IMG/VR virus record: IMGVR_UViG_3300049454_000013 | Span: 1-50,153 of that record | Reading direction: 5' to 3' (one strand) | Source of the DNA: a virus | Lineage: Duplodnaviria > Caudoviricetes | DNA length: 50,153 nt | Shown: piece by piece, positions 1 through 50,153 of the stretch | Position numbering within the stretch: the stretch's first letter is position 1 | Layout of the letters: each line of letters opens with the position of its first letter | Notes under the pieces: model-generated | Database searches by the model: none | What the model saw: the letters and a program-made list of their open reading frames with translations, nothing else | What the model was told of the DNA's origin: nothing | Position numbers and translations under genes: made by a program

Positions 1-127
1 TGCTGTATTACCGTATAGTGAAATTGATAAGGTTGGAGCTGGCATGTATAAAGGAAAAGCTGTAAGTTTGAAGCAACGGCGCTCATAGCTCAGTTGGTAG
101 AGCATTGCTGTTCCACAGCAAGGGTCG
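1..127. repeat. 127-bp terminal direct repeat (identical to 50027-50153); circular assembly overlap, genome 50,026 bp
   Basis: 1-127 matches 50027-50153 exactly. The length equals a common assembler k-mer (127), and the repeat cuts through a CDS and a tRNA. Confidence 0.95.
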
Positions 128-152
128 GGGGTTCGAATCCTACCTGAGCGCT
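79..152 (+). tRNA. tRNA-Gly(UCC), atypical
   Basis: Acceptor GCGCTCA/TGAGCGC, D-arm GCTC-AGTTGGTA-GAGC, anticodon arm TTGCT-GT-TCC-AC-AGCAA, T-loop TTCGAAT, discriminator T. T-stem GGGGG/CCTACC has one bulged A. CCA is not encoded. Confidence 0.9.
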
Positions 153-174
153 CATTTTTAAAACCCCTAATACG

Positions 175-498
175 ATGAAACAAGCAATTGAATTTATCTT
201 TGATAATGTCCATATTATCATTGCAGTAGCAACATTCCTGATAGTTTTATTTTTTGTTTTCTTTGGTAACAGGTTTTGCGTCCGGCATTTTTGCTTTAAG
301 CCGCGAATATTTGTTAGCCCTGAATTTACATTCATTCATTGTGAGAAGTGTGTAGCAGAAGATGAAAACCCAAAGGTGAAATGTTCGTGCGGTTGGAAGG
401 GCAGGTTTTTAGATTTGGAGGAATATACCTACTGGGATGATACTATAACGGTATGGCATTGCCCAAAATGTGAGAAGGAAATAAAGGCACCCTTATAA
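175..498 (+). CDS. membrane-anchored Zn-ribbon hypothetical protein
   Basis: N-terminal hydrophobic helix and several CxxC pairs. Confidence 0.65.
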   Translation: MKQAIEFIFDNVHIIIAVATFLIVLFFVFFGNRFCVRHFCFKPRIFVSPEFTFIHCEKCVAEDENPKVKCSCGWKGRFLDLEEYTYWDDTITVWHCPKCEKEIKAPL

Positions 499-524
499 TT
501 AAACTATATAAAAAACAACAACTT

Positions 525-1004
525 ATGCAAAAATTTCAATTGAAACAGTACTTAATCGTTGCCGTTCTTTTCATTGCCGTTGCCTGTGTTAATACTAAAC
601 AAAGGCCGTTATACCATGCACACAGGGGGATTGATGATACCACTTTTAAATTCAACAAAAAGGTTGTAATCTCGTTGGTAAAGGTTGGGGCTGATGAATG
701 GGTGAGCCATGTTGATAGCTTTAAATACCAGGGCGCTTTTTTTTCTGTAAGGGTACGTGATGGGAAAATGATTGTACCAACCCTGGATACATTCACTGTA
801 ATTAAAAGATGGCGCTCAAAGCTTAACAGTAATTGGTTGCACTATGAAGTTTCAGACAGTATAACAAAAGGAATTCGCTGTACGCTTATTGAAGATTTTT
901 TCTTTATGGAATTCCCACAGCAGGCAGGCAAATCAAAAACGGTAATCTTTGACGTTATACAGAAGCAAGGCGGTTTCTCGGATAGAAAGTATTTCAAATC
1001 ATAA
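525..1004 (+). CDS. putative lipoprotein
   Basis: Signal peptide ending IAVAC, A-rich leader. Confidence 0.6.
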   Translation: MQKFQLKQYLIVAVLFIAVACVNTKQRPLYHAHRGIDDTTFKFNKKVVISLVKVGADEWVSHVDSFKYQGAFFSVRVRDGKMIVPTLDTFTVIKRWRSKLNSNWLHYEVSDSITKGIRCTLIEDFFFMEFPQQAGKSKTVIFDVIQKQGGFSDRKYFKS

Positions 1005-1016
1005 ATCTTTAATTAT

Positions 1017-1334
1017 ATGTCACGTATAAACGTTTGCCCGGCATGTAACGCCCAACAGCATGGAGTGAAAAGCCGGATTGCATTTGAGCATACTTGTGGT
1101 TTGGAGACAGGGGCGGTGCCTGAATTGACTGATGAAAGTGTTTTAACATTTGGAGCACATAAAGGAAAGGCGCTTGCTAACGTTCCGGCATATTACCTTC
1201 TTTGGATATTGGACAATTTCAGGGATTGGCACAGGCAACCTGGATTGAAAAAATATATTCAGGCTAACGAAAAATTATTGTTAGAGGAAAAGAAAAAAGA
1301 AGAGGAAAAACGTTTTAATAAAAACAAACAGTGA
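1017..1334 (+). CDS. DUF3820-like protein with N-terminal CxxC/HxC motif
   Basis: LTFGAHKGKALANVPAYYLLW matches the FGKyKG...vP..YL.W pattern. Confidence 0.7.
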   Translation: MSRINVCPACNAQQHGVKSRIAFEHTCGLETGAVPELTDESVLTFGAHKGKALANVPAYYLLWILDNFRDWHRQPGLKKYIQANEKLLLEEKKKEEEKRFNKNKQ

Positions 1335-1672
1335 TGGCATCGCAAACAGGGCAGGCCCGTATTATTCAGCTATTCAATGAAAATTATGATGGGGTTGAAC
1401 TGCAGGAGAAGTACAGGAAGTTCTACCAAATGTATATGGAGCATGAAGGGGAAACCGTTTTGCGCAACCGGCTGCAGGTTGTTAAAGATGTAATTACTTC
1501 GGGCCCGCGAATGACAAAACCGAAAATAAAAAAGTATGTTCAATTCACTTTAGAGCAGTATGATGTTGTAGTAGTGCAGCATTGTAACGAACAGGAAAGA
1601 GAAGAGCATATTTTGTATAATAAAGGGTTGGTAGTAATGGCAGCGTATGAGCTTATTAACGACTATATATAA
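1334..1672 (+). CDS. hypothetical protein
   Basis: ORF coupled to the upstream stop codon (GTGATG). Confidence 0.6.
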   Translation: MASQTGQARIIQLFNENYDGVELQEKYRKFYQMYMEHEGETVLRNRLQVVKDVITSGPRMTKPKIKKYVQFTLEQYDVVVVQHCNEQEREEHILYNKGLVVMAAYELINDYI

Positions 1673-1690
1673 CCTGAAAAATTAAATACA

Positions 1691-2224
1691 ATGAACCAAC
1701 GAATTACGCCGCCTGCAATATTAGCAGGCAATTCCCATGTAGAAGCTTTTTGCCACATGCAATATTATGGTGCCCATGCAAGTGATGTGAAGTATATTGA
1801 TAGGAATTCTTTAATGACCAAAAAGCATATAGTGCTGTTGATATGGAACAGCCGGGACGGTGTAACGCCGTTTAATATGTTCAGCGAGGAATTCGGTATA
1901 GAATTGCAACACGTGAACTTTGCACAGGACGTATTTGATCCACGGTACAGGCCAAAGAAGGGGGATATGATTTGGCGGGATTGGACAGTAGCAGAGGCCG
2001 AAGCTACAGGGCTTCTTTCCTGGGAACGTGCTGCACGCGATTACGAAAGGCTGAAGCATTTAACAACCGCTGCAGAATTAGAAGCTGCAGGGTATCAGTG
2101 GAACCCTTTACCAATGCTGCAGAATATTATTAACGGTAAAGAAGCTTACATAAAAAATCGTGTGGATGATCTTGTAGGAAATAAGCAGCCCAAATTTGAG
2201 TTAGTGAAAGAAGATTGGAAGTGA
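1691..2224 (+). CDS. hypothetical phage protein
   Basis: 177-aa ORF with A-rich leader; IWNSRDGVTPF motif. Confidence 0.7.
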   Translation: MNQRITPPAILAGNSHVEAFCHMQYYGAHASDVKYIDRNSLMTKKHIVLLIWNSRDGVTPFNMFSEEFGIELQHVNFAQDVFDPRYRPKKGDMIWRDWTVAEAEATGLLSWERAARDYERLKHLTTAAELEAAGYQWNPLPMLQNIINGKEAYIKNRVDDLVGNKQPKFELVKEDWK

Positions 2225-2466
2225 AACGTATATACATTAGAAAGTTATTACGTGATGAATGGGTGAAACAAAATATAGAACTGTGCAATCTTGCTTATGA
2301 AGGAAAAAAGTTTTATCATAGTGACTGGAAAACGGAAGCAGGCAGGAAAATAGTAGAAATGGTACGCCGGGAAATTGGGTATAAATGTTCAACAGGCAGC
2401 GGGGATATATACTATAAAATATATTGGCACTGGAAAGAATTTAAAAATAAAAATGTAAACAAATGA
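2221..2466 (+). CDS. hypothetical protein, paralog of 5795-6046
   Basis: GTGA overlap start; shares GxK..R(R/K)E(I/L)GY......D(I/L)Y with 5795-6046. Confidence 0.6.
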   Translation: MKRIYIRKLLRDEWVKQNIELCNLAYEGKKFYHSDWKTEAGRKIVEMVRREIGYKCSTGSGDIYYKIYWHWKEFKNKNVNK

Positions 2467-2861
2467 AAAAGTATCTGTTAGTTTTAGCATTATTAGTTAT
2501 TGGTATAGCACAAGCGGAAGTAACAAAGCCACTTCCAATACAGAAGTTTAAATTTACTTCTACCATTACAACCCACGTAGCAGGCAGTTATTGGTATTAC
2601 GGTTCACCTCCATATACATACGAATTCGCCTATTTTGATATTAGGTGGACACCTGCAATTACTGAACCTTATATGTTAATATTCAGGTATGAGTACACTA
2701 CTTCCAACGGGGTTTCGCATTGGAGTGATTACTATATTAGGTATATGAGTTCAGGCAGTACATGGTATGAGGAATTTGATTATGGTGAGGGCCCGGTAGG
2801 GTTGGCAAGAAAGCCAACAGGGGCATTACAGATATATGCTTTCGGGCCTAATATTAATTAA
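2463..2861 (+). CDS. secreted Tyr-rich beta protein
   Basis: Sec signal peptide MKKYLLVLALLVIGIAQA. Confidence 0.7.
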   Translation: MKKYLLVLALLVIGIAQAEVTKPLPIQKFKFTSTITTHVAGSYWYYGSPPYTYEFAYFDIRWTPAITEPYMLIFRYEYTTSNGVSHWSDYYIRYMSSGSTWYEEFDYGEGPVGLARKPTGALQIYAFGPNIN

Positions 2862-2876
2862 CCTTAAAAAGATACA

Positions 2877-3134
2877 ATGAAAAAAACCGATGCGCTGTTT
2901 ACTGTAGAAGCACAGTACCAGCTTTTTTTAAAACGCATGGCATTAACTGAAGCCAGTATGCACCCTGATCAAAAGAAACAATTGAGGCAGGCATTTTATG
3001 GTGCCTGGGGGCAATGCCTGTTCCTGCAGAAAGATGAAATGCAACAACTGCAGGAAGGTGAACAGGTAGAAGTGTATGAAGCCCAGGTAAAGGAAATGGG
3101 TGAGTATTGGAAAACACAGTTACCACAAAATTAA
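2877..3134 (+). CDS. hypothetical protein
   Basis: ORF with AACCTT...ATACAATG leader; RQAFYGA motif. Confidence 0.65.
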   Translation: MKKTDALFTVEAQYQLFLKRMALTEASMHPDQKKQLRQAFYGAWGQCLFLQKDEMQQLQEGEQVEVYEAQVKEMGEYWKTQLPQN

Positions 3135-3138
3135 AGCT

Positions 3139-3474
3139 ATGCCAAAAAGAGAATATCACTTTGCTGTAATTACAAAGGCTACGTTTGTGCATGAACAGGG
3201 GGCACCAACTTCGACAGTAAAGCATACAGATTTACGGTTAGAGGTTTCTGGCAACCTGGATAAAACCCAGTACTTAGATGGTAAAGGGTTACCCCGGAAA
3301 GATTCAACTAAACCGATATTAGGCACGCTGGTTTTGGGCCTCGTTGCAGCCATGCGTAACGCTGCACAGAAAGGTTGGATGAGTGAAGCCGAATTGATGC
3401 ACTGGGTTACAGATCATCTGCAGGAAGGGTTTGTTACTTCCGGCAAGGCAGGCGAAAGCACAATGGAATATTAA
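3139..3474 (+). CDS. hypothetical protein
   Basis: Likely ATG start MPKRE just after the upstream stop. Confidence 0.6.
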   Translation: MPKREYHFAVITKATFVHEQGAPTSTVKHTDLRLEVSGNLDKTQYLDGKGLPRKDSTKPILGTLVLGLVAAMRNAAQKGWMSEAELMHWVTDHLQEGFVTSGKAGESTMEY

Positions 3475-3489
3475 TTAAAAAACAAGTAT

Positions 3490-3807
3490 ATGCCAGTTGA
3501 TCAATGTAGCGCGAATGACTTTCCAAACATTGACGCCTGTATTGTGGGTATGGATGAAGGGCCTTATACAAAGGCTATGTTAATGCAGTATGAATTGTTT
3601 AAGGCAAATCACGGGCATAGCGTTGAACCCGACTTTTATTTAGTTCATCCATTGGATTACCAATTGTTGTATATGGAATTAGTAAAAACAAAATTCGTAT
3701 ATATACAAGGCCAATGGAAGATGAAAATTGATGGTTATACGATGGGAATACCTGTTATTGAAAGTACCAATATTAAGCAACATGAATCATGTTTCGTAAT
3801 TAAGTAA
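3490..3807 (+). CDS. hypothetical protein
   Basis: ORF in the operon with A-rich leader. Confidence 0.6.
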   Translation: MPVDQCSANDFPNIDACIVGMDEGPYTKAMLMQYELFKANHGHSVEPDFYLVHPLDYQLLYMELVKTKFVYIQGQWKMKIDGYTMGIPVIESTNIKQHESCFVIK

Positions 3808-3836
3808 ACTAAGTTTTCACAACAAACACAAACAGT

Positions 3837-4568
3837 ATGAAGATCTCAAAAGTAACAATTACGGGCGCTGATGACAGCGTAAGGCCCGAACAGCTATTCG
3901 AATTAGCTGAAAAATATCCTTTCGTTGAGTGGGGTATTTTGCTTTCAAGAAACCAACAGGGCGGGCCCCGCTTCCCTTCTAAAAAGTGGCTGCAGGAATT
4001 GGAACAAACTGATGCCACATGGTACGAGCAGGAAGTTGCTTTCTCTGCTCACCTGTGCGGTGCATACGTGCGTGAATTCCTGGTCGGGGATATTGATTTT
4101 GCAAAGGGCATGGGTAAGCTGTGGGACGTATTTCAGCGTGTGCAGTTGAACACACACGGCATTGAACATAAATTTTCACCCTCTGAATTAGTGCGGCTGG
4201 TAAAAGAGTATTGGGAAAAGGATTTCATATTCCAATTCGACAATGCAAATGTGGAAATACTTAAAGAACTTATCAACGCACAGCTAAAAGTTTCCACTTT
4301 GTTTGACCTTTCGCATGGTGCCGGTACACTTCCTTCTGAATGGCCGAAGCCAATAGTAAATGTAAAGTGCGGTTACGCGGGCGGGCTTTCGCCTGACAAC
4401 CTGAAGGATCAATTATGGAAGATCATGCAGGTAGTCGGCGATGCTGAAGTGTGGGTAGATATGGAAACACATGTCCGTTCTGATAACAATAAGCAATTTG
4501 ATCTTGAAAAGGTTGATAGGGCTTTAGAAATCTCAGCGGCTTTCAGGGGCGAATACACATTATCATAA
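3837..4568 (+). CDS. phosphoribosylanthranilate-isomerase-like TIM-barrel protein
   Basis: VTITGAD at the N-terminus, LFDLSHGAG, GYAGGLSPDN and WVDMETHVRS parallel TrpF motifs. Confidence 0.7.
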   Translation: MKISKVTITGADDSVRPEQLFELAEKYPFVEWGILLSRNQQGGPRFPSKKWLQELEQTDATWYEQEVAFSAHLCGAYVREFLVGDIDFAKGMGKLWDVFQRVQLNTHGIEHKFSPSELVRLVKEYWEKDFIFQFDNANVEILKELINAQLKVSTLFDLSHGAGTLPSEWPKPIVNVKCGYAGGLSPDNLKDQLWKIMQVVGDAEVWVDMETHVRSDNNKQFDLEKVDRALEISAAFRGEYTLS

Positions 4569-4583
4569 TAAACTAAGTTCACC

Positions 4584-4790
4584 ATGCCAAATAGTTCTAT
4601 TATACAATATGTACTTAAAAACTGTACAGCCAATGAGGTAATAAACGGCTTCAGTAAAAAGTGGTTTGCACATATAACCCTGTGTGGTTATGACTTTTCC
4701 GAAGAGGGTAAAAGCGAGAAGGAAGCAAAAAATAAGCTGGCATATTCATTGGCAGAAAGTAAATTCATTGAAGCTAATTTTAAGGGGTAA
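4584..4790 (+). CDS. small dsRBD-like protein, paralog 1
   Basis: YVLKNC...F.A.I.LCG...GKSEKEAKNKLA resembles the dsRBD G.SKKEA helix. Confidence 0.5.
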   Translation: MPNSSIIQYVLKNCTANEVINGFSKKWFAHITLCGYDFSEEGKSEKEAKNKLAYSLAESKFIEANFKG

Positions 4791-5044
4791 TGAGACAGGC
4801 GAAGCGGGAACCATACCAACGGGCAAATAAATCAATCCGTATTTACAATTACGTTCTTAGTAACTGCAGTGTTAAAAGGCAGGGCAATATCTTTAAGGCA
4901 ACAATTGAAATTTGCGGGCGTAGGTATGTAGAGGTAGCGGAAAAGAATTACTTAGCGAGCAGGAAGCTGGCTAATGAGATTTCAGTAAGTAAGCATGTGC
5001 AAAAGAATTTCCCGGCAATGGAGGAACAGCTAACATTATTCTGA
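4790..5044 (+). CDS. small dsRBD-like protein, paralog 2
   Basis: YVLSNC...FKATIEICG...ASRKLA aligns with 4584-4790. Confidence 0.5.
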   Translation: MRQAKREPYQRANKSIRIYNYVLSNCSVKRQGNIFKATIEICGRRYVEVAEKNYLASRKLANEISVSKHVQKNFPAMEEQLTLF

Positions 5045-5208
5045 TGGCAAAGTTCTGTATTAGTGGGAAGGATAAAGAAACGGGGCAGTTCTATTATAAA
5101 AATTCATGGACTGGGCCCAGGTGCCTATGTGGATATTGTTTTTATTGTTTCATTGAATTCATGGGTGAATATCAATTCACTCCTTATAAAGAAATGAAGC
5201 GCCGATAA
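5044..5208 (+). CDS. 54-aa Cys-rich small protein (not in the ORF track)
   Basis: TGATG coupling; MAKFCISGKDKETGQFYYKNSWTGPRCLCGYCFYCF...KRR. Confidence 0.55.
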   Translation: MAKFCISGKDKETGQFYYKNSWTGPRCLCGYCFYCFIEFMGEYQFTPYKEMKRR

Positions 5209-5416
5209 AGTTACGAACGTCAAGTGTAGCACCCATAACGGGCACGGCCTTTGGGAATAGCCTGGGAAGTATTTCGATACATAGCAGGCTCTGGAAGTAG
5301 GCAGAACCCCGTAAAGCTGTAGCAAAGTTTTGCGCCGGTTCATTCAAAGTGTACCGAAACAGTCGCCGTGTTAACCGCTCCTTATTCCGGTATATGGTTA
5401 CCGTTCGGAGGCGCTT
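5197..5416 (+). ncRNA. candidate structured ncRNA (~220 nt), family unknown
   Basis: Nested helices AAGCGCC/GGCGCTT, CGAACG/CGTTCG and CACGGC/GCCGTG, plus a GTAT-TTCG-ATAC tetraloop and other hairpins in a GC-richer, mostly non-coding gap. Confidence 0.55.
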
Positions 5417-5450
5417 TTTAAAATGTAACTTGTAGGGAAATCATAAAGCC

Positions 5451-5798
5451 ATGCCGCCCCAGGCTGTAAAGAAACGTAAGGTTATTAGATCAGCAGCTAC
5501 TGAGCATGATAGAATGACAAAGGGACAGCAGATAGTGAATTTAATTTGGGAGAATACCCAGGCCCGTATAGCGCTGTTTGTGATTGTTGTTGGAATGGTC
5601 ATTAATTCGATTGTTATAATCCTGATGATCATTCTTATACGGGAGGTTACAGTTGTACAGGTAGCACTTATTTCACTATGCCTGCAGTTCATAAACTTTA
5701 CTTCTGGCATTGTCATTGGATTCTATTTCAGCCGTACAAACCATCAGGCAATCGGCGGCATAGGAAGGAAGCCGCGACAGAAATATACAGGAAGATGA
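5451..5798 (+). CDS. two-TM membrane protein, possible holin
   Basis: Two hydrophobic helices, GFYF motif, basic C-terminus. Confidence 0.5.
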   Translation: MPPQAVKKRKVIRSAATEHDRMTKGQQIVNLIWENTQARIALFVIVVGMVINSIVIILMIILIREVTVVQVALISLCLQFINFTSGIVIGFYFSRTNHQAIGGIGRKPRQKYTGR

Positions 5799-6046
5799 TG
5801 CACGAAAAGCGATACAGCAAATGGAATAAGAAGCGGCTGAAGTTCATACAGCGGCATAAGCGGCTGTGTATTTCGGCTTTCGCGCCGTTGGCTTCCATGC
5901 AGTGCGGGCACGGTACAGAGCCCGGTAAGAAGCTTATAGCGGCTGCACGTAAGGAACTGGGCTACTCCCCGAAATATACCCCTGTTGATCTGTATTGCTC
6001 ATTGAATGCACTATACAAGCGAAGTCAAAAAACAAAAATAAAATGA
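5795..6046 (+). CDS. hypothetical protein, paralog of 2221-2466
   Basis: ATGA overlap; GKKLIAAARKELGY...DLY. Confidence 0.55.
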   Translation: MMHEKRYSKWNKKRLKFIQRHKRLCISAFAPLASMQCGHGTEPGKKLIAAARKELGYSPKYTPVDLYCSLNALYKRSQKTKIK

Positions 6047-6321
6047 AACATACCTTTAAGCTTAATGCACAATTCTTTAAAGACAAAGGCGCTTCAATTA
6101 TCATTATTGGCAATGTCAGAAAAGGCGATGAGGTTCGCATTGGGGTAGCAGGTGCAGACAATGTATTCATAGGCTGGATTGAAGATGAAAAGACAATTGA
6201 AACGTTGGCCTTAAACATATTAACAGCACTGGGTAAATTTCAACCGCATGAAGGAAAGAATAAAAAGGTACATGCAAAACAACTTCCCCTGGTCTCAGTT
6301 CAAACCAATCGGCATATTTAA
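6043..6321 (+). CDS. hypothetical protein
   Basis: ATGA overlap, start MKHTF. Confidence 0.55.
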   Translation: MKHTFKLNAQFFKDKGASIIIIGNVRKGDEVRIGVAGADNVFIGWIEDEKTIETLALNILTALGKFQPHEGKNKKVHAKQLPLVSVQTNRHI

Positions 6322-6592
6322 TGGACTGAAGTTTAACGACTATGAAGGGCAGGCGGCAAGGATATGCACCTTCTTTGGGCTGAAGGAAGTATTTGAATAT
6401 TCGAAGATCGGGGAGGGCTGCAGGTGCCATTTGTCTTATGATATCAATTGGGAGAAATTGGACATACTTCCTGCAAACATCAAATTCGTAGAAACCATTG
6501 AAACGCTGAACCCAATAATAGGCGGTAAGATGCCGCTGGCAAAAGTTGTCAGCATAGTAAAGAAACCAGGGGAACAAACAGAACTGTTTTAA
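6272..6592 (+). CDS. hypothetical protein
   Basis: ORF ending QTELF; start position uncertain. Confidence 0.55.
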   Translation: MQNNFPWSQFKPIGIFNGLKFNDYEGQAARICTFFGLKEVFEYSKIGEGCRCHLSYDINWEKLDILPANIKFVETIETLNPIIGGKMPLAKVVSIVKKPGEQTELF

Positions 6593-6826
6593 TATGAATC
6601 AATATTTAATAGTAGTGGAAAGGCTGTTGAGTTGGGAGGAATACCAGCAAGCGAAGTATAAGCAGTTAAGGTACCGGAGGAAAATGCAGCGGTGATTAAT
6701 TTGGATTGTAACCTACACTGGGCAATTCACTTCCCCCGCCTTTCCCTGGTCTATTTTAAGAACTGATCCAACACAAAATATAATTCACTTTCGCAAACTA
6801 AGTTTTACCTGTTGCCGCTTTTTGCT

Positions 6827-6834
6827 ACATTTGA
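6827..6834 (+). promoter_or_regulatory. Bacteroidota sigma70-type -7 element TACATTTG (similar sites at 13234, 29384, 29501 and 32452)
   Basis: Matches TAnnTTTG in intergenic gaps upstream of operons. Confidence 0.55.
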
Positions 6835-6859
6835 CAGGCATAACACACAACATTAACAC

Positions 6860-7435
6860 ATGGCAGTATTTAAGTTAACTGACAATTACATTGCCTTTGC
6901 CCATGCCGTAGCCGGGGGAATGGATGCATACAAGGCTTATATTGAGCACATTGCGAGAAACAAAAAGGTAAAAAAGAAAAGTGCTTCAGCTATTGCAAGT
7001 AAATTGATGGCAAGGCCGTTGATCCAGGACGTAATAGTAAAGGCACGGGCAGCACGGGAAGCCGCTATTATAAGCAATACGGCGCGTGTAGTGGCAAAGG
7101 AATTCAGCACTACCATATTAACGGTCGGGGAAATGGATGCCTACCATTGCGCTATAATACAGGGCATGGTGCAGGTTGAGGAAGTAGTACCAACGTTTGC
7201 CTTTGAATACGATAAGGAAGGCAGGGTTATAAAGCGCAGCCGTTCGTTTGTAAAGGTTCAGCGCCCGCCCAACATACGGGAGAAGCAGATTTCAATTTCC
7301 GAAATGTACAAGCGCCTGGGCAGTTATGCAGCCCGGAAGTTCTTAGGAGCAATCGGTAATATAAATGATGAAGGGGAGTTGCAGAACGTTGAGAGGTTTG
7401 TTATATTAGCGAGTGGCGAAAAAATACCGTTATGA
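6860..7435 (+). CDS. probable terminase small subunit
   Basis: N-terminal HTH-like LT...F...AY...ASKL pattern; located upstream of terL. Confidence 0.6.
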   Translation: MAVFKLTDNYIAFAHAVAGGMDAYKAYIEHIARNKKVKKKSASAIASKLMARPLIQDVIVKARAAREAAIISNTARVVAKEFSTTILTVGEMDAYHCAIIQGMVQVEEVVPTFAFEYDKEGRVIKRSRSFVKVQRPPNIREKQISISEMYKRLGSYAARKFLGAIGNINDEGELQNVERFVILASGEKIPL

Positions 7436-7692
7436 GAAAGAAAACAAACATGGGAGCCTTTGCAGTACACTTCCCGCTGTACTATGACCTTGCTTTCAAT
7501 GCTTACATTCCTGTGCAGGCAATGGGCAGGGAATTGTTGAATGAACTTCAGCCCGATGAAGTAATTGAAATGCCTATGTGCGAATGTGGATGCCAGGGCG
7601 TGCAGCGTGTGGTAAGGTTCGAACGCTTCAGCGAATTGATCAGGGAACAGAAAGAAAAGCGCCTCGTGTTTAACGTTCCCCTCACCGTTTAA
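7432..7692 (+). CDS. hypothetical protein with CxCGC motif
   Basis: ATGA overlap. Confidence 0.5.
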   Translation: MRKKTNMGAFAVHFPLYYDLAFNAYIPVQAMGRELLNELQPDEVIEMPMCECGCQGVQRVVRFERFSELIREQKEKRLVFNVPLTV

Positions 7693-7702
7693 ACTAAGTT
7701 TA

Positions 7703-8212
7703 ATGACAGCAAAGGACATACAGACAGCCATTCTATCCCATTACTTTCAGCATGACCATATATATGCCTGTACAAACTTTGAAGGCTGTGGGTACGCTGA
7801 AATGGACGTTATAAGCATAAGCAGGGCATTGTTGGTATATGAATTTGAGGTGAAGATCTCGAAGGCTGATTTCCAGGCAGATTTTGCAAAGCACTTCAAA
7901 CACATCAACCTGCAGCACGCTATTAAGAAAGCTACATTGCCGAACAGGTTTTATTACTGTTGCCCCAGGGATATGGTCAGGCCCGATCAGGTACCGGCAT
8001 ACGCGGGCCTGATGCACTTTGGATATGTAGCGGGCGAAATAGAATTCGCTATTATCAAAAAGGCCCCACTACTTCATAACGAACGGGCCACTGCTCAACT
8101 AATCAACCGTATATGCCAAACCTTATCTACACGGCTGGCATTGAATTGTTCCCTTATGACATACAGGCGCAATAAAAGAAAGCTGAAGGCTTTAGCAGCA
8201 CAACATGACTAA
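7703..8212 (+). CDS. PD-(D/E)xK nuclease-like protein (MmcB-like)
   Basis: EMDV...YEFEVKISKADF.AD..K and NRFYY..P motifs. Confidence 0.7.
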   Translation: MTAKDIQTAILSHYFQHDHIYACTNFEGCGYAEMDVISISRALLVYEFEVKISKADFQADFAKHFKHINLQHAIKKATLPNRFYYCCPRDMVRPDQVPAYAGLMHFGYVAGEIEFAIIKKAPLLHNERATAQLINRICQTLSTRLALNCSLMTYRRNKRKLKALAAQHD

Positions 8213-9557
8213 ACAGGAAGTAACCGTATTTGAATTTAAGAACGAGAAGCAGGCCAATTTTCACGACACTGTAATGAAGGCAGTGGCGAAGCTGAATAAT
8301 TTACGGTACTTTTTTTACGGGGGTGCAATTCGCGGGGGGAAAACATTTGTATGCCTGTATATATTCGTGAAGCTGGCAAAGCTGTTCCCGCGTTCCCGCT
8401 GGCATATATTCAGAAGTGACTTTCCAGAATTAGAAGATACTACCATACCCTCAATGGAAAAGCTTATCGGTACTGAGGGAAAGGATTTCGTTTGGAAAAG
8501 AAAGAGCAGCAACTACCATATTCTTTTTGCCAATGGTTCGAAAATATTCTTTAAGTCAGAGAACTTAATGAAGGATTCTGATTTGAAGTGGATGCTCGGT
8601 TTGGAAACCAACGGCATACTGTTAGAGCAAATGGAGGGGTTGAGTGAACAGCTAATGCAGCGTGCAATTGAAAGGGTTGGTTCCTGGGTACTGAAGGATA
8701 TGCCTATACCCATCATCATGGGAACATTCAACCCTACTAATACCTGGGTTAAAAAGGATATCTATGATAGGTACCTGAAGGGAACGTTACCGGAAAATTA
8801 TTATTTTGAAGAGGCGCTTCCTGAGCATAACCCATTTGTTACTGATGAACAATGGAAAAACTGGCAGAACCTGGATGAAATCAGCTACAACCAATTGATC
8901 AAAGGAGTATGGAAGTTCCTGACTGATGCAAAGTTATTCGCCTATGCTTTCGAAAGCGAAAGGAATGTAATTGATGTAAGCGTTGAGGGTTCCGCAAATT
9001 GGCAGTACATGCAGCCAATTAAAAGTTTGCCAGTATATGCAATTTTCGACTTCAATGTTGACCCTGTTACCTGTTTAATAGGGCAGCGGCAACGGATGGA
9101 TTGGGCGAAGATCATGCAGGAGTACCGGCTACGGAACAGTGATATATACGAACTATTGGAAAGGGTTAAAACTGATTGGGAAGATTATTACCTTATAGCT
9201 ACAGGTGACGCAAGCGGGCGGGCGCGTAGTGCATTAACCAGGGGAAACCGTACCTATGTTAAAACCATTCAGAAAGAACTCAGGCTTTCCCCGAAGCAAA
9301 TGCAATTCCCTACAGTGAACCCCAGTATTGCCAATACACGTATGCTTATGAATTCCCTGTTTAAGAAGCACCCCCGCTTTCACATTGCCAGCAGGTGCCA
9401 GTTCCTGATTGATGATCTTGAAACAGTAACTGCAGAAATGAAAAACGACAGGTTAGTAATTGAGAAGGGGAAAGACAAATTGAAAACGCACTTATTGGAT
9501 AACCTGAGGTATTTTGATTGGAACTACTTCAGGAAATTTATTAGTTCATATAGCTGA
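8205..9557 (+). CDS. terL: terminase large subunit
   Basis: Walker A GGAIRGGKT, variant Walker B ILLEQ, TFNP coupling motif, RNase H-like domain FDFNVDP, GDASG and HLLDNLRY. Confidence 0.92.
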   Translation: MTKQEVTVFEFKNEKQANFHDTVMKAVAKLNNLRYFFYGGAIRGGKTFVCLYIFVKLAKLFPRSRWHIFRSDFPELEDTTIPSMEKLIGTEGKDFVWKRKSSNYHILFANGSKIFFKSENLMKDSDLKWMLGLETNGILLEQMEGLSEQLMQRAIERVGSWVLKDMPIPIIMGTFNPTNTWVKKDIYDRYLKGTLPENYYFEEALPEHNPFVTDEQWKNWQNLDEISYNQLIKGVWKFLTDAKLFAYAFESERNVIDVSVEGSANWQYMQPIKSLPVYAIFDFNVDPVTCLIGQRQRMDWAKIMQEYRLRNSDIYELLERVKTDWEDYYLIATGDASGRARSALTRGNRTYVKTIQKELRLSPKQMQFPTVNPSIANTRMLMNSLFKKHPRFHIASRCQFLIDDLETVTAEMKNDRLVIEKGKDKLKTHLLDNLRYFDWNYFRKFISSYS

Positions 9558-9651
9558 TAAAAAAAGCCCCGCACTCGCAGGGTGAAAGAAGCAGGCACGG
9601 GCGAACCGCTGCCCTTTTTCTTTTTGTGTTGGTAAGTCGTCGTCCAAATAA

Positions 9652-9834
9652 TTATTTTGTGGTTAACTGCCCCTTCTTTACCTGGGCATTATCAACTGTG
9701 CTTTCAAGATCTCGTAACATATCCAGCAACCGAATGCAGCGGGCATTAATGAATTCATCCACGTTACAATCTTCCCGCAAATCAATAATAGCATCAATGG
9801 CCTTCTGAACCTTCCGAATTGCTTTTCGCTTCAT
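9652..9834 (-). CDS. small hypothetical protein
   Basis: One of two tandem minus-strand ORFs filling the gap, followed by a T-rich terminator-like region. Confidence 0.55.
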   Translation of the reverse strand: MKRKAIRKVQKAIDAIIDLREDCNVDEFINARCIRLLDMLRDLESTVDNAQVKKGQLTTK

Positions 9835-9843
9835 AGCTGTTTG

Positions 9844-10038
9844 TTAAGGTAACAGTATAATAATTTCCGCTTCATTATCCTGCAGCGTGCGCACACAGAA
9901 AGAAGGCGCAACTACATTCTTCCTTAATATTTCAGTGGCTTTTGCCAGTGTATAACTAAGTTTGGTTAACCCATGCTTTTCTAATTTTGCGGCAATGTTC
10001 GCTACATGGTTCGTAAGTATTGGGTTGTTTGCTTTCAT
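9844..10038 (-). CDS. small hypothetical protein
   Basis: ATG start, divergent from the gene at 10201. Confidence 0.55.
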   Translation of the reverse strand: MKANNPILTNHVANIAAKLEKHGLTKLSYTLAKATEILRKNVVAPSFCVRTLQDNEAEIIILLP

Positions 10039-10200
10039 GCAGTAAAAGTAATACCCCGGTTCGGTTGCTGCAATAGGTAATGTACGTGGTATATATACTA
10101 TATGTTAGTATATACTACTGTCCAATGGGTTACGCTGCAATGTATTTTCCCTGGTACATTTACTATTGCGGGAACCCAGGCGGGAGTATATCTTTACTGT

Positions 10201-10389
10201 ATGAAGTATAACCCAATTGTAAAGAACGGAACTTACCAGTGTAGCGGGTTTGAAAGGAAGGCAGCGGATGAAGCTGAGGCCCGTTGGAAGTTCGCAAAGT
10301 TAGCCGGTATTCAATACGGTACCCCGGCATACTTCGCACTGAAGATTGTAGAACTGGTACCTGTTACACGTAAATTTAAAACCTGTTAA
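10201..10389 (+). CDS. small hypothetical protein
   Basis: Likely start MKYNP immediately after TATCTTTAC (possibly leaderless). Confidence 0.55.
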   Translation: MKYNPIVKNGTYQCSGFERKAADEAEARWKFAKLAGIQYGTPAYFALKIVELVPVTRKFKTC

Positions 10390-10390
10390 A

Positions 10391-10843
10391 ATGAAAAAGC
10401 TATTATTCGCCCTTGTTATTGTTGCCCTGGTTAGCTGTAATAAGAATACTGATAACCTGCTTCCCGTTTCCCCTGCTTCCCTGCAGTTCAAATACAATGC
10501 TACTATGGTGAAGTATGGTACCATTAACGTTAGTGGTTCGGTAGTAAATGACTGGTATACCATTATGGGAACGCGCAACGATACAACGCTTACTATTTGC
10601 TTCAGGGCTAACGGCCTGAAAAGCGGTGATGTGCTTACGTTGAATTCAACGAACAGTACTATTACTTACAGGGCAGGAATGAATGTGAGCGTGAATGATG
10701 GGGTAGTGGTTACCCTTAGCCTGTTCAGTGTGAACAGCAATAACGCGGTAAGCGGTTCATTTACTGGTAACCTTTACAATGTGAACACAAAGAAGGTGCA
10801 GCCCCTTACTGAAGGGCAGTTTATAAACTTAGTTTTCAGGTAG
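10391..10843 (+). CDS. lipoprotein (possible superinfection exclusion)
   Basis: Lipobox ALVSC followed by a beta-rich domain. The function is an inference. Confidence 0.7.
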   Translation: MKKLLFALVIVALVSCNKNTDNLLPVSPASLQFKYNATMVKYGTINVSGSVVNDWYTIMGTRNDTTLTICFRANGLKSGDVLTLNSTNSTITYRAGMNVSVNDGVVVTLSLFSVNSNNAVSGSFTGNLYNVNTKKVQPLTEGQFINLVFR

Positions 10844-10890
10844 TTTCAATCATAGGAAAAGGCCCGAACAGTGGCAAAGGTTTTGGTTTA

Positions 10891-10917
10891 AGGCCCTGCA
10901 GAAATGCGGGGCTTTTT
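10891..10917 (+). terminator. intrinsic terminator
   Basis: AGGCCCTGCA-GAAA-TGCGGGGCTT followed by a T-run. Confidence 0.8.
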
Positions 10918-11171
10918 ATTATATTGCGCCCCGGAGAGTTGCCGATCACATACCATCCTAAAGAACCGGGCGCGAAAGTTCCCGGTTTCTTTTTACCTTT
11001 ACCCTGTCATATAATTTTGTTTTTCGAAAGGGCGCAATAGTCGGTTGCGCTCTTTTGTTTGTATATTGCAACAGGAGAATAACTTGTACTTTTGAGCCCA
11101 TCCAAATGCCTGCATCCGTTTTGCTTCGGACTGCAGGCATTCATTTTGTATACACTATATAAACTTCAATT

Positions 11172-11552
11172 ATGGAAAGAAAACAATTAACGCTCAACTT
11201 CAATGTTGCTGAATTCGATTGCCATGATGGAACCCAGGTACCAAACCAATATTATGACGGCGTTCAGCTATTGGCAACCAACCTGCAGGCATTACGTGAT
11301 TACCTGGGGGAACCTGTACACGTTCTTTGCGGTTATAGAACTGTGAAGCATAATAAGGCAGTAGGCGGCGCTAAAGCCAGTCAGCATCTTGTAGCTAAAG
11401 CAGCGGACATATCTGTTAAGAGTAAAACGCCGAAGCAGTTACACAAGATCATTGGGGCGCTTATTACTGTAGGTACAATGAAGCAGGGCGGGCTCGGTCT
11501 GTATCCTGGGTTCGTGCATTACGATGTTCGGGGAAGGAAAGCGCGTTGGTAA
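11172..11552 (+). CDS. Peptidase M15A-type endolysin (Zn D-Ala-D-Ala peptidase fold)
   Basis: EFDCHDG, GYRT..HN, SQH, AADI and FVHYD motifs. Confidence 0.88.
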   Translation: MERKQLTLNFNVAEFDCHDGTQVPNQYYDGVQLLATNLQALRDYLGEPVHVLCGYRTVKHNKAVGGAKASQHLVAKAADISVKSKTPKQLHKIIGALITVGTMKQGGLGLYPGFVHYDVRGRKARW

Positions 11553-11556
11553 AATA

Positions 11557-11585
11557 AAAGGGGGCGATTGTTTATGCCCCCTTTC
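11557..11585 (+). terminator. intrinsic terminator (bidirectional-like)
   Basis: AAAGGGGGC...GCCCCCTTT hairpin. Confidence 0.7.
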
Positions 11586-11791
11586 AAAGATGTACGGGCC
11601 ATCCGCACACCCGCTGAATCAGAATAAAAATTCAATTCGTGGAAACGTTCAAATAAAGAAGTCGCGATTAAAAAATATTGTTGACAGAACAAATGTAAGT
11701 TGTTATTTTTAACCCGGTTTAGAGTTTAGGGGTTTTTCATACTTGCCCGGTAGCCAATCGCCGGGCACTTTTCTTTCAACACAACAACACA

Positions 11792-12382
11792 ATGGAATAC
11801 AAACTAATTTCAGAAGCTTTAGAGAATAAGCGCACCACACGCACGTACAAAAATATTTCTACAGGCACCATTTGCAAAACACAATTCCTGAAGGAAGGTA
11901 AAGACGGTATGAAGTATTGGGGCTTCACTGATCTTTATAAGATACCGTACATACGCATTGCCTATGCAAAGCACATCACAGACATGTATGGCCTGGGCCT
12001 AACCTTAAAGGATATTCTGGAATGGTGTAAACAGGAAAAGGAATTGCTGAATGGTGATGATCCGGAAAAGTATCAAAAGCTTTATGCACTTGTACTGGAA
12101 AAGGAGAAGCTGGCAAACTATACAGCCGATCCAATACGTCAGCACTTAGCCGTTGCCACTGTATACGTAATGTTTGATGATGAACGTATAGATTACTTCA
12201 GTGATGATGAAGCATATAAAAAGCTTATACTGTGGGGTGCCGATATGGATTTAGCCGCTTTTTTTTTGAACTGGCATCACGAACACATAGTACGCTCTAT
12301 CGAAGCCTTAAAGAAAGTTTCGGCAACTGTTTCAAAATCGGTGGACCTGATAAACAAGACAGCGCAATCCAAAAGCGAATAA
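11792..12382 (+). CDS. probable tail assembly chaperone (G-like)
   Basis: Upstream of the tape measure gene; T9 slippery run at 12259-12267. Confidence 0.6.
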   Translation: MEYKLISEALENKRTTRTYKNISTGTICKTQFLKEGKDGMKYWGFTDLYKIPYIRIAYAKHITDMYGLGLTLKDILEWCKQEKELLNGDDPEKYQKLYALVLEKEKLANYTADPIRQHLAVATVYVMFDDERIDYFSDDEAYKKLILWGADMDLAAFFLNWHHEHIVRSIEALKKVSATVSKSVDLINKTAQSKSE

Positions 12383-12588
12383 AGGAAAATGCACACCACG
12401 AAAGGCGAACACAGTTATTCATGCGTGCGATTACGAAAGGGGTATTGAGTGAACGAGATCTTTTGTTAAGCTATACCATTGGGGAATTCTATAATGAAAT
12501 GTCATTGTTCATCCAGGAACAGGAGGAATTAGAAGCCCTGCAGGAAAAGCAATTGCGGGAAATGAAAATGAAATCAAAGCGCCGGTAA
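12259..12588 (+). CDS. -1 frameshift extension of the tail chaperone (GT-like)
   Basis: Overlapping -1 frame ORF entered at T TTT TTT; LLSYTIGEF motif. Confidence 0.55.
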   Translation, partial: FFFELASRTHSTLYRSLKESFGNCFKIGGPDKQDSAIQKRIKENAHHERRTQLFMRAITKGVLSERDLLLSYTIGEFYNEMSLFIQEQEELEALQEKQLREMKMKSKRR

Positions 12589-12614
12589 TTATTCACCTTT
12601 TAAATATTAATACA

Positions 12615-13091
12615 ATGAACAATCAATTATTAGCAGCCTTAAAAGACATTCGTACTGTTGCATTAAAATACAGGGAAGTGGATGGCGAAACTAAAGTAGG
12701 TAATCACCTGTACAATTTAGCCAATGAAGCAATAGCAGGTTATGAAGCTGAAGGGGTACCAATAGCAGGTAAAGCAGGGGAAGCCATTGCAGCAGATCAA
12801 ATTAAACAGTTGGCTGATTTCATTATGAAGTATTACCCCAATGAGCCGGGCAGTAAAGGGTTCCCGGAAAGCGCTGCAACATGTGCAATGCGTTTGCTTT
12901 CTCCTATGCAATTCAATCAGCGTGAAGCTATATTGGCATTCATAGTTTACTGGGCTTCCAATGAAAAAGTAGTCAGTTTTAAAACAGGTTACAACCCCGC
13001 GAACATAGAAGGGTTCCTTAACAGGTTCTGTGATATTCAGAAGTTCGCGCCCGCACGGGAAGGATATTTGGTGTACCTTAAGTTAAAATAA
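12615..13091 (+). CDS. hypothetical protein inserted in the tail module
   Basis: 158-aa ORF with early-type leader. Confidence 0.65.
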   Translation: MNNQLLAALKDIRTVALKYREVDGETKVGNHLYNLANEAIAGYEAEGVPIAGKAGEAIAADQIKQLADFIMKYYPNEPGSKGFPESAATCAMRLLSPMQFNQREAILAFIVYWASNEKVVSFKTGYNPANIEGFLNRFCDIQKFAPAREGYLVYLKLK

Positions 13092-13199
13092 TTATTCACC
13101 TAAAAACTTTGTCTATGCCAAAGAACCGAAACGGGCCATAGCCTGCACACACTCAAATTAGCACACGGTAGGAGTGTACGACACACGAAACCAGGATAT

Positions 13200-13230
13200 G
13201 CCGGGACGTTCACAGCGCCCGGTTTTTTTT
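13200..13230 (+). terminator. intrinsic terminator
   Basis: CCGGG...CCCGG followed by T8. Confidence 0.75.
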
Positions 13231-13258
13231 ATCTACATTTGTCCAAACTAAGTTTACT

Positions 13259-16210
13259 ATGCCTGATGATAACATAGTAGTATTCGGCGCTGAATTTCAA
13301 AGCGAAGGTGTCAATAAAGGAGTTGAGGAAATTGTTGGCAACCTGGAAAAAGCAAAGGAAGCTGAGGCAGCATTGAAAGAAGAGATTGAAGGATTAAATG
13401 AGCAGCTTGCAGATAACGAAAAGGAAATTGCCCAGGTAACTGAAGCGATGGGATTAATGACAAAGGTTTCCGGTAAGAATAAAGACGGTATTGCTGCACT
13501 CAATAAGCAGTTAGATGAACTTCGGAAAAAGAATGAAGCGCTGAAGGGGCACTTAAATAGCAGCGGGAAGGAACTGGATAACGTCAATAAGAAGGTGGAG
13601 AACTTCAGGCAAACGACTGAAAAAACCAAAAAGAGTACCAATGAAATAGGAAAGGCAATTAATAAGTTCACTGATATAAATAAACTGGGAGCCAAAGCGG
13701 TAGAAGATTACGGGAAGCAATTATTCAAATTGGGTAAGGCAGCGGTTGAGGGGTTTGCCATTGGTATAGCATTGGAAGCATTACCGGCATTATTGGACTT
13801 CATACAGGGGTTATCGGAAGGAACTGACGGCCTGAAGGAATTTGAGAAGCAGGCGAAAATAACTTCGGCTATACAAAACAAAGCTGCAGAAGCATTCGCC
13901 CCTGATTTTGCTAAGTTGGAATTGTTCAGAAAGAAACTGAACGATCAGAATATTACCGCTGCAGAGCGTGTTAAAATTGCGAAGGAATATAATAAGACTG
14001 CAGATGAAGGTAACAAGATCGATACCACGCAAATCAATAACCTTGATTTAATAAATGCACAGATCGCAAAACAATTGCAGCTATTGAAGGAACGGGCAAC
14101 CGCACGTGCAGCCGAAAATGTATTGGCAGAGAAAGCGGAAGTACTTTTCAAAAAAGAAATTGAGTTCCGTGATAACTTCCCGCAAATAACCGATGCGCAG
14201 GTGAAGTCATTAAGGGAACTGGATGCAGCGGAAAAGAAACGTGCAGAAAATGCAGAGAACAGGGCACAGGATTTAATAAATCCGAGAAAGGATGCAGGCG
14301 CGAAGCTTGATCCGTTCCGTGTAATAAGAGCACAGATTGCAGAGTTAGATAAAGTGCGTGAGGAATTTCAGCGTACATTAACTGTTGCTGCACAGCTTAC
14401 GACTACCCAGGGATTAATAACGCCTGATACAAAGAAGATTGAAAATGTATTTGCACAGAAACTTTTAGAGTTACGTGCAAGGTTGGCCCAGGTTTCCGCT
14501 TCCGTCTTTTTGAGCGATACACTTATTAAGAAAGATTTTGCCGCACGGCTTCAGAAAGATTTTGCAGACATTGCCCAGTTAGTGAAAGCCGGTTCGCTTA
14601 CTTCGCAGCAGGGGAAGATACTGGATAGCATATTGAAGCAGATAAATAATGTGGAATTGGGCAAGGCCCTGGATGATTTCAAACAGAAGCGTATTGATGC
14701 TATTCAGAAAATTAATGACACCATTACGCAACTACAGTTCGATGCTGCTACAAAACGGATTGCTGCCCTTCATGGTGAATTCGAAAGGGAGCGTGCTACT
14801 ATACAATTGGATACCGATAAAACAATAGCTACCCTACAGAAACAAATGGGTGAATTGTTTAAGGGTATTGATGATCAGGTGAAGCAGGGAGTTATTACCC
14901 TGGAAACTGCGAATGATAAAAAGAGTATTCTTTCTGCAATCTTCGGAGATCTTATTGATCAGGCGAAGCAGGAGCAATTACGCAGGGCTACAGAATTAGC
15001 GTTTAAGCAGTTCAATAATTTCATACAGGCATTGCGTGACCAGTTCGAAAATGTGGGTATTGGTTTGAGTGAATCGTTTACCAAAGAAGTGCAGGAAGCT
15101 TCAGAACAATTCCTTAAGGGACAAATTTCATACGAACGGTACCAGCGCAAACTGACTGAGATTACGCAGCGGGAAACTGCCAACAGGAAAAGGCTTCAGC
15201 TTCAGGCATTGAATGAGGAATTAAATTTAATTAACAAGCGCCTGAATGAAGCATCAACCGAAGCAGAACAAAAGCAGTTGCAGACACAACAGCGGCAATT
15301 GCGTACACAGATAGATGCACTTAACCGTGAGATAGCAACAGGCGATGCAGAAACGGAAGGGGCGAAACAGAAGGAAAGGTTACAGCGCCTTACCAGTTAC
15401 GTGGAGGCAATAGGCAATTTGGCGCAATCAATAGGTAGCTTCTGGCAACAGGTTAATAAGGCAGAGGCCCAGGCTTTAGATAGAAGTATAGCGTTGCAAC
15501 AGAAGCGCGTTGACTTTGCGCAGCAGATAGCAGAGCACGGCAATACTGAATTTCTGGAATTGGAACAGAAGCGCCTGGATGAACTGGAAAGGAAACGTGA
15601 AGCGAATGCCAACAGGCAGTTAGCCATTGATAACGCATTAGCGCTTTCACAGGCCACTGTTGCAGCAGTAACAGCAATTGCACAGGCAGTTGCTACAGGT
15701 TCACCATTCGCCGCCCTTGCCGCTGTAGCTGCAGTAATTGGGGCTATAGCTGCAGCCTACCAATTCGTGAATAGCCTGCAGCCGCCCGTTGCCCAGTTTG
15801 CGGAAGGAACTGAATCTGTGCAGGGCCCAGGCGGTAAGGATAAGGTGCCTGCATATTTGACAAAGGGTGAACGTGTTACCAGGGTAAAAGAGAATAAAGA
15901 CTACTGGGACACCTTACATGCCATTCATAACAGGCATATACCGCCCGGCGTGTTGAACAGTTTTGTAAATGGCTATCCGGCAACTACTGTTCCGCTTACA
16001 GATTTCGACAGGCTTTATGCAGCTACTAATATGAGCATGGGGGCTGATAGTGAGGAAGTATTGAATAAACTGGGACAGCTTGACGGAACCATGCAGGAAA
16101 TAGTTCAGGCAGTAAGCGCCCTGGGGATCAATGTAAACTTAGATGCTGACGGATTCGCTGCTTCATTAACAACTTACCAGCGCAAAAAGAAAAGGCAAAA
16201 GAAAGCATGA
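13259..16210 (+). CDS. tape measure protein
   Basis: 983 aa, coiled-coil, rich in Ala/Gln/Lys, hydrophobic Ala-rich segments, C-terminal FAEGT...GPGG.D.VPA.L..GE.V motif. Confidence 0.85.
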   Translation: MPDDNIVVFGAEFQSEGVNKGVEEIVGNLEKAKEAEAALKEEIEGLNEQLADNEKEIAQVTEAMGLMTKVSGKNKDGIAALNKQLDELRKKNEALKGHLNSSGKELDNVNKKVENFRQTTEKTKKSTNEIGKAINKFTDINKLGAKAVEDYGKQLFKLGKAAVEGFAIGIALEALPALLDFIQGLSEGTDGLKEFEKQAKITSAIQNKAAEAFAPDFAKLELFRKKLNDQNITAAERVKIAKEYNKTADEGNKIDTTQINNLDLINAQIAKQLQLLKERATARAAENVLAEKAEVLFKKEIEFRDNFPQITDAQVKSLRELDAAEKKRAENAENRAQDLINPRKDAGAKLDPFRVIRAQIAELDKVREEFQRTLTVAAQLTTTQGLITPDTKKIENVFAQKLLELRARLAQVSASVFLSDTLIKKDFAARLQKDFADIAQLVKAGSLTSQQGKILDSILKQINNVELGKALDDFKQKRIDAIQKINDTITQLQFDAATKRIAALHGEFERERATIQLDTDKTIATLQKQMGELFKGIDDQVKQGVITLETANDKKSILSAIFGDLIDQAKQEQLRRATELAFKQFNNFIQALRDQFENVGIGLSESFTKEVQEASEQFLKGQISYERYQRKLTEITQRETANRKRLQLQALNEELNLINKRLNEASTEAEQKQLQTQQRQLRTQIDALNREIATGDAETEGAKQKERLQRLTSYVEAIGNLAQSIGSFWQQVNKAEAQALDRSIALQQKRVDFAQQIAEHGNTEFLELEQKRLDELERKREANANRQLAIDNALALSQATVAAVTAIAQAVATGSPFAALAAVAAVIGAIAAAYQFVNSLQPPVAQFAEGTESVQGPGGKDKVPAYLTKGERVTRVKENKDYWDTLHAIHNRHIPPGVLNSFVNGYPATTVPLTDFDRLYAATNMSMGADSEEVLNKLGQLDGTMQEIVQAVSALGINVNLDADGFAASLTTYQRKKKRQKKA

Positions 16211-18183
16211 AAAACAGGCTACAAATTGAGTTACGACAGAAACAAATCTTTTTAGATAATGACCCTGGGCAACCTGTAGTAATACAGTGTAACCCTGATG
16301 GCACTTCAGAATATGTGCCGGGCAGTGTGCCCCAGGGAGCTTTTATTGATTTCACCCAGTACATAGAAGGGCTTAATAAGTTTAAAACGAATTGGAGTGC
16401 TGTTAGTGATTCGCAGGAGGGCGCTGATTCGACTACCACAAATGAAATAGGTAGCAACTACAGCAAGGGCCTGACTGCAGAACTTCGCTTCGAGGGCCCG
16501 GCGTTTCAGTTTATTTTTGACTGGCTTATGACATACCCTTGCCAGATTGTGAATTCAATTGAAGCACGAATTACTGACAGGCAGTTAATGAAAACGTACA
16601 GGTTGTTTGAACTTAAATTGGATAACACGGAGTACGCGCCCAATGATGCAAAGTGCATTGTTGCAATGGTACTGAGGGAAAAGGATGATACTATACATGT
16701 ATTCCAGAAAACAACTATTGAGGACAATTGGCAGAACTGGTTTAATAAAGACGGTACCAGTACGAAAGATCATCCAACGTTCGGAATTATCCTGCAGAAA
16801 AAGCCCGGCTTCTTTCTCGCTATCAACATGGTCCTGGTTTACATCGCTGGTATGCTTTCAGCAGGACTATTGACGGCCTTCACCGATGGTACAAGATGGA
16901 TTCGCAGGGTATTGGGGGTTTGCTATTTCTGCCCTTCGCCGTTGGTTCGTGACTACATAAAAAACATCTGTGATAAATATGGGTTCACACAGAATACAAT
17001 ATTTGATGATCTTCCCACTAACCCATACCGTAATGTGTGTTTGTTCTACCCTGTTGACAGGATGGAAAGTAACTTTGATAATTTTACGGCAACCTCAACT
17101 AAGTTTGAATATAATAACCGTACAGGCTACCCGTTCGCTGTCTTTCTTAACCAGTTGAAAAGACTGTATAACGCTGAATGGTATGTTACCCCAAATAATG
17201 TATTGTTGTTTCAGCACAAAAGTTTTTTTGATAACCAACCGCCTATATATGATTTCATTAACGGCGCTATACGGTTGAATGATCTGAAGTATACATTTAA
17301 CGGTAATAAGAAACCGGCATACGGGCAGTACCAGTACCAGATTGATCCACAGGACACATGCAGCAATGAAATAAAGCGCCGGTACAATGCAATAGTGGAT
17401 TATGACGGCAATGCCAATAACCCAATGTTGGAAGGGCACGTTACAAAGCAATTTGATTTCGCGCCGACTGCATTCCATAGGGACGGAACGGAGGAAGATT
17501 TCATAGAGAACAATGTTAAGATAGCGCGGCTGATCGCTGTGGGTGCTATCCTTATCGGTTTCGGTTCCCTGTTCATAGCTGCCAACCCGCTTACCGCTGC
17601 AATAGTTGCCGCACTGTTGGCCCTGGGCTATAATGTTACTAACAACTATGTGAATGATTTCTTTGACAATGCAGAGATTAACGGCATGGTACGTGTAGCG
17701 AGTAGGCAGATCAATACCCCCAGGTTGTTATTGTGGGATAGTGAAACGGCTATGAATAAGGCAAAGGTTGTGTATGTGGAAAACCCGGCACAGAACCCTT
17801 ACTATAATATTGATGGGCTGGATTACTATACCGAGCATCCGGCATGGGAAGCGCCGGGCGGTTACTTCGGGAGCACGGTTACCAGGATATATAATTACCC
17901 TATGTACGTGGATGAGGAATTCACTGAAAACCTTTTTGACAGATTTCATAATTATGATAACCCATTGCTGAACCCGGTAGTTAACCAGGAGTGGAATGCC
18001 AATGTAGATTTGTGCGATGAAATGTTAACAACATTTGGCGTATTCGAAAATGATTTTATTAAGATCGGGGCGGTTGTACCTTTGGAAAAGAGGGGGGCGC
18101 GTATTATTTCAGGCAGGATTACTGATATTGATGTAGATTATGAACAGGGTAGAATTAATTTAAAAGGAAACGTTTTAAAATGA
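16207..18183 (+). CDS. tail tip/hub protein with hydrophobic segments
   Basis: Directly follows the tape measure gene; 658 aa with internal TM-like stretches. Confidence 0.6.
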   Translation: MKNRLQIELRQKQIFLDNDPGQPVVIQCNPDGTSEYVPGSVPQGAFIDFTQYIEGLNKFKTNWSAVSDSQEGADSTTTNEIGSNYSKGLTAELRFEGPAFQFIFDWLMTYPCQIVNSIEARITDRQLMKTYRLFELKLDNTEYAPNDAKCIVAMVLREKDDTIHVFQKTTIEDNWQNWFNKDGTSTKDHPTFGIILQKKPGFFLAINMVLVYIAGMLSAGLLTAFTDGTRWIRRVLGVCYFCPSPLVRDYIKNICDKYGFTQNTIFDDLPTNPYRNVCLFYPVDRMESNFDNFTATSTKFEYNNRTGYPFAVFLNQLKRLYNAEWYVTPNNVLLFQHKSFFDNQPPIYDFINGAIRLNDLKYTFNGNKKPAYGQYQYQIDPQDTCSNEIKRRYNAIVDYDGNANNPMLEGHVTKQFDFAPTAFHRDGTEEDFIENNVKIARLIAVGAILIGFGSLFIAANPLTAAIVAALLALGYNVTNNYVNDFFDNAEINGMVRVASRQINTPRLLLWDSETAMNKAKVVYVENPAQNPYYNIDGLDYYTEHPAWEAPGGYFGSTVTRIYNYPMYVDEEFTENLFDRFHNYDNPLLNPVVNQEWNANVDLCDEMLTTFGVFENDFIKIGAVVPLEKRGARIISGRITDIDVDYEQGRINLKGNVLK

Positions 18184-19457
18184 AATTAATATTTGCAGGC
18201 CCGAGCAGTGTACAAACGTTGAACTATGCAAATTATGTGTATAACTGCACACGTAATGCGAAATGCCAGAAGCGGTATGATGTTCCAATAAGGAATTGGA
18301 GTGATGTTGTATTGTATGCTGATCTTCAATTCGGCGAACCTGAAACGTATGAGATAGAGATCTTAGATGCCTGCAGCGCTTCAGTGTATGCTGTGGTTTC
18401 AACTGATTACATTATAGGGCAGAAGCCGGATTTAAGTTACTACGGAGTGTTTGGAAACATGGTGCCTGTATTCGCCCTTGGGGAATCTGTACGCTGCTTC
18501 ATACTTCGCTTCACATTTACAAAGGCTTCTGTTGAATACATTTATTATACCGAACAGTTTTGTTTTGAGCAGTGCGATGGCTTAATGTACATGCAGGGTT
18601 GTTACCCTAATGAACCGAGGGGCAGCGAGGCAGAAGATTGTAACGGCATTTATTATGGGCTGCATTCAGGCCCAACGGCACCATTGGGAACGCCGAACTA
18701 TAGATATTTCCACTGGGCATACGTGCGCCTGGGTAACATCATTGAACAGAAAAAGAAACTAAGTTTTACAGCATTCAACAATAAGACCATATACAGCACA
18801 AAGCAAACCGCTGAATATTTGCTACAGTTTGAAAGGGTACCCACATTTTACCAGCGCGTTATTTCGGGGGTTATAGGTATAGGTAATATTAAAGTTGATG
18901 GTGTGGGATGGAAGCTTGCCGATGAACAGGAATTCCAGATAGCTGATTTGGATTCGCAGTTCTGGAATATGGATATACTGTTAGATGAACAATGCGATAT
19001 GGCTTTCGGATGTGGCCCGCGTGATTGTGAGTTACCAGATATAAGTTGTTGCACGCCGGAAGTTACATTGGCAACGGCTACAAACCCAGTGAGTGCAAGG
19101 ATTACCAATATAAATTCTACACTTTCAATCACCGCTATTTATACAATTTCGGGGCCCCCTTACTTACCAGGAGATACAAGGCTGATGACAGTTACGGGCG
19201 GTTACCCAATAGGGCCTAACCAATTCCGTGATGCCGCTGTACATGCAGATCATGACGGCCTGAGCAATTTGATAGTTGTTGTTTATTTTAGCGGGGTTCC
19301 GTGTTTTGCTATTAACCTGAAAGTGATAGACAGCGATGCAGTAAGCCAGTGCCCAGGGTTTCAAAACTGCTTAGTGCCTATTATTCAGACAACGACAAAC
19401 CAGCGTTTAGCTAATGCAGAAACCTGGAGCATTCGGCTTTCAGCAGACGCATGTTAA
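18180..19457 (+). CDS. tail structural protein (Cys-rich)
   Basis: Position in the tail module; beta-rich. Confidence 0.55.
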   Translation: MKLIFAGPSSVQTLNYANYVYNCTRNAKCQKRYDVPIRNWSDVVLYADLQFGEPETYEIEILDACSASVYAVVSTDYIIGQKPDLSYYGVFGNMVPVFALGESVRCFILRFTFTKASVEYIYYTEQFCFEQCDGLMYMQGCYPNEPRGSEAEDCNGIYYGLHSGPTAPLGTPNYRYFHWAYVRLGNIIEQKKKLSFTAFNNKTIYSTKQTAEYLLQFERVPTFYQRVISGVIGIGNIKVDGVGWKLADEQEFQIADLDSQFWNMDILLDEQCDMAFGCGPRDCELPDISCCTPEVTLATATNPVSARITNINSTLSITAIYTISGPPYLPGDTRLMTVTGGYPIGPNQFRDAAVHADHDGLSNLIVVVYFSGVPCFAINLKVIDSDAVSQCPGFQNCLVPIIQTTTNQRLANAETWSIRLSADAC

Positions 19458-19466
19458 ATAAAAACT

Positions 19467-20144
19467 ATGGCAACGAGAGTATTGACAATAAATTTTATAG
19501 CATGTACGCCCGCGCCCGCGAATGGCTACATTGTTCTTTGGCGTTTGGTTGGCAGCGTTGGGGCATATACCAATGCCGGTAATTTTCCGTCATCGCCTGC
19601 TATAATAACGATTGAAGGGGTTGACGCCGATGCAGAGTTTGAAGGTTTTATAAAGGCCGATTGCGGTTTCGGTAATGTGGGTAATGGCTTCGGCTTTAAT
19701 ACAGTTGGTAGCGGGGGCGGTAGTGGTTCAGGAGCAAGTGCGGGGGGAAGTGGTTCAGGCCCTACGGCTGGCATTGGAGAAATAAGAGTGTTGGCAAATT
19801 GTGGAACCACTGAGCATCAGATCAATAATGTAGAGTTTAAAACACCTGTTCCGGGAATTGACCCCGCTGTACAGGCAGGGGTGCCGGGAGATTACCCGGT
19901 ATTACCAGGGGAAGTGAGGGTTTCATCAATTACGAATTATGGCACAGGTGATTTACAGATATTTTTTGATGAAGATATATTTCCACTGAGTATTCGCATA
20001 CGTGATTCAAATGGAAATATACAGTGCGGTAATTCTACAAGTGGCCCAGGGATAGATAATGCAATGGTATTTACGGGCGTTGTAATGAATGCCGATCCTG
20101 ATTTCACATGGTATATAGAATTAAGTTGCACACCGTGTCCGTAG
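19467..20144 (+). CDS. virion protein with Fn3-like domain, Gly/Ser linker and second beta domain
   Basis: GY.V.WR...Y...G pattern; GSGGGSGSGASAGGSGSG linker. Confidence 0.55.
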   Translation: MATRVLTINFIACTPAPANGYIVLWRLVGSVGAYTNAGNFPSSPAIITIEGVDADAEFEGFIKADCGFGNVGNGFGFNTVGSGGGSGSGASAGGSGSGPTAGIGEIRVLANCGTTEHQINNVEFKTPVPGIDPAVQAGVPGDYPVLPGEVRVSSITNYGTGDLQIFFDEDIFPLSIRIRDSNGNIQCGNSTSGPGIDNAMVFTGVVMNADPDFTWYIELSCTPCP

Positions 20145-20176
20145 AATGATTTAATTTCGGCAAAACTTTTTATTAC

Positions 20177-21232
20177 ATGAAAAATACCGTTAATCTTCAT
20201 TTACTTTCTATGGTAGCAAACAATTACCCAGGAGTTGCAACCGACATAAACTTAGTTTGTGGAGGCAATAAGGCAACGTTCACGCCGGGGTATATTATCT
20301 ACGACACAGTACCGGGCCCCCTTGCTGTTTCATTCACACAGGACGTTGATTTAGTGAATGCAGCAATCGTTGAGGGTTCAGCGTGGAAAGTTGCAACCAA
20401 AATAATTGACTGTTTAGGGGCAACCAAAATAGTTAGTGAACCTTTCTTCGATGTTATAGCAGCAGCACAGGCATGTTGCGGTTCCTCTATTCCAGTAGGT
20501 GCCTTTGTATTTAAAGTATCCCCCTTTGCATTAACCCCAGGCGGTACTTACCCATGTGCTGCACCTGCAGCGTTCAAATGGATGAGTACGATACCTGCAG
20601 ACGATCCGGCAACCTATAACGTGAAGTTCATTGCCATACTGAAGGATTCGGCGAATGCCAATGCAATGACAATATTACTTTCTGACTTCGCGCCGGATCA
20701 GGACACCGTGCAGGTGAACAGCCTTACCCTGAATTGGGCAAATGATTTTATTGGCAAAACCGATGGTGTAAAAACTTTGGTAGCTAATACTGTTACTGCC
20801 CCAGGTGCAAACGACAGGTTGGTATCGTTCTATGACGGTGGAACCATTACCGTGCGCACACTGGTTTCAAAACTTGTGGGTGAAGATTTGGTACCTGTTG
20901 CAGATACACAGCAGATATTTGCCCTGCCCGCTTCCCTTTGCGCCTGCAATATTATTTGTAACTGGTCACACACTGGTAACGATAATGGCAATGGCCTCAT
21001 TACAGTGAATGGTGATACAGTAGTGGATTCAAATGCTACGGGCGAAGCAGGACAGTTCATTGTTCACCCAGGCGATTCAATTACAGCTACGGCGAGTATT
21101 TCATCAACCTGTGTTGTTGATGTTGATAGCAGCGTTTCAGGTGATTTGGATCCTGAAACCGATACCTTTACCTGGGCTCCTGTTTGTGGACATGTATATA
21201 CAATTACTCTGCAAACCAATACAGGGGAGTAA
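20177..21232 (+). CDS. multi-domain virion/tail accessory protein
   Basis: Thr/Val/Asp-rich beta domains separated by CC/CxC motifs. Confidence 0.55.
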   Translation: MKNTVNLHLLSMVANNYPGVATDINLVCGGNKATFTPGYIIYDTVPGPLAVSFTQDVDLVNAAIVEGSAWKVATKIIDCLGATKIVSEPFFDVIAAAQACCGSSIPVGAFVFKVSPFALTPGGTYPCAAPAAFKWMSTIPADDPATYNVKFIAILKDSANANAMTILLSDFAPDQDTVQVNSLTLNWANDFIGKTDGVKTLVANTVTAPGANDRLVSFYDGGTITVRTLVSKLVGEDLVPVADTQQIFALPASLCACNIICNWSHTGNDNGNGLITVNGDTVVDSNATGEAGQFIVHPGDSITATASISSTCVVDVDSSVSGDLDPETDTFTWAPVCGHVYTITLQTNTGE

Positions 21233-21427
21233 CTTAGTTTATATATCCGTTCGGTTCGAATCTATAGGAACGTGCAAAACTTGTACGTTCCTTTTTTTTC
21301 TCTATCTTAGTCCTGTAATTGCACTCACTCTGTTGCCTTGTACGGGCTTAAAGTACACACACGAATTCCTTTCTTTTTAACCTTCAAATATTTCTGTATG
21401 TTTCAAAAACTTCTTATTCGTTACCTC

Positions 21428-22024
21428 ATGCCCTACCTGTCAGGGCCTGCATGTACAATTTCTGAAGGATGCGCAGAGCCGGATTTTCCGGTATCAGTTG
21501 CAAACTGTTTCTGCACTGTAGCAGTCGGCGGTTTGAATGAACTGTATTTTATTCCATGCACCGAGGTATTCAGTGAAGCTAATGTTACCGATGTGGCATG
21601 GTGGCAAGGGCTGATTGATGATGGCTTACTGGGTCGTTCAGGAGTTGGTTTGGGTTCTATTGCAAAGCTTTCTGATGTAAAGGACAGAACAGGAAGCTGC
21701 AGAACAGAACAGGTTACAGGTATTACCTGGGGGGCAACGTTCGGTATCAAATGTTTCGACAAAACCAGCGCCCGCAGTACATGTGCTAAAATGAATGAGC
21801 TGATTTTGAATGCATCGTCTTATCTCGTTGTTGCGCGTATGTGCGATGGTGATGATAATATTTTGCCTATTGGAAAATTTGATACGAATGATTTCGATTG
21901 GCAGGTTCCTGATAACGTGGATGAAAACCAGTTGGCACAGATCGTTCTGGCATGGAAAGAACTCGGTTTCCCATGCACAGTAGATGTGCCGGGCCTTTCT
22001 GTTGTGCTTCCGAAACTGAGATAA
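21428..22024 (+). CDS. probable major tail (tube) protein
   Basis: ~200 aa, acidic, with its own leader and regulatory pseudoknot. Start is ATG 21428 or 21398. Confidence 0.5.
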   Translation: MPYLSGPACTISEGCAEPDFPVSVANCFCTVAVGGLNELYFIPCTEVFSEANVTDVAWWQGLIDDGLLGRSGVGLGSIAKLSDVKDRTGSCRTEQVTGITWGATFGIKCFDKTSARSTCAKMNELILNASSYLVVARMCDGDDNILPIGKFDTNDFDWQVPDNVDENQLAQIVLAWKELGFPCTVDVPGLSVVLPKLR

Positions 22025-22048
22025 TTTTCCACGTAAATACGGAACCAA

Positions 22049-23848
22049 ATGCAGTTCAATGATGATACTGAACTGATCAAGCTGGTTAAGGTTGCGAAGC
22101 TACCTGACTGGCAAGATCGCAGTTTTAAAAAGAATTCTGAGGCGATACAAGTACATAGCCGGGGGGAGATCTTCTATAAAATAGACAGGTTATTTCCTAA
22201 TGAACATCCGGAAAGTAAATTGCATCGCATACTGTCATTTGAATCAGTTACCGAAGGTTCATTCGGAAGGGCTGCAAATAATGTGAACCGTATTTTTAAG
22301 AACAGCAGTTACACGGTAGAAGCCAGCGAAAGGACATTGCAGATCGCTTCAGCCCATACGTTTCACGGGAAAAACTTTTATCATTACTTTCTGGATGAGT
22401 GGGAGAAATGGGCATTGCGTGAGGACCCAAATGCACGTATTGCTTTTTACCCGCCTAAATATATTGACAGGGGTTACCCTGTTTGTGCATTCGTTGGCAG
22501 TGAGTTTGTTAAGCATATTGATGAAGATACGGTAGTGTTCATCAGTGAGGAAGAAAGCGAGCTAAAGTGGGAATTAGTGGAGAAAAGGGTTTCCAGTGAA
22601 ACGTTTTACGATCAGTCTATTAATATGTGGAATTCCAGGCAGGCCACTGAAGCAACGTTCACGGCAAAATTGGAGTTCAGTGTTATTAGAGCAGTGTACC
22701 ATGTGTTCGACAGGAACAAAGGCTTTTACCGGATTGAACAATTGAAGGAAGCAAACCAGTTCGAAGTTGAACACTTTCCAATTAGCAAACCGTTCATGCC
22801 GGTAACTGATGTTGGAGGCATGAAAGGAAAGAAGGGAATTAACAAAAGCTTCCTGTACCCTTTCGTACCATTCGGGAACCTTGCACTGCTTCAGCATTCA
22901 CAACATACCGCTGTAAACTTCACGTTCTCTTTCCCCCGTATGTCGGAAGTACAGGGCCCATGCGATGCCCCAGGGTGCAATGAAGGCCGTATAGATTGCG
23001 AGGTAACGGAACAGTTCCCGGAAGGTTGGAAGCCTTGTCGCGCGTGCGCGGGCACAGGTAACAGGGCTAACCAAACGCCCTATAAAATTTACATTAAGAA
23101 GCTTGACCCTTCTGGAATGGAAGGCGACAATAAGCACCTGGAATATGACGATGTAAAATACTATACCCCTGAAACATCGATCCTAGACTATTCCAAAAAT
23201 GAATGGAAGGATTATTTAAACATGGCAGAGCAGGCGGTATATGTGCAGCAGCGTGTTCAAACTGGTAATGTTGAGAGTGCCGACAGTAAAAGGGTTACCG
23301 AGGGGGATATGTATAGTTTCCTTGCAAAAGTAGGAGCGGTATATTTTGGTAAAATGCGTTTCGGTCTGCAGTGTATTGAGAATTACAATGTAGGTAACCC
23401 CAGTGAAGTAGTTGTTAATAAGCCGTACAGCTATGCGATATTGACGGAAGCGGAAGCATTCGAATCGTTGAAAAATATGCTTACCTCTGAAGTGCCCATT
23501 CTGCTTAAAGCCAGCAATGTAGACAGCTTTATTAATAAGTTTATTTCCGAAAGCTCACCGTTAAGAAAATTCATTGAAGTACTGAAGCTGGTTGACCCAT
23601 TATTATATTATACGAATGTGGATTTACCAACGCTAAAGAGTAATGGAATTATTACAGCGGAACAATGGGCAGATCATGTTTTCTCTTTCGCCGTACTGCA
23701 GGCGATGTACATGGAAGATAAAAACCTGTTCTTAGAGGAACCGACTGATATTGCAGAACTTGTAAAGGAGGATTTGATTGAGTTCAGGCCGAAGCCTAAT
23801 AATGATTTGCGTAACCGTTTTATTGACAGTGGCAATGCAGCAGAATAA
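22049..23848 (+). CDS. probable portal protein with inserted CxxCxGxG Zn finger
   Basis: 599 aa, first gene of the head module; CDAPGCNEG...CRACAGTG; ESA..K..D-like motif. Confidence 0.7.
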   Translation: MQFNDDTELIKLVKVAKLPDWQDRSFKKNSEAIQVHSRGEIFYKIDRLFPNEHPESKLHRILSFESVTEGSFGRAANNVNRIFKNSSYTVEASERTLQIASAHTFHGKNFYHYFLDEWEKWALREDPNARIAFYPPKYIDRGYPVCAFVGSEFVKHIDEDTVVFISEEESELKWELVEKRVSSETFYDQSINMWNSRQATEATFTAKLEFSVIRAVYHVFDRNKGFYRIEQLKEANQFEVEHFPISKPFMPVTDVGGMKGKKGINKSFLYPFVPFGNLALLQHSQHTAVNFTFSFPRMSEVQGPCDAPGCNEGRIDCEVTEQFPEGWKPCRACAGTGNRANQTPYKIYIKKLDPSGMEGDNKHLEYDDVKYYTPETSILDYSKNEWKDYLNMAEQAVYVQQRVQTGNVESADSKRVTEGDMYSFLAKVGAVYFGKMRFGLQCIENYNVGNPSEVVVNKPYSYAILTEAEAFESLKNMLTSEVPILLKASNVDSFINKFISESSPLRKFIEVLKLVDPLLYYTNVDLPTLKSNGIITAEQWADHVFSFAVLQAMYMEDKNLFLEEPTDIAELVKEDLIEFRPKPNNDLRNRFIDSGNAAE

Positions 23849-24699
23849 TGACAGTAGAAGATTACATAGAAAACCTGAACCGCCTAAAGGGGGATGCAGT
23901 AGGCCGGTTCGCTGATCTTTCAGCTACAGAAAGGCGGTTGGTTGATGGCTCCTTTGATTGGCTTATTGATAATCTAAAAATACAGAAAGGGCAGGTGCAG
24001 CCTGATACAGAATTGACCCAGGCAATGAATGATTTTGTGGGTGCGGTTAATTCAATTATAAATGGCGATGGCACATTCAACAGTAAGTTAACGCAGTTCC
24101 TTTCTGACCTGAGTAAGATACAGGCCAACAATAAGCGCTTTCACATTACTACAAACAAGTTCAATATTGAGACTGCAGGGGTTTCCGAAATACAGAAAAC
24201 AGTAGTGAATGAAATCATTGACCAGTATACGGGCAACGGTCTGAATTCTAATTTTACGGTGCCGTTGAGAGATCTTATATACAGGAACATCCTGGGCGGC
24301 ATGAACATGCGTGAAGCCCGTGGAGTGCTGCAGAATTACATTATGAGCGGAAAGGATAACAGCGGCAAGCTTTCACAGTACCTTAACCAAACGGCACAGC
24401 AGGCGGTGGACAGTTACACGGGGATGATTAACCAGCAGTTGCAAAAGGAATTTAAGTTTACTGGGTATATAATTTCCGGTTCCCTTATAGTAACAAGTTC
24501 TGCACAATGTGTATATGCTATTCAACATTCAGATAGTGGATATCTTAGCTTTAAAGAATGGCAGAAGGTTTTAGCAATTGCGCGGGCCAATGGCAGGGCA
24601 CCATTGATTGAAGGAACCAACATTGCCAATTTGCCTATAAATAAATTGCATTGGGGGTGCAGGCATGATTTCACCCCAATTATTCAGAAAGAAAACTAA
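23848..24699 (+). CDS. head morphogenesis/minor capsid protein (Mu gpF-like)
   Basis: Follows the portal gene; C-terminal LHWGCRH. Confidence 0.7.
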   Translation: MTVEDYIENLNRLKGDAVGRFADLSATERRLVDGSFDWLIDNLKIQKGQVQPDTELTQAMNDFVGAVNSIINGDGTFNSKLTQFLSDLSKIQANNKRFHITTNKFNIETAGVSEIQKTVVNEIIDQYTGNGLNSNFTVPLRDLIYRNILGGMNMREARGVLQNYIMSGKDNSGKLSQYLNQTAQQAVDSYTGMINQQLQKEFKFTGYIISGSLIVTSSAQCVYAIQHSDSGYLSFKEWQKVLAIARANGRAPLIEGTNIANLPINKLHWGCRHDFTPIIQKEN

Positions 24700-24704
24700 G
24701 TAGT

Positions 24705-25718
24705 ATGTATCCAAAAAGCGCCTTATGTGATCAAGTTGAATGCCTGGAAACATTGTTGGGCCTACGTTCAAAATGTACGGGCGGCACTAACTGTTACCCT
24801 TTTTATGTAGAGGATATTCAGGGGGTTGATATAAAAACGCTGTCTAAAATTGCGAAGGGTTCGAACCTTTCGGGAGCCGATTTTGCTCAACAACTTATTA
24901 ACAGTTCTGCCCGGCAAATGGTAGGCGATATAGAGTTGTTGATAAACGGTGGATATAACATGCCAAATATTGTAGGGGAAGTCTGTAGCATGTGCCAGCA
25001 CTTGCCTACATATACAGCCGATGCCGGTATAGTGGTAAAATCTTTAGTGCAAAGCAGGTTCCAGGAACTGAGACTTACTAAGCTGCAGATACTGGCAAAC
25101 GTTACAGGGGTGAGGCAACTGGAAATTATTGACGGTATAGAAACTAAGTTTACCAATGTTAACCTGACAGCGGGCGTTATTATACCTGTGAACCTGGAAT
25201 ACAAAACCAGTGCGAGAAGTGTACAGATTAAGTTTACTGATCCAACGGTACCATTGGGGCAAATCTATTGTGCTACAAATACATCGTGCGGCTGTGGGGG
25301 TGTACAGAACCCTAATGCTTCCCGTGTAATACAAATAACGGGGCTGCAGGCGGGCAATGAAGTTTCAACACAATACGGCTTCCTCCCGTGCGCGTCAGTA
25401 ACGTGTAGCTTCGACAGCCTTGTGTGTGCAATGATCAAGAACACGCCAAAAGTATTCGGGCTTACCCTGCTTTATAAATTCGGGGAACAGTACTTCCTGC
25501 ATCGTAATGCTTCCGATAGAAACAATGAAGCGGTGAGCATGAATGAAGCTGATGAAGGGGAAGTGACAAAAGATTACGGGAAACTGTACTGGTCACGTTT
25601 ACAGGGCGGTAGTATGAAACTGGGAGTTAAGACGGTAATAAGTGACTTCCTGAAGCACAACAAAGATAAATGTGTGGTATGCGATTCTAAAACTGTGCAG
25701 GGGCATGTAACAGGATGA
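24705..25718 (+). CDS. Cys-rich structural protein (head-tail connector candidate)
   Basis: Position in the head module. Confidence 0.5.
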   Translation: MYPKSALCDQVECLETLLGLRSKCTGGTNCYPFYVEDIQGVDIKTLSKIAKGSNLSGADFAQQLINSSARQMVGDIELLINGGYNMPNIVGEVCSMCQHLPTYTADAGIVVKSLVQSRFQELRLTKLQILANVTGVRQLEIIDGIETKFTNVNLTAGVIIPVNLEYKTSARSVQIKFTDPTVPLGQIYCATNTSCGCGGVQNPNASRVIQITGLQAGNEVSTQYGFLPCASVTCSFDSLVCAMIKNTPKVFGLTLLYKFGEQYFLHRNASDRNNEAVSMNEADEGEVTKDYGKLYWSRLQGGSMKLGVKTVISDFLKHNKDKCVVCDSKTVQGHVTG

Positions 25719-26296
25719 CAAATTTTACATCAAATATTGATGAACTGATAGAGAAATTCAGAGTGATTGCTGAACGGGCATCACAGGTTGATATTGCCAC
25801 TGCATTAGAAGCGGGCGTTAATGCTGCAAGGGGTAAGATGGAATTCAGAATATTTAATGATGGTGAAGATTCGGAAGGGAATAAATTGGGAAAGTATGTT
25901 GGTAAAAAAACCGGGCTGAGTGCAAAGAACAAAAAGAAGATACTGGGCAAAGATGAGAACCGGAAGTTTTTAGCAGGAGCACAGAAAGCTTTTTCCCCTT
26001 ATGAAAAGAAACGTATTAAAGCAGGCAGGCAGATACGTTATAAGGATTTTGAAAACACGGGAACATTACGGCGCGGCATTGTTGTACTGCGTGAAACCGA
26101 AAAGCGCGTTATATGTGCAATACCCAGTGCCGAATTGCGTACCATTGCAAAGGGATTGGAGGAACAGACAGGGAAGATATTAGGAAAGGGAACATTGAAA
26201 GTATTTGCAGCCAGTAAGAGTGAAAGGCAGGTTTTGATTGATAATACTACGGAAGCTTTAAAACAACTGTATGATAGGATTCTCAATTCTGAGTAA
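25715..26296 (+). CDS. virion morphogenesis/neck protein (Mu gpG-like)
   Basis: Basic protein with RIF..G.D..G and TGTLRR motifs. Confidence 0.55.
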   Translation: MTNFTSNIDELIEKFRVIAERASQVDIATALEAGVNAARGKMEFRIFNDGEDSEGNKLGKYVGKKTGLSAKNKKKILGKDENRKFLAGAQKAFSPYEKKRIKAGRQIRYKDFENTGTLRRGIVVLRETEKRVICAIPSAELRTIAKGLEEQTGKILGKGTLKVFAASKSERQVLIDNTTEALKQLYDRILNSE

Positions 26297-26834
26297 TTTA
26301 TTCGATGCCATTATTAACACTGGTTATGTTACCGGCGTTTACCATACTGTTATACAGAAAAAAGACAGCAAGGGACATATATACCCTGTTGCGCCTGTTG
26401 GTAATAAATTCAAACCCCTGGGCCCAAATGATTCCAAAGGCTTTTACTGTTACTGCAGGCAAGTAGGAACGGTTGATAATATAAAGGAGGAAAGAATAGG
26501 GGGGTGCAATGGCAAGGAATATACATTACAGATTCAGCACAGGTTAGTATTTTATAACCAGGATGAGGAAAGGAACCATGAAGATATATTTGCGCTGATG
26601 ATGAAAGCTGTAATGTCAATAGGCGCAACTGTGAAATTTCAGAAGGGCATTACCGTCCCGGAACAGGTTGCAATTGTAGAGGCACCGACAGGTAAATACT
26701 CTTTCCAGGTCACAACCTTTTACCGTGCTATCGAATTTTTTGTACTTTTGAAACTACAGGCAGATGATTGTGAGGCTGAAATTAGATGCAAAGGAGTAGC
26801 AAACCCATATTGTAAACCAGTAGCGCAGGCATGA
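26271..26834 (+). CDS. putative tail terminator/neck protein
   Basis: Position after the gpG-like gene; size fits. Confidence 0.4.
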   Translation: MIGFSILSNLFDAIINTGYVTGVYHTVIQKKDSKGHIYPVAPVGNKFKPLGPNDSKGFYCYCRQVGTVDNIKEERIGGCNGKEYTLQIQHRLVFYNQDEERNHEDIFALMMKAVMSIGATVKFQKGITVPEQVAIVEAPTGKYSFQVTTFYRAIEFFVLLKLQADDCEAEIRCKGVANPYCKPVAQA

Positions 26835-26864
26835 TAATTGACAGGATTAAACTTAGTTTCGGTC

Positions 26865-27122
26865 ATGCAAAAAAAGCCCGGTATGAGCCCTATCGAAGAA
26901 AAAGAAATTAGGGGGTTAAGTATTAAGAATTTGATTGCCATTGTTAGCTGTACAGTGGCAATTGTATCCAGCGTTCTTACTACTTACTTCTTAATGAAAA
27001 GCGAAATTCAGGAATTAAAAAACAGCAAGGTATATGATGAAAAGATTTTGGATATGAGATTTAAGTTACTGGAAACAAAGTATGACTTATTACAGGCCCA
27101 GGTAAACGAGATAAAAAAATGA
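26865..27122 (+). CDS. single-TM coiled-coil protein (possible lysis accessory)
   Basis: One TM helix followed by a coiled coil. Confidence 0.5.
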   Translation: MQKKPGMSPIEEKEIRGLSIKNLIAIVSCTVAIVSSVLTTYFLMKSEIQELKNSKVYDEKILDMRFKLLETKYDLLQAQVNEIKK

Positions 27123-27463
27123 GTTGTTGTTGCACGAACACGCTTTCACTTTGTAAAGTTCCCATGTGTGGGGATGATGCATTTATAAAGACAGGTGCAA
27201 CAGCTACAGATGCAGGGGAATACAAATTGGTAGTTAATTTCCTGGGCAATGATTTCACCATACGTAAGACGTTCGAGATCGGTGATGATTTAAATTTCCC
27301 TTCAGCGGGGCTGAATGAGTACTATGTTTTTAGAGGCAGGATATATAAGCCGGATGGCACGGCATTGGTAATAACAGTGGGGGAGGGTGAAGATGCAATA
27401 GATTACGATTGCATATATTTTGAAACGATAATGAACTACGAAGTTCCCAATCCAGGTTCCTAA
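27119..27463 (+). CDS. small structural protein with N-terminal CCC
   Basis: ATGA overlap; beta-rich. Confidence 0.55.
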   Translation: MSCCCTNTLSLCKVPMCGDDAFIKTGATATDAGEYKLVVNFLGNDFTIRKTFEIGDDLNFPSAGLNEYYVFRGRIYKPDGTALVITVGEGEDAIDYDCIYFETIMNYEVPNPGS

Positions 27464-27478
27464 ACACAATACATATAT

Positions 27479-27937
27479 ATGCTTTCCGAATTCATTCTAC
27501 TGATGTTAATGGGTTTTGTTCCTGCATGTTTTTCATACTTGCTGGATTATTGTTTAGGGTTACCGGGGAGTGAGAATGATATTCACACTAAAGAAATATT
27601 TTTCCCCTACACTCTTTGGTTGGCACGCAGGCGGTTGAAACAGCATAATCTTTTGAAGGCCAAAGAAACTTTTTTTTATGCACAACTGAATAGCGATGAT
27701 GCAAGCGTGCGGAAGGATGCAGTAAGAATGATGAAGGTTACAATTGTGACAGAGGGAAGGAAGTTCTTTACCTGGGAGTATATGGTAGGCATGTGTATAT
27801 TTTGTACGGGGTTTTGGATTGCCGAGCTTACGGCGCTGATCTGTTTATTTTATGGGCCTCATTTGGTACACTTCAGCCCGGCGCTTCTGTTCATATTTTT
27901 GCCAATTTTTTCACACACTATATTACGTAAATTTTAA
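27479..27937 (+). CDS. membrane protein with GxCxxC motif
   Basis: Three hydrophobic segments; GMCIFCTGFW. Confidence 0.6.
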   Translation: MLSEFILLMLMGFVPACFSYLLDYCLGLPGSENDIHTKEIFFPYTLWLARRRLKQHNLLKAKETFFYAQLNSDDASVRKDAVRMMKVTIVTEGRKFFTWEYMVGMCIFCTGFWIAELTALICLFYGPHLVHFSPALLFIFLPIFSHTILRKF

Positions 27938-27947
27938 ACTGTTAACA

Positions 27948-28472
27948 ATGGAAAACTTTTTGGAAGTATATAACCCACAGAATGCAAAGAGCCTCACAGA
28001 AGATCAGGTTAGCGCAATGCAGAACCTGACGGCTGATGAAATACATGCACTTGCAAAAAAATATCCGAACCCTGCAATTCAGAAAACATATTTGATCCTG
28101 AAGGACAAAAACAAAACGGGCAAGACACAATTGTACCCTCGCAGTACATGGCCCAATTTATCCTCCCTCATCCGCATCGGGCAGGTACAGTTTATACCGT
28201 TAACGTTCGCTGCATTGTTCAACAATTCAATGCGTGATGTTAAATTGCCGGTAGGCCCTGCACAGGATTTAACGCTACATGATTTAAATACTGCCCCAGG
28301 GTTAAAGAAAGCCGAAGAGCAGAACTTAACAGTTACAGATAAAGGGGTAGGGGTTGGCGATAATGATGAAGATGATTTTGATGAAGTTGCATTGGAAGCA
28401 GCAAAGAAAGCAGGCGGCAAGGTTGTTACAAAGGCAGCGAAACCTATACCTGGAAAGAAAGCAGGCAAGTAA
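27948..28472 (+). CDS. hypothetical protein, acidic then Lys-rich tail
   Basis: Likely start MENFL. Confidence 0.6.
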   Translation: MENFLEVYNPQNAKSLTEDQVSAMQNLTADEIHALAKKYPNPAIQKTYLILKDKNKTGKTQLYPRSTWPNLSSLIRIGQVQFIPLTFAALFNNSMRDVKLPVGPAQDLTLHDLNTAPGLKKAEEQNLTVTDKGVGVGDNDEDDFDEVALEAAKKAGGKVVTKAAKPIPGKKAGK

Positions 28473-28504
28473 TTTTTAACGTATACACAAATAAACTTTT
28501 TTAG

Positions 28505-29383
28505 ATGGCACAACAACACGTAACACTATTAACGGGCCTGGGGCTTACCCCGGAACAGGCGGCACAATTAGATGCTATAAAGCCCGAAGATCTCGCAGCC
28601 TGGAAACCTGATGAACTTATAGGCACCATTACAGCGGGGCAGAAAAACAAGTTTCTGAATGATGCCGAATTCCTGAATGCAATACCGGAAGATAAAATAC
28701 CGGAAGCAACCCGTAAGAAATATGAATCAGGACAGTACGCCCGTTTCCAGAATGAACTTATTGAAGTGGCTACAAAAAAACTGGGTTTGGAGGATAGCAT
28801 ACTTACCCCTGAAGATCGTAAGAGCATAAAGACGTTAGCCGAAAAGATGGCTACTTCCTATCTGGCAAAGAACAATAGCACCGAGGGGCTTCAGAAGATG
28901 CAGGGGGAGTTACAGAAAATGACAACCAATTTGGAGGCAAAGGATGCTGAATGGAAAACAAAGCTTGAAACTGACTTAGCAGCAGTGAATACGAAAGCTG
29001 AAGTGCGGTTGTTAAAAACGCTTACCAGGGCAGAGCTCGGCACATTGGAAGGGATTAAATTAAACGTGCCCCCTTCTTATCTCACCGATCCAATCCTCGC
29101 AGAAATGAACGCTAAATACACGCTGGTTATAAATGATAACGATGAAATCATTTGTATGCAGAAAGAGAATCCGAAGCTACGGGCGGTTGACAGTAAGAAT
29201 AAAAATATTGAGTTTGGGCCCGAATTGAAAGCTTTAGTGATTGCAAAGAAGTTGGGAACTGAAGTGAAGGACGATACCACAGATGACGGTGGAGGTAAAA
29301 AGAAAGTAACCATTGATGGCAGCGGGGGTGAACCGAGTGAATTGCCTGATTATATAAGTAAAAAGGTAAAGGAAAATAGTTAG
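28505..29383 (+). CDS. capsid scaffolding protein
   Basis: Coiled-coil, charged, Gly-rich C-terminus, directly upstream of the capsid gene. Confidence 0.65.
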   Translation: MAQQHVTLLTGLGLTPEQAAQLDAIKPEDLAAWKPDELIGTITAGQKNKFLNDAEFLNAIPEDKIPEATRKKYESGQYARFQNELIEVATKKLGLEDSILTPEDRKSIKTLAEKMATSYLAKNNSTEGLQKMQGELQKMTTNLEAKDAEWKTKLETDLAAVNTKAEVRLLKTLTRAELGTLEGIKLNVPPSYLTDPILAEMNAKYTLVINDNDEIICMQKENPKLRAVDSKNKNIEFGPELKALVIAKKLGTEVKDDTTDDGGGKKKVTIDGSGGEPSELPDYISKKVKENS

Positions 29384-29442
29384 TATATTTGGCTTCTGCA
29401 TGTAAGCTGTAATACAGTTTTCATTGTATAATTTTAAAGGTT

Positions 29443-29476
29443 CGCCGGGGTGCTCATAACTCCCCGGCGTTTTTTA
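29443..29476 (+). terminator. intrinsic terminator
   Basis: CGCCGGGG...CCCCGGCG followed by a T-run. Confidence 0.8.
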
Positions 29477-29525
29477 TTTGGCGATTCAAATGCAGTGGTA
29501 TAGATTTGTCAAGCAATTACAATCA

Positions 29526-29630
29526 GTTGGCTATGGTATTGCCTCAAATACCAACTTCCTTTCTTTCAGTTGGCCCTGGGTAGCCTTATACTCAAAACAA
29601 AACGTTGGCCCGAGTTTGCCTAACAACTCA
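29526..29630 (+). promoter_or_regulatory. three tandem pseudoknot-like RNA elements in the capsid 5' leader
   Basis: GTTGGC-n-stem-GCC loop-stem repeated three times, with compensatory stem sequences. Confidence 0.65.
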
Positions 29631-29675
29631 AACTTAGTTTTCCAATCTTATTATTTCACACTAAACTTTTTATAT

Positions 29676-30806
29676 ATGCCAATGGGTAATTTGGCTACGT
29701 ATGTATGTCAGAAGCTTCAGGCAGACCTGATTGACTTCTACAAACAAAACGCAGCCCAATACAGAACACTGGGTGATACATCATTCCTTAAATGGCTGCT
29801 TTCACCTCAGAACACTGCAGGCTTCAGGAAGATTGAAGTTGAAAGTATACCGGGCAAAAAGCGCGGCGTTGCCTTCGCTGTTGATACTGCGTATTGCCTT
29901 TCACTTTGCGGATTGAATGTTGCGTGCGATGCTGCAAACATTCAGTACGTAGACCCGGCAACACAGGAAATTGTTTTTGATCTTACCAATGCTCCGTGGA
30001 GGCATTGCGATTCACAGGGCAGGCCGGTAAAGCTTCGGTTCACTGAGGAAGATTTGATGAAGTATTGTACCAGGGAAGATACAGGATGGATTAAGAATCA
30101 AATACTGCGTTACCTGTTCGAATTCGAAGAGGCTTTAGACAAAGCAATTTCTACAGCGCTGAATGGAGAAATCGGTACTAATGCCAGCGGTGCAGCAATT
30201 ACCAACATTCCTTTGTTCGTTCAGTCTACACAGTTTGCACCGCCTATTTCTGTATTGAACGCAGAGGCACAATGGTACATCAATCAGGTATTTTCTGATA
30301 TCGGTTTGGATGGCAACTATGCACTTATAGGGGGCACCATTACCAGCAAAATAGCCCAGTTTATGAAGTGGGTAGGATTGAATGAAGCAGGGGTAGATAT
30401 GAGCAAGGCACCCAACAATCAGCCTTACCTGTTTTATAACAGGAACTTCAATGCAATCTACGGGCAGTCAGATATGATCATGATGAGCCCAGGCGCTGCA
30501 CAGTTGGTTACCTGGAATCGGTACAAGGGAGAAAAACGCAGGCAGGTAACTGATCTGTATACAAAGGCAACCGTTACATTACCGCGCACAGGGTTAGAGG
30601 TTGACTTCAAATTCTTCTACGACTACTCCTGTGAAATATGGGTGTACGAGGCATTCTTACATGCAGAGTTGGCAACAGTGCCCCCAGGAGGTTGTAGCGA
30701 TGCGTTGAATGGTATTGATGTTTCCGGCGTGAATGGTATTGTAAGGATACATGATTGCGGAAGCGTGCCACTGATACCGCCTTGCCCTGAAACAGTATCA
30801 AGTTAG
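29676..30806 (+). CDS. major capsid protein
   Basis: 376 aa from MPMGN, follows the scaffold gene, has its own promoter (TAGATTTG at 29501). Confidence 0.75.
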   Translation: MPMGNLATYVCQKLQADLIDFYKQNAAQYRTLGDTSFLKWLLSPQNTAGFRKIEVESIPGKKRGVAFAVDTAYCLSLCGLNVACDAANIQYVDPATQEIVFDLTNAPWRHCDSQGRPVKLRFTEEDLMKYCTREDTGWIKNQILRYLFEFEEALDKAISTALNGEIGTNASGAAITNIPLFVQSTQFAPPISVLNAEAQWYINQVFSDIGLDGNYALIGGTITSKIAQFMKWVGLNEAGVDMSKAPNNQPYLFYNRNFNAIYGQSDMIMMSPGAAQLVTWNRYKGEKRRQVTDLYTKATVTLPRTGLEVDFKFFYDYSCEIWVYEAFLHAELATVPPGGCSDALNGIDVSGVNGIVRIHDCGSVPLIPPCPETVSS

Positions 30807-30840
30807 TGTAAACCCAATTTTGTAACATTCAATTCTGAAT

Positions 30841-31260
30841 ATGAAACGCTTTTTAAAATTCTTTTTATTTACCGCTGTAATGATAGCGGCAACACATATA
30901 TGCCTGGGCCAATTAGTGGAACGAAAGGCCAAAGATTCCAGTGTGAATGGGCAGACGCGGAACATAGTTTGGCGTTCAACGGCTGATGGAATAGTAGGCT
31001 TTCAGCTTACTGCAGTAAAGGTTTCCGGGACGGTTTCGGCGTATGCCATATTGGAGCGAAGGATTGACTACGTTGTTGATTCAGCAGCTTATGACAGGGC
31101 AAGCGCCGATACGTTCTTTATTACCAACGTTTCCACTACCCAGTTGAAAGTATGGCCTATTGATACCCAGGCTGGCAATGGTTACCGAATACGTGTTGTA
31201 AGTACCGGCACCCAAAAGGTATATCTGTACGCGGCTTTCCTTCGAAGGTCGCGGCGCTAA
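30841..31260 (+). CDS. signal-peptide-bearing beta protein (possible decoration protein)
   Basis: N-terminal Sec-like signal; directly after the capsid gene. Confidence 0.6.
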   Translation: MKRFLKFFLFTAVMIAATHICLGQLVERKAKDSSVNGQTRNIVWRSTADGIVGFQLTAVKVSGTVSAYAILERRIDYVVDSAAYDRASADTFFITNVSTTQLKVWPIDTQAGNGYRIRVVSTGTQKVYLYAAFLRRSRR

Positions 31261-31312
31261 ATAGTTTTTTATCGCCTGCCTTCAAATAGTGTTTGTTGTG
31301 TAAACATGTAAG

Positions 31313-31341
31313 AAACCCACTTTGTGTAGTGGGTTTTTTTT
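31313..31341 (+). terminator. intrinsic terminator
   Basis: AAACCCAC...GTGGGTTT followed by a T-run. Confidence 0.75.
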
Positions 31342-31354
31342 ATACATTCGCCTG

Positions 31355-32074
31355 ATGGATATAGTATATGTATTGGGCTTCGGTAGCCAATGGAAAAATA
31401 ATGAAATCAGGTATTCATTGCGTTCCGTTCAGAAGCATGTACAAGATTACGGGAACATATATATAGTGGGTGAGTGCCCGAAGTGGTTACGGGGCCCTGG
31501 GTTGATACATATACAGCATCCAGATGAAAGCAACTTTGTTTCCGTTAATACCAGCAGAAAGTATTTAAGGGCCTGCAGTGTGGGTGCATTGTCAGAATAC
31601 TTTGCTGCAATGAATGATGACTTCTTTTTTTTAAAGCCTACTATACTAAAGGAGTACCCGAATTACTACAGGGGTGAGATAATGACAGATATGGAACGAA
31701 TTAAAAAGGGTCCGTATTTTGAATCCATGAAAAACACACATGGACAATTAACGCGGCGCGGATTTAATACAAAACATTTTGGCGTTCATAAGCCTGGAAT
31801 AATTAATAAATTCATGCTGCCCGATATTATAAAGTGGTTCAATTGGAATGTACGCTTCGGCCTGCTTACAAGATCTCTGTACGGAAATGTTTTGAATGTG
31901 AAGGCTGAACTAACCACAGATTTAAAGATGAAGGCAGTAACGAACATGGAGAATTTCAGGGCCCAGGTAAAGAACAGGGATTTATTTTCGGTAGGTGATG
32001 CAATCCTTTCCCCTGAATTCACTAACGTTATGAATGAACTGTACCCCGAAAAAAGTAGATGGGAAATTGATTGA
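31355..32074 (+). CDS. Stealth-family-like sugar-phosphate/glycosyl transferase
   Basis: MDIVY (CR1-like), EIRYSLRSV.K...IYIV...P.WL and MNDDFFF (CR2-like). Confidence 0.7.
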   Translation: MDIVYVLGFGSQWKNNEIRYSLRSVQKHVQDYGNIYIVGECPKWLRGPGLIHIQHPDESNFVSVNTSRKYLRACSVGALSEYFAAMNDDFFFLKPTILKEYPNYYRGEIMTDMERIKKGPYFESMKNTHGQLTRRGFNTKHFGVHKPGIINKFMLPDIIKWFNWNVRFGLLTRSLYGNVLNVKAELTTDLKMKAVTNMENFRAQVKNRDLFSVGDAILSPEFTNVMNELYPEKSRWEID

Positions 32075-32491
32075 AAACCAACGTGCGGTTTTACCGCCAT
32101 AAGTTAGGCCGTGAGGCCATGTATAAAGAAGGCCCCTATACCGGGGGCCTTCATTCGTCACTGTGCATCTGCAGAAGCGCAGGAGGAGGGGGGAGGCTTC
32201 TGATTCCAGGGTTATGAAATAAGTTTGAAAGCCAGCTCTCTGCAAAAAAGGAGTAGCGCTTATGTATACCTTTGAGGGCGGCGAAACCCTTGTAACGCTT
32301 CGGTATAGCACCTGCAGGAAATAACCGGCTTTCGGTTAATAATGAATGTAAGGTATAACGGTTTTAGTTAATTGTCAATAGTAAAACTCCGATAGTACAG
32401 ATACTATAATTCAGTTAGTTAAAATACCTTTCATATAAGTATAATATATTTTACCTTTGTATATTATATTTAACCTTTAAACTTAGTTCTA

Positions 32492-32731
32492 ATGAGTGTT
32501 CACGAAAGCCAAACCCTTACGTTAGAAGCCTTTAAGCAGGCCATAGCCAAAAAGGGAACCCGTGTATATATGTACGTTCAGTTAGGGGGCGTAAAACATA
32601 CCTGGGTTCCTGTTATTAAAAGTGAATTCCTTAGTTACTGTGACCTGAAAAGGAACGGCTTCAATGCCGTTACCTGCACTTTCTCAAAAGAGGTACAGAA
32701 TATTTATGTTGAACATTTTACCACTATTTAA
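32492..32731 (+). CDS. early hypothetical protein
   Basis: First ORF after the TACCTTTG promoter. Confidence 0.6.
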   Translation: MSVHESQTLTLEAFKQAIAKKGTRVYMYVQLGGVKHTWVPVIKSEFLSYCDLKRNGFNAVTCTFSKEVQNIYVEHFTTI

Positions 32732-32742
32732 ACTTTACACGT

Positions 32743-33240
32743 ATGAATGAAAAAGAATTTAACATCAAATTGCGGGAACTTCATGCCGAGATTTTATGGT
32801 ATTTCAAGCATCCCAATTTTGATATGGATGCCTATAATATTAACGGCTTTATTATGTTAGTGCAGCGATTTAAAAGGGAGCCAGGGGAAGCACATTGCTT
32901 TACATTTTATTTTAATGATCACAGCGCTGCAAAACAGTTGGGCGTTCCTTCAGTGAATACCTGGGCGGGGGCGTATGAAACCATTGTGCAGATGGTTGGC
33001 AAACCATTGGAGAACTTCAAACGGCACCTGAATAGAAGGATGGTATTCCTTGCAACGAAAATGAAGGGAAAGAATTTATGCTTCCCTGCATGGTTTGCTG
33101 AATTGGTTGATGCAATTGATACGGAAGCCGATGCAGCCATATACATTACTTCACTTAAGCAGCAGTTAGAAGATAACTATTGCGAAGTTGAGGCGGCTAT
33201 AGGCGAACGTGGTGTAATATTATTAAACCTTATAAAATAA
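32743..33240 (+). CDS. early hypothetical protein
   Basis: ORF in the early operon. Confidence 0.65.
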   Translation: MNEKEFNIKLRELHAEILWYFKHPNFDMDAYNINGFIMLVQRFKREPGEAHCFTFYFNDHSAAKQLGVPSVNTWAGAYETIVQMVGKPLENFKRHLNRRMVFLATKMKGKNLCFPAWFAELVDAIDTEADAAIYITSLKQQLEDNYCEVEAAIGERGVILLNLIK

Positions 33241-33244
33241 TTTT

Positions 33245-33418
33245 ATGAACAGCTACGAAATAACAGGCAAGGATAAGGATGATTTTTTCCCGGCACTAAC
33301 GGGAACCTTCCCAGGTGAAACCATTCAAAAAGCTAAGAAGCTGGCAAAGGAATATTTTGCAGGCGAATTGCATACAACAGAAAAGAACATTGAAATTTTA
33401 TCAGCAATTAAAAAATAA
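33245..33418 (+). CDS. 57-aa early protein (not in the ORF track)
   Basis: MNSYEITGKDKDDFF...SAIKK fills the gap. Confidence 0.55.
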   Translation: MNSYEITGKDKDDFFPALTGTFPGETIQKAKKLAKEYFAGELHTTEKNIEILSAIKK

Positions 33419-33422
33419 GCTT

Positions 33423-33620
33423 ATGCCACAGTGGAAAAAAATATACCACATTTACGAGATCATGGATAAGAAGCAACCTATGCTCCATTTACGTATGAAG
33501 GATGGCAGGCCCTTCAATAGCGAAGCCGATGCCGAAAAATTTATTTTTGACATTGTGCCACAGGAAAACGATAACGTTGATTCTGAATTCATGGTACTGC
33601 CAACGATACTATTTATATAA
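33423..33620 (+). CDS. early hypothetical protein
   Basis: ATG start MPQWK. Confidence 0.55.
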   Translation: MPQWKKIYHIYEIMDKKQPMLHLRMKDGRPFNSEADAEKFIFDIVPQENDNVDSEFMVLPTILFI

Positions 33621-33637
33621 CCTTTAAAGCAATTACA

Positions 33638-33910
33638 ATGAGCGAAATGACAGCAACCCCTGACGGACATGCGCGAGGGATAAGAGTACAGGATTCTGAA
33701 TTAATGGCCCTTTCTGATGCTATGCTAACGAACATTTTAGACGGATACATTCCTTTGCCTGGGGTTGAAATGAAGGAACAGTTATTGACAATTGCCGCCT
33801 GCACTAATTGTTTAAGCAATGATTTTGAAGATGCCGTTTATTGGGAACGCGAAAGCGGGGCACACGGATGGGCCTGCAGGAATTGCGGGCGTGTAATTCA
33901 GTACGGTTAA
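33638..33910 (+). CDS. Zn-ribbon early protein
   Basis: CTNC...CRNCG. Confidence 0.65.
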   Translation: MSEMTATPDGHARGIRVQDSELMALSDAMLTNILDGYIPLPGVEMKEQLLTIAACTNCLSNDFEDAVYWERESGAHGWACRNCGRVIQYG

Positions 33911-33929
33911 AACCTTTAATTATTACTAT

Positions 33930-34142
33930 ATGGCTACAACTTTGGAATTCGTATTGATGGTAAATGTTCAGTTAGGGCAGCAACTTGAAATGTTGGAACT
34001 GCTTCATAAAGATGCTAATAAGGCAGCACAGAAAAGCCAAAACGAGGCTATTAAATGGAGCGGGGTTTTACTTGATTTACATGAAGCACATGAACACGTT
34101 GCAGCGGCTATGACAGCCTTAAAGCGCTGCAGTACACGGTAA
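33930..34142 (+). CDS. early helical protein
   Basis: ORF with AACCTTTAA leader. Confidence 0.55.
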   Translation: MATTLEFVLMVNVQLGQQLEMLELLHKDANKAAQKSQNEAIKWSGVLLDLHEAHEHVAAAMTALKRCSTR

Positions 34143-34190
34143 CAGCGGGGACATAGCCCGGAAGGGATAAAGCCCCCCAGGAAGCTGTAC

Positions 34191-34216
34191 AGGCCCGGTA
34201 TTTTGCCGGGCCTTTG
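34191..34216 (+). terminator. intrinsic terminator
   Basis: AGGCCCGG-TATTTTG-CCGGGCCT. Confidence 0.7.
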
Positions 34217-34328
34217 TTATGCCCTTCCTGGAAGGAATTATATCATGGATAACTAAACTATAGTTTGCATAATGTAAACTAAGTTTATATATTTACATTA
34301 TTATTTACAAACCTTTAAAAGTCAAACA

Positions 34329-35435
34329 ATGGAACAATTACAAACACTTCTTATGCAGTTAGAAGCCCAGGAAAAGGTAAAGCATGATTACATTACCCCA
34401 GGGAAACAACTGCACTTTGCAAACGGTAAGCTTATTCTATTAGCAAGCGGAAAGGAAATAAGCTATGATGCTACGGAGATCTTACATAACCAGATGGCTG
34501 AAAAGCTGGATATACCAACTAAGTATTATAAGCGCCTGTTCAGCGAACCGGAAAACCTGAAGCTGTTTGATGAAAACTGTAACCACTGGTTAGCAGCTTC
34601 AGATAAAAATTACCTGTTGCGTACATTCCAACATGCAAAGGATAAGGCAAACGTTGCGCGTGCCCTGTTAAGTGACCGTTACAAGATCATTGACAACTAT
34701 GCCGTGCTGTTGGAAGCATTGGAAGCAATTAAAGACAGCGGTATTAAGGTTAGTATTGAAGGCGCTGAATTAAGTGATACCAAAATGTATTTAAAGGTAG
34801 TGGCCCCTGAGGTTGAATTGAAAGCAGAGGAAATGCTTAAGGAATACCGCACAGCTTTACGCGCTGGTACCGATGGTGTAATAAGCGGCTTCACATTACG
34901 CAACAGCGAAATAGGTGCAGGGGCCTTTACCATTATACCCAGGGCTAAAATTTTGGCCTGCAATAATGGTATGACAATGATAAAGGATGGTTTGAAAAAC
35001 GTACACCTGGGGGCTAACATGGATGAACTGGGTTTCAATCAGAACAAAGACGTTATGCGTGCAAACCTGAAGCTTATTAAGGAACAGGTGAAACATGCCG
35101 TTAAAATTTTCCTGAGCAAAGAATATTTAAAGAAGGCTGTTGATGTGTATACCAAATTGGGTGAGCCGAAAATAGAAGCGCCGATACAAGATGTGATTGA
35201 AGTAGTGGGGAAGGATAACGGTTTCAATGAGGAAAGGAAAGCCAACATTTTAAAGTTCTTTGTTGAGGGCGGTGATACGCGCCGTATAGGTTTGGTAAAT
35301 GCTATTACTGCAGAATGCCAAACGGTTGAGGATATTGATGCAAGGAATGAAGGTGAAATTGTTGCTGATGATGTACTGCACACTTTTAACAAAATTGAAG
35401 CTGCAGCGCTGAAGGTGAAAAGGAATTCAAATTAG
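34329..35435 (+). CDS. DUF932-family protein
   Basis: RALLSDRYKIIDN, LRNSEIG.GA...ACNNGM and H.G motifs. Confidence 0.75.
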   Translation: MEQLQTLLMQLEAQEKVKHDYITPGKQLHFANGKLILLASGKEISYDATEILHNQMAEKLDIPTKYYKRLFSEPENLKLFDENCNHWLAASDKNYLLRTFQHAKDKANVARALLSDRYKIIDNYAVLLEALEAIKDSGIKVSIEGAELSDTKMYLKVVAPEVELKAEEMLKEYRTALRAGTDGVISGFTLRNSEIGAGAFTIIPRAKILACNNGMTMIKDGLKNVHLGANMDELGFNQNKDVMRANLKLIKEQVKHAVKIFLSKEYLKKAVDVYTKLGEPKIEAPIQDVIEVVGKDNGFNEERKANILKFFVEGGDTRRIGLVNAITAECQTVEDIDARNEGEIVADDVLHTFNKIEAAALKVKRNSN

Positions 35436-35458
35436 GTTCTTATTGTTTACACATATAC

Positions 35459-35488
35459 GCGGGCGGTACCCAGTACCCCCGCTTTTTT
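35459..35488 (+). terminator. intrinsic terminator
   Basis: GCGGG...CCCGC followed by T6. Confidence 0.7.
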
Positions 35489-35521
35489 AAACCACATTTT
35501 TTAAATTAAAAATTCCTACTG

Positions 35522-36379
35522 ATGGCTACACAGCAGTTAGTTACCAAAACAGACATTTACAAAGTACCTTTTTCGAAGCTGGTTATTATTGACGGTTTCA
35601 ATGACCGTGAAGATTACGGCGACATACCGGAGCTTGCCGAAAGCATACGGGCAGAAGGGCCCAGGGTTCCCCTGAAGGGTTACCGCGATGGTGATAAGTT
35701 CGTGGTTATAGTTGGGCACAGAAGGCACCGGGCGGCTGAATGGATTAAGAAGCAGTACAAAGAGGAAATAGTTTTCAAGTTTGAATGCTATGCCAAAGGC
35801 GCTTCTAAAGCTGAAATGCTTATGGATACCCTGCTTACAAACGCGGGCAAGGAATTAACCCCACTGGAAAAGGCCAACGTTGTAAAGAAGCTGGTTACCG
35901 AAAAAATGACCGTTAAGGCCATTGCAGCCGCTTTAGGCGGGGTTTCCTCAGTTTACATTACCAACCTTTCGAAACTGGCTGATGCCCCTGACAAGGTTAA
36001 AAAGCACATCAGGGACGGCAATGTAAGTGCTACCCTGGTTATTGGCTACCTGAAAAACAAGGATTGCAATATTGAGGAACTGGTTACCGAAATAGAAAAG
36101 AATTTGGAGCCGGATGAAGGTTTGTTCAAAGGCAAAAAGAAAAAGAAAAAGCAGGCAGCGGTTACCAAAAAGAACCTGAACAAAAAGAAAAAGGACACGG
36201 AAGGTTCTGACGATGAGGAAGATACAGGCAATTCAATGAAAACTTTCAAACGGTACATGAAGCAGAATACCGGCATTTTTGCAACCCCTGAGAAACAGGC
36301 AACGTTTGAGTTCGTTAGTGACCTTGTGAATAATAAGGTTACGTACACCGACATGGTGAAGTATTTCACTGGTAAATAA
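35522..36379 (+). CDS. ParB/Srx-like protein with HTH
   Basis: FN.R.DYGDI.ELA.SI, GHRRHRA arginine patch, LTPLEKA, HTH, G..SAT. Confidence 0.85.
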   Translation: MATQQLVTKTDIYKVPFSKLVIIDGFNDREDYGDIPELAESIRAEGPRVPLKGYRDGDKFVVIVGHRRHRAAEWIKKQYKEEIVFKFECYAKGASKAEMLMDTLLTNAGKELTPLEKANVVKKLVTEKMTVKAIAAALGGVSSVYITNLSKLADAPDKVKKHIRDGNVSATLVIGYLKNKDCNIEELVTEIEKNLEPDEGLFKGKKKKKKQAAVTKKNLNKKKKDTEGSDDEEDTGNSMKTFKRYMKQNTGIFATPEKQATFEFVSDLVNNKVTYTDMVKYFTGK

Positions 36380-36387
36380 TAAACCCT

Positions 36388-36627
36388 ATGGCTACAAAAA
36401 AAGGCGGCGTTCCACGTGAAAAAACATTATTAAAAGTTGTAGGCCAATCGTTTCTATTAAAAAGGAATGATCTCGGTCTACAGCTTTTGGATGTTTCTGA
36501 GCGTTCGGGCGTTACTGCCCTCACTATTTCGAAACTGGAAAAGGGGAAGCTGGATAATACCAGTGTGGAAACCCTTCAGAAGATAGCGCAGGCATTAGGA
36601 TTAACATTACAAATTTCAGCAGAATGA
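36388..36627 (+). CDS. XRE-family HTH regulator
   Basis: GL...DVSERSGVT..TISKLEKG...S..TL.KIA.AL. Confidence 0.88.
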   Translation: MATKKGGVPREKTLLKVVGQSFLLKRNDLGLQLLDVSERSGVTALTISKLEKGKLDNTSVETLQKIAQALGLTLQISAE

Positions 36628-36785
36628 AAACCAAAAGTATTTCTTTCGCTTCAGGAAGCAGGGCCCTGTTCGCTTATGAACAGGCCGCTGCCCTGTTGCG
36701 TCATTTAAGAATGGATAGTACATTAGCAAGCTTACGGAGCCACATATTAACGGTTCCTGTATGGTTTCCTTTTTCACACAATTAA
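36624..36785 (+). CDS. 53-aa hypothetical protein (not in the ORF track)
   Basis: ATGA overlap with the XRE stop codon; MKTKSISF... Confidence 0.4.
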   Translation: MKTKSISFASGSRALFAYEQAAALLRHLRMDSTLASLRSHILTVPVWFPFSHN

Positions 36786-36791
36786 CAGCTT

Positions 36792-36995
36792 ATGCCCATA
36801 TACCAATTCAGGTTTGAATATGCACAACGTAAGCAAGGGGTAATGCTATTGTATGCTGTGAGGCAGAACATTGCGGAAAAGGAAGCTGCAGCCGATTCGC
36901 CGTTTTGGGTATTTGAAAGGCAGCGAACAGACCTTCACTATAAGGGAAAGGATTCTGTTGTCATACTATTGCTTTATAAGAACGTTTTAGAATAA
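36792..36995 (+). CDS. hypothetical protein
   Basis: ORF in the operon. Confidence 0.5.
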   Translation: MPIYQFRFEYAQRKQGVMLLYAVRQNIAEKEAAADSPFWVFERQRTDLHYKGKDSVVILLLYKNVLE

Positions 36996-37013
36996 AACCT
37001 TTAAACTTAGTTT

Positions 37014-37283
37014 ATGTTACTCACACTTAATGTATTGAAGTCAATACCTGCAGGTAGAATATTTCATGTAGTCATTACCCAGTTACAATATGAACTACCT
37101 GGGCAAATGGCTAAGTTCGTAGCGGTGAAAGGCGCGGGCCTTAATGATTGGGCGATATACTTCGGGCGGGGGGATGATGCAACCGAGCATGTTCGAAGGC
37201 ATGGCAATAAAGTTTCTACTACTGAATTCATCCAACACATTTGCCCCTGTGATCAGGAAGCATTAAACCTTTACAGAAGATGA
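37014..37283 (+). CDS. hypothetical phage protein
   Basis: VAVKG...DWAIY...G.K motif; AACCTTTAAA leader. Confidence 0.6.
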   Translation: MLLTLNVLKSIPAGRIFHVVITQLQYELPGQMAKFVAVKGAGLNDWAIYFGRGDDATEHVRRHGNKVSTTEFIQHICPCDQEALNLYRR

Positions 37284-37513
37284 ACCTATACAAATGGAAA
37301 TTCAAAACCCTGGTACGGTTCTTACAGTTCAAACGGAACCTATACCTAACCTGCAGGAATTGGTTATACTGGCATGTACCTATTTATCAACGTTGGTTCC
37401 TTTGGCGTAAACGGCGAAAGGCCCTTCGCTCTTTAAGGAAGGCAATAAAGAAACATGGCCCTGATATTTTTAAGTGGCCCGGAACATATATTCACTTCAG
37501 GGAAAAGGAGTAA
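37280..37513 (+). CDS. basic Trp-rich hypothetical protein
   Basis: ATGA overlap. Confidence 0.5.
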   Translation: MNLYKWKFKTLVRFLQFKRNLYLTCRNWLYWHVPIYQRWFLWRKRRKALRSLRKAIKKHGPDIFKWPGTYIHFREKE

Positions 37514-37546
37514 TATCTTTACAATTAAACACACAAACAAAACACT

Positions 37547-38428
37547 ATGGCAGACAAAGAAGAATCAATACCGTTAGTATTGAGCAGTGAATCACTGTTA
37601 GCAACCGTTAGCGCTGAAGTTGATGTACAGATAGCAACGGCGCAAAAGTTCCCCAGGAATGAAGTCAGAAGTCTTGAAACCGCTAAACGCATAGCCTGCA
37701 TCAGCGAGGAAGTAGCTGAATCAATGGAGTATGCGTTGCCCCGTAAGCGTTGGGATGATAAGAAGGGGAAATATATTTCTGTAATTATTAAAGGGCCTTC
37801 TGCCCGCCTTGCTGAAGTAATAGGGTATGCCTTCGGGCACCTTCGCGTTGCCAGCAGGGTAATAGGTAACGATGGTATATTTATAACCGTTCAGGGGGTA
37901 TGCCATGATCTGCAGACTAATTATTCCCGTTCGGTTGAGGTGAAGCGTTCCATTAAATACAAAACGGGCAGGACATTTAATTTTGATATGCAGGTTATGG
38001 CTATGAATGCAGCGGGGGCAATAGCTTCCCGTAACGCAACATTCCAGGTCATACCTGCAGCCCTGGTTAACGTAGTATATGAAGCAGCAAGGGAAAAGGC
38101 ACGCGGTACAGCGGAAAGCTTACCAGGGCGTAGGGAAAATGCACTGAAGTATTTTATACGTAAGGGGATAACCGAGGAACAAATTATTAAAGTGCTGCAG
38201 GTTGTTGGAATTGAAAATATTGATTTGGAAAACCTTGCAACCTTACGTGGTTTCAAAAATGTATTGGAAGCAGGCGAAGCAACATTGGATGAGATCTTCC
38301 CGGCAAAGGATGAAAAAGACAAAGCGGATACAGCAAACGATACTACCTTTAATTTGATGCAGGAGGAAATCAGGAAAGCCGAAGAGAAAGGCGGGAAGGG
38401 TAAAGATAAAAAGCAGGATAGCGAGTAA
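37547..38428 (+). CDS. putative single-strand annealing/recombination protein
   Basis: QIATA.KFPR, Y.LPR and GPS.RLAE motifs, common in phage genes next to YqaJ nucleases; acidic tail. The function is inferred from context. Confidence 0.55.
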   Translation: MADKEESIPLVLSSESLLATVSAEVDVQIATAQKFPRNEVRSLETAKRIACISEEVAESMEYALPRKRWDDKKGKYISVIIKGPSARLAEVIGYAFGHLRVASRVIGNDGIFITVQGVCHDLQTNYSRSVEVKRSIKYKTGRTFNFDMQVMAMNAAGAIASRNATFQVIPAALVNVVYEAAREKARGTAESLPGRRENALKYFIRKGITEEQIIKVLQVVGIENIDLENLATLRGFKNVLEAGEATLDEIFPAKDEKDKADTANDTTFNLMQEEIRKAEEKGGKGKDKKQDSE

Positions 38429-38458
38429 GTTTTTATTCACCTACAAATACACAACATC

Positions 38459-38791
38459 ATGATTGAATCTGAATTGGTATTGGCTAATAAATTAGCTGAT
38501 CAAAAAAGCGATAACCAGCTTATCGTAAAAGCAATTGAAACAGTATTGCGCGGGCCTGAAAACGAATTGCATATTTACACTGGTACACGGCAAGTAAATA
38601 TTAACAGGCAATCATTTAAAATGCCCGAAGGCATGGAAGATGATATTTCTTTCTGTCTTAAATTTCTGCAGGAACGTGCCCGGCAACGTGCCGAAGATCA
38701 AGGAAAACAATTCGCTGCAATTGGAAATCCTAATAAGGAAGGAAATGACTGTTACGGTGCAAAAACTAAAACCCCATACCCACACGCATGA
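38459..38791 (+). CDS. hypothetical protein
   Basis: ORF between the recombination genes. Confidence 0.55.
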   Translation: MIESELVLANKLADQKSDNQLIVKAIETVLRGPENELHIYTGTRQVNINRQSFKMPEGMEDDISFCLKFLQERARQRAEDQGKQFAAIGNPNKEGNDCYGAKTKTPYPHA

Positions 38792-39987
38792 ACACAAAAA
38801 ATTTGATCTTAACCAGCACGGCAAATATGACAGATGCCCAGTGGTTAGAATGGCGTAAACCGTTATACCACATTAAAAGGTATTTGGAGGCTACCATATT
38901 TCAGGAATGGACGGCTGAGGAACTTTGGAAAAAGAACGGCGTTGCATACGTTGCGCTTACCAGCTTCTTTGATTCGGCTGACTGGAAAAAGTTACAGTTC
39001 CCTTGTGTGGGTGCTTCTGAAGTAGCGGTAGTAATGGGCCTGAACCCATACCAAAGTATTATAGAATTGTTTTATGAAAAGTGCGGTATTAAACCCACAT
39101 ACGACGAAGATAATGCAGCTATGTTTTGGGGCAGGGAATTAGAGGAACAGATTGCACAGAAATGGCAGTACTGGGATGGCGAAAGCGAAACCATGATTGA
39201 CAATTTCAACAGGGGAAACATATTGAGGAAGTGCAGGCGAATGAATAACTATATACAGAACCGTGCGTTTCCCTGGTTATTCTGTTCACTGGATCGCGTA
39301 ATTAATAAAGCCAGTTCACGCCCTGAAGGTGCATTGGAATGTAAATGTATAAGCGGTTTCGCGGCGAATATGTGGCAGGATGGAATACCGCCTATGTATG
39401 TCACACAGCTACAGTGCCAATTGGGAATAACTGAATTTGAATTCGGGGAACTGGCTATATTGAAAGATGGCAGGTATATGGATGTATTCCCATTCGATGC
39501 AAGCGAAGGCATCATAACTGCCATTGTTGAAAAGTCCCGGCGTTTTAACGAACTGGTAAAAGCTGCCTGTGCTCATTACCTGTGTTACCTTACCTGTCCT
39601 GATGAACAGGTACAGGCCCGGCACATGGCTGAAATTGATAAGCTGGCACCTGAACCTGATGGGAGTAAAAGTTATGAGAAGTATTTGAAAGATACTTATA
39701 CAGACCAGGGCGGGGAGCTATTGGGGGGCGTTGTGCAGCTTCAGTATGCGAAAGATCATCAGTATTACAAAAAAGAAATTGAGCGCCTGGATACGCTGCA
39801 AACGTTCTGTAGTAACAACCTGAGGGCTTTCATGGGTAACCAGCAGAAAATAAGTTTCGGGGATGATGGGCATGTAACATGGAAAGCTGATAAGAACGGT
39901 ACACGGTCAATGCGATTCAAAATAAAATTGGATGCAGGTTATACACCTGAAGCTTTAAATACTGTTAATAACAGTGTGAATAAGTGA
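38788..39987 (+). CDS. YqaJ/lambda-exonuclease family protein
   Basis: WLEWRK, GASEV...G.NPY, WG..LE, SLD, LECK and Y..QLQ.Q motifs. Confidence 0.88.
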   Translation: MNTKNLILTSTANMTDAQWLEWRKPLYHIKRYLEATIFQEWTAEELWKKNGVAYVALTSFFDSADWKKLQFPCVGASEVAVVMGLNPYQSIIELFYEKCGIKPTYDEDNAAMFWGRELEEQIAQKWQYWDGESETMIDNFNRGNILRKCRRMNNYIQNRAFPWLFCSLDRVINKASSRPEGALECKCISGFAANMWQDGIPPMYVTQLQCQLGITEFEFGELAILKDGRYMDVFPFDASEGIITAIVEKSRRFNELVKAACAHYLCYLTCPDEQVQARHMAEIDKLAPEPDGSKSYEKYLKDTYTDQGGELLGGVVQLQYAKDHQYYKKEIERLDTLQTFCSNNLRAFMGNQQKISFGDDGHVTWKADKNGTRSMRFKIKLDAGYTPEALNTVNNSVNK

Positions 39988-40005
39988 AGCACTGTTTTAC
40001 TGGTA

Positions 40006-40038
40006 GCCTGTAGGAAGTTCGCGCCTGCAGGCTTTTTT
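40006..40038 (+). terminator. intrinsic terminator
   Basis: AGCCTGTAGG...CCTGCAGGCT followed by a T-run. Confidence 0.75.
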
Positions 40039-40128
40039 ATGCCCCTGAAGATCTCTGCACTCACAATGTTGAAAACTTAGTTATTCACAATCAGTTGACA
40101 AACCAAAGCAGGCGATTAAATTCGGCGC

Positions 40129-40232
40129 TGCAATTGTTCAGTGCCGAGAATAATTGCAATATCTTTACACAGCCTTAACTGAATTAGCTTTCAATGTAAC
40201 GGACGGCACTCCGTTATTTTGGGGGCTTTTTT
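40129..40232 (+). promoter_or_regulatory. structured leader with complementary hairpin loops upstream of the replication gene
   Basis: Loop AGTGCCG (40140-40146) is complementary to CGGCACT (40204-40210). Confidence 0.6.
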
Positions 40233-40246
40233 ATTTCCCCTACTAT

Positions 40247-40999
40247 ATGAAGTTCTCAATCTGCGTTAACCAAAAAGCTGCCATTGATTCGGGCCTGAAA
40301 CTTGACATTGTAGACCTTGCAATATTTGAACTACTTAAAGATTTTTCGCATGTAGAAAGCTGTAAAACGATTCAGGAAGATGGTAAAACTTATTACCTAT
40401 TTCATTGGAAACTAATTAATCAGCAATTGCCAATACTGAATTTGAATTCCAGGCATTCAGTTTACCAGCGAATGAAAAAGCTAAGTGATGCAGGCATTCT
40501 AATAGCTTCAAAAGATAATCAGGCTAATTCAATGTCTTATTACAGGTTCGGCCCGAAACATGAACAATTGATATTTGTTAATAATACAGGGGTTGCAAAT
40601 ACAACCCCAGGGGGTAATAAAAACACGCCCGACCCTGTAAACAATAACACGCCCAATAATAGTATTAATACAGATAATACTATAAAGGATAATATAGAGG
40701 CAGCAACAATAAAAAAGAAAGAAGATTTTATAAAGCTTCTGATAGCCTGGGTTAATACTCACCCCTCTAAATATCCGAAGATCATGTACAGAAATTTCTT
40801 TACTTACTGGGTAGAGGTAAGTGCTACAAAAAAGAAAGTTCAATTACGATACGAGGCGCAAGAATTTTTTGATATAGGGCGGCGGCTTTCAACATGGTTC
40901 AGCCATTGCAATGATCAGGACATTTTGGCGCAATGGAACGCTGATGTTAAATTGCCTGAATTACAAACAATACTATTAAATGTCGTACATGGAAAATAA
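40247..40999 (+). CDS. replication initiator (wHTH plus low-complexity linker)
   Basis: N-terminal wHTH-like region, Asn/Thr linker with DNA repeats, F..YW...RL.TW C-terminal domain; upstream of dnaB. Confidence 0.7.
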   Translation: MKFSICVNQKAAIDSGLKLDIVDLAIFELLKDFSHVESCKTIQEDGKTYYLFHWKLINQQLPILNLNSRHSVYQRMKKLSDAGILIASKDNQANSMSYYRFGPKHEQLIFVNNTGVANTTPGGNKNTPDPVNNNTPNNSINTDNTIKDNIEAATIKKKEDFIKLLIAWVNTHPSKYPKIMYRNFFTYWVEVSATKKKVQLRYEAQEFFDIGRRLSTWFSHCNDQDILAQWNADVKLPELQTILLNVVHGK

Positions 41000-42515
41000 G
41001 TCAGTAAAAAGGCGGCGCGGCTCTTTGGATTTATCCACAATGGTATACGGCAAGGTTCCACCACAGGCTAAGGATTTAGAGGAAGCGGTACTCGGCGCGA
41101 TCATGTTAGAGAAAGCAGCACTGGATACAGTGATTGAATTCTTAGCGCCGGAACGTTTTTATGTTCATGCACACCAAACAATATTTGCGGCCATGTGCAA
41201 ACTGCACATGAAAATGCAGGCAATTGATATTCTGACAGTGATTGAGGAATTAAAAACTGAAGGAAAATTGGAGGAAGTAGGGGGCCCGTATTATGTAACA
41301 CGTTTAACTAATGCCGTTGTAAGTGCTGCCAACATAGAAGCCCATGCCAGAATAATACTGCAGAAGTTTGTACAGCGTGAAGTGATAAGAATGAGCGGGG
41401 AATTAATTGGGGAGGCTTACGATGATATGGACGTATTTGATCTTATGGACTTAGCAGAGGAAAAGGTAATAGGGCTTACCGGCATGTTGCATAAAAAGAA
41501 TTACAGCGCTGTTGATGAACTGTTAGTAAAGGGGGTACAGCGTATTGAACAGATGCGAATTGAAAAGCTTGATATAACGGGCGTGCCTTCCGGTTTCCCG
41601 AGCATTGATAAATTAACGCACGGTTGGCAAAGCACAGATTTCATTGTAATAGCTGCACGGCCTTCTGTTGGTAAAACAGCCTTTGCATTGAACCTTGCCC
41701 GCAATGCTGCCATGAGCCCATATAACAAAACATCGGTTGCATTCTTTAGCCTGGAAATGTCAAGCGGGCAATTGATACAACGGCTTATGTCTGCAGAAAG
41801 TGAAATCTATATAGAACGAATTCAGCGGGGGCAATTGGATGATGAAAGCATGAGGCAACTATATGAGAAAGGAATATTACCGTTAGGGCAGGCGCGAATA
41901 TTTATTGATGACCAGGGGGCGCTGAACATTTTTGAATTGCGTGCCAAAATAAGAAGGCTGAAAAGTAAGGAAGGCATTGGGTTGGTTATTATAGATTACC
42001 TGCAGCTAATGAGTGGAGTAGGGGGCAAGGGCGGGAACCGTGAGCAGGAAATAAGCCAGATAAGCAGAAGCCTGAAGGGGTTGGCTAAGGAACTGGAAAT
42101 ACCTATTATAGCCCTTTCGCAGTTAAGCAGGGCGGTTGAAAGCAGGGGCGGGGAGAAAATGCCAATGCTTTCCGACCTTCGGGAAAGCGGGGCTATTGAA
42201 CAGGATGCCGATGTAGTGGTATTCCTTTACAGGCCCGAATATTACGGCATAGCAAAGAGCGCTGATGGTACCAGCACGGTAGGGGAAACGCATATAAGGT
42301 TTGCAAAACATCGCAACGGAAGTTTGGACACTATAACGCTACAGGGTAAATTGTGGATTCAAAAGTTTGTAGAACAGCCTAAAGGTCAATATGCCCTACC
42401 CAGTGAAGAGAACAGCGGCAAGTTATTAACGGGGGCGAATATGTGGAAAGCAGTACCGGGGGCAGACTTCACGGATTATAAAAGCAAAGCAGCCGGGGAA
42501 GACAACAAAGAGTAA
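40989..42515 (+). CDS. dnaB: replicative DNA helicase
   Basis: PPQA.DLEEAVLG, AARPSVGKT, FSLEMS, IIDYLQL, LSQLSR, SDLRESGAIEQDAD and KHRNG motifs. Confidence 0.97.
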   Translation: MENKSVKRRRGSLDLSTMVYGKVPPQAKDLEEAVLGAIMLEKAALDTVIEFLAPERFYVHAHQTIFAAMCKLHMKMQAIDILTVIEELKTEGKLEEVGGPYYVTRLTNAVVSAANIEAHARIILQKFVQREVIRMSGELIGEAYDDMDVFDLMDLAEEKVIGLTGMLHKKNYSAVDELLVKGVQRIEQMRIEKLDITGVPSGFPSIDKLTHGWQSTDFIVIAARPSVGKTAFALNLARNAAMSPYNKTSVAFFSLEMSSGQLIQRLMSAESEIYIERIQRGQLDDESMRQLYEKGILPLGQARIFIDDQGALNIFELRAKIRRLKSKEGIGLVIIDYLQLMSGVGGKGGNREQEISQISRSLKGLAKELEIPIIALSQLSRAVESRGGEKMPMLSDLRESGAIEQDADVVVFLYRPEYYGIAKSADGTSTVGETHIRFAKHRNGSLDTITLQGKLWIQKFVEQPKGQYALPSEENSGKLLTGANMWKAVPGADFTDYKSKAAGEDNKE

Positions 42516-42539
42516 ACTAAGTTTAGTAATTTTATAGCT

Positions 42540-42794
42540 ATGGCAATCAAAACAACTTCTACAGGCAGAATCAGAACGATTATAAAAACCTTTTTTGATA
42601 CAGTGCTTTCTGATTTGGAAACTGCTTATGCAACTTATGAAACAGATAAGGCAATTGAGGATACTAAAACATGGTCTGTACGTGTTATTGCTGCAGGTTG
42701 GGACGGTACGAATTATTTTATAATTGCAGAAGCCAGCTATCCGGAAACGAATGCAAACCCTGCAGGACAGGTACCCCAGTTGGGCGGCGAATAG
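42540..42794 (+). CDS. hypothetical protein
   Basis: 84-aa ORF. Confidence 0.6.
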   Translation: MAIKTTSTGRIRTIIKTFFDTVLSDLETAYATYETDKAIEDTKTWSVRVIAAGWDGTNYFIIAEASYPETNANPAGQVPQLGGE

Positions 42795-42815
42795 TAAAAC
42801 CTTTAAATACATACA

Positions 42816-43304
42816 ATGGAACAGAAAATTATTACCTGCTATTTCGATGGCTGTTGCGAACCTACGAACCCAGGCGGCAATATGGGTTTGGGTGCCTGGG
42901 CACATTATGGAAGTGACCAGCTTTTTGAACACAGCGAAATGATAAAGGCGAAATTCACTAACAGCAATAACGTTGCTGAATACATGGCCTTTGAAAAAAT
43001 ACTTCTTTGGTTGTCGTTGGAAGATAAGCTGATGGATATTTGCGGGCGCGATGTTATTATATACGGCGATAGTAAACTGGTAATAATGCAAATGCAAAAG
43101 CTGTGGAAAATAAAAGGCGGGCGCTATGTGAACATTGCACACGAATGTTTTAAACAACTTCAGTTTGTAAAGGATCTCGGTTTTAAAGTTTCCCTGGAAT
43201 GGATACCCAGGGAGGAAAACGATAGAGCTGATGATCTTAGCAAAAAACATTTACTACAAAACGGCGTGGTATTCAAACTGCAGCCGCAATACCATAAAAA
43301 ATAG
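42816..43304 (+). CDS. ribonuclease HI-like protein
   Basis: YFDG...NPG, NNVAEY, GDSKLV and WIPREEN.RAD motifs. Confidence 0.9.
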   Translation: MEQKIITCYFDGCCEPTNPGGNMGLGAWAHYGSDQLFEHSEMIKAKFTNSNNVAEYMAFEKILLWLSLEDKLMDICGRDVIIYGDSKLVIMQMQKLWKIKGGRYVNIAHECFKQLQFVKDLGFKVSLEWIPREENDRADDLSKKHLLQNGVVFKLQPQYHKK

Positions 43305-43308
43305 TAGG

Positions 43309-43698
43309 GTGAAAGATGATGAACTTTGGAAAATCTTCAGCCAGTATATACGATTAAGGGATAGCGATTCAACAGGGTACTGTATATGTATTACCTGTTC
43401 CCGTGTTTACTTCTGGAAAGAAATGCAGTGCGGGCATGGTATAGGTAGGCAGCACATGGCTACCAAATACGATGAAAGGAATAACCATGCCCAGTGCAAA
43501 ACCTGCAACAGCTTCGAGGGGGGCAATGAAGATGCCTATAAGAAAGCGGTTGATAGAAAGTATGGTGCAGGCACCTGGGAGCAATTGGAACTGAAAGCTA
43601 AAACGGTTTGCAAGATGGGTGCAAATGATTTCCTTATACTACAGGGTTATTTTGGGGCCCAGGTTAAACTACTGTTGGCAGATAAAGGGCTGAATTAA
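43309..43698 (+). CDS. NinG/Rap-like recombination endonuclease
   Basis: FS.YIRLRD, CITC, CGH...R and N.HAQC..CN motifs; start uncertain. Confidence 0.85.
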   Translation: MKDDELWKIFSQYIRLRDSDSTGYCICITCSRVYFWKEMQCGHGIGRQHMATKYDERNNHAQCKTCNSFEGGNEDAYKKAVDRKYGAGTWEQLELKAKTVCKMGANDFLILQGYFGAQVKLLLADKGLN

Positions 43699-43753
43699 TT
43701 TGCTTAACTAAAATATATTATGCTCCTTTGCAGAACCTTTAATAATACATACA

Positions 43754-43972
43754 ATGTCAAGTTTACACAGGCAAACAATATTCCTTAATGGGAAGTGGTA
43801 TTGTGCAAAAGCCATAAAAGCAAATGAAACGGGGGGCACGTTGAACCAATGTATTTTCGTAGGGATAAGCTGGTATGAATTACATGAAATAAAAATACCA
43901 GCGGAAAAAGAAACTAAGTTTACAGCCGCACAGGAAACTATAACAAGTATATTGAACAAATGCAAAGTTTAA
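43754..43972 (+). CDS. hypothetical protein
   Basis: AACCTTTAA...ATACAATG leader. Confidence 0.5.
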   Translation: MSSLHRQTIFLNGKWYCAKAIKANETGGTLNQCIFVGISWYELHEIKIPAEKETKFTAAQETITSILNKCKV

Positions 43973-43986
43973 CGTTTAGGCATTCA

Positions 43987-44370
43987 ATGGAAACAGCATT
44001 GAATAAGCAGAGGGAATTTGCCAGGAATAACATAGCGGCATGGTGTAAAGAATTTATGAGTAACCCCAGGTATGTTGCTTCACCCCCTGAACTGAAAGAA
44101 ATATTATTGAACCGCCTTTGGGATTTATATTGTAAGGCAACGGAACCGTGTACACGTTGGAATACAACGCACGGGCCTACATGGTGGAAACATGATGGCG
44201 ATTTAATGAGGTACCTGGAAACCTATAGCGATTATTCTATTATATGGCAACCGTTAGTTAATAGGTATAACGAATTGAACGAACAGAATAATTTTGACAT
44301 ACAGGCCACACACAAACAAATGCTTAAAGAGTTTTTAAAAAGTAACAAAAATGAAATGCCCAAACCCTGA
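43987..44370 (+). CDS. hypothetical protein
   Basis: ORF in the operon; start is 43960 or 43987. Confidence 0.55.
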   Translation: METALNKQREFARNNIAAWCKEFMSNPRYVASPPELKEILLNRLWDLYCKATEPCTRWNTTHGPTWWKHDGDLMRYLETYSDYSIIWQPLVNRYNELNEQNNFDIQATHKQMLKEFLKSNKNEMPKP

Positions 44371-44731
44371 ATGCAAACATGAGTTTGATGATCCCTTTGA
44401 GTTCGGCGATCATCATAACAACTACACTATTAACTGCCCCGCCTGTACTAAGCTGGTAAAAGCGGATACTGATTGGTTGCGCGGGCAGGAGCCGGAAGAT
44501 GAGGAATGGTGTGTATTAGAAAAGCTTATATTGCTTCCCTTCCCCGCTTCGCTTATTGTTACAAATGATACGCGGCCTTATGACCTGAAAGAGTTTTGCG
44601 GTGATTTCCTGAAACAATTTACAGGTGCCACTTTTGTAAGTACCGATAAAGGTGAGCAGCTAATTGAATTAGGCGATGAAATTGAAAGGCAGTATGATGG
44701 TGAATTGATTGTTAAGAAGGCTAAAAAATAA
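44351..44731 (+). CDS. Zn-ribbon protein
   Basis: CPNPEC...CPAC. Confidence 0.6.
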   Translation: MKCPNPECKHEFDDPFEFGDHHNNYTINCPACTKLVKADTDWLRGQEPEDEEWCVLEKLILLPFPASLIVTNDTRPYDLKEFCGDFLKQFTGATFVSTDKGEQLIELGDEIERQYDGELIVKKAKK

Positions 44732-44734
44732 TGT

Positions 44735-45145
44735 ATGCACCTGAGTTTTAAAACGGTTTCGCACTGGGGATGGAAAACTTCTTTTCCAGAAAAGATATTG
44801 GGCGGTAAGAAGCTGCACACTATAAGGCAGGGCACACGCTTCAGTGTAGGAGTACGGCTGCACATGGCTACAGGCATGAGGACAAAGAACTATAATTGTT
44901 TTAATGCTGATCGTGGTGATTTACAGCAGGCCCTGGGGGTACAAAGAATTTTAGTTGAACCGAAGCAAAAGGAAATTTATATTTGGAGCATAGTATTTAC
45001 GGGGTATACGTTCAGGAAGTTAACGTTTGTAGAAATTGACAGGCTGGCTAAGAATGACGGCTTCGACAATACATGGCAGTTCTGGAAATGGTTCACAGAG
45101 CCGGTTAATGGGCAATTGATTCATTGGACTAAACTTTTATATTAA
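44735..45145 (+). CDS. ASCH/PUA-like protein
   Basis: F.EKIL.G.K.HTIR, LH.ATG.RTK and LAKNDGF...FW.WF motifs. Confidence 0.7.
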   Translation: MHLSFKTVSHWGWKTSFPEKILGGKKLHTIRQGTRFSVGVRLHMATGMRTKNYNCFNADRGDLQQALGVQRILVEPKQKEIYIWSIVFTGYTFRKLTFVEIDRLAKNDGFDNTWQFWKWFTEPVNGQLIHWTKLLY

Positions 45146-45150
45146 ACGCT

Positions 45151-46014
45151 ATGGGTGAAACAACAGGTATAAGTTGGAGCGATGCAACGATAAACTTTTG
45201 GCATGGGTGCCGCAAAGTTTCTGAAGGCTGTAAGTTCTGTTATATGTATAGGGAAAAGGAAAAGTACGGGCAGCAGGGCAACGAAATAAAACGTACCAGC
45301 GCAAATACAATTGTGAAAATCTTGAAAGCGCTGAACCTGCAAAGAATGGAACGGCTGGCTGCAGGCAATAAAGAACCGTTGAAAATATTTACCTGCAGTT
45401 GGAGTGATTTCTTTTTAGAGGAAGCGGATGAATGGAGGCCCGCTGCCTGGAATATAATAAGGGCCAACCCTCAGTACGTTTGGATTATTCTTACAAAAAG
45501 AATGGATCGTGCCAAACAATGCCTTCCGACTGATTGGGGTGATGGTTGGCCTAACGTATGGATGGTTGTTAGTGTTGAAAATCAATTACGTTTTGATGAA
45601 GGGATAACCGACCTTGTTTGTACACCTGCAGCAGTACGGGGAATTTCTATTGAACCCATGTTGGGGCCTATAGATATGGAATTAGGTAGGCGTTATATAG
45701 TAATTGAAAACAAACAATATTTTTTGCAAAGTTTTATTGACTGGGTCATTGTTGGGGGTGAAAGCGGGAATGAAACAGGGAACTGGCGGTACAGACCATG
45801 TGAGGTTAAATGGATGCAGCATATTATTGATCAGTGTTTTAATTATGATGTAGCGGTATGGATGAAGCAACTGGGCACACATATTGCAAAAGCTAATTAC
45901 TTATCGTATGCAGGTGAGAACTGGGATAAATGGCCTGCTCAGTTTTCAAGTTTGAAGGTTCGTAAATTTCCAAAACAAAAAAAGTCTATATATGGAAAAG
46001 AAATTAGTACTTAG
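45151..46014 (+). CDS. DUF5131 (Gp37/Gp68-like, radical-SAM-like) protein
   Basis: T.ISW.D.T.N.W.GC.KVS.GC..CY, SWSDFF, LTKR, S.EP.LG, WVIVGGESG and KQ.G motifs. Confidence 0.9.
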   Translation: MGETTGISWSDATINFWHGCRKVSEGCKFCYMYREKEKYGQQGNEIKRTSANTIVKILKALNLQRMERLAAGNKEPLKIFTCSWSDFFLEEADEWRPAAWNIIRANPQYVWIILTKRMDRAKQCLPTDWGDGWPNVWMVVSVENQLRFDEGITDLVCTPAAVRGISIEPMLGPIDMELGRRYIVIENKQYFLQSFIDWVIVGGESGNETGNWRYRPCEVKWMQHIIDQCFNYDVAVWMKQLGTHIAKANYLSYAGENWDKWPAQFSSLKVRKFPKQKKSIYGKEIST

Positions 46015-46119
46015 CCCTACTATAAAAATTGTTTTAAACGTGTTGAACAAAAAGTGCCGTAAAAAAGGGCAGCTTATGTTAACACTATTTTTTGAATCAA
46101 ACACAGTAAAAGGTAATTT

Positions 46120-46468
46120 TATGGCAGCTACATTACAGCTATCCCAGGAAGTAGAAGGACAGGTACAGCCTGTCGACAAAAAGGGCAAACCTGCCAAAGT
46201 GCAGGAGGGTTCCGTTGAATATTCAACAAGTGACGAAAACGTTGCTATTGTTGTAGAGGACCCAAACGACGAAACTAAGTTTGTCATCAAAGCAAGGGGC
46301 ATCGGGGTTGCCCAAATTTCATTCAAAGCGGATGCAAATTTAGGCGAAGGTGTGAAACCTATTGAAACCTTTTTGGCTGTTGAGGTATTCCCTGATGAAG
46401 CAATCGGCTTCGGTATTAATTTGGGTGAACCACGTCCACAGCCTGAGGAAGAAACAGTTTCCTCATAA
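46120..46468 (+). CDS. Ig-like (Big_2-like) domain protein
   Basis: V.YSTSDENVA.V...A.G.G.A.I; start is 45992 or 46120. Confidence 0.6.
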
Positions 46469-46483
46469 GCCCAACCAACAGGC

Positions 46484-46510
46484 AGGCCCTTACGGGGGCC
46501 TTCCTCTTTT
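46484..46510 (+). terminator. intrinsic terminator
   Basis: AGGCCCT-TACG-GGGGCCT followed by a pyrimidine run. Confidence 0.6.
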
Positions 46511-46533
46511 ACACAACTCACACACAACAACTT

Positions 46534-47436
46534 ATGGATAGAAAAAGGCTGCAGGAAATAGTTGAAACCCTGGGTTCATACAATTACGAAAATGAAGCGG
46601 GCTCCCTTACCAACTGCACACTGTATAAAGAACTTCAGCGTATGGCATGGCCCCAGTTGCCGGTAACATACCCTGAACAATTAAGTAAGCCGCTGGTATT
46701 TTTGGATATAGAAAGCACGGGAACAGATGTGCAGCAGGATAGAATTGTTGAAATATGCATCCTGAAGTACTACGGGGGCCCTAAATGGGAAGATCTCCAG
46801 GTAAGGCGGCTGAACCCTACAATTCCAATACCGAAGGCGGCAAGCGATGTACACGGCATTACGGATGCTATGGTAAAGGATTCACCCACATTCAGGCATA
46901 TAGCTAAAAGCCTGTTAGAAATAATTGCCGGTTGTGATATTGTGGGGTACAATAGCAATGCCTTTGATTGTGCGATAATGTTTTTTGAGTTTGAACGTGC
47001 GGGCCTGTATTGGGAATACGAAAATGTGAACCTGATTGATGTGGGGAACATTTTCAAAATACAGGAAGATAGAACCCTTTCCAGTGCCGTAAAGTTTTAC
47101 CTGGGCAATGTCCATGATCAGGCCCATACAGCCGGGGGCGATGTGATTGTAACGAAAGATATTTTCTTTCAGCAGCTTGCACGCTACACTGACATACCAA
47201 AGCATTACGCCGAACTTGCTCTATACAGTAACTATAACCGTAAGATCATTGACATTAGCGGTAAGTTTACATTCAATGCAGAAGGCGAAATAGTATTCAC
47301 CTTCGGGCAGCATAAGGATAAACCAGTAAGGGAGAATGTGAAGTACATGCAGTGGATGATTGACGGCGGTAGCTTTAATTCTGATACAAAAAAGGTTGCG
47401 GCAAAATTAATTTTTCAATATGGGTCAAAAAAGTAA
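46534..47436 (+). CDS. DnaQ-like DEDDh 3'-5' exonuclease with DUF3820-like C-terminus
   Basis: FLDIESTG, VHGIT, GYN...FD and AH.A..DV motifs; C-terminal FGQHK...Y..W. Confidence 0.9.
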   Translation: MDRKRLQEIVETLGSYNYENEAGSLTNCTLYKELQRMAWPQLPVTYPEQLSKPLVFLDIESTGTDVQQDRIVEICILKYYGGPKWEDLQVRRLNPTIPIPKAASDVHGITDAMVKDSPTFRHIAKSLLEIIAGCDIVGYNSNAFDCAIMFFEFERAGLYWEYENVNLIDVGNIFKIQEDRTLSSAVKFYLGNVHDQAHTAGGDVIVTKDIFFQQLARYTDIPKHYAELALYSNYNRKIIDISGKFTFNAEGEIVFTFGQHKDKPVRENVKYMQWMIDGGSFNSDTKKVAAKLIFQYGSKK

Positions 47437-47809
47437 AGCAAAAAAAGACTTAAAGCAACTGCACGAAATATTTACCAGCGCCCCACTTACAGAAAACATG
47501 TTGCCTATTTCATGGTTCAGATGGGAAAAGAGTGTAGGCCATGAAAAGGTATACAAGTTCATTTGCGGCACCGTAGATGGAATATTTACAGTTGAAAAGG
47601 AAAGGGTTGTAATGATAGGCATAGGCAACATGCAGCCCGGCAATGGGCATATAACCGATGTATTCCAGTGGTTCGAACGTGCATGTAGGGAGCTTAAAAA
47701 GAATTTCTGGATAGTGGAAATAATTAATGAAGGCTTCTACAGGCATTTGGTAGAGAAACATTGCTTTCAGATTGTTACAAACAAACAAGTTATAAAGCGC
47801 TTTCGTTAG
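47420..47809 (+). CDS. small GNAT-like protein
   Basis: I.N.QPGNGH resembles GNAT motif A. Confidence 0.4.
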   Translation: MGQKSKAKKDLKQLHEIFTSAPLTENMLPISWFRWEKSVGHEKVYKFICGTVDGIFTVEKERVVMIGIGNMQPGNGHITDVFQWFERACRELKKNFWIVEIINEGFYRHLVEKHCFQIVTNKQVIKRFR

Positions 47810-48066
47810 TGCAACTGGCAACATTATACAGGTTTCATTTACTGGGCCATGAAGATGCAAACAGAATGGAGCTTGTAAGTTATCAGGGGCTTTCCGGTAA
47901 CGGGCGCTGGTATAAGTTTATGAATGTTGATACAGGCGAAACCTTTTTAATTCGCAAAAGCGATTTCCCTTACCATAGTTTTGTAGCTTTCGGGGTGCAA
48001 TTCTCTTATTCATTTAAACAGATATCACATGCCACGACAAAACACAAAGCAGATAAAGAATGGTAA
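47809..48066 (+). CDS. hypothetical protein
   Basis: Fills the gap; start uncertain. Confidence 0.35.
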   Translation: MQLATLYRFHLLGHEDANRMELVSYQGLSGNGRWYKFMNVDTGETFLIRKSDFPYHSFVAFGVQFSYSFKQISHATTKHKADKEW

Positions 48067-48709
48067 GCCTGCTAAGAAAAAGAAGGTTACCAGGATTGAA
48101 CACTTAACATTTGATACAAAGAATGCCAATAAACATTCGGAGTATGGAACTTCATTATTGAATACTTCCATTCGTAATAATGGCATGGCCCGTTCAATTG
48201 TTATTTCTGATGACAATGTTATAATAGCAGGCAACGGCGTTGCTGAAACAGCGGGGCAACTGGGCATGATGAATGTGAAGGTGATTGAAACGGATGGTTC
48301 TGAAGTTATTGCAGTGAAGCGAACTGATATAAAAAGCGGCACTCCTGAATTTTTTAATTTGGCGCTTGCTGATAATATTGTAGCGCAAAAGAATATAGTA
48401 ATGGATGCCCAGGTAGTTGAGGCCATTGTTGAGGAATACGGCGCTACACAGTTTTGGGCTGAAGTAGTTTTAACGCCCATCATTCCTAAAGTGCTGGATA
48501 AAATTGATCTTCCCGATAATGCAAAGAATGATTTAGTGCAGGCAACGTTTACAATGACAGGGGCCCAGGCTGCAGTAATGCAAGAGGGTTTGAAGATCTC
48601 CAAACGAAAGTTTAAAAAGCAATTTGCCAGTACTGGAAATGAAAACAGTAATGGTAATGCACTGTTCTTTATATTTAAAGCTTTCGTAGATGCAAGCAAA
48701 GCAGAATGA
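48029..48709 (+). CDS. ParB-like N-terminal domain protein of a DNA-modification locus
   Basis: D.KNANKH...L..SI...G..RSIVI......IAGNG and LALADN motifs. Confidence 0.75.
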   Translation: MPRQNTKQIKNGKPAKKKKVTRIEHLTFDTKNANKHSEYGTSLLNTSIRNNGMARSIVISDDNVIIAGNGVAETAGQLGMMNVKVIETDGSEVIAVKRTDIKSGTPEFFNLALADNIVAQKNIVMDAQVVEAIVEEYGATQFWAEVVLTPIIPKVLDKIDLPDNAKNDLVQATFTMTGAQAAVMQEGLKISKRKFKKQFASTGNENSNGNALFFIFKAFVDASKAE

Positions 48710-49379
48710 TTTTTTATTAACAGATTTGGAAGTGTTTGCAATTGATCGCAAAAGCGCAAAGCTTCTTTGTGAAAGGCATCACTACATGAAAACTTATCCC
48801 AATGGTGCTATATGGAATTTCGGCATATATTATAAAAAGAAAATTGCAGGTGTATGTGTATTCGGTTACAGTTCAGCCACACTGCAGAAGGTTACAAAAA
48901 TAATAGCGCTGCCTTTACTGGCAATAATTGAAATGCAAAGGTTATGGATAAGTGACAGTTGCGGGCATAATTCAGAAAGCTATTGCCTGAAAAAAATAAT
49001 TGATTACATAAAGGAACAAACGACTGTTAAACTTATTATAACGCATTCGGGCGGTTGTAAAAATGACTGTGGTATTGTATATCAGTCTTCCTCCTGGTTA
49101 TACTTCGGTAAAACGCCCTGTAAAGATTTCTACCTTACTGCAGCAGGGGAATATAAAAACATTGTAGCATCGATGCGGTTTGGCAGGATAAAAGCGGAAG
49201 GCAGGAAACCCCAGGCAATAGGCGAAGCGCTATTCGGGCCTGGGCAAATAATAAATTCATTTAGGTATACATACGTGTACCCAATTGATAAAGGGTTGCG
49301 CCGGTTGCTTAGTAAAAAGGCATTAGCCTATGAAAAAACCAGTGAACACTTTAGGCGCGGGCAGGAATGGATAACATAG
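48690..49379 (+). CDS. Mom-like GNAT DNA-modification protein 1 (divergent)
   Basis: HHY, G...FG, EM.RLW, NSES, G.VYQ...W.Y.G and Y.Y motifs of Mom-like proteins; the usual SxAD is replaced by THSGG. Confidence 0.75.
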   Translation: MQAKQNDFLLTDLEVFAIDRKSAKLLCERHHYMKTYPNGAIWNFGIYYKKKIAGVCVFGYSSATLQKVTKIIALPLLAIIEMQRLWISDSCGHNSESYCLKKIIDYIKEQTTVKLIITHSGGCKNDCGIVYQSSSWLYFGKTPCKDFYLTAAGEYKNIVASMRFGRIKAEGRKPQAIGEALFGPGQIINSFRYTYVYPIDKGLRRLLSKKALAYEKTSEHFRRGQEWIT

Positions 49380-49427
49380 GGGCCTGACAACGGGGTCTGA
49401 AAAGCCGTTCGAGCCGGCAAGGCTCCA
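49379..49427 (+). ncRNA. anticodon-less tRNA-Ala-like mini RNA
   Basis: Acceptor GGGGCCT/AGGCTCC with G3:U70, discriminator A, T-arm GCCG-TTCGAGC-CGGC, tiny GAC-AACGGG-GTC hairpin, no anticodon arm. Confidence 0.7.
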
Positions 49428-49443
49428 CACAACTTAGTTTGCA

Positions 49444-50114
49444 ATGAACGTAAAGGATATTTTTATACAGCGTATTGATAGCGGTAGCGCTATTCAGTTT
49501 ATTAAGCGATACCATTATTCGGGCAAGGTAGTTTCCAATTCCTCCCTGCACTTTGGTTGCTTCATTGCGGAAAAGCTTATCGGAGTGTTGAGCTTCGGGC
49601 CTTCATTCGATAAGAAAAAAATAATAGGGTTGGTAAAGGGAACTGCCTGGAATGAATTCGTTGAATTAAATAGGATGGCTTTCATTAACGACACGCCCCG
49701 CAATACTGAAAGCCGCTGCATTGGGGTTTGCATCCGTTTAATAAAAAAGCACTGCCCGCACATTAAATGGATTGTAAGCTTCGCAGATGCCACACAGTGC
49801 GGGGATGGAACTGTATACAGGGCAGCAGGCTTCAAACTGTGTGGCATAAAGAAAAACCGTTCAATTATTCGCCTTCCTGATGGCAGGGTAGTAGCTGGTA
49901 TGACGTTCACGAAAGGGACGCATATTTAAAAACAGGGGCTTCTACATTCCCGGAAGGTTCGGAGATCTTACCAGGGTTTCAGCTACGGTATATTTATTTG
50001 CTGAAACCTAACCTGCAGCTAACCGTTGCTGTATTACCGTATAGTGAAATTGATAAGGTTGGAGCTGGCATGTATAAAGGAAAAGCTGTAAGTTTGAAGC
50101 AACGGCGCTCATAG
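49444..50114 (+). CDS. Mom-like GNAT DNA-modification protein 2, split by a -1 frameshift at ~49926
   Basis: HYS, G...FG, ELNRMAF, NTESR and SFADATQCGDGTVYRAAGF motifs. The -1 frame continues LKTGAS...GFQLRYIY...LPYSEID..GAGMYKG to TAG at 50112-50114 (223 aa if joined). Confidence 0.8.
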
Positions 50115-50153
50115 CTCAGTTGGTAGAGCATTGCTGTTCCACAGCAAGGGTCG
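50027..50153. repeat. second copy of the 127-bp terminal overlap
   Basis: Identical to 1-127. Confidence 0.95.

What the first reader, a model, noticed from the sequence alone, without database searches (positions are those of the whole stretch)
48029..50153. Two Mom-like GNAT genes, each paired with its own tRNA-type RNA: candidate dual (Ala + Gly) aminoacyl-tRNA-dependent DNA hypermodification system
Seen in sequence: ParB-like gene > Mom-like 1 > Ala mini-tRNA > Mom-like 2 > tRNA-Gly(UCC), continuing across the circular junction to position 152. In both units the stop codon overlaps the 5' end of the RNA. The TAG at 49377-49379 supplies G1 of the mini-tRNA, and the TAG at 50112-50114 (= 86-88) lies within the first 10 nt of tRNA-Gly. 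Established knowledge: phage Mu Mom is a GNAT-fold enzyme that makes N6-carbamoylmethyl-adenine. Several GNAT-fold enzymes (Fem ligases, L/F transferase, MprF) use aminoacyl-tRNA donors. I recall glycyl-tRNA being reported as the Mom donor, but this should be verified. Inference: each enzyme is co-encoded with a private amino-acid carrier. Enzyme 2 would add glycine, and the divergent enzyme 1 (THSGG in place of SxAD) would add alanine, giving a possibly new base or a dipeptide-like modification for anti-restriction.
Basis: partly seen in the sequence, partly recalled or inferred. Interest (0 to 1): 0.95.

Follow-up and report, generated by a model that had tools for sequence, protein, structure and literature searches.

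The report
Phage DNA-modifying enzymes with private tRNAs
A phage carries two relatives of the Mu Mom DNA-modifying enzyme, each next to its own stripped-down tRNA (a glycine type and an alanine type without an anticodon arm), and this pairing recurs in over a hundred uncultured phages, pointing to virus-encoded amino-acid carriers for DNA modification.

Summary
Window 48029-50153 plus 1-153 encodes ParB-like > Mom-like 1 > a 49-nt tRNA-Ala-type RNA lacking the anticodon arm > Mom-like 2 > tRNA-Gly(UCC). Both proteins match Pfam Mom.

A near-identical contig from another study has the extra T and an intact frame.

- **Alanine-type RNA:** it accompanies 46 of 51 Mom1-clade loci and 0 of 64 loci without Mom1. 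It stays linked to Mom1 through three cassette arrangements (directly behind it in two gene orders, moved to the other strand behind Mom2 in the third). G1:C72, G2:C71, G3:U70 and A73 never vary, while the other stem pairs covary.
- **Glycine-type RNA:** a non-canonical tRNA-Gly-like RNA follows Mom2-type genes in 102 of 114 loci. It keeps C35, C36, U73, G1:C72 and C2:G71, has an extra A in the T stem, and often has an odd anticodon loop. ARAGORN calls only about a quarter of them.
- **Known chemistry:** Mu Mom uses Gly-tRNAGly as donor (PMC13219725).

Best reading (0.6): these are phage-encoded, non-decoding aminoacyl carriers for two Mom enzymes, one for glycine and one for alanine. Charging and the alanine chemistry are inferred, not shown. 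I found no prior description.

The parts
48029..48709 (+). ParB-like / sulfiredoxin-domain gene, the usual upstream neighbour of the Mom genes
   Evidence: phrog_620, E 1.2e-13. tblastn finds a ParB-like gene directly upstream of the Mom genes in most related loci.
48690..49379 (+). Mom-like 1 (229 aa), the 'Mom1 clade': a Mom-family GNAT with an altered active-site motif, THSGGCKNDCG, where Mu has SFADERCG
   Evidence: PF25680, E 1.2e-35, profile 2-201/202. PDB 8bv8 (Mu Mom) by phmmer, E 1.3e-7. AF2 model pLDDT 84.8; Foldseek top hit 8bv8, E 6e-13. 244 homologs at E<=1e-10.
49379..49427 (+). tRNA-Ala-type RNA without an anticodon arm. Acceptor stem 49379-49385 with 49420-49426 (G3:U70). D-arm-like hairpin 49386-49397. 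T arm 49403-49419. Discriminator A73 at 49427, followed by CAC (no encoded CCA).
   Evidence: Sequence. Leave-one-out model: 38.9 bits, E 2.6e-7, the only significant hit in the window. Family covariation. Found in 46 of 51 Mom1 loci.
49444..49929 (+). Mom-like 2, N-terminal 161 codons, ending at a premature TAA (the 'Mom2 clade', nearest to Mu Mom)
   Evidence: PF25680, E 1.1e-44, profile 2-150/202. Homologs continue in the same frame.
49923..49927 (+). Site of the 1-nt deletion: a run of three T here, four T in a near-identical contig from another study
   Evidence: read laying: an extra T behind 49924 in run X2 (one contig, depth 6.8). Run X1, the probable source, agrees with the window. 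Frames shown.
49920..50114 (+). C-terminal part of Mom-like 2, in the shifted frame. Its TAG at 50112-50114 lies at positions 8-10 of the tRNA.
   Evidence: Translation and comparison with L002, L004 and L019.
50105..50153 (+). 5' part of tRNA-Gly(UCC). The window ends inside it and the gene continues at 128-152.
   Evidence: Rfam tRNA, 28.4 bits, truncated at the 3' end. Model R2, 29.3 bits.
79..152 (+). Full copy of tRNA-Gly(UCC) across the circular junction. It has G1:C72, C2:G71, U73, C35, C36 and a six-base 3' T-stem strand with an extra A. No CCA is encoded.
   Evidence: ARAGORN 79-153. Model R2, 64.1 bits. Column profile.
1..127 (.). 127-nt terminal overlap, identical to 50027-50153. 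The record is a complete genome with terminal repeats.
   Evidence: String comparison. IMG/VR class 'direct terminal repeats', 100% complete.

Best explanation
The cassette is a tRNA-dependent DNA-modification module that brings its own amino-acid carriers.

**Mom2 and its glycine carrier.** Mom2-type enzymes work like Mu Mom, transferring glycine from a charged tRNAGly onto adenine N6 in double-stranded DNA. In this clade the phage supplies a dedicated tRNA-Gly-like RNA. That RNA keeps what bacterial GlyRS reads (G1:C72, C2:G71, G3:C70, U73, C35, C36). It has lost features needed for decoding: U33 is often A, positions 32 and 38 are often Watson-Crick paired, the loop is sometimes too long, the T stem carries an extra A, and in one cultured phage the D arm is missing.

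**Mom1 and its alanine carrier.** Mom1-type enzymes are a divergent paralog that is always found together with Mom2. They come with an RNA that keeps only what AlaRS reads (G2:C71, G3:U70, G4:C69, A73) on an acceptor/T-arm helix with a small D-like hairpin. AlaRS needs no anticodon, so the anticodon arm could be lost.

**Proposed mechanism.** Host enzymes (RNase P, 3' trimming, the CCA-adding enzyme, AlaRS, GlyRS) would mature and charge both RNAs. Mom1 would then place an alanine-derived group on DNA, either at its own sites or on top of the Mom2 product. The result would protect phage DNA from host nucleases.

**Shown here:** family membership and fold of both proteins; the existence, conserved structure and strict genetic linkage of both RNA families; conservation of both synthetase identity sets.

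**Inferred:** transcription, processing and charging of the RNAs; their use as donors by the neighbouring enzyme; the alanine chemistry; the anti-restriction role.

In this particular genome Mom2 carries a 1-nt deletion and is probably inactive.
For: **1. Protein family.** Both proteins match Pfam Mom above cut-off. The Mom1 model matches Mu Mom 8bv8 best. Mom1 keeps the residues aligned with Mu H58, Y59, R111, S124 and Y159. The paper names these residues as important.

**2. Donor precedent.** Mu Mom uses Gly-tRNAGly, and the authors suggest it reads the acceptor end.

**3. Linkage of the alanine-type RNA.**
- It occurs in 46 of 51 Mom1 loci and 0 of 64 loci without Mom1 (Fisher p = 7.6e-27, rows not independent).
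- It follows Mom1 directly in the order Mom1>RNA>Mom2, and also in the reversed order Mom2>Mom1>RNA (L110, L111, L112, L115).
- In L076, L086, L088 and L097 it lies on the opposite strand, behind Mom2.
- Three further loci from the genome collection, not used to build any model, all have it directly after Mom1.

**4. Selection pattern in the alanine-type RNA.** A scan that did not constrain the acceptor sequence found 47 copies. All 47 have GGG at positions 1-3, U70, C71, C72 and A73. On 19 aligned copies, 99.6% of cells pair and 7 of 12 pairs show changes on both sides. The covariation score is 0.71 against 0.16 in shuffles (0 of 500 shuffles reach it). Pairs 1-3 never vary and pairs 5-7 vary freely. 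This matches the bacterial Ala identity set A73, G2-C71, G3.U70, G4-C69.

**5. Glycine-type RNA.**
- Model R2 hits 55 of 63 Mom2-only loci and 47 of 51 Mom1+Mom2 loci at E<=0.1.
- 22 of these 102 lie on the strand opposite to Mom2.
- Across 63 distinct sequences: G1:C72 in 62 of 62, C2:G71 in 61 of 62, C35 and C36 in 63 of 63, U73 in 59 of 62, and the extra T-stem A in 60 of 62. Position 34 varies (T 48, A 11, C 4).
- ARAGORN calls only 25 of these loci. It typed every one as Gly or 'undetermined', apart from one unrelated 88-nt tRNA-like RNA in L112.
- Only 2 of the 20 loci given to Rfam (19 carry a default-filter R2 hit; L119's two copies appear only with filters off) reach the tRNA threshold.

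**6. Negative controls.** Five Mom loci outside the clade (Mu, Polaribacter P12002L, Elizabethkingia TCUEAP3, Aeromonas pAEv1818, PAN70) have no such RNA.

**7. Precedent for dedicated carriers.** S. aureus has 'non-proteogenic' tRNAGly preferred by FmhB and poorly bound by EF-Tu (PMC7826273, abstract).

**8. Reliance on the host.** The phage has no AlaRS and no CCA-adding enzyme of its own.
Against: - No expression, processing or charging data exist.
- Mu Mom works with all three host tRNAGly isoacceptors, and the paper calls its mined metagenomic homologs active. A private carrier is therefore not a general need of the family.
- Most copies do not encode CCA. Among 30 distinct alanine-type RNAs, only 9 have ACCA.
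- At the columns of Mu D149 and R151, both important in Mu, Mom1 has Gly and Cys. Mom1 may therefore work differently, or not as a transferase at all.
- The Mom1 reading frame usually ends inside the RNA, or runs right through it. The Mom2 frame often runs into the Gly-type RNA. The RNAs could therefore also act in cis on the mRNA.
- Exceptions: L099 and L100 have Mom1 but no alanine-type RNA. Six Mom2-only loci (L008, L014, L015, L017, L027, L038) have no Gly-type RNA even in a permissive search.
- The window's own element folds no better than shuffled sequence (z = -0.58).
- The window's Mom2 is frameshifted, yet its tRNA-Gly is intact.
- Many loci are close relatives, so the counts overstate the number of independent events.
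Confidence: 0.6

Rival explanations
1. The RNAs are charged carriers, but the two enzymes do not make two separate marks. Mom1 is an accessory to Mom2. It might add alanine onto the glycyl intermediate, change Mom2's product or sequence preference, or act as a non-catalytic partner that holds the RNA.
For: Mom1 never occurs without Mom2 (49 of 49 assessable Mom1 loci), whereas Mom2 alone is common (63 loci). Mom1 lacks the equivalents of Mu D149 and R151. Mu Mom is a dimer.
Against: Mom1 keeps the equivalents of R111, S124, H58, Y59 and Y159, and has its own set of invariant residues (G121, G122, C123, K124, D126, C127, G128). That looks like a working, re-tuned active site. According to the paper, the glycyl intermediate rearranges on the base (abstract), which leaves little time for a second addition.
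Confidence: 0.17
2. The tRNA-like elements are not donors. They are cis-acting signals in the mom transcripts: RNase P/Z cleavage sites, 3' stabilisers, or translational controls of a toxic enzyme.
For: The stop codons of Mom1 and Mom2 lie in or next to the RNAs in most loci. In this reading the tight control of mom expression in Mu (the Com translational activator is annotated in Mu) would be mirrored here by RNA elements.
Against: 22 of 102 Gly-type RNAs, and the alanine-type RNAs of four loci, lie on the opposite strand from the mom genes. Processing enzymes need the shape, not G3:U70/A73 or C35/C36/U73. Yet exactly these bases are fixed while the stems covary. In L086 and its like, the two RNAs sit head to tail on the minus strand, as in a tRNA operon.
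Confidence: 0.1
3. They are ordinary phage tRNA genes, for codon supply or for replacing host tRNAs cut by defence nucleases, that happen to sit in a variable region next to mom.
For: Phages often carry tRNAs. The window's tRNA-Gly(UCC) looks almost canonical and ARAGORN calls it.
Against: The alanine-type RNA has no anticodon arm. Most Gly-type RNAs fail ARAGORN and the Rfam tRNA threshold, and they carry A33, odd loops and a T-stem bulge. Only Gly-type and Ala-type RNAs are ever found, and each tracks one enzyme clade.
Confidence: 0.06
4. They are uncharged decoys, or leftovers of integration sites in tRNA genes.
For: Phage attachment sites often contain tRNA fragments. A decoy could hold Mom in check.
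Against: Both strands of the acceptor stem are present and covary between phages. There is no integrase next to the cassette in the window; the neighbours are replication genes and, across the junction, small ORFs. The window genome is circular or terminally redundant and carries the whole RNA.
Confidence: 0.03

Closest known systems
Phage Mu Mom (PDB 8bv8; PMC13219725)
   Same: Same Pfam family (PF25680) and the same GNAT fold with the extra insertion. Mom2-type proteins are about 31% identical to Mu Mom and keep the SFAD motif. Mu Mom uses charged tRNAGly as donor, which is why a tRNA next to the gene makes sense.
   Different: Mu encodes no tRNA-like RNA next to mom and relies on host tRNAGly. 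Mu has Com upstream rather than a ParB-like gene. The Mom1 clade has Gly and Cys at the columns of D149 and R151, and an RNA of alanine identity beside it. Mu Mom rejects Ala-tRNAAla.
Non-proteogenic tRNAGly of Staphylococcus aureus used by FmhB/FemA/FemB (PMC7826273)
   Same: Dedicated glycine carriers kept apart from translation and preferred by a tRNA-dependent transferase. The determinants lie in the D and T arms (abstract). The phage Gly-type RNAs have a fixed oddity in the T stem.
   Different: The staphylococcal tRNAs are chromosomal, are full cloverleaves, and belong to a lineage found only in staphylococci (abstract). Their acceptor is a peptidoglycan precursor, not DNA. They are not encoded next to the enzyme by a virus.
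Synthetic tRNAAla minihelix (Francklyn and Schimmel 1989, seen only as reference 110 in PMC9976931) and the FemX of Weissella, which takes Ala-tRNAAla (mentioned in PMC13219725, section 13)
   Same: An acceptor stem stacked on a T arm with G3:U70 is enough for AlaRS. That this holds is recalled knowledge, supported by the identity table read.
   Different: Those minihelices are laboratory constructs. Here a comparable RNA is a conserved natural gene with an added D-like hairpin.
tRNA-like domain of tmRNA
   Same: Alanine identity (G3:U70), a T arm, a reduced D region and no anticodon arm. This is recalled knowledge, not tested here.
   Different: There is no mRNA-like part and no pseudoknots. 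The whole element is 47-73 nt. ARAGORN finds no tmRNA, and Rfam finds none at permissive thresholds in the window region.

Membership tests
Mom protein family (Pfam PF25680) | Match to the family profile above the curated cut-off (27.1 bits) | tested here: met
   Mom-like 1: 123.5 bits. Mom-like 2: 152.9 bits. Whole-genome search gives 123.3 and 153.9 bits.
Mom protein family (Pfam PF25680) | GNAT fold most similar to Mu Mom | tested here: met
   For Mom-like 1: AF2 pLDDT 84.8 and pTM 0.81. Foldseek top hits are 8bv8 chains A and B (E 6e-13, TM 0.62-0.72), followed by other GNATs. Mom-like 2 was not folded.
Mom protein family (Pfam PF25680) | Residues needed for Mu Mom activity: R111 and S124 (essential), H58, Y59, Y159 | tested here: met
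   Mom-like 1 has R84, S97, H31, Y32 and Y131 at these columns (chain index = Mu residue minus 9). All are invariant in 34 clade members.
Mom protein family (Pfam PF25680) | D149 and R151 of the SFADER motif | tested here: not met
   In Mom-like 1 these columns are G121 and C123, within THSGGCKNDCG. The Mom2 clade keeps the Asp but has Gln at the R151 column.
Mom protein family (Pfam PF25680) | Uses Gly-tRNAGly to make N6-carbamoylmethyl-adenine in dsDNA | not testable with these tools
   Needs biochemistry.
Canonical tRNA-Ala | Cloverleaf with an anticodon arm carrying an Ala anticodon; recognised by tRNA finders | tested here: not met
   17 nt lie between the acceptor and T stems in the window copy. 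There is no ARAGORN call and no Rfam tRNA hit at E<=10.
Canonical tRNA-Ala | Bacterial AlaRS identity set: A73, G2-C71, G3.U70, G4-C69 (G20 is minor) | tested here: met
   All are present in the window copy. In the loose scan, GGG at positions 1-3, U70, C71, C72 and A73 are invariant in 47 of 47 copies. G4:C69 holds in 18 of 19 aligned copies. The set itself comes from PMC9976931. G20 cannot be assigned.
Canonical tRNA-Gly | Bacterial GlyRS identity set: U73, G1-C72, C2-G71, G3-C70, C35, C36 | tested here: met
   Window copy. Family profile.
Canonical tRNA-Gly | Regular 5-bp T stem and a 7-nt anticodon loop with U33 | tested here: not met
   An extra A sits in the 3' strand of the T stem in 60 of 62 sequences, including the window copy. 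The window's loop is a regular 7 nt with U33. In the family profile the base 5' of position 34 is A 31, T 21, G 8, C 3, and 16 of 63 sequences have an extra loop base.
tmRNA | tRNA-like domain joined to an mRNA-like reading frame | tested here: not met
   No tmRNA by ARAGORN or by Rfam. The element is only 47-73 nt long.

The most novel reading that the evidence does not exclude
Viruses encode amino-acid carrier RNAs that are not meant for the ribosome. Each is a tRNA reduced to whatever its host synthetase still needs to recognise. The alanine one is a natural minihelix-like RNA of about 50 nt. A re-tuned Mom paralog uses it to put an alanine-derived group on DNA, a base modification not yet described. 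The glycine one feeds a Mom2-type enzyme. If so, enzyme-plus-carrier cassettes are a widespread, portable way for phages to draw on the host's aminoacylation machinery for DNA chemistry.
Probability: 0.5. Interest if true: 0.95.

Novelty: new variant of a known kind. Interest (0 to 1): 0.88.

Why it matters
tRNA-dependent DNA modification by Mom was established only recently, for one enzyme and one amino acid, using host tRNA. This cassette suggests three extensions.
- The chemistry may extend to a second amino acid.
- Phages may provide the donors themselves.
- A tRNA can be pared down in nature to its synthetase identity elements once decoding is no longer required. Until now that idea rested mainly on laboratory minihelices.

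It gives concrete, cheap experiments. It points to one cultured phage with unannotated copies of the glycine-type RNA. It also flags two RNA families that tRNA finders and Rfam currently miss in over a hundred phage contigs.

Tried and rejected
**Analyses that led nowhere or were superseded**
- Single-sequence folding of 49370-49445 gave no signal (z = -0.58).
- A MAFFT alignment of short and long alanine-type RNAs together (A2) misplaced the 5' strands. I used only the 19 short forms (A3) for pair counts. Model R1 therefore scores long forms weakly.
- My strict scan forced GGG and TCCA, so its 'invariance' is circular. It also gave 17 hits in 3 shuffles and one false hit (L052). I rely on the unconstrained scan and the raw print instead.

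**Readings considered and rejected**
- Programmed frameshifting in Mom-like 2. There is no X XXY YYZ site at 49921-49929 (read), homologs are in frame, and a near-identical contig has one more T.
- tmRNA, an integration-site remnant, and an ordinary translational tRNA. See the rival explanations.

- Complex prediction on Mom1 and Mom2 of L019 returned 'no answer' (score 0.01). It says nothing either way.
- The look-up of sequencing runs listed no RNA holder, so expression could not be examined. Run X2 covers only parts of the stretch.

**Searches for cultured or named carriers**
- No cultured phage has a Mom1-clade gene (21 records, all under 35% identity).
- The genome collection gave only 3 MAG contigs, so no host is known.

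**Searches for a prior description**
- Searches.
- Text finds in PMC13219725 and its preprint.
- None mentions tRNA-like genes beside mom, paralog pairs or minihelices.
The similarity network and the two tested homologs of PMC13219725 are described there and could bear on novelty.


Full report
**What is in the window**

The record is a complete 50153-bp phage genome from IMG/VR whose first 127 bases repeat its last 127. All long reading frames are on the + strand. Upstream of the finding lie replication genes: a RecE-like exonuclease, a DnaB-like helicase and a proofreading exonuclease. The terminase follows across the junction.

At 48029-50153 and on to 152 the order is as follows:
- ParB-like gene (phrog_620, E 1.2e-13).
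- Mom-like 1 (48690-49379; Pfam Mom, E 1.2e-35, full profile).
- A short structured RNA (49379-49427).
- Mom-like 2 (from 49444; Pfam Mom, E 1.1e-44).
- tRNA-Gly(UCC) (50105 to 152 in the repeat copy).

ARAGORN finds this tRNA and no other in the genome.

Mom-like 2 stops at TAA 49927-49929 after 161 codons. It matches only profile positions 2-150 of 202. Its conserved C-terminal part continues in another frame to TAG 50112-50114. In all related loci the two parts are in one frame.

A contig from a different study (run X2, depth 6.8) is otherwise identical here but has one more T behind 49924, which restores the frame. The probable source run X1 agrees with the window. So the window carries a deletion allele. 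The truncated product would lack the insertion that the Mu study found essential.

**What is known**

- Silva et al. (PMC13219725; abstract and sections 10, 13, 14 read) show that Mu Mom transfers glycine from Gly-tRNAGly to N6 of adenine in dsDNA, followed by a rearrangement on the base.
- All three E. coli tRNAGly isoacceptors work. Ala-tRNAAla and Gly-tRNAAla do not.
- R111, S124 and R151 are essential. D149, H58, Y59 and Y159 are important.
- The main text says nothing about tRNA genes near mom, gene neighbourhoods or paralog pairs. Neither does the preprint.

**The two enzymes are distinct clades**

- Mom-like 1 aligns to the Mu Mom structure 8bv8 at E 1.3e-7. An intact Mom2 (L019) aligns at E 3.5e-23.
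- Profile comparison of the two clades gives 99.5% probability and 26% identity.
- Mom1 keeps the columns of H58, Y59, R111, S124 and Y159. Where Mu and Mom2 have SFAD..CG, Mom1 has THAGGCKNDCG, with Gly and Cys at the D149 and R151 columns. This motif is invariant in 34 clade members.
- The AF2 model of Mom1 (pLDDT 84.8) matches 8bv8 best.
- The clade is large: 244 proteins at E<=1e-10. It has no cultured member and appears in only three MAG contigs among the species genomes.

**The alanine-type RNA is a conserved gene tied to Mom1**

*Collection and counts*
- I collected 64 IMG/VR loci with the Mom2 query and 51 with a Mom1 alignment. One contig appears in both sets (L019 = L077).
- Printing the DNA after Mom1 showed the same kind of element in most loci.
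- A scan that asked only for a 7-bp acceptor stem, an adjoining T arm and a T-loop motif found it in 45 Mom1 loci, in L019 and in the window. All 47 copies have GGG at positions 1-3, U70, C71, C72 and A73.
- With a slightly wider loop pattern the count is 46 of 51 Mom1 loci.
- The five without it: L109 and L114 are cut by contig ends. L108 has only the 3' part, next to a broken Mom1. L099 and L100 truly lack it.
- None of the 64 loci without Mom1 has it.

*Position*
- In most loci the order is Mom1 > RNA > Mom2.
- In L110, L111, L112 and L115 the order is Mom2 > Mom1 > RNA.
- In L076, L086, L088 and L097 the RNA lies behind Mom2 on the other strand, directly after the glycine-type RNA.

*Structure and selection*
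- On 19 aligned short forms, 99.6% of cells pair and 7 of 12 pairs have changes on both sides. The covariation score is 0.71 against 0.16 in shuffles (0 of 500 shuffles reach it). Slid registers fall to about 50% paired.
- Pairs 1-3 never vary and G4:C69 holds in 18 of 19. Pairs 5-7 and most of the T stem change freely.
- This is the published bacterial AlaRS identity set.
- The stretch between the two stems folds into a 3-5 bp hairpin with a GG-containing loop in 29 of 30 distinct copies. Longer forms add a second hairpin.

*Independent checks*
- A model built without the window's copy recovers it as the only significant hit in the genome.
- All three MAG loci, unused in model building, have it right after Mom1.

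**The glycine-type RNA is near-universal next to Mom2 and is not a normal tRNA**

- ARAGORN called a tRNA in 12 of the 63 Mom2-only loci and in 13 of the 51 Mom1 loci. Every one was Gly (UCC, CCC or ACC) or had an unreadable two-base 'anticodon'.
- L112 also carries an unrelated 88-nt tRNA-like RNA upstream.
- A covariance model built from 21 of these then hit 55 of 63 Mom2-only loci and 47 of 51 Mom1+Mom2 loci at E<=0.1. Three more scored weakly in a permissive search.
- 22 of the 102 lie on the opposite strand.
- In 63 distinct sequences, G1:C72, C2:G71, C35, C36 and U73 are fixed or nearly so. Position 34 varies. Positions 32 and 38 are a C:G pair in 42. 16 have an extra loop base. An unpaired A interrupts the T stem in 60 of 62 (that alignment was fitted to the model).
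- Only 2 of the 20 loci given to Rfam (19 with a default-filter R2 hit) reach the tRNA threshold, and no other Rfam family matches.
- The window's copy is the most tRNA-like of the family but shares the extra T-stem base.

*One cultured phage has it.* Psychrobacter phage vB_PmaS_Y8A (Mom2 49.8% identical, ParB-like gene upstream) has two tandem copies without a D arm. They sit in the unannotated gap between its mom gene and the small terminase gene.

*Negative controls.* Mu and four other cultured phages with more distant Mom genes have nothing comparable.

**Interpretation**

Each RNA keeps what its synthetase reads and has lost, or is losing, what the ribosome needs. GlyRS reads C35 and C36, so the glycine carrier keeps an anticodon arm. 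AlaRS reads only the acceptor end, so the alanine carrier could lose it.

I take three things together as best explained by dedicated aminoacyl donors for the two enzymes:
- the donor chemistry of Mu Mom;
- the staphylococcal precedent of non-proteogenic tRNAGly;
- linkage that survives inversion and gene-order change.

The phage has no AlaRS or CCA-adding enzyme, so host enzymes must mature and charge the RNAs.

Mom1 never occurs without Mom2. It may therefore act with or after Mom2 rather than independently. I keep that as the main rival.

**Weak points**

- There are no expression or charging data.
- CCA is mostly not encoded.
- Reading frames overlap the RNAs, which leaves room for a cis role.
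- Mom1 lacks two residues important in Mu.
- A few loci are exceptions.
- Many loci are related, so the counts are not independent events.

**Novelty**

The enzyme family and its use of charged tRNA are known. Dedicated non-translational tRNAs are known in staphylococci. I could not find any description of the following (searches; supplements closed):
- the virus-encoded carriers;
- the natural anticodon-armless alanine carrier;
- the Mom1 clade with its altered motif;
- the implied alanine-based DNA modification.

Noticed in passing
L119 3162-3231 and 3234-3304 (OQ059336.1, about 7786-7928): The cultured Psychrobacter phage vB_PmaS_Y8A has two tandem glycine-type tRNA-like RNAs without a D arm. 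They lie in an unannotated gap between its Mom-like gene and the small terminase gene (35.8 and 35.2 bits). ARAGORN does not see them.
   Followed up: partly
L014, L015, L017, L027 (also L023, L033): Some phages carry two Mom2-type genes in tandem and no Mom1. Four of these six loci have no glycine-type RNA hit even in a permissive search. In L023 and L033 the RNA lies further downstream.
   Followed up: partly
L112 1127-1214: An 88-nt tRNA-like gene with a long extra arm and a four-base 'anticodon' (gagc) lies upstream of the Mom2-Mom1 pair. It is neither Gly-type nor Ala-type.
   Followed up: no
L090 38-979; L001 2929-3558: A third, distant Mom-like gene (26-32% identical to Mom2; 314 and 210 aa). 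In L090 it lies about 1.5 kb upstream of the ParB-Mom1-Mom2 cassette.
   Followed up: no
Many loci, e.g. L067 1339-2160, L042 703-1614: Mom2 reading frames often run through the glycine-type RNA. This gives conserved-looking tails such as GGANPT, which are simply the translated T arm. Gene callers will over-extend these proteins.
   Followed up: partly
window 49428 and 153; loci: The base after the discriminator is C in all 30 distinct alanine-type RNAs and in 57 of 62 glycine-type RNAs. The next two bases are usually not CA, so C74 is kept without a full encoded CCA.
   Followed up: no
window 45151-46014, 47420-47809, 47761-48066: Three genes just upstream have no assigned function. One is a 287-aa protein of phrog_2045 with a Cys-rich start. 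The other two are small ORFs with no Pfam or PHROG match.
   Followed up: no
L099, L100: These two loci have Mom1, Mom2 and a tRNA-Gly(ACC)-like RNA but no alanine-type RNA within the DNA held. Mom1's stop overlaps the Mom2 start.
   Followed up: partly

Follow-up and report, generated by a model that had tools for sequence, protein, structure and literature searches.

The spacer between two Mom-family genes of a Caudoviricetes virus contains a real anticodon-less tRNA-like element, at positions 49379–49427 of the window, confirming what had first been noted there from the letters of the DNA. The window is the whole stretch of DNA analysed, 50,153 nt of IMG/VR virus record IMGVR_UViG_3300049454_000013. 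We refer to the element as the mini-tRNA. The sequence comparisons described below suggest, with a probability of about 0.6, that the mini-tRNA is a non-decoding carrier that would be charged by AlaRS and would serve Mom1, the divergent Mom paralog encoded next to it. The features of the locus are as follows.

79..153, plus strand: tRNA-Gly(UCC), found by ARAGORN and scored at 43.2 bits by the Rfam tRNA model, immediately after Mom2
48690..49379, plus strand: Mom1, a divergent Mom-family paralog of 229 aa (PF25680, E = 1.2e-35; PDB 8bv8, E = 1.3e-7)
49379..49427, plus strand: mini-tRNA gene, from G1 to the discriminator A73, 49 nt (sequence, covariance models R1 and R2, RNAalifold, pair counts)
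49379..49385, plus strand: 5′ strand of the acceptor stem, GGGGCCU (pairs 1–3 invariant and pairs 5–7 covarying in 35 relatives)
49386..49397, plus strand: D-like hairpin, GAC / AACGGG / GUC, directly abutting the acceptor stem, with GG within its loop
49398..49402, plus strand: single-stranded linker UGAAA, 5 nt, replacing the anticodon arm and variable loop
49403..49419, plus strand: T-arm, A-GCCG / UUCGAGC / CGGC-A, with a 5-position stem and the 7-nt loop UUCGAGC
49420..49427, plus strand: 3′ strand of the acceptor stem, AGGCUCC, then A73 (U70 at 49424, A73 at 49427)
49444..49929, plus strand: Mom2, a Mu-Mom-like paralog, as a 161-aa ORF (PF25680, E = 1.1e-44, profile positions 2–150 of 202)

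The record has 127-bp terminal repeats, so positions 50105–50153 are the same tRNA-Gly gene as that at 79–153. The acceptor stem of the mini-tRNA comprises seven base pairs (G1:C72, G2:C71, G3:U70, G4:C69, C5:G68, C6:G67, and U7:A66), and each base that the original prediction had listed for the GGGGCCT/AGGCTCC pairing and A73 was found as described. The T-arm and the 3-bp D-like hairpin with a GG-containing loop, also predicted, are both present within 49386–49419. The family has the 7-bp acceptor stem, stacked on a 5-bp T-stem with a UUCRANY loop and G53:C61; the window copy forms four of the five T-stem pairs and has an A·A mismatch at pair 49:65, which is also present in L101, its nearest relative. 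An anticodon arm (5-bp stem, 7-nt loop) is absent from the window element, where a 5-nt linker connects the D-like hairpin to the T-arm. The short class as a whole has none, and in the long class there is just a small hairpin whose loop measures 3–13 nt, so the claim of a missing arm holds beyond the window. There is no mRNA-like domain either, the whole element being only 49 nt long and the tmRNA search by ARAGORN finding none. The window copy does not encode CCA, again as proposed, since its trailer (49428–49430) is CAC. At the other end, the final base of the Mom1 TAG stop doubles as G1 of the mini-tRNA (49379).

The element is a conserved companion of the Mom1 clade. At E ≤ 0.01, the covariance model detects a single element in each of 101 out of 115 Mom1-clade sources; phage Mu and a distant Mom locus, which served as the two controls, have none. 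With duplicates removed, it is present in 68 of 77 distinct Mom1-encoding loci. Seven of the nine loci without it have too little DNA or are truncated where a contig ends, and only two have enough DNA and yet no complete element. One lineage (L037, L038, and L097) has both Mom genes and the tRNA-Gly and no mini-tRNA in the 3.8–4.4 kb available, which speaks against the carrier reading.

The original prediction had proposed to look for a conserved, covarying structure in the regions that follow Mom-like 1 homologs, and the result is strongly positive. Among 35 aligned short-class sequences, 99.6% of the pair cells are paired and 9 of the 15 pairs show compensatory changes, a score reached by none of 500 shuffles; RNAalifold predicts the same structure from the alignment. 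Compensatory changes are seen at two of the three pairs of the D-like hairpin and four of the five T-stem pairs covary (35 relatives each). The architecture is identical throughout 56 distinct sequences: a 3–4-bp hairpin stands at the D-like place in all 56, and GG is in its loop in 54. In the T-loop, 54 distinct members have U54 (54), U55 (53), C56 (53), R57 (54), and A58 (54), and G53:C61 is kept in 54/54. Hence the family retains the elements of a tRNA elbow, namely the T-loop consensus and the GG of the D-like loop. The linker measures 4–7 nt across the short class, and a small extra hairpin takes its place in the long class. The acceptor and T-stem pairs of the 54-member set were counted from both ends by script; the motif finder behind this set demanded GGGG, U70, and A73, so the invariance of these three in that count is partly circular. 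The MAFFT alignment of all size classes (A2) misaligned the 5′ ends of long variants and was excluded from the counts. The alignment made with the covariance model (A4) had a wrong 5′ start for the long variants L019, L105, and L107 and was excluded from the pair counts.

Standard tRNA finders miss the window copy, as had been anticipated. In the window ARAGORN calls only the tRNA-Gly at 79–153; it makes no call at the mini-tRNA, nor at the mini-tRNA of any of the 32 related loci scanned. No Rfam family is called there at gathering score, and no tRNA-like Rfam match, RF00005 included, occurs in 49200–49600 up to E = 10. Folded as a single sequence, the element has a minimum free energy of −19.1 kcal/mol (z = −1.05), at least matched by 26 of 200 shuffles, and the minimum-energy structure leaves out the T-arm. 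Such single-sequence folding is not significant and is evidence neither for nor against the element. Covariance model R1 gives the window element 55.3 bits (E = 3.2e-12). Most of the family scores higher, the other short-class members at 62–80 bits, and the lower score of the window copy, together with its A·A T-stem mismatch, is a point against the carrier reading. Model R2 was built from 35 relatives, with the window copy and L101 left out, and matches the window element at 40.5 bits (E = 1.8e-8); its runner-up site across the 50-kb window reaches 12.1 bits (E = 0.42). This leave-out match places the element far beyond chance.

The unexceptional fold, the silence of the tRNA finders, and the position at a gene end would also fit a stem-loop that arose by chance, a pseudogene left by the decay of a tRNA or tmRNA, a piece of tRNA of the attP type, or an intrinsic terminator for Mom1. 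In view of the leave-out match, the compensatory changes, and the single architecture of 56 distinct sequences, we regard this group of explanations as refuted. A terminator of Mom1 was rejected, because no T-run follows the window element and the promoter/terminator scan called no site at it. An attP fragment or pseudogene was rejected as well, because both acceptor strands are present and covary, which an attP fragment does not need.

The conserved bases of the acceptor stem are those expected of an alanine tRNA. The bacterial alanine determinants are given as A73, G2:C71, G3·U70, and G4:C69 in the accessible text of PMC9976931. The complete alanine identity set of the original prediction is present in the window, and G1:C72, G2:C71, G3·U70, and A73 are unchanged in 35/35 aligned short-class sequences, so that G3·U70 is found in every aligned relative as well as in the window copy. 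Pair 4:69 is G:C in 33 of these sequences and G:U in two, and pairs 5–7 vary freely, with three to five pair types each. The sole exception to G3·U70 that we saw is L118, which has G3:C70, G73, and an atypical T-loop; a looser finder and raw reading of the spacers revealed no other. Alanine identity is therefore not universal, and L118 has to be counted against the carrier reading. The D-like loop bears GG or GGG, whose positions are not equatable with position 20 (G20 is a minor alanine determinant). Such strict conservation of the AlaRS identity set speaks for the importance of charging. The first interpretation of the element as an alanine-type anticodon-less minihelix is thus supported at the level of sequence. 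Anticodon-less minihelices are reportedly charged by AlaRS, in work of Francklyn and Schimmel from 1989.

The synthetic tRNA-Ala minihelix is a close relative in design, with its 12-bp acceptor/T-arm helix, G3·U70, G2:C71, G4:C69, A73, and lack of an anticodon. The phage element differs from it in being a natural, conserved gene tied to two Mom genes, and in having an extra D-like hairpin of 3–4 bp, whose loop contains GG, as well as a linker. Given this hairpin and linker, a tRNA elbow can probably form in the phage RNA.

A second likeness is to the tRNA-like domain of tmRNA (RF00023), which has an alanine-type acceptor (GGGG..., G3·U70, ...CUCCACCA), a T-arm, a reduced D region, and no anticodon. 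The phage element, however, lacks the mRNA-like domain, the resume codon, the tag reading frame, and the pseudoknots, and it is linked to DNA-modification enzymes rather than to smpB. It could be a minimal tmRNA-like domain, charged with alanine, that enters or blocks stalled ribosomes, or that draws off SmpB, EF-Tu, or AlaRS as a decoy during infection. Relatives do match the Rfam tmRNA model weakly, at 15.4–23.6 bits over two runs. In one run short-class relatives reach 15.8–23.6 bits (E = 1.4e-5 to 0.027), with matches at both ends of the model and none in its middle; in the second, only the T-arm and the acceptor strand on the 3′ side are matched. The 5′ GGGG, G3·U70, and CUCCA(CCA) 3′ end are common to the tmRNA consensus. 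These scores fall far under the gathering score of 47, and the window copy has no tmRNA match. A tmRNA-like role, with its diagnostic parts absent, would also leave unexplained why the element is almost always linked to two Mom paralogs and to a tRNA-Gly-like gene, in three gene orders, and we consider it very unlikely.

The element is found in three gene orders. The order Mom1–RNA–Mom2, with the element on the same strand in the spacer, is found in 56 distinct loci and Mom2–Mom1–RNA in five; in six more, Mom1 and Mom2 abut and the RNA is on the opposite strand. Mom1 adjoins the mini-tRNA even where the gene order differs. In the six opposite-strand loci the element lies outside the operon, beside the tRNA-Gly-like gene, and at one of them (L024) a tRNA-Gly-like gene is followed by 4 nt, the mini-tRNA, 9 nt, and a terminator-like hairpin with a T run. 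Three gene orders, the opposite strand included, argue for an RNA gene rather than an mRNA signal.

The same-strand position in the Mom1–Mom2 spacer, held in 56 of the 68 distinct loci that carry the element, would nevertheless suit a tRNA-like signal that acts in cis on the processing or stability of the Mom mRNA. RNase P and RNase Z would cut at such a signal, to part the Mom1 message from that of Mom2 or to stabilise them, and would release an RNA without a job. Comparable cuts are known from mitochondrial tRNA punctuation and from the mascRNA end of MALAT1. Such a signal would also accord with an element that abuts or overlaps the Mom1 stop and ends 2–36 nt upstream of the Mom2 AUG (34/47 loci, those in which an AUG could be located past the element), and with the long-class member L073, which at 42.9 bits passes the gathering score of the mascRNA-menRNA family (RF01684, 42.5 bits); the window copy has no match to that family. 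What makes this explanation distinctly unlikely is that the element stands on the opposite strand and outside the operon in six loci, with the terminator-like hairpin after it in L024, that in five others it follows the last Mom gene and so separates nothing, and that RNase P and RNase Z have no need for G3·U70, G2:C71, G4:C69, and A73, which are nonetheless invariant or nearly so. One feature of the same-strand loci does weigh against the carrier reading: in 21 of 47 distinct loci of this kind the Mom1 stop is a UAG inside the D-like loop, so that excision of the RNA would deprive the Mom1 mRNA of its stop. Given this overlap, part of the conservation at the 5′ end of the element could stem from coding.

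The long class resembles mascRNA/MEN-beta as a whole, in its 7-bp acceptor, abutting 3-bp D hairpin, short middle hairpin, and T-arm. In mammals, mascRNA is cleaved out of a long non-coding RNA; it reportedly shows no activity in aminoacylation (PMC9976931, accessible text), and unlike the phage element it has no alanine identity set. The resemblance is one of form, not of descent.

Both flanking proteins are members of the Mom family, scoring 123.5 and 152.9 bits against PF25680 (cut-off 27.1). The structure matched by Mom1, PDB 8bv8, is that of Mu Mom. Mom2, which adjoins the tRNA-Gly-like gene, is the paralog nearer to Mu Mom, with 31–33% identity (five aligned sequences) as against 21–24% for Mom1. 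Among the residues reported as important in Mu Mom, H58, Y59, R111, S124, and Y159 have equivalents that never vary in either paralog (10 aligned sequences), a matching that rests on an inferred numbering offset of 10. In the same alignment D149 has an equivalent in Mom2 only and R151 in neither paralog, and the active-site region of Mom1, without equivalents of either, carries an invariant GGCK-DCG motif. The R151A mutant of Mu Mom is inactive (PMC13219725, accessible text), and the lack of these two residues in Mom1 tells against the carrier reading.

The Mom2 frame is broken in the window, a further point against that reading. Its C-terminal portion runs on in a different frame, which by hand translation is open from 49881 and which has matches to ~50111, and tblastn places the Mom2 pieces 49450–49998 and 49974–50111 in different frames; intact Mom2 relatives are 213–279 aa long in the ORF listing. 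The module of the window may therefore be partly decayed, unless the break is an assembly error.

A tblastn search with Mom1 of 50,697 phage records found Mom-family matches in 120, all below 60% identity (21–33% among the 30 matches listed), and no Mom1-clade gene in cultured phages of that collection. Positions 48600–50153 have no blastn match among cultured phages, and an exact 23-nt pattern had no match in IMG/VR. A scan of genome contigs gave four loci only and from them no firm host assignment. The search of public sequencing runs listed two DNA or unknown-type runs, one of them possibly from the source sample, and no RNA run with the locus. We found no published description of such an RNA.

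The coupling to Mom-family genes, in 68/77 distinct loci and three gene orders, is suggestive because Mom enzymes use aminoacyl-tRNA as the donor (PMC13219725), a likely job for the mini-tRNA; dependence on tRNA has been shown for Mu Mom only. According to the accessible text of that paper, Mu Mom moves glycine from Gly-tRNA(Gly) to the N6-adenine of DNA and is selective for both tRNA and amino acid, for which reading of the acceptor end is proposed, and it rejects Ala-tRNA(Ala). Mom1 would thus need an altered specificity, and this rejection, too, goes against the carrier reading. In the main text of PMC13219725 the terms tRNA-like, minihelix, tmRNA, paralog, encoded tRNA, neighbor, and genomic context are absent. 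Phage Mu shares the Mom family and its conserved residues with the present phages; it has one Mom and no tRNA gene of its own, whereas the latter have two Mom paralogs and, for each of them, a separate RNA gene, one RNA being an anticodon-less alanine type.

The synteny evidence would apply equally to an RNA associated with Mom without being its donor: an uncharged cofactor, scaffold, or regulator, for example in the control of toxic Mom activity, a substrate of Mom1, or a decoy against host GNAT toxins or tRNA-directed defences. The active site of Mom1, with GGCK-DCG in place of the D149 and R151 equivalents, is unlike that of Mu Mom, and other GNAT enzymes, TacT and AtaT among them, act on aminoacyl-tRNA (PMC13219725, accessible text). 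We still consider such a non-donor role unlikely, as the AlaRS identity set is strictly retained and as the pairing of a Mu-like Mom2 with a tRNA of full glycine identity parallels the donor role shown for Gly-tRNA(Gly).

The gene for that second RNA, which is tRNA-Gly-like, is found with the module in at least 49 of the 57 distinct loci that could be judged. These RNAs are odd, with A34, A33, 8-nt anticodon loops, and altered D and T loops; the tRNA-Gly of the module keeps the full glycine identity set (U73, G1:C72, C2:G71, G3:C70, and C35C36). In the making of staphylococcal peptidoglycan bridges, special tRNA-Gly species supply glycine to a GNAT-fold transferase outside translation. Extra tRNAs can more generally be dedicated to peptidoglycan synthesis (PMC9976931, accessible text). 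The tRNA-Gly of the module, with its odd D and T loops, closely fits such non-proteinogenic carriers, and the mini-tRNA is like them in that an extra RNA is proposed to feed an aminoacyl-tRNA-dependent transferase. The known examples have a full cloverleaf with an anticodon and are encoded by cells; the mini-tRNA differs in having no anticodon arm, in being phage-encoded, and in a presumed acceptor that is DNA.

Taken as a carrier, the mini-tRNA would be a stand-alone phage gene of ~49 nt that has lost the anticodon arm and kept the acceptor/T-arm minihelix, the elbow, and the alanine identity set. It would be transcribed together with the Mom genes, or else as its own opposite-strand unit in certain phages, trimmed by RNase P and 3′ processing, and completed by the host CCA-adding enzyme at ends that do not encode CCA. 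Host AlaRS would then load alanine by way of G3:U70 and A73. Having no anticodon, the mini-tRNA is unable to decode, and it would act as a private aminoacyl donor for the adjacent Mom1. By analogy with Mu Mom, Mom1 would move the aminoacyl group onto a DNA base, probably at N6 of adenine. Mom2 and the tRNA-Gly(NCC)-like RNA would make the Mu-type glycine-derived adduct, giving the phage two enzyme/carrier pairs for amino-acid-derived hypermodification of DNA.

A fuller version of this proposal, which we hold tentatively and at somewhat less than even odds, is a two-channel writing of amino acids on DNA in which each Mom paralog has its own phage-encoded carrier. One channel would use a tRNA-Gly that has drifted from translation; the other would use the first natural free-standing minihelix charged by AlaRS, with Mom1 adding an alanine-derived group. 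Charging of the mini-tRNA would then proceed purely by the operational code of the acceptor stem, read by host AlaRS. Mom1 might form N6-alanyl-dA, with rearrangement into a 1-carbamoylethyl counterpart of the Mu adduct, or might place alanine on the glycyl intermediate, as Fem enzymes do. Either product, if the proposal is true, would be a DNA modification not yet described.

If the carrier proposal is true, such an RNA would be kept away from ribosomes and safe from anticodon nucleases, and selection would have maintained it across dozens of phage lineages. What has so far been a laboratory construct and an idea on the origin of translation would then have a natural example, in which charging relies on the acceptor stem alone without an anticodon. 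The covariance model detects a class of gene overlooked by ARAGORN and Rfam, and the module is small enough to be rebuilt in E. coli, consisting of two proteins of ~220–230 aa and two RNAs (~50 and ~70 nt). The 2026 finding that Mom uses charged tRNA would be extended, in that phages would bring dedicated carriers beyond scavenging the tRNAs of the host. The second Mom clade would probably be an alanine-using one, which predicts a new hypermodification and new rules of GNAT/tRNA specificity.

The viral record is complete, with 50,153 bp and 127-bp direct terminal repeats, and of the 59 ORFs in the window that reach 90 aa, 56 are on the + strand. The tRNA-like element sits between two genes that match Pfam Mom (PF25680), and the last base of the stop codon of the upstream gene is the G1 of the element. 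The features of this region are the following, those of the element being given 5′ to 3′ as read from the sequence.

48690–49379, +: Mom1, a divergent Mom-family paralog (PF25680, E = 1.2e-35)
49379–49427, +: the element, or mini-tRNA
beginning at 49379, +: acceptor stem 5′ strand, GGGGCCU
next, +: D-like hairpin of 3 bp, GAC-AACGGG-GUC, directly abutting the acceptor stem
next, +: linker UGAAA between the D-like hairpin and the T-arm
next, +: T-arm, A-GCCG / UUCGAGC / CGGC-A, four pairs and an A.A mismatch
next, +: acceptor stem 3′ strand, AGGCUCC, then discriminator A, then CAC
49444–49929, +: Mom2, a paralog resembling the phage Mu enzyme (161-aa ORF; PF25680, E = 1.1e-44)
79–153 (= 50105–50153 via the terminal repeat): tRNA-Gly(UCC), 43.2 bits, fairly canonical

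The Mom2 frame is broken in the window. The 161-aa ORF stops at TAA 49927–49929, and the conserved C-terminal part (GFQLRYIY...GAGMYKGK...) is found in another frame (49881–50116, open from 49881) and ends within the tRNA-Gly gene, which continues across the terminal repeat; the gene could be a pseudogene, or the break could stem from misassembly or recoding. Further genes encode a DnaB-type helicase, a YqaJ-type exonuclease, an RNase H, an RNase T-type exonuclease and a DUF5131 protein. The ten largest ORFs, at 3837–29380, gave 0/10 Pfam matches at E ≤ 0.001, and this region is presumably the structural module. Searching 50,697 phage records by blastn with the Mom region gave zero matches, and the module was found in no cultured phage of the collection searched. 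The window phage is far from described phages.

The original prediction of an anticodon-less mini-tRNA with the alanine identity set agrees with the sequence. We found G1:C72, G2:C71, G3:U70 and G4:C69 with discriminator A73, the T-arm and the 3-bp hairpin with a GG loop, and neither an anticodon arm nor a message domain; CCA is unencoded, with CAC in its place. The expectation that tRNA finders would overlook the element was also borne out: ARAGORN called only the tRNA-Gly(UCC) in the window, and Rfam gave no match at the element at gathering score and none up to E = 10. The element belongs to no curated RNA family. Single-sequence folding is uninformative (z = −1.05, with the T-arm missing from the MFE structure). 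Taken alone, the window's copy would be an unproven curiosity. It has an A.A mismatch in the T-stem and scores below most of the family.

Metagenomic relatives of Mom1 are numerous (50–67% identity), and an alignment of 39 of them yielded a set of 51 viral, 59 metagenomic and 4 genome-collection loci. When the DNA 3′ of the Mom1 match was simply printed, an element of the same kind was visible in most loci. A covariance model trained on 35 short-class sequences (48–50 nt, like the window's copy) found exactly one element in each of 101 of the 115 Mom1-clade sources at E ≤ 0.01; neither phage Mu nor a distant Mom locus, the two controls, contained a hit. With duplicates collapsed, 68 of 77 distinct loci carry the element. 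A model built without the window's copy and its nearest relative placed 49379–49430 at 40.5 bits (E = 1.8e-8), against 12.1 bits for the next best place in the window.

Among the 14 sources missed, six (L047, L052, L104, L108, L109 and L113) extend at most 7 nt beyond Mom1, one (L110) has the element cut by the contig end with its 5′ part visible, and one (L074) stops at Mom2; in L050 the element does appear in a smaller search (E = 0.0035), and L118 holds a variant, described below. In L046 (2990–3035) only the 3′ half is left. The Mom1 match there halts at residue 178 and runs directly into the T-loop and the 3′ acceptor strand, which suggests a decayed locus in which a deletion removed the Mom1 end together with the RNA's 5′ half. 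A single lineage (L037, L038 and L097), the only adequately covered one without a mini-tRNA, has none within the 3.8–4.4 kb examined. In this lineage Mom1 abuts Mom2, and next comes a tRNA-Gly(ACC)-like gene whose CCA is encoded.

The proposed structure is predicted unaided by RNAalifold from the 35-sequence alignment, in which 99.6% of 525 cells are paired and 9 of 15 pairs carry compensatory, both-sided changes (106 cells). None of 500 shuffles reached the observed values, and pairing falls to 39–57% when the partners are slid by 1–3 columns. Because of this covariation, the readings of the element as chance, a pseudogene, an attP fragment or a terminator are refuted, and their probability is negligible. 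Conservation and covariation after Mom1 homologs are thus both found, confirming the observation behind the original prediction and supporting its interpretation to the extent that sequence permits.

The alanine acceptor-stem determinants of the mini-tRNA are under selection. The bacterial alanine identity set, as summarized in PMC9976931, comprises A73, G2:C71, G3.U70, G4:C69 and G20. Acceptor pairs 5, 6 and 7 show five, four and three pair types, respectively, and G1:C72, G2:C71 and the G3.U70 wobble are constant in 35/35 sequences; at pair 4, 33 have G:C and two have G:U. The wobble is never repaired to G:C or A:U while its neighbors covary freely, a pattern that marks selection on the wobble itself. 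The T-loop retains U54, U55, C56, R57 and A58, together with G53:C61, and a 3–4-bp hairpin follows position 7 in 56/56 distinct sequences, with a GG loop in 54; the two features make a tRNA-like elbow plausible.

Two points bear on how these counts are read. The motif finder behind the 54-sequence count demanded GGGG, U70 and A73, so the invariance seen there is in part built in; the unfiltered print and a looser finder showed no other identity apart from one locus, L118. Of 47 distinct same-strand loci, 21 have a Mom1 ORF that extends 14 nt into the element and terminates on the UAG in the D-like loop, and conservation of the 5′ end could therefore be partly coding. The ORF stops at or before G1 in 13/47, all three frames are seen, and U70, with the rest of the 3′ strand, falls beyond the ORF in 37/47 (stop within 15 nt of G1). 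At L025:2659–2673 and in 20 other distinct loci the Mom1 UAG stop is within the conserved CCAAUAGGGG D-like hairpin, and the last four sense codons (G-G-D-Q in L013 and L025) overlap the bases of the RNA 5′ end. With the stop inside the RNA, excision of the RNA would leave the Mom1 message stopless.

Three gene orders were observed: Mom1-RNA-Mom2 in 56 loci, plus one whose contig ends past the RNA; Mom2-Mom1-RNA in five; and, in six, overlapping Mom1 and Mom2 with an RNA past Mom2 that is encoded on the other strand. In L024, an example of the last, the minus strand holds a tRNA-Gly-like gene, 4 nt, the mini-tRNA, 9 nt and a 9-bp hairpin with a T run (one terminator-like site found versus 0.2 expected). 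From these orders, the opposite-strand arrangement included, we conclude that the element is a gene for a trans-acting RNA and not a signal in the Mom mRNA. A cis-acting processing signal is quite unlikely, contradicted by the opposite-strand and end-of-operon arrangements as well as by the conserved identity set. The mini-tRNA is a conserved, structured, stand-alone RNA gene without an anticodon, and Mom1 remains beside it across the changed gene orders.

The family has two size classes. Among 56 distinct sequences, 41 are short and 15 are long (55–79 nt), the latter with a small extra hairpin at the anticodon-arm position. The middle hairpins of L048, L049, L053 and L090 share an AGCAAU loop (AGCGAU in L019) on stems that differ between members. 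CCA is encoded in 14/15 long versus 2/41 short members; in the short class C74 is followed by A or U and then most often by A. The long member L073 matches Rfam mascRNA-menRNA (42.9 bits, gathering score 42.5), and four short members match tmRNA weakly (15.8–23.6 bits versus a gathering score of 47) over only the tRNA-like ends of the model; the window's copy matches neither. These likenesses are of form. That the element acts on translation as a minimal tmRNA-like effector or decoy is very unlikely, since it has no message domain, scores far under the Rfam threshold and would leave the Mom linkage unexplained. The variant at L118:2694–2745, which follows a Mom1 relative of 45% identity on a contig of a metagenome-assembled genome from the genome collection, has G3:C70, G73, encoded CCA and a GUCACUC loop replacing the T-loop consensus; it may represent a switch of amino-acid identity, and alanine identity is hence a rule of the family, not a law.

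A second RNA accompanies the module. Among 57 distinct loci whose DNA extends far enough, at least 49 have a tRNA with U73, G1:C72, C2:G71 and an NCC anticodon (UCC 39, ACC 9, CCC 1); position 3 is G3:C70 in 42 of the 49 (GCG/CGC acceptor ends) and C3:G70 in the other seven. U73, G1:C72, C2:G71 and G3:C70 with NCC form the bacterial glycine identity set, as given in PMC9976931. Examples, among others, are:

L013:3898–3968, tRNA-Gly-like gene
L022:3884–3955, tRNA-Gly-like gene
L029:3872–3941, tRNA-Gly-like gene
L024:3871–3940, −, tRNA-Gly-like gene

Many copies are odd, some with 8-nt anticodon loops or A33, some with GG-less D-loops, and some with T-loop UGC for UUC or a bulged T-stem; ARAGORN recognizes only some. 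L066 has two such genes, 1231–1303 upstream of Mom1 and 3431–3503 after Mom2, both with ACC-type anticodon loops and encoded CCA. The module tRNA-Gly looks like a non-proteinogenic tRNA for the Mu-like Mom2. The linkage of the mini-tRNA to Mom1, Mom2 and the tRNA-Gly-like gene is a lasting one.

Phage Mu Mom, according to Silva et al. (Nat Commun 2026, PMC13219725), is a tight dimer that moves glycine from Gly-tRNA(Gly) onto adenine N6 in dsDNA, followed by an on-base rearrangement; it takes all three tRNA-Gly isoacceptors, refuses Ala-tRNA(Ala) and Gly-tRNA(Ala), and probably reads the acceptor end. The terms tRNA-like, minihelix, tmRNA, paralog, encoded tRNA, neighbor and genomic context are absent from its main text, and the literature searched yielded no account of a tRNA-like RNA linked to Mom. 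Identity to Mu Mom is 31–33% for Mom2 and 21–24% for Mom1; Mom1 also hits the crystal structure of Mu Mom (8bv8, E = 1.3e-7). Residues H58, Y59, R111, S124 and Y159 of Mu Mom are invariant in both paralogs, on the assumption that residue numbers in the paper and in the database protein differ by 10, which all five residues fit. Mom2 alone keeps an equivalent of D149, and R151 has no counterpart in either paralog; in this region Mom1 carries an invariant GGCK-DCG motif of its own.

We propose that the mini-tRNA would be processed as a tRNA, with CCA added, and charged by the host AlaRS; G3:U70 minihelices were reportedly found to be AlaRS substrates by Francklyn and Schimmel in 1989. Mom1 would then use the charged mini-tRNA as aminoacyl donor to a DNA base, and Mom2, by analogy with Mu Mom, would use Gly-tRNA(Gly). 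We give a probability of roughly 0.6 to this non-decoding aminoacyl carrier, charged by AlaRS and serving as donor for Mom1. A Mom-associated RNA that is no donor, acting as regulator, substrate or decoy, is an unlikely alternative to the carrier. In how it works, the putative carrier would most resemble a tRNA-Ala minihelix or the tmRNA tRNA-like domain, and its closest functional parallel would be the non-proteinogenic tRNAs that feed GNAT-fold transferases. Lacking an anticodon, such a carrier would be no competitor in decoding and would be out of reach of anticodon nucleases.
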